Source of the DNA: the human T2T-CHM13v2.0 reference genome, Homo sapiens
Assembly (NCBI RefSeq): GCF_009914755.1
Contig: NC_060925.1
DNA length: 64,000 nt
Reading direction: 5' to 3' (one strand)
The translations under genes and the position numbers were made by a program. Below the pieces are notes generated by a model. That model saw nothing but the letters and a program-made list of their open reading frames with translations. It was not told the DNA's origin and did not search any database. This document shows, piece after piece, positions 1 to 64,000 of this stretch (positions are counted from its first letter, which is position 1; every line of letters begins with the position of its first letter).

Positions 1-3000
1 TCAAGCAGCTGGGGGCTCCGGGTAGCAGCAAAGCTCTGGGGCCAGCAGGGGTCAGGGCCTCTGCTTTACCAGGGGGGGTGGCCTCTGCAATACTGGACCC
101 CCCATCATTTCAGGCAGCATGGATCAGGTGTCCTAGGCCCTCCCCCCTATCCAAACAGCCTCTGGAGCCCCCGAGTCACCCCACCTCTGTGGGCAGGGAG
201 AGCCACCTTTGTCTTCCTTCTTCTCCCGGCAGGGCGCGGACTGCACTGCTGGTTACAGCATCCTCCCACGCAGGACTTGCTCTGCTCCCAGGCAGCGCAG
301 GGACAGAGGGTGGGAGGGCCCGTGAGCCCCTCTGGGCATGCACCTTTACTCCTGATCCTCCCTCCCTGGACCTCCTGCTGCCTCCTGTGGGTAGGGGAGG
401 AGAGATGGTGAAACCAGGCTGGCGACAAGGAGCACAGTGGATAAGAACCAAGCACCGAGGGCTTGCGAATGACCGCTGGGTTTGTAGGCCTGGCCAATGC
501 GGGCTCTTTCCAGGTGTGTCTCTGACCCTGGCATTGCTGTTTCCAGGCCGGCGTGGTCATCCCCATTTCACAGATGAGGAGACCAAGGCTCAAAGCCGTG
601 GAGATGCTTGCCCACGATCACACTCTTAGTTAGTGCAGCCAGGATCTGATCTCAGGTCTGACTGATTCCAAGTCTGTGTTCTTTCCACCCACCCGCACTG
701 CCAGGGAATTCAGCCCCTCTCCTTGGTGTGCTCACAGAGCCCCAGGCGGCTCCTCTAAAGCCTGAAACTGCGCAGCCAAGAAGCCAGCCCTGGAAATGAC
801 TCGTGGCAGATCCAATGCTGGCCTCGGAGGCAGACCAGTCAGGTAGGACTCTCACCAACCCCATGGCCTCGGACAGGCCACCTTACCTCCTGACCTTCAT
901 CTTCTCTGCCAGGGAAGGGGGATGGAGGCAGGATTTCCAGAAGCATGCGAGGCTGGCGTGATGATCTTCACCTTTTTAAATGCCTTAATAGTTTTAGATT
1001 TGTTTTATTGTGTATTAGAGCAGATAGATGTAACTAGCACATCAAATTCACAATTTCAGGGACATTTTTGCTTAGGTACTATCTACGTAAGTGAAAGAAG
1101 GGCAGCGATTTAAGGGAAAATACTAAGTAAATGAAAGCCCAGGTGGTTGGAGGATACGGCTCAGGGTGTGGAGGAAGATCAGCACGCTGGTGTCTCGGCA
1201 GCAGAAACCAGCAAGAAGACCTGCATTGACCAGATCAGAGCTCAGGTGGGAAGGGGCTGGAAAGGAGTGCCCTGGCCCCCCTGGCCACATGGACAGGAGA
1301 GAGGGACTCAGGGAGGCAGGAAGGCAGAGCCCAGGAGAGGAAAGGGAGAAAGCCGAGTAGATGCATCTACCCAAGGACCCCGCGTGGAGCCTGGAAGCCA
1401 CATTGCTGCCTCCCGCCCTGGGCCACCCTGTCCGCAGCTGGCTGATGTAAAACACACATGTTTTGACTGAAGCCGCTCTCCCCCCACCTCCTGAAAAACG
1501 CCAACATTAAAGGGAGCGTAGCTTTGTAAAACTGAAACTATAAAATGCTTCTGAAACCCAGCCTGGGGGATTAAAGAAACCACATGAAAAGGGACTCGGG
1601 ACGACCTGGATGCTGACTTCCTGTTCAGAAGTTCGTTCAACATGTGCCTCCCACCCGGGCCCGTAGCGTGTATGGAGGAGTGGGAGGGAGGAGGAGGGAG
1701 GAGGAAGGCCAGGGCCAGTGGAGGCTGGCGGGTGCCTCAGGGGCCTCCAGAAACCCAGAGCATGGCTAAGTCTGAGGCCTGCAACCCTAGGCCACCGCCT
1801 TCCCAGGCCTCTGACCTCCAGGGGCTCTGGGGAAAAGGGTTGATGTTGATCTTGGCCTTGGGACCCTGCCCTGTAGTAACAGAGGGGTCAGGAGAAAAAG
1901 ACCGTAGGCACCCGATGCCCTACCTCCCTGCCTCTGCCAGTCTCCCCTGCTGTTCCCAGCATGGTCCTCCCTGGCCCTGGGCATACGGAGATGTAGAATG
2001 TGCTTGGATCCCAGCTCAGCCTCCCATCCAATGGTAGTTAAGAACCTTCCCCAGCCAGGCACAGGAGCGACTGTGGGTTCAAATCCCAGCTCTGCCATTT
2101 CTTAGCTGTGGGTCCACCCAGGAATCCTAAAATACTCAACCCATATGGCTGTTCAGGGGAATGTGCTCAGCAGGGTGCCTGGCATGTAGTAAGGGCTCCA
2201 GGAATGGCAGCCACCACCAGCAACCACCCACCTTCTCCCCACGGGGAGGTCAGAGCATGCAGTGTGTGTGCAAGGATGCTAGGGCCGGATGGTGCAGCCA
2301 GCGCCCTGTGCTGCGACTAGAGGGACGAGGCAGTTCCTCCTCTGCCCCTCTCAAGACTGGGTCCAACTTTCCCCCCGGTCCCCTTCTTACTACGTGGCCT
2401 TGGCCAAGTCACCTGCCCTCTCTGGGCTCAGGGCCTGCATCCTGGGGAAAAGAGGAGAAGAGGAACTGGGTCAAAGGTCCCCTCCAGTTCAGATGTTCTA
2501 GTTTGGGGCCAGAGGATGAAAAGGAAGGAGGAAGCCTGTCTGTCCCCTATGGCTGAGGGACCCCAGCAGGTGTAATAAGTGATTTCTGGCACTACGGCTG
2601 AAGACGGGGCCCACTGTCCAGGGCTGTGTCTGGGAGAAGCCCTCTCTATGGACACTCACACCCCCCGGATCTTGCACAGGTCACACAGACACAGACAGCC
2701 ATCCATCACCCACACACACCACAGGCCACTGGGTGGCCACCACCCCCCGGCTTCATCACAGCCCTCCCTCTGCTACATAAACTCCCCATGCCCTCCAGTG
2801 TCCCCCGCAATCACTTACCTAATATTAGGATATTAAAAAATATGGCAAGATTTTAAGAGACTTATTAAAATGCAATTAGCAGCGTGTACGACTTAAGCAG
2901 AGAGATTATTTTTAAAAATGACTTGATTGTGCGGAATACCACGCACCTTCCCGAGGCCGTAAACCTGCCAATCACACACGTTCTCAAACGAGGAGGTTTC

Positions 3001-3453
3001 CTTGCTTTCTCTTTGTCCTTCAGGCTTTTATCCTGTCCCCCTTCCCCCAGTGACCACTAAGGCTATCGTCCCCAGCCCACAAAAGCCACCCACCCACGAA
3101 CACAGAGACCCCTCCAGAGGCCCCTCAGAAGGAAGCCAAGGGTTAATGAAATCCAAAGCAAACCCTGGAGAAGCTTTGAGAAAGCAGCCACGGGGTGGGC
3201 AAGGGGATGAAGAAGCCCCCTCCCACTTACTCCCACCCCCATGGTCATCTGGATCCGGGCAGAGGCTGCCACCAGGGTAAGGTTGACAAACTCTCCTTGC
3301 CATGAAGGGACAAGGGGTTGGAAGGGCTGAAGGGAGGAGGAAGAGGTCCCAGGGAGGGGGCTACTGCTGACCTTCTCCGAAGGCTGAGCCTCAGGGACCC
3401 GGGCGTCGCAGCCCCCGGCAGCGCCCACCGGACGGGCTGGAACGGTGGGTTAC

Positions 3454-3468
3454 GCTGCCCCCTGCTGC
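3454..3468 (-). promoter_or_regulatory. Candidate CTCF site in a small CpG-rich patch
   Basis: Minus strand GCAGCAGGGGGCAGC versus consensus CCASYAGRKGGCRS (1 mismatch). Confidence 0.5.
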
Positions 3469-4237
3469 TCGCTCTCTGAACTGCAGCTCTGCTCCCGGGA
3501 CCTAGTATCGGAGCGAAGGCATTGGCATGGTCCCAGGGCCAGCCCTTCTCCAGCTGGGTGGCCCACGAGGCCCCCCGGGGTCTTCCACAGGGTTAACCTG
3601 AAGAGAAACATGCATCTGGAAATGGGGGGATCTTCTCTCTGGCCGCCACCTCCCACGCAGCCCCACCCCTGGCTGGAGGAGTTTATCAAATAATTTGCTA
3701 CTGCCTGGCATGACGCTCCCCCTGGCACTTTTATTCCAACCATAAAAAGGCTATTTCATTGAGAAATAAAGCCCCATCCCCCTGACGTGTAACTCCTTTC
3801 AGAGCTCTTACTCAACTGCCAGGCAAAATTTATGTTTCCTGGATGTTAGTGCCTAAGATTGCAACTGGGAAGTGGGGAGAGGGCTGGAAGGGGGGATGCC
3901 TCTCTGGCGGGGGAACATGCATTTGCTCTCTTGGTCTAAGAAGCCCCGGAAACCCAAAGTGTCCAAGAGAGAGCCCTCCCCTTGGAATGAGGAGGCCGGG
4001 GTTTGGGCCCTCGTGCCACCATCTGCTGGTTGTGACTTTGGGCGGGCCCTGAGCCTCAGTTTCTTGCTCTGTAAAATGGGAAGAACAATTCTTTTCTCCC
4101 TGGAAGGGATGGTGCTGGGCGCAATGAACAGATGGAGGTGGCAAGTACTTGGAGGTGTATGAGAGTCAAGTGTTGTATTGTTATGGAGGCTGTGACATTC
4201 TCTGATTTAGGGGGTATCCCTCACAGATTCTCTCATG

Positions 4238-4442
4238 CAGCACTTCTCAACTTACACAGTGGGGCGTCAGAACCCCCTGGATGGCTTCAGTCCTGCAGCC
4301 TGCCCAGCCCCACCCCCTGAATTTCCGGATCTGTAGGTCTGGAGTGGGGCCCGATAATTTGCATTTCTCTAACAAGCACGAGGTGGGGGTGGGGGGGTGG
4401 GAAGGGCTGCTGTTCCGGGACGCTACTTTGAGAACCACTGTT
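4238..4442. mobile_element. MER5A-like hAT DNA transposon
   Basis: cagcacttctcaac...gtaggtctggagtggggcccgataatttgcatttctctaacaag...ctttgagaaccactg. Confidence 0.7.
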
Positions 4443-4954
4443 CTGAGGGCTTTTCCATCTGGGATCTGGAACGGCTCAGCCTGGTTGTTGGGAAAGGAAC
4501 CAGGAACAGGTGGGAGGTCATCTGTGGAGCAGGTTACAGGTGGGCTCTGGCTGCCTGCATGGGAATGAACTTCTGTCCATATCGTCCCATCTTGTCCTCC
4601 CACCTGGCTTGGCTTAATGTCTCTGGCAGCCCCCAGCCCCAGACACCAGACCTGTGAGCAGCAGAGGTGTTGGGCGGTGGGCCGGGGCTGGGCTGGGCTA
4701 GTGATAATGGACCCTCAGAAGAGAGAGGTTCTCCCCTGGCTGCATGAGAGATTCTGAACATCCCATCTGCATGGGATGGCCCAGGTGTCCTCCTGGATCA
4801 GAGGTTGCTGGGCCATTCACTCCGGTTTCCAAACAGCAAAACTGAGGCTCAGAAAGTGAACTGACTAGCTCAAGGCCACATGGCTTGTGGGGACAGATCT
4901 GGTCTCCAGACCTCCAGAAGAAAGCACTTCCCAACCACACTGCTTCTCTGGTTA

Positions 4955-5164
<210 letters not shown>

Positions 5165-6295
5165 TCAGGAGGCTGAGGCAGGAGAATTGCTTGAACCCAG
5201 GAGGTAGAGGTTGCAGTGAGCCAAGATTGTGCCATGGCACTCCAGCCTGGACTGCAGAGTGAGACGCCTTCTAAACAAAACAAAACAAACAAAAAAAAAA
5301 CACTAGTAAGTCAGGACCTTCAACCAGGGACAAACAATGAGCCTGGATGCTGAAGGGCGTGAAAGGCTTTGTGCTCAAGAAGGAAAGCCCAAAAGAGAAA
5401 CTGGACCAGCTCCAGCTGCTCTGTGTAGCAGGAGAAAAGTACAATAAATGCAACACAGCCTTTGGACTTCATGCGGAGTCGTGGGGGCATAAAAGATAAG
5501 AATCCAAGCCGCTGAGGGCGGGGAACCACTGAGTGATACCTAAGCTGTCCAAGATCTCCCGGCAGCTGCTGACCCCGAGGGAAAGAGCTGCTCCCTGCCA
5601 GACTTTCACTGATCACAGACGTGTCAGCCATAAACAACTGACTGCAAGACCTGGGAGGTCTCAGCAGGAAAACCAGCAGAGGCAACACCCGTGCGTGTCC
5701 CGGGAGCAGGCATGGGTGCCAGCCAGGTCTGCCCTGGTCACAGAAATGGGGTTGTCCCATCTGGAGGGAGAATGGGAGCCTTCCCGAGAACCCTGAGCAC
5801 TTTCTAATTAAGCACGACTGCCCCGCTTTTGAGCGGGTGCAGATCGAAGCTGGGGGAAGGAAGAGAAGTAAAGTGGTTTGTTCCAGCTGCACGGAGCGCT
5901 GAGCTGGGAAGAGTGCCCAGAACAGTTAATGCCCAGACCCTCTCAGCCTTGCAAATCGCCGCCCGCCTGGGGGGTGAAGAGCCATTTATGCCAGGTAAAG
6001 GCTGGTGATTTCATTAACTCCCTTCCCTCTGTCTCGTCTCCAAGGGCGCAGGGTGGTTGTTAAACACGGGAGGACTTGGTAAAGGGTCAGCCCTTGTTTA
6101 CAGGACTTTCTTGTGCATGTGTGCCCCTGGTCTACCCTGTCCCAAAGCTGGGGGGCTCTACAGGGATGGAGAAAGGGCAGGGGTGGATGGAAGTGGATGG
6201 AGGTGGAGGGGAGGAGGCAAAGAGAGACAGAGACTGATTCCTGGGAGAAACACCACGGCCAGTGTTGAGATAAAAGATGCGAGATGGGCGGATCA

Positions 6296-6565
<270 letters not shown>

Positions 6566-7784
6566 TCACCAGGCAGCCACCTTCCCTGCGTCATCTGGAC
6601 GCAGGTGTGGGAGGGGCACAAGCCCTCAAAGAGGAGACCCTTTGAGTCACCTTTCCTTTCAGTGGGGCTGCTGCTCTGTCTCTCTGACATCCACTCTCCA
6701 GCCAGCCTTTTCGAGCATCTACTCAAGGCTACTGCTTTGCTCAAAGGCCCCTGTTGGATGGCCCATCAAGGCCAAAATAAAATCTGGGCTCCTGACGGGG
6801 CCCACAAGCCCTGGAGGCCCATCCCCGCTGCACTCTCCCGCTCACACCACCAGCTTCCATGGCCTTCTCTCCATCCTTCCAGCCCTCCTCAGGGCCCTTG
6901 CTCTTCTGTCCCTCTGCCTGGATGCCACCCCCAGCTCTTTCTGCGGTTGCCTCCTTACTTCCTCAGAGGGGTCGCCCGACCTTCCCACCCAAAGCAGCTC
7001 GCAACCGGAGTTGCCTGTTTGCTCCTCTTGAGAGCAGGAAGCATTGTCTGAAATTGTCTCATGTGTTCATTGTCGGTGTCCAATCCCCCTCTCACGTACA
7101 CTCTAGAACTTTCCCTCCCACACCAGGGATTTCATTCGATTCACTGAAGCCTCCCCGGGGCTGGAACAGTGCCTGGCACCACCAATGAGGCACTCCATAA
7201 ACCTTTGTTGAGTGGTAGAGTCCCAGACACACACTGTGGGAAGGCAACTGGGAGGCTAGGGACCCTCCCGTATGAGCCTATGGCATCAGTGCTGGGCTCT
7301 AACCACTGACCCCACCAGCCTTTGAAGATCATCCGGCCTCTAGCCATGGGCTCCTGTGGGCCTCCTCCAGCTCAGGCCACCCAGCCCAGTGTCCAGGGTG
7401 GCAGCCAGAGACTCAGGCCTCCTCCTGCTGGCTTTCCCTCTAGGTGTCAGGCTTCCCCAGGCGTGGGGGCCGCCGTCCCAGGGCAGCGGCTGCCCGCAGG
7501 GGAACCGCCTGGTAGGGCTGGTGGGGGCTGGTCTTGGAGTCATGGCTCGGATTCGAGAAGGGAAATCATCTGAGCTTTTAAAAAATTAAATGGAGTCAGT
7601 AATTTGATTTCAGAGAGAAGCTGAAAACCTCGTAATGGCAGGAGCAGCTCAGTCTCGTGGTGAAAAGGAAAAGCCTTAAATGGGGCTATTAAGCTTTTGC
7701 CCGGGACGGATCTGCCCGGAGAGGGAGGAGGAGGGAGCGCAGAGGGGGGAGAAGTCTTCTTCGAGGTGGGGACCGTTTATCAGC

Positions 7785-8062
7785 CAAGACAACCCTGATT
7801 ATTTATTTATTTATTTCTTGTTCCGGGCGGGCATTGCCGACGGTCTCCTCTTCTTGGCTGCATTTCAAATCCCACTTCCAGTGATGGGTCTGCCTGGAGG
7901 TGGGCGTCTGGGGGTCCACCTTTCCAGGGAAGCACTGAGTGAGTGCTCTTCCGGCCCAGAACACTGTACCCAGCCACAGCTGGGCATCTAAGCCAGGGAG
8001 CCTGGGGACAGCTGGGTCACTGAGGGTCACTGGGGCTGTCCAAGCCAGCGGGGTACCGGCTG
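7785..8062 (-). other. CIROZ: Probable non-coding terminal (3' UTR) exon of CIROZ
   Basis: The donor at 8963 needs a partner. Candidate branch CTCAT, pyrimidine tract and CAGCAG acceptor at 8065-8060; overlapping AATAAA at 7802-7815 followed by GT-rich sequence. The 3' end is approximate. Confidence 0.7.
7802..7815 (-). terminator. Polyadenylation signal cluster (three overlapping AATAAA)
   Basis: The + strand reads tttatttatttatt; downstream on the minus strand is ggttgtcttggctg. Confidence 0.65.
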
Positions 8063-8915
8063 CTGCCATGGAACCCAGAGGAAGGGAGTTATGAGTAATG
8101 AAAACGAAGCAGTGGCATCCCATTCTCCTCCCCTGGAGTCCTTTAGAGACCTGAGGCCATGGCACCCCAAGGCCTGGGGAGGGGGTAAACACCAAGGGTT
8201 CATATCACCATCACCAACAACCCCCAGAGATGTCTGAACCATGGCTCAGGCCCTCCATGCTTTCCTAGGCCTGCAAGCATCCCCTCTGCCTGGGCCGGGA
8301 GGTGGATGGTGGAATGATCGCCGTAAGAATGGCTCTCGAGTTCTGAGTGCACTGGATGTAGTCCGGCTCCACGCCAAATGCTCTACGTTCCTTTCCCACC
8401 CAACTCTCAACAGCCCCATCGGAAGGAATGATTACCATCCCCATTTGACCCATCAGGAAACTGAGGCTCAGAGAGGTGAGTGCCTTGCCAAGGTCACACA
8501 GCCAAAGAGCAGAGGAACTGGGACTTGAACCTAGCTCCTGGCAGGCCTGGCTGCAAAGCCTGCACCTCACCCTGATGCTTCACCACCTCCGACAGCAGAC
8601 CAAGCCCAGAAACACAGCTGGCAGGGCCAGGGAGAGACCAGGAGACACTGCCCTGCACTCAGCGCCTCTTCCCTCGGGGAGGTCCATGCAGGCAGACGGC
8701 CTGCCGCTTCACCCCTCCCTCTGGGTTCCATGGCAGCAGCTGGTACCCTGCTGGCTTGGATGGCCCCAGTGACTCTCAGTGACCCAGTGCCCCTGGACTC
8801 CCTGGCCTAGATGCCTAGCTGTGGCTGAGCACAGTGATCATCTGGGCCAGAAGAGCACCGGGGCTTCCCTGGAAAGACGGCCCCCAGCCCCCACCTCCAG
8901 GCCGACCCATCACTG
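7879..8915. repeat. Inverted duplication, arms 7879-8086 and 8713-8915, spacer ~626 bp
   Basis: The reverse complement of 7879-8086 aligns by eye with 8713-8915 at roughly 80-85% identity. ORFs 8027..8242(-) and 8476..8772(+) end in near-identical peptides (LWVPWQQxVPxWLGxPQ). Confidence 0.95.
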
Positions 8916-8983
8916 CCTCCCACCCTTTGCACTCTACCTCCCCAGGGTGCACCCAGGACTCACCCTGGAGTCTCCATGGAGGC

Positions 8984-45262
<36,279 letters not shown>

Positions 45263-45289
45263 CCTCAGGCCCAGCAGCTCTCTCCTGCC

Positions 45290-45415
45290 CTGGGAGAATT
45301 TAATCTGAAGCAGTTCCAAGCAACTAAACGAAAGGTTGGCTCCTCCCCTTCCCCTCCAGTGCAGGTCTCGGGTCACTCAGGTGCCAGAAAACACAGGTGG
45401 GTGTCAACACTCTCA
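45290..45415 (-). promoter_or_regulatory. Putative CIROZ proximal promoter with X-box-like GTTCCAAGCAAC (45313-45324) and T-box-like GGGTGTCAACAC (45399-45410)
   Basis: Unique sequence directly 5' of the ATG; motif resemblance only; TSS not determined. Confidence 0.45.
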
Positions 45416-45862
45416 GCTTCTCCCCATCCCTCTGCATGGGTGAGATGAATTGCTTCAGCCGTGGGAGCTCAAAATAAGATTGCGGATCAGAAGGCTGAAG
45501 ATGAATTGATCCACTGAGGCTGGAGTGCAGGCCCTCATTCTCCGCTCCCGGGAGAAGCCTGTCTCTGTGCCCAAGGAAGGAAAGAAGCTAAGAAACTGAG
45601 CTTCACCGGAGGAACAGTCACGCTGTCTTGATGGGGCTTCCCAGAACCCTGCTCCAGGCCCCTCCTGGCAGAGTTCAAAAGGAGCTGAGGGGCCAGGCAT
45701 GGTGGCTCATGCCTGTAACCCCAGCATTTTGGGATGCAGAGATGGGCAGATTGTTTGAGGTCAGGAGTTCGAAACAAGCCAGGGGAACATGGCAAGACCC
45801 TGTCTCTACAAAAAATTTAAAAACTAGCTGGGCATGGTGGCACACACCTGTGGTCCTAGCTA

Positions 45863-46344
<482 letters not shown>

Positions 46345-46380
46345 CTAGCACTTTGGGAGGCTGAGGTGGGTGGATCATCA

Positions 46381-46830
<450 letters not shown>

Positions 46831-47351
46831 CCCTGCAAAATGAGGATTTAGGACTAGATGGTTCCTAATACCCTTTGCAAGTGAAAAAAAAAAAAAGTCT
46901 TGATTTTAACTATTCCATTTTATCTGTGTTTATCCCTTCCTCCCCCCGCCCCAAATACTTGCCATTATTGAAAGTCGAGGAAGCCAGGCACAGTGGCTCA
47001 CTCCAGCCTGGGCAACAGAGCAAGATTGTATCTCAGGAAGAGAGACAGAGAGGGAGAGAGAGAAAGAGAGCCTGTAATCCCAACATTTTAGGAGGCTGAG
47101 GTTGGCAGATCACCTGAGGTCAGGAGTTCGAGACCAGCCTGGCCAATATGGCGAAACCCCATCTCTACTAAAATTACAAAAATTAGCCGGGCATGATGGC
47201 ACACGCCTGTAATCCCAGCTACTCAGGAGGCTGAGGCAGGAGAATCGCTTGAACCCAGGAGGCGGAGGTTGCAAGTGATCCAAGATGGCGCCACTGCATT
47301 CTAGCCTGGGTGATGAGCGAAACTCCATCTCAAAAAAAAAAAAAAAAACCA

Positions 47352-47815
47352 GAAACTAATTATCTCCCAGGTTTAGAGGCCAGAAGTCCAAAATCCAGGT
47401 GTCAGCAGGGCCACGATCTCTCTAAAGATCCCAGGGGAGGGTCGTTCCCTGCCTCTTCCTAGCTTCTAGTGGCTGGTGGCAGTCCTGGGTGTCCTGGGCT
47501 TGTAGCTGCATCACTCCCATCTCTGCCTCCGTCACCAGCATATGGTATTCTTCCTGGGTGTCTCTGTCCACATTTTTCTTTTTCTTTTTTTTTTTTTTGA
47601 GAGAGAGTCTCACTCTGTCACCGGGCTGGAGTACAGGGGCACTAAGTGCTGGGATTACAGGCCTGAGCCACCACGCCCGGCCCCAATTTTCCTCTTCTTA
47701 TAAAGACTCTAATTACTGGATTAAGGGCCAGCCTAATCCAGTATGACCTCACTTAACTTGATTGCATCAGCAAAGACCCTATTTCTAAATAAGGTCACAT
47801 TCCCACATATCTGGG
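47352..47815 (-). mobile_element. MLT1 (MLT1C-like) LTR interrupted by an Alu fragment
   Basis: ggccagaagtccaaaatccaggtgtcagcagggcc...gaccctatttctaaataaggtcacattc. Confidence 0.7.
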
Positions 47816-49501
47816 ATTTGGCTTTTTTTTTTTTCTTTGAGACAGGGTCCTACTCTGTCACCCAGGCATGAGTGCAATGGTGCAATCACGGTTCACTGCA
47901 GCCTCGACCTCCTGGGTTCAAGCAATCCTCCTGTTTCAGCCTCCTGAGTAACTGAGAATACAGGCACACACCACCATGCTTGGATGATTTTTAAATTTTT
48001 TCTAGAGACAAAAGAGACCAGAGGGAACAGCCACGGTGGCTCACGCCTGTAATCCCAGCACATTGGGAGGCTGAGGTGGGCAGATCACTTGAGGTCAGGA
48101 GTTTGAGGCCAGCCTGGCCAACATGGTGAAACCCCATCTCTACTAAAAATACAAAAATTAGCCAGGCATCATGGCGCATATCACTCATTCTAGCTACTCG
48201 GGAGGTTGAGGCACGAGAATCACTTGAACCCAGGAGGCAGAGGTTGCAGTGAGCTGAGATCACACCACTGCACTCCAGCCCGGGCGACAGAGCAAGACCC
48301 TATCTCAAAAAACAAACAAACAAGAGACAGAGACCAGAGGTCTCTGAGATGGGGTCCGTACGAAAGATACCACTACGTTGTCCAGGCTGGTCTCAAACTT
48401 CTAGGCTCAAGTGATTCTCCTGCCTCAGGCTTCCAGAGTGCTGAGATTACAGGTGTGAGCCACTGCACCCAGCCTGTTTCTCTTTTTCTTTTCTTTTTTT
48501 GAGACGGAGTTTCACTCTGTCACCCAGGCTGGAGTGCAGTGGCACGATCTCTGCTCACTGCAACCTCCACCTCCCAGGTTCAAGCAATTCTCTGCCTCAT
48601 CCTCCCGAGTAGCTGGGATTACAGGCACCTGCCACCACGCCTGGCTAATTTTTTGTATTTTTAGTAGAGGCGGGGTTTCACCATCTTGGCCAGGCTGAAC
48701 TTAAATTCCTGACCTCGAGATCCACCCGCCTCAGCCTCCCAAAGTGCTGGGATTACAAGCGTGAGCCACCACACCCAGCCCTGTTTCTCTTTTTAACTCA
48801 TCTTTTTGTTGACCAACTTTTCCTTTAATCCCAAATTGCTCGGGATTTATCATGAGCCGCCTAAGAAGACATGGAGTTGGAAGTGGAGACCCAGAGTGGT
48901 GCATGGAAGCTGGTTGTCACCAGGATCTGTTCACGCTCAGGTGAAAGGCCCTCATCACACCAAACAGAAGCAGGCAGGATCAGAACACACAGCTGGTGAA
49001 ACCCTCACGGGCCCTGGAGGAGGCCCAGATGCCCTGGCCCACTTCATAAGGCCTCAAACAGAAACGCCAAAGCCAGGGCAAACATCACTGGTACACAGCT
49101 CACTCAGAGAACCTGCAAGGACCACCCTGGAGCTGTTGTTTAAATCTTAAAAAGAGAAGAAGAAACAGGAATTGAAAAACAGGTTTTCTTTCCTAATCTG
49201 ATACCCTAAACCCCATTCCTCCTACACACACACGCACACACCTATAAACATAGCCACAGACATCTCTACACACACACCCTGAAACCCACCTACACACACA
49301 ACCCTATACAAAACTCTTAGCATATGCCCCACACACTCCTAGAAATGCGCGCGCACACACACACACGCAGTAGGGGCTCCCGTCTTAGATATTTTTAGAG
49401 AAAGCAATTTCATTGGGGTCTTTCCAGTGGAGCTCAAATTTCATTTCTCCATTTGGGAAAATCACATTTTCAAAATAGCTTTCTTTTTTTTTTTTTTTTG
49501 A

Positions 49502-49603
<102 letters not shown>

Positions 49604-50154
49604 TGAGTAGCTGGGACCACAGGCGTGCGTCATCAAGCCTGGCTCATTTTTTTGTGTGTGTTTTTAGTAGAGTCGGTGTTTCACCGTGTTAGCCAGGATG
49701 GTCTTGATCTCCTGACCTCGTGATCCACCCGTCTCAGCCTCCCAAAGTGCTGGGATTACAGGCGTGAGCCACCGCGCCCGGTCAAGAGTAGCTTTTATGC
49801 AATAGTTGGAAGCCGTGAGAATTGGCCAAGTCAGCCCCAGCACGGTTTTCCCCATGGTTTTCTTATTAACACCTTCCTTCTCTTGCAAATACCCACTGAG
49901 CTGGTTTTTCAAAAGCAGAAACCACTGACCCACTCACTGGTCTCCTTTGATACTTAGAGGTTAACGATTACTAAAAATATACATATTGATTCCAACTGCC
50001 AAGCTTCCCAGGCCTTTTCAGGATGTCCATCTTGCTGAGATCTGGCACCATTACTTACCACTTTTATGAGGAGGAAACCAACATTTAACCAAACTATTAC
50101 CAGGCTTGCTGAAGTTCCTCCTGATCAGTCAGTTACAAACACACAAAATAACTA

Positions 50155-50806
<652 letters not shown>

Positions 50807-50888
50807 TCACACCTGTAATCGCAGCAGGATTTGTTGAGCCTAGTAGTTCAAGAGCAGCCTGGGCGATAAAGTGAGACCTCTGTCCCTA

Positions 50889-51539
<651 letters not shown>

Positions 51540-52725
51540 TTACCTGGGGTCCACCCTCAAAGATACACGCACAGAATTCATGGGGTGCTTGAACTTGGAT
51601 GAGGGGGTGGAAATTACATCTTTATTTTCAATAACTTCTACTTGAAATTTAGCGTTTCCATTATGAACATAGTCAACAAGCCATCACATTGTTATGACTT
51701 TATGACTCTGTCCCCAACAGAAATTCCAGATATTTTCCTATCACACGAGAATTGTTACAGAGATCTCCAGATATCTCCAGATATTTCTCAGTACTTTTGA
51801 ATTAAGGCACTGACCCAACCTGCTGCCATTTGATGTCAAAGAAAAAAGTGCTTACAGCCAGGCGTGGTGGCTCACACCTGTAATCCCAGCATTTTAGGAG
51901 GCCGAGGCAGGTGGATCACCTGAGGTCAGGAGTTCCAGACCACCCTGGCCAACATGGTGAAACCCCGTCTCTATTAAAAACACAAAAATTAGCTGGGCAT
52001 GGTAGCACACGCCTGTAATCCCAGCTACTCGGGAGGCTGAGGCAGGAGAATCGCTCGAACCCAGGAGGCGGAGGTTGCAGTGAGCATTGTGAAGGGAATG
52101 AAGATACCTCACATCCCAAAACGGAAACCCAGGGGATGGACCAGTGTTTGCAGAGGAAGTTCCAGCCCTCTCTCTACTCCCATTCCTTGGGCAGCTCCCA
52201 CCATGTCTGGGTCTTCCCTCTGCCTCTGTTGAAGCCCCTAAATGTGGACCCCAGGGCAACTGTGAGACCCAAGGGGACCCCTGAACACTAGAGGGTGGCA
52301 GTAGGACTCCTTTGTGCCCCCCAACAATGTACGTGAGCCTGCAGATCTGGAACAGTGGGGAACGTGCGCCTCAGTATGCACCCCCGCCTCCATCTATGAA
52401 CATGCAACTAGCTCACTCTCACCAGACAGCTGCAAGAGAGCAGGGATTCCTAAACCCTGGATGGAGTCAGAGTGACAGTCACATACTTCACTCCCGAGAG
52501 AAACTTCTGGGCCTTGTAAATCCTGTAGTCTAGCAAAATGTCCCCCTGTACTGAGATCACTCATAGGTCATGGGAGATCCTCTGGAAAACACGGAAGCTC
52601 TCTGACATCACCATGTAATGATTCTTTTTCTCTTTCTCATGAGTGCTGATGGGTAAATAATGGTAGCTAATATTGACTGAGAACTTTTGATGTGCCAAGC
52701 ACATAAAAAAAAAAAAACTTATTTA

Positions 52726-53010
<285 letters not shown>

Positions 53011-53092
53011 TCAAAAATAGATAGATAAATAAATAAATAAAATTATTTTTGTATTTTTATTATTATCTCTTTAATTTTTTATCAAAAGTCCC

Positions 53093-53444
53093 TGTATTAG
53101 TCCGCTTTCAGGCTGCTAATAAAGATATACCCAAGACCGTGCAACTTACAAAAGAAAGAGGTTTAATGGACTTACAGTTCCACATGGCTGGGGAGGCCTC
53201 ACAATCACAGTGGAAGGTGAAAGGCATGTCTCATATGGTGGCAGACAAGAGAAGAGAGCTTGTCTGCAGGGAAACTGCAGGGAAACTCGCCTTTTTAAAA
53301 CCATCAGATCTCGTGAGACTTACTATCACGAGAACAGCATGGGAAGACCTGCCCCCACGATTCAATTACCTCCCACCAGGTCCCTCCCACAACACATGGG
53401 AATTCAAGATGAGATTTGGGTGGGGACACAGCCAAACCATATCA
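53093..53444 (-). mobile_element. THE1-type MaLR solo LTR
   Basis: TG...CA termini (tgtattagtcc...ccaaaccatatca); 5-bp TSD GTCCC at 53088-53092 and 53445-53449. Confidence 0.9.
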
Positions 53445-53766
53445 GTCCCTTACTGGTCCTACTTCCATGAGTGGCCATGACCAGGGGAAAAGGGAGAGGG
53501 ACCAGCCAGCAAGGGGAGGGACCATCTCACAACATTCCATTTATACACAGACCAGTATCAAGTTACTATTGTGGTTAGGAGTTGGGAGCACGGGTAGTAG
53601 CGGTGTTGTTAAAAAAAAAATACAGCCCCTCCCCCAAACTGGGGTACCTGGGGACAATTTAGTCTGCTTCAACCCAAGAGGAAACAGATCAAAATTGGTT
53701 TGGGGCTGGATGCAGTGGCTCATGTCTATAATCCCAGCACATTGGGAGGTTGAAGTGGGAGGATCA

Positions 53767-53988
<222 letters not shown>

Positions 53989-54300
53989 TTAAAATAAAAA
54001 AAAAAGTGGTTTGGGAAGGCCAGAAACATCAGGAATGGAGGGAGGAAGAAAATCCAGGTGCTGGGAAGGCCCTGGGGCGGCAGGCTCTTTGGAAGGCATT
54101 GCCTTCCCCATGCTGGGATCCCCCCAGCACTTCAGGTTTGGCAGGAAGGGGGCAGCCTGCAACCCCCAAGGGCAGGTCTGGGGCTGCCAGATGTTCCAGG
54201 CATGGGGCTGTAGGGGACTCACAAGGCGTGCCCTCCAGGGAGATGACAGCGCCGCTCCCAGCTTCTCGCCCGGTCTGCCATGGTCCTTGACCTCTTGTAG

Positions 54301-54665
<365 letters not shown>

Positions 54666-55376
54666 TGATGGCATCCTTAGAGCTGGCATAGATCATTTTG
54701 CCCTTAAGGGGTACAGACTCAGGGGCCCAGAAGATAAATACCAGGTCCTCCTTGCTCTCCTTGGACCCATAGGTTGCGTCACCTCAGAGGACACAGCAGC
54801 AGTCTTTGTCTGGCAGCATCTTGGCAAAGGTGGTGTAGGGGTTGTCAACGGTCCAGCCCATGTCATCCACCAGGGTCTCCTCGCCCTCCTCCAGGGCGAT
54901 GTTCTTCTCACCCTCACTCAGGCAGAAGAGCAGCACCATTTTCTTGCGCTTCTTCACCTCCTCTGGCGTCGAAGATTTGCCCACTGTCATGTCAGTGAAC
55001 ACCTTGATGACACCATCAGAGATAGCCACACCAGAGGCCATGTTTTCAGAAATGAAAAGGAGATAGCAGCCAGGTGCTGTGGCTCACGTCTGTAATCCCA
55101 GGTTTGGGAGGCCAAGGCAGGAGGATTGCTTGAGCCCAGAAGTTTGAGACCAGCCCAGGCAATATGGCAAGACCTGGTCTCTACAAAAAATTTAAAAAAA
55201 AAATTAGTCTGGCATGGTGGCATGTAACTGTAGGCCCAGCAACTTGGGAGGCTGAGAGGGGAGGATTGCTTGAGTCCAGGAGATCGAGGTTGCAGTGAGC
55301 CATGTTCACACCACTGCACTCCAGTCTGAGCAACAGAGTGAGCCTATGTCTTGAAAACAACAGCAAAGAAAGAAAA

Positions 55377-55440
55377 GGAAGGAAGGAAGGAAGGAAGGAA
55401 GGAAGGAAGGAAGGAAGGAAGGAAGGAAGGAAGGAAGGAA
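55377..55440. repeat. Pure (GGAA)16 microsatellite
   Basis: Direct count; followed by (AAGCC)n. Confidence 0.97.
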
Positions 55441-56761
55441 AGCAAAGCCAAGCCAAGCCAAGCCAGGCATAATGGCTCATGCCTGTAATCCCAGCACTTT
55501 AAGGGAGGCAGAGGTGGGTGGATCACTTGAGGTCAGGAGTTTGAGACCAGCCTGGACAACATGGCGAAACCCCATCTCTACTAAAAATACAAAAATTAGC
55601 CTGATGTGGTGGAACATGTTTGTAATCTCAGCTACTCAGGAGTCTGAGGCATAAGAATCAGTTGAACCTGGGAGGCTGAGGTTGCAGTGAGCCAAGATTG
55701 CACCACTGGACTCCAGCCTGTGCAACAGAGTGAGACTTCGTGGGGAGGGGAGGGGAGGGGAAGGAAAAGAAAAGGAGATGGCAAGGAGAGCCAGAGAAGA
55801 GGAGAGCTGCTGTGGCTGCTGCCAGGGTCTGACTGAACCAAGCACTTTAATTGTCCCCATAATCCTATGATATGAGGTCCATACTCTTACTACCCCCATT
55901 TTACAGAGGAGGAAATAGAGCCCTAGAGCTGTCAGTGATTTGGGAGAAGTCTCAAGTCTGGTGGGTGACTTGAACTTGGCCCCACGTGGTCTGGATGAGG
56001 CAAGTTACACCAAGACCTATGTGTCTCTTTTCTAGAACATGTGCCTCAAGTTGCAGCAGAGGGAGGCACGTATGGAAATGTCTGCAAACTTCTTTGTTAA
56101 AATGTTTTTTCACCTTGTTTAGAAAACATACTAGTTTGATTTAAAGAAGCAAATCAACAGTTAAGAGCTCAGATTCCAGAAATATTCAAACTCGGGAGAT
56201 ATCGGAGAAATGCAAACAAAGATGGCGTTATGAGAGAGCATTTTACACTCATCAGAAAGGCAAAAATTAGGAAGGTGGGAATGAGACAGGTGGAGGATTG
56301 GCCAAGCTGTGCAGACAGGCAGGAGAGCAAGGAGCTAAGAGCCCAGGTGCCATAGCCAGTCTGGGGTGGATCTCAAAGCCCATCCTGGCGCTTCTGAGCT
56401 GGTTTCCTTACCTGAAAAATGGAGACAATGTTATAAAATTATTGTGAGGATTCAAACAACCATTGACATCAAGTGCTGGGAATGGAGTCTATGCTGAATA
56501 AGGGATCTGAACCCAGCACCGGCCACTATAAGCTCCCAGAGGGAAAGGACTTTTCTCGGCTCCTTTGCTGTATCCTCAGTGCCTAGAATAACTGAGCACA
56601 GGGACAATCTTCAGGGGAACCAGCAAGTAAACTATGGTAGAGTCGTACTATACACTATCCCATACACTGCAGCAGTTAGAAGCAATCACCTGGCGCCAGG
56701 ATTGGTGAACTTTTCCATTAAAAAATAGATAGCACTTTGAGAGGCCGAGGCAGGCAGATCA

Positions 56762-56968
<207 letters not shown>

Positions 56969-57007
56969 TTAGCCGGGCGTGGTGGCGCACGCCTGTAATC
57001 CCAGCTA

Positions 57008-57455
<448 letters not shown>

Positions 57456-57904
57456 CTACAAAAATTACAAAAATTAGCCAGGTATGGTGGTGTACACCTG
57501 TAGTTTCAGCTACCTGGGAGGCTGAAGTGGGAGGATAACCTGAGCCCGGAAAGGTCAAAGCTACAGTGAGCTGTGATCACACCGCTGCACTCCAGCCTGG
57601 GTGACAGAGGGAGACCCTGTCTCAGAAAAATAAATAAATAAAATAAAATGACCAATCTGCTTTAAAAAAAATCGTTATTTTATTTTTATTTATTTATTTA
57701 TTTTGAGACGGAGTCTCGCTCTGTCGCCAGGCTGGAGTGCAGTGCAACCTCCAACTCTCTGCAACCTCCGACTCCCTGGTTCAAGCTATTCTCATGCCTC
57801 AGCCTCCCAAGTAGCTGGGATTACAGGCACACGCCACCATGCCCAGCTAATTTTTGTATTTTTAGTAGAGACGGGGTTTCACCATGTTGGCCAGGCTGGT
57901 CTCA

Positions 57905-58288
<384 letters not shown>

Positions 58289-58651
58289 TAATAGAGACGG
58301 GTTTCACCATGTTGGCCAAGCTGGTCTTGAATTCCTGGCTTCAAGTGATCCTACCACCTTGGCCTCCCAAAGTTCTGGGATTACAAGTGTGAGCCACCAT
58401 GCCAGGCCTCCATGTCATTTTAATGTGTCACAAAATATGATTCTTCTTTTGATTTTTTACCCCAGTCATTTAAAAATTAGCTTGCTGACTGTACAGAAAC
58501 TGCCATGCCCCAGATTTGGCCTATGGGCTATAGTTTGCTGAGTCCTATTCTAGGGCTACAACCCAGAGAAATTTTGTTTTTTTTTTTTCTGAGACAGCAT
58601 CTTGCTCTGTCGCCCAGGCTGAAATACAGTGACACTGTCAAAGCTCACTGA

Positions 58652-59179
<528 letters not shown>

Positions 59180-59250
59180 TAGCCAACAAATTCTTTTTTT
59201 TTTGAGTCGGAGTCTCGCTCTGTCAGGCTCCCACCACCATGCCTGGCTAA

Positions 59251-59394
<144 letters not shown>

Positions 59395-59837
59395 TAAAAT
59401 ACAACAAGCAAAGCCAGTGATCTTGGGCAGAATGAGGGTTAGAGAGAGATAATCATGCATCCTTGCTTTCCAGAGACAGATAGTTGACCCCAAGTTGTCC
59501 CAGTAATTAATAGCCTCTCTGTCACTCTCAAAAATCCCAGATTGAATTTCCTCCCCGGCCCCAGTTAAACCATCATTCTATTTATATAAATTAAACACAT
59601 ACGTTCCCTAGAGTATCCCCAACCTCTAGAGCACTGGTCAGTAATTTTCTTTTTTCTGTAAAGGGCCAGACAGTCAGTATTTTCAGCTTTGTGCCATACA
59701 ATCTCTGCTGTAACTACTCAATTCTGCCAATGTGGCGTGAAAGCAACCAGAGATGTACATAAAAAATGAGCGTGGGCCCAGTGCGGTGGCTCACATCTGT
59801 AATCCTAGCACTTTGGGAGGCCAAGGCAGGTGGATCA

Positions 59838-60708
<871 letters not shown>

Positions 60709-60898
60709 TTATACAGACACATGCAGATTCAAAGACAGATGAACACCCTAGTGAGGGCCTAGGAGGGGGAGGGGAGAGGGACTAGGGGTTGGGAGTAACT
60801 GGAGAAAATAATGAAATAGGTCAGGCGCAGTGGCACATGCCTAGAATCCCAGCACTTTGGGAGGCCAAGGCAGGAGGATTGCTTGAGCCCAGGAGTTA

Positions 60899-61096
<198 letters not shown>

Positions 61097-61444
61097 TCAA
61101 AAACAAAAAGAAAATAATGAAATAAAATAAGCCAGGCTTTGCCCAGGCTGAGGAGGGTGGTGGGCCATGAACTGATGAGGGCAATAAACTCCACTCTGCT
61201 CCTAAGGCCCAGAAAGGAAAATGAAAGTGAGACCTCCAGGGACAGAAAACCTAAATTTTAAATTCTTTTTTCATTTTTTTTAAGGCAGGGTCTCGAACTG
61301 TCATCCAGGCTGGAGGTGGCACCATCATGGCTCACTGCAGCCTTGACCTCCTGGGCTCAAGCAATCCTCCTGCTTCAGCCTCCTGAGTTGCTTGGATCAC
61401 AGGCAGATGCCACGACGCCCAGCTAATTTTTAAATTTTTTGTAG

Positions 61445-61606
<162 letters not shown>

Positions 61607-62350
61607 TAAGTTGAACCTCTAGAAGGTTCTTTGTAAAATAGGACTAAATATGGTACCTACTTCATAGGCCCGTTAGGGATTAAAGGAATCTATACAGATA
61701 ATGTGTTCAGAACAGTGTCTGGCATTTAGTAACTGGTGTTACAATGTTGTGGTTGTTTTCTATAAAGAACAGAGAGCAAATTGTCCCCCAGGTTCCAAAT
61801 AAGGAGATGGATTAGAGGTGATTAGGAGCGTGGGCTCTAGAACCAAGGACCTCAGCTTTGCCACAGACTGGCTATGTGACTCTGGCCAAGTTACTTGGCC
61901 TTTCTGTGCCTCAGTTTCCTCAGAGAAGGTCAATAGTAGTAGTACTTGGTAAATAGAGTTGAGGTAAGAATTAAATTTGCCAACTCTGAGCCTGGTATAT
62001 AAATGCTCAAATAAATTATTATGTTATCACTTTGGTCGCACAATTTCTGCCCAAGGGGAAATAATAAAAGGAGTCAAAACAACAATCTCCTGTGAAATAT
62101 TCCAACAGGTCCAAGGAGTTGGGCTATGGATTTTGGACAAAGAGAAGAGAGCCTCTAATGTGAAAGGAAGACCCCAATGTGCCAGGCACGGTGGCTCACG
62201 CCTGTAATCTCAACATTCTGGGAGGCTGATGCAGATGCATTACCTGAGGCCAGGAGTTTGAGACCTGCCTGGCCAACATGGTGAAACCCTGACTCTACTA
62301 CAAACACAAAAATTAGCCAGGCGTGGTGGTGGGCAGCTGCAGTGCAGCTA

Positions 62351-64000
<1,650 letters not shown>

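What the first reader, a model, noticed from the sequence alone, without database searches (positions are those of the whole stretch)
7879..8915. Inverted copy of the terminal exon inside the last intron: a possible RNA hairpin over the final 3' splice site
Seen in sequence: 8713-8915, about 50 nt inside the last intron's donor at 8963, is an inverted ~80-85% identical copy of 7879-8086. That segment covers the pyrimidine tract, the CAGCAG acceptor and most of the putative terminal exon. I do not recognise the arms as any transposon. Inference: in the pre-mRNA a ~200-bp duplex with a ~626-nt loop could mask the last 3' splice site (intron retention, altered polyadenylation), bring donor and acceptor together, and provide a non-Alu ADAR/Dicer/Staufen substrate. 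The duplex would vanish once the intron is spliced, making it a potential switch for a gene used briefly in left-right patterning. The intronic arm also places a copy of the splice acceptor on the + strand.
Basis: partly seen in the sequence, partly recalled or inferred. Interest (0 to 1): 0.8.

Follow-up and report, generated by a model that had tools for sequence, protein, structure and literature searches.

The report
Unique inverted duplication over CIROZ last acceptor
A 205-base stretch covering the last splice acceptor and most of the non-coding last exon of the human CIROZ gene is repeated backwards inside the preceding intron, so the unspliced RNA can fold into a long hairpin, but nothing found here shows the hairpin is more than a by-product of an old local duplication.

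Summary
Window 7879-8086 and 8713-8915 are an inverted pair: 178 of 211 alignment columns are identical and the spacer is 626 nt. In the whole 3.1-Gb assembly each arm matches only itself and its partner. It is therefore a local inverted duplication, not a repeat family. Only the spacer carries a multi-copy element.

The transcribed (minus) strand folds with the long stem in both the minimum-energy and centroid structures. Duplex energy is -393.7 kcal/mol, against -156 ± 9 for 100 shuffles.

No sign of selection on the RNA helix was found:
- 9 of the 18 transitions give G·U and 9 give A·C in the CIROZ transcript.
- The arms differ by 5 indels.
- The unused plus strand would form the longer unbroken helix, 70 bp against 28 bp.

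The stop codon lies 20 nt upstream of this intron and the last exon is non-coding. Any effect would therefore fall on the 3' UTR only.

The "switch" function is unsupported. Dating the duplication across species, editing and intron-retention data could not be obtained here. Interest is modest.

The parts
7879..8086 (-). 3' arm of the hairpin in the CIROZ pre-mRNA. It holds the last 24 nt of intron 12 (8063-8086), the CAGCAG tandem acceptor and the first 184 nt of the non-coding terminal exon.
   Evidence: exon limits from the hub's RefSeq table; sequence read
8713..8915 (-). 5' arm of the hairpin. It is an intronic inverted copy, antisense to the terminal exon in the transcript, and starts 48 nt after the donor.
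8087..8712 (-). 626-nt spacer, the loop of the predicted hairpin. Its 3' edge on the minus strand (about 8087-8110) carries the T-rich tract and the likely branch-point region, which lie just outside the stem.
8394..8563 (.). Multi-copy interspersed element inside the spacer. I name it MIR-like from recall only.
   Evidence: 107 candidates, 40 scored, 39 of them elsewhere in the genome; all cover spacer positions 308-477 at 74-92% identity
8063..8963 (-). Last intron of CIROZ (901 nt), lying wholly in the 3' UTR. The donor reads AGG|GTGAGT and the acceptor CAGCAG.
   Evidence: hub table
7796..8062 (-). Terminal exon, entirely non-coding. Alternative acceptors give exon ends at 8059 and 7919, both inside the arm.
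   Evidence: hub table
8984..8986 (-). TGA stop codon of CIROZ, 20 nt upstream of the last exon-exon junction.
   Evidence: hub table
7802..7815 (-). Three overlapping AATAAA poly(A) signals. They are the only AATAAA or ATTAAA hexamers on the minus strand between 7700 and 9000.

Best explanation
This is an old local inverted duplication, found only at this locus. About 205 bp spanning the intron 12/exon 13 boundary of CIROZ has a partner lying backwards in the same intron, 626 bp away.

Shown: it is not a repeat family. The arms differ by about 12% (K2P).

Inferred: the event is tens of millions of years old and probably arose within primates. A fold-back or template-switch replication or repair event is the likely cause.

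Inferred consequence: once RNA polymerase has passed 7879, the intronic arm (antisense to the exon) can pair with the acceptor arm. The result is an imperfect ~200-bp duplex, with 185 of 211 columns paired and a longest unbroken helix of 28 bp lying exactly over 8059-8086. It covers the 3' part of the pyrimidine tract and all three annotated AG acceptors. The branch-point region stays at the edge of the loop.

This helix would compete with U2AF and the spliceosome and could slow removal of the intron. It would also be a typical ADAR and dsRNA-binding-protein substrate, like an inverted Alu pair. The stop codon lies 20 nt upstream of the junction, so either outcome leaves the protein unchanged. 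Splicing removes one arm. Retention would leave a 3' UTR holding a long double-stranded RNA.

I judge the duplex to be a tolerated by-product and not a selected regulator.
For: - Inverted pair: 178/211 identical, E 1e-54.
- Each arm matches only itself and its partner in the 3.1-Gb assembly: 2 candidates, 2 scored, also at E <= 10. The same search finds the spacer's old repeat at 74-92% identity in 39 other places, which shows its sensitivity.
- The homology ends sharply.
- Of 116 inverted pairs of at least 100 nt with spacers up to 3 kb in the window, this is the only 1 whose arms have no further copy. The rest have a median of 53 copies.
- The minimum-energy (-670.4 kcal/mol) and centroid folds of the minus RNA 7850-8963 both contain the stem.
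- Duplex energy is -393.7 kcal/mol and the net gain over self-folded arms is -212.6. One hundred shuffles give -156.1 ± 9.1.
- Signs of neutrality: 18 transitions split 9 G·U to 9 A·C in the CIROZ RNA; 5 indels cover 11 columns; the minus and plus RNA duplex energies are about equal, -393.7 against -390.8; the longest unbroken helix is 28 bp in the CIROZ RNA but 70 bp in the unused strand.
- The stop codon is 20 nt before the junction, and the only poly(A) hexamers lie at 7802-7815.
Against: - No outgroup genome could be consulted. Age, direction of copying, and whether the arms have been kept similar (gene conversion, compensatory change) are all untested.
- The wobble test rests on only 18 sites.
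- The best-paired stretch in the CIROZ RNA lies exactly over the acceptor (28 bp, 8059-8086), and the inner 75 nt are 92% alike against 83-87% for the three outer pieces. That would fit constraint on a helix there, but the difference is not significant (Fisher p = 0.36). Ordinary constraint on the splice site in one arm explains it as well.
- Passages of PMC8052449 say that complementary regions are depleted over active splice sites in general. A 200-bp duplex over a used acceptor is therefore unusual and might matter.
Confidence: 0.6

Rival explanations
1. The hairpin is a selected regulatory element. It masks the last 3' splice site and so tunes retention of the 3'-UTR intron. That would set CIROZ mRNA export, stability or translation through ADAR, Staufen or paraspeckle-type handling of double-stranded RNA.
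For: - The stem is thermodynamically dominant.
- Its longest perfect helix (28 bp) sits on the acceptor.
- All three annotated acceptors lie inside the arm (hub table).
- In general, double-stranded structure obstructs splice sites and attracts A-to-I editing (PMC8052449, passages read). Inverted repeats in 3' UTRs can cause nuclear retention (listing and abstract starts).
Against: - There is no strand bias toward G·U: 9 against 9.
- Five of the 6 differences in the inner 75 nt are A·C mismatches in the CIROZ RNA.
- The arms differ by 5 indels.
- The hub's table lists no retained-intron isoform.
- The protein is unaffected either way.
- The divergence suggests an origin much later than the gene's role in left-right patterning. 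Passages of PMC13634566 cite a report of expression of the mouse orthologue Gm572 in the left-right organiser.
- The pre-mRNA already holds 115 other nearby inverted pairs in this window.
Confidence: 0.15
2. The duplication gave birth to the exon. The intronic arm is the older copy, and its inverted duplicate happened to supply a pyrimidine tract plus AG in the sense orientation. That created the 3'-UTR intron and the present terminal-exon boundary in a formerly unspliced 3' UTR.
For: - The intron lies wholly in the 3' UTR, starting 20 nt after the stop codon, and the last exon is non-coding (hub table).
- Half of the acceptor's pyrimidine tract and both tandem AGs lie inside the duplicated segment.
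- The duplication is younger than the spacer's old repeat (inference).
Against: The direction of copying cannot be told from one genome. The T-rich tract and likely branch point lie outside the arm. The donor is a strong consensus site, which fits an old intron as well as a new one. No comparative data were available.
Confidence: 0.15
3. The two arms are the terminal inverted repeats of an old DNA transposon spanning 7879-8915, or two oppositely oriented copies of one interspersed repeat family.
For: The arms start with CAGTG and end with CACTG. A 6-nt direct word, TCCCAC, lies near both outer ends.
Against: - No other copy of either arm exists in the assembly, even at E <= 10, although the same search recovers an old repeat at 74% identity.
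- The TCCCAC words are not flush with the arm ends. Words of that length are shared by 76 of 2000 random 15-mer pairs from the region.
- Rfam finds no SINE-like or RNA family in 7879-8915.
- Two independent insertions only 12% apart would imply a young family with many similar copies.
Confidence: 0.05

Closest known systems
Inverted Alu pairs (IRAlus) in introns and 3' UTRs
   Same: Two ~200-300-nt arms about 80-88% alike lie within about 1 kb in one transcript and are predicted to form a long imperfect double-stranded RNA. IRAlus are known targets of ADAR editing and nuclear retention (listing and abstract starts). The window itself holds 115 such multi-copy pairs.
   Different: The arms here occur only at this locus and are not Alu. 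One arm is a used splice acceptor plus exon. The duplex exists only before splicing or in a retained-intron RNA.
Long-range complementary regions in human pre-mRNAs (PCCR catalogue, PMC8052449)
   Same: Intramolecular pairing occurs between distant parts of one pre-mRNA near splice sites. The reported effects are obstruction of splice sites and enrichment of editing (passages read).
   Different: The catalogue's regions are short, conserved across vertebrates, and exclude exons beyond 10 nt and repeats. C1orf127 is not named in that paper's main text: 0 occurrences. Its supplements were not looked at. Here the helix is ~200 bp, covers an active acceptor and its conservation is unknown.
Exon-intron duplexes that guide site-selective ADAR editing (exon paired with an intronic complementary sequence; examples are recalled, not from a call)
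   Same: An exon pairs with a complementary stretch of an adjoining intron. The duplex is lost on splicing, so any editing must come before splicing.
   Different: Those helices are short and conserved and recode a protein. This one is a 200-bp duplication in a non-coding exon, and no editing data were seen.
Template-switch and fold-back inverted duplications (PMC5453318, PMC8794818, PMC3907307)
   Same: A replication or repair error writes a nearby sequence backwards and creates a hairpin-capable inverted repeat in one step (abstract starts; passages of PMC8794818).
   Different: The short template switches described are far smaller; the largest pattern in PMC8794818 was 59 bp. The fold-back duplications of PMC3907307 are very large. 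A 205-bp copy with a 626-bp spacer lies between these scales, and no junction microhomology was shown here.

Membership tests
Interspersed repeat / DNA transposon with terminal inverted repeats | Many dispersed copies of the same sequence in the genome | tested here: not met
   Each arm matches only itself and its partner in the 3.1-Gb assembly (2 candidates, 2 scored). Positive control: the spacer's repeat was found in 39 other places.
Interspersed repeat / DNA transposon with terminal inverted repeats | Target-site duplication flush with the element's ends | tested here: not met
   Only a 6-nt word (TCCCAC) was found, offset from the ends by 3 nt on the left and 2 nt on the right. Words of that length occur in 76 of 2000 random 15-mer pairs.
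Interspersed repeat / DNA transposon with terminal inverted repeats | Match to a curated repeat library (Dfam/Repbase) | not testable with these tools
   No repeat library is available. Rfam gave nothing in 7879-8915 at E <= 1.
Inverted Alu pair (IRAlu) | Both arms are Alu elements | tested here: not met
   The arms are single-copy and have no SRP/Alu-type Rfam match. Alu-like stretches at 10265-10500 do match Metazoa_SRP below the gathering score.
Inverted Alu pair (IRAlu) | Opposite orientation within one transcript at short distance, with a predicted long imperfect duplex | tested here: met
   626-nt spacer. The stem is present in the minimum-energy and centroid folds. 185 of 211 columns are paired.
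Inverted Alu pair (IRAlu) | A-to-I editing or nuclear retention of the RNA | not testable with these tools
   No RNA-seq or editing database is available. One paper holds both 'C1orf127' and 'RNA editing' and was not opened.
Conserved long-range pre-mRNA structure (PCCR type) | Complementary regions within the same pre-mRNA | tested here: met
Conserved long-range pre-mRNA structure (PCCR type) | Conservation across species with compensatory substitutions | not testable with these tools
   No non-human vertebrate genome is held. Within the one genome, 9 G·U against 9 A·C gives no hint of pairing constraint.
Local inverted duplication by fold-back or template switching | An inverted copy lies close to its source and is found only at that locus | tested here: met
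Local inverted duplication by fold-back or template switching | Outgroup lineages carry one arm only; microhomology at the junctions | tested here: inconclusive
   Outgroups are not available. The junction flanks show no similarity beyond chance.

The most novel reading that the evidence does not exclude
A single primate-lineage inverted duplication both created the present last acceptor and 3'-UTR intron of CIROZ and installed a 200-bp self-antisense hairpin. That hairpin would gate removal of the intron (or, through the excised intron, pair in trans with the mature 3' UTR). A gene required for human left-right patterning would thereby gain a lineage-specific, double-stranded-RNA-dependent layer of control.
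Probability: 0.1. Interest if true: 0.55.

Novelty: new member of a known kind. Interest (0 to 1): 0.3.

Why it matters
Recessive CIROZ (C1orf127) variants are reported in heterotaxy and congenital heart disease (abstract start of PMC11912448; passages of PMC13634566). Non-coding features that could change its mRNA output therefore bear on how variants are interpreted.

A locus-unique 200-bp duplex over an active splice acceptor would be a clean natural test case, free of Alu sequence. It could show how long double-stranded RNA competes with splicing and whether ADAR marks an exon before its intron is removed.

If it is only a neutral relic, which I think more likely, it matters mainly as a caution. 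Hairpin potential alone is cheap in human genes: 116 nearby inverted pairs lie in this one window.

Tried and rejected
- Repeat-family origin: rejected on genome-wide copy number, with the spacer search as the sensitivity control.
- A more sensitive profile search using the alignment of both arms: not accepted by the tool and not pursued by another route.
- A larger decayed palindrome: rejected. Outer flanks, spacer halves and the 60-nt junction flanks score within the shuffle range, with 40, 11, 96 and 60 of 200 shuffles reaching the observed scores.
- Target-site duplication: only an offset 6-mer, with a chance frequency of 76 in 2000.
- Known RNA family or microRNA precursor: no Rfam match in 7879-8915 at E <= 1. 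The 4 matches found all lie at 10265-10500.
- Higher identity of the inner 75 nt as a sign of constraint: not significant, 6/75 against 16/125, Fisher p = 0.36.
- Strand asymmetry of duplex energy: none, -393.7 against -390.8 kcal/mol.
- Alternative polyadenylation inside the intron: no AATAAA or ATTAAA on the minus strand within 8063-8963.
- Coding potential: stop-to-stop frames of at least 50 codons are plentiful on both strands of this GC-rich stretch, 25 in 7700-9100, and were not informative.
- Literature: 75 papers hold CIROZ or C1orf127, of which 20 were listed; several match only unrelated words that begin 'ciroz'. None of the listed titles or abstract starts concerns this intron, a hairpin or the 3' UTR. 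PMC13634566 has 0 occurrences of 'UTR', 'intron' or 'isoform'.
- Cross-species dating: no tool holds non-human vertebrate genomes.

Full report
**What is there.** The window is human chr1 (T2T) and the gene is CIROZ (C1orf127) on the minus strand, according to the hub's table. The repeat finder on 7500-9300 returns four inverted pieces, all collinear:
- 8012-8086 / 8713-8787 (75 nt, 92%)
- 7959-8010 / 8788-8839 (52 nt, 83%)
- 7879-7913 / 8881-8915 (35 nt, 86%)
- 7911-7933 / 8863-8885 (23 nt, 87%)

No direct-repeat family was found. Gapped blastn, run with about 30 nt of extra flank on each side, joins the pieces into one alignment of 7879-8086 against the reverse complement of 8713-8915. It has 178 of 211 columns identical, 11 gap columns and E 1e-54, and it stops at those coordinates. 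A global alignment gives 22 substitutions (18 transitions, 4 transversions), 5 indels and a K2P distance of 0.122. MAFFT places the gaps slightly differently: 25 mismatches in 200 aligned columns, 7 of them at CpG sites, and non-CpG divergence of 18/186 = 9.7%.

**Anatomy relative to the gene** (hub table).
- The last intron is 8063-8963 (901 nt). Its donor reads AGG|GTGAGT.
- The acceptor is the tandem CAGCAG at 8060-8065. This matches the two annotated exon ends, 8062 and 8059.
- A third annotated acceptor gives an exon end at 7919.
- The exon-side arm covers 24 nt of intron, all three acceptors and 184 of the 267 nt of the terminal exon.
- The intronic arm begins 48 nt after the donor.
- The T-rich tract and probable branch-point region (about 8087-8110) lie just outside the arm, at the edge of the loop.

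The stop codon is TGA at 8984-8986, 20 nt upstream of the last junction, so this intron is a 3'-UTR intron and the last exon is non-coding. The only AATAAA or ATTAAA hexamers on the minus strand between 7700 and 9000 are the three overlapping ones at 7802-7815.

**Is it a repeat family?** No, as far as these tools can see.
- A search of the whole 3.1-Gb assembly with either arm finds only that arm and its partner. There were 2 candidates, 2 scored, also at E <= 10.
- The same search with the 626-nt spacer yields 107 candidates, of which 40 were scored. Thirty-nine lie elsewhere in the genome, all over spacer positions 308-477 (window about 8394-8563), at 74-92% identity.
- The spacer result shows that the spacer carries an old interspersed element (MIR-like, named from recall). 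It also shows that the search can see old repeats.
- Two independent insertions only 12% apart would imply a young family with many similar copies, and there are none. The arms are therefore related by a local duplication.
- The homology does not continue into the flanks or the spacer.
- A possible target-site duplication (TCCCAC near both ends) is offset from the ends and no rarer than 76 in 2000 random pairs.
- Rfam has nothing in 7879-8915 at E <= 1.
- Within the window, 116 inverted pairs of at least 100 nt with spacers up to 3 kb exist. This is the only 1 whose arms have no other copy. The rest have a median of 53 copies and are Alu-like.

**Can the RNA fold?** Yes.
- The minus-strand RNA 7850-8963 has the long stem in both its minimum-energy (-670.4 kcal/mol) and centroid structures.
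- The two arms as a duplex give -393.7 kcal/mol, a net gain of -212.6 over the self-folded arms. One hundred dinucleotide shuffles of one arm give -156.1 ± 9.1, so z = -26.
- In the CIROZ RNA, 185 of 211 columns pair if G·U is counted. The longest unbroken helices are 28, 20, 20 and 18 bp, and the 28-bp one lies exactly over 8059-8086, that is the acceptor and its tract.

**Is the helix selected?** I found no sign of it.
- A transition between the arms becomes G·U in the RNA of one strand and A·C in the other. The 18 transitions split 9 to 9.
- Duplex energies of the two strands are about equal, -393.7 against -390.8 kcal/mol.
- In the inner 75 nt next to the acceptor, 5 of the 6 differences are A·C mismatches in the CIROZ RNA. 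As a result the unused plus strand would have a 70-bp unbroken helix, against 28 bp for the CIROZ RNA.
- Five indels produce bulges.
- The higher identity of the inner part is not significant (p = 0.36). Ordinary constraint on the splice site in one arm would explain it equally well.
- These tests are weak (18 sites, one genome), but they point to neutrality.

**Age (inference).** Divergence of 10-12% between the arms means about 5-6% per arm. Set against primate neutral divergences as I recall them, that suggests tens of millions of years, roughly around or before the split of Old World monkeys and apes. The event is younger than the spacer's repeat and far younger than the gene. Passages of PMC13634566 cite a report that the mouse orthologue Gm572 is expressed in the left-right organiser. 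No outgroup genome could be consulted, so this is a prediction and not a result.

**Most likely mechanism.** A fold-back or template-switch error copied the intron/exon boundary backwards into the same intron, or the reverse. Direction is unknown. In the nascent transcript the intronic arm is made first. After 626 nt the acceptor arm emerges, and it can either be bound by U2AF and the spliceosome or pair with the intronic arm.
- Inferred effects: some slowing of intron removal, and ADAR editing and helicase action as for inverted Alu pairs.
- The protein is unchanged either way.
- The spliced form has its junction 20 nt after the stop codon. By the recalled 50-55-nt rule that is too close to trigger nonsense-mediated decay.
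- A retained form would carry a long double-stranded RNA in its 3' UTR.
- The hub's table lists no retained-intron form. All alternative last exons lie within 7794-8062.

General support for obstruction of splice sites and for editing in such helices comes from PMC8052449 (passages). That paper also reports that complementary regions are depleted over active splice sites, which makes this case unusual. That paper's main text does not name C1orf127, and its supplements were not looked at.

**Comparison and novelty.** The pair works like an inverted Alu pair or a long-range pre-mRNA helix. It fails the membership test for Alu or any other repeat family. Its origin resembles template-switch or fold-back duplications. 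However, the short events in print are much smaller, the largest being 59 bp in PMC8794818 (passages). The fold-back duplications of PMC3907307 are very large, judging from its title and abstract start only. My searches found no paper on this feature. It is a new instance of a known kind and of modest interest unless comparative or RNA data show constraint or regulated retention.

Noticed in passing
window 8394-8563: The spacer between the arms holds a multi-copy old interspersed element (MIR-like, named from recall). It drew 107 candidates in the genome, of which 40 were scored, at 74-92% identity.
   Followed up: partly
window 8060-8065: The tandem CAGCAG acceptor matches the two annotated exon ends 8062 and 8059. 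In a non-coding exon the 3-nt choice has no coding effect.
   Followed up: partly
window 8964-8986: The CIROZ stop codon (TGA, 8984-8986, minus strand) lies only 20 nt before the last exon junction. The last intron is therefore a 3'-UTR intron, too close to the stop codon to trigger nonsense-mediated decay by the recalled 50-55-nt rule.
   Followed up: partly
window 10943-10944: The donor of the preceding intron (after exon 10945-11135) reads AAA|GCACGT, a non-canonical GC donor. By my count of the coding parts this is c.1290+2. bioRxiv 10.1101/829010 (passage) describes c.1290+2C>T as a variant present at polymorphic frequency.
   Followed up: partly
window 10265-10500: Rfam matches below the gathering score to Metazoa_SRP, mir-1268 and mir-1285 on the + strand. 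From recall, this is the usual signature of Alu elements.
   Followed up: no
window 10274-63822: 115 further inverted pairs of at least 100 nt with spacers up to 3 kb. All are built from multi-copy (Alu-like) arms, so the CIROZ pre-mRNA has abundant other potential for double-stranded RNA.
   Followed up: partly
window 7802-7815: Three overlapping AATAAA signals (TTTATT three times on the + strand) sit at the annotated 3' end of CIROZ.
   Followed up: no
window 7870-7875 and 8918-8923: The direct 6-nt word TCCCAC lies near both outer ends of the inverted pair, offset from the ends. Its chance frequency is 76 in 2000 random pairs.
   Followed up: yes
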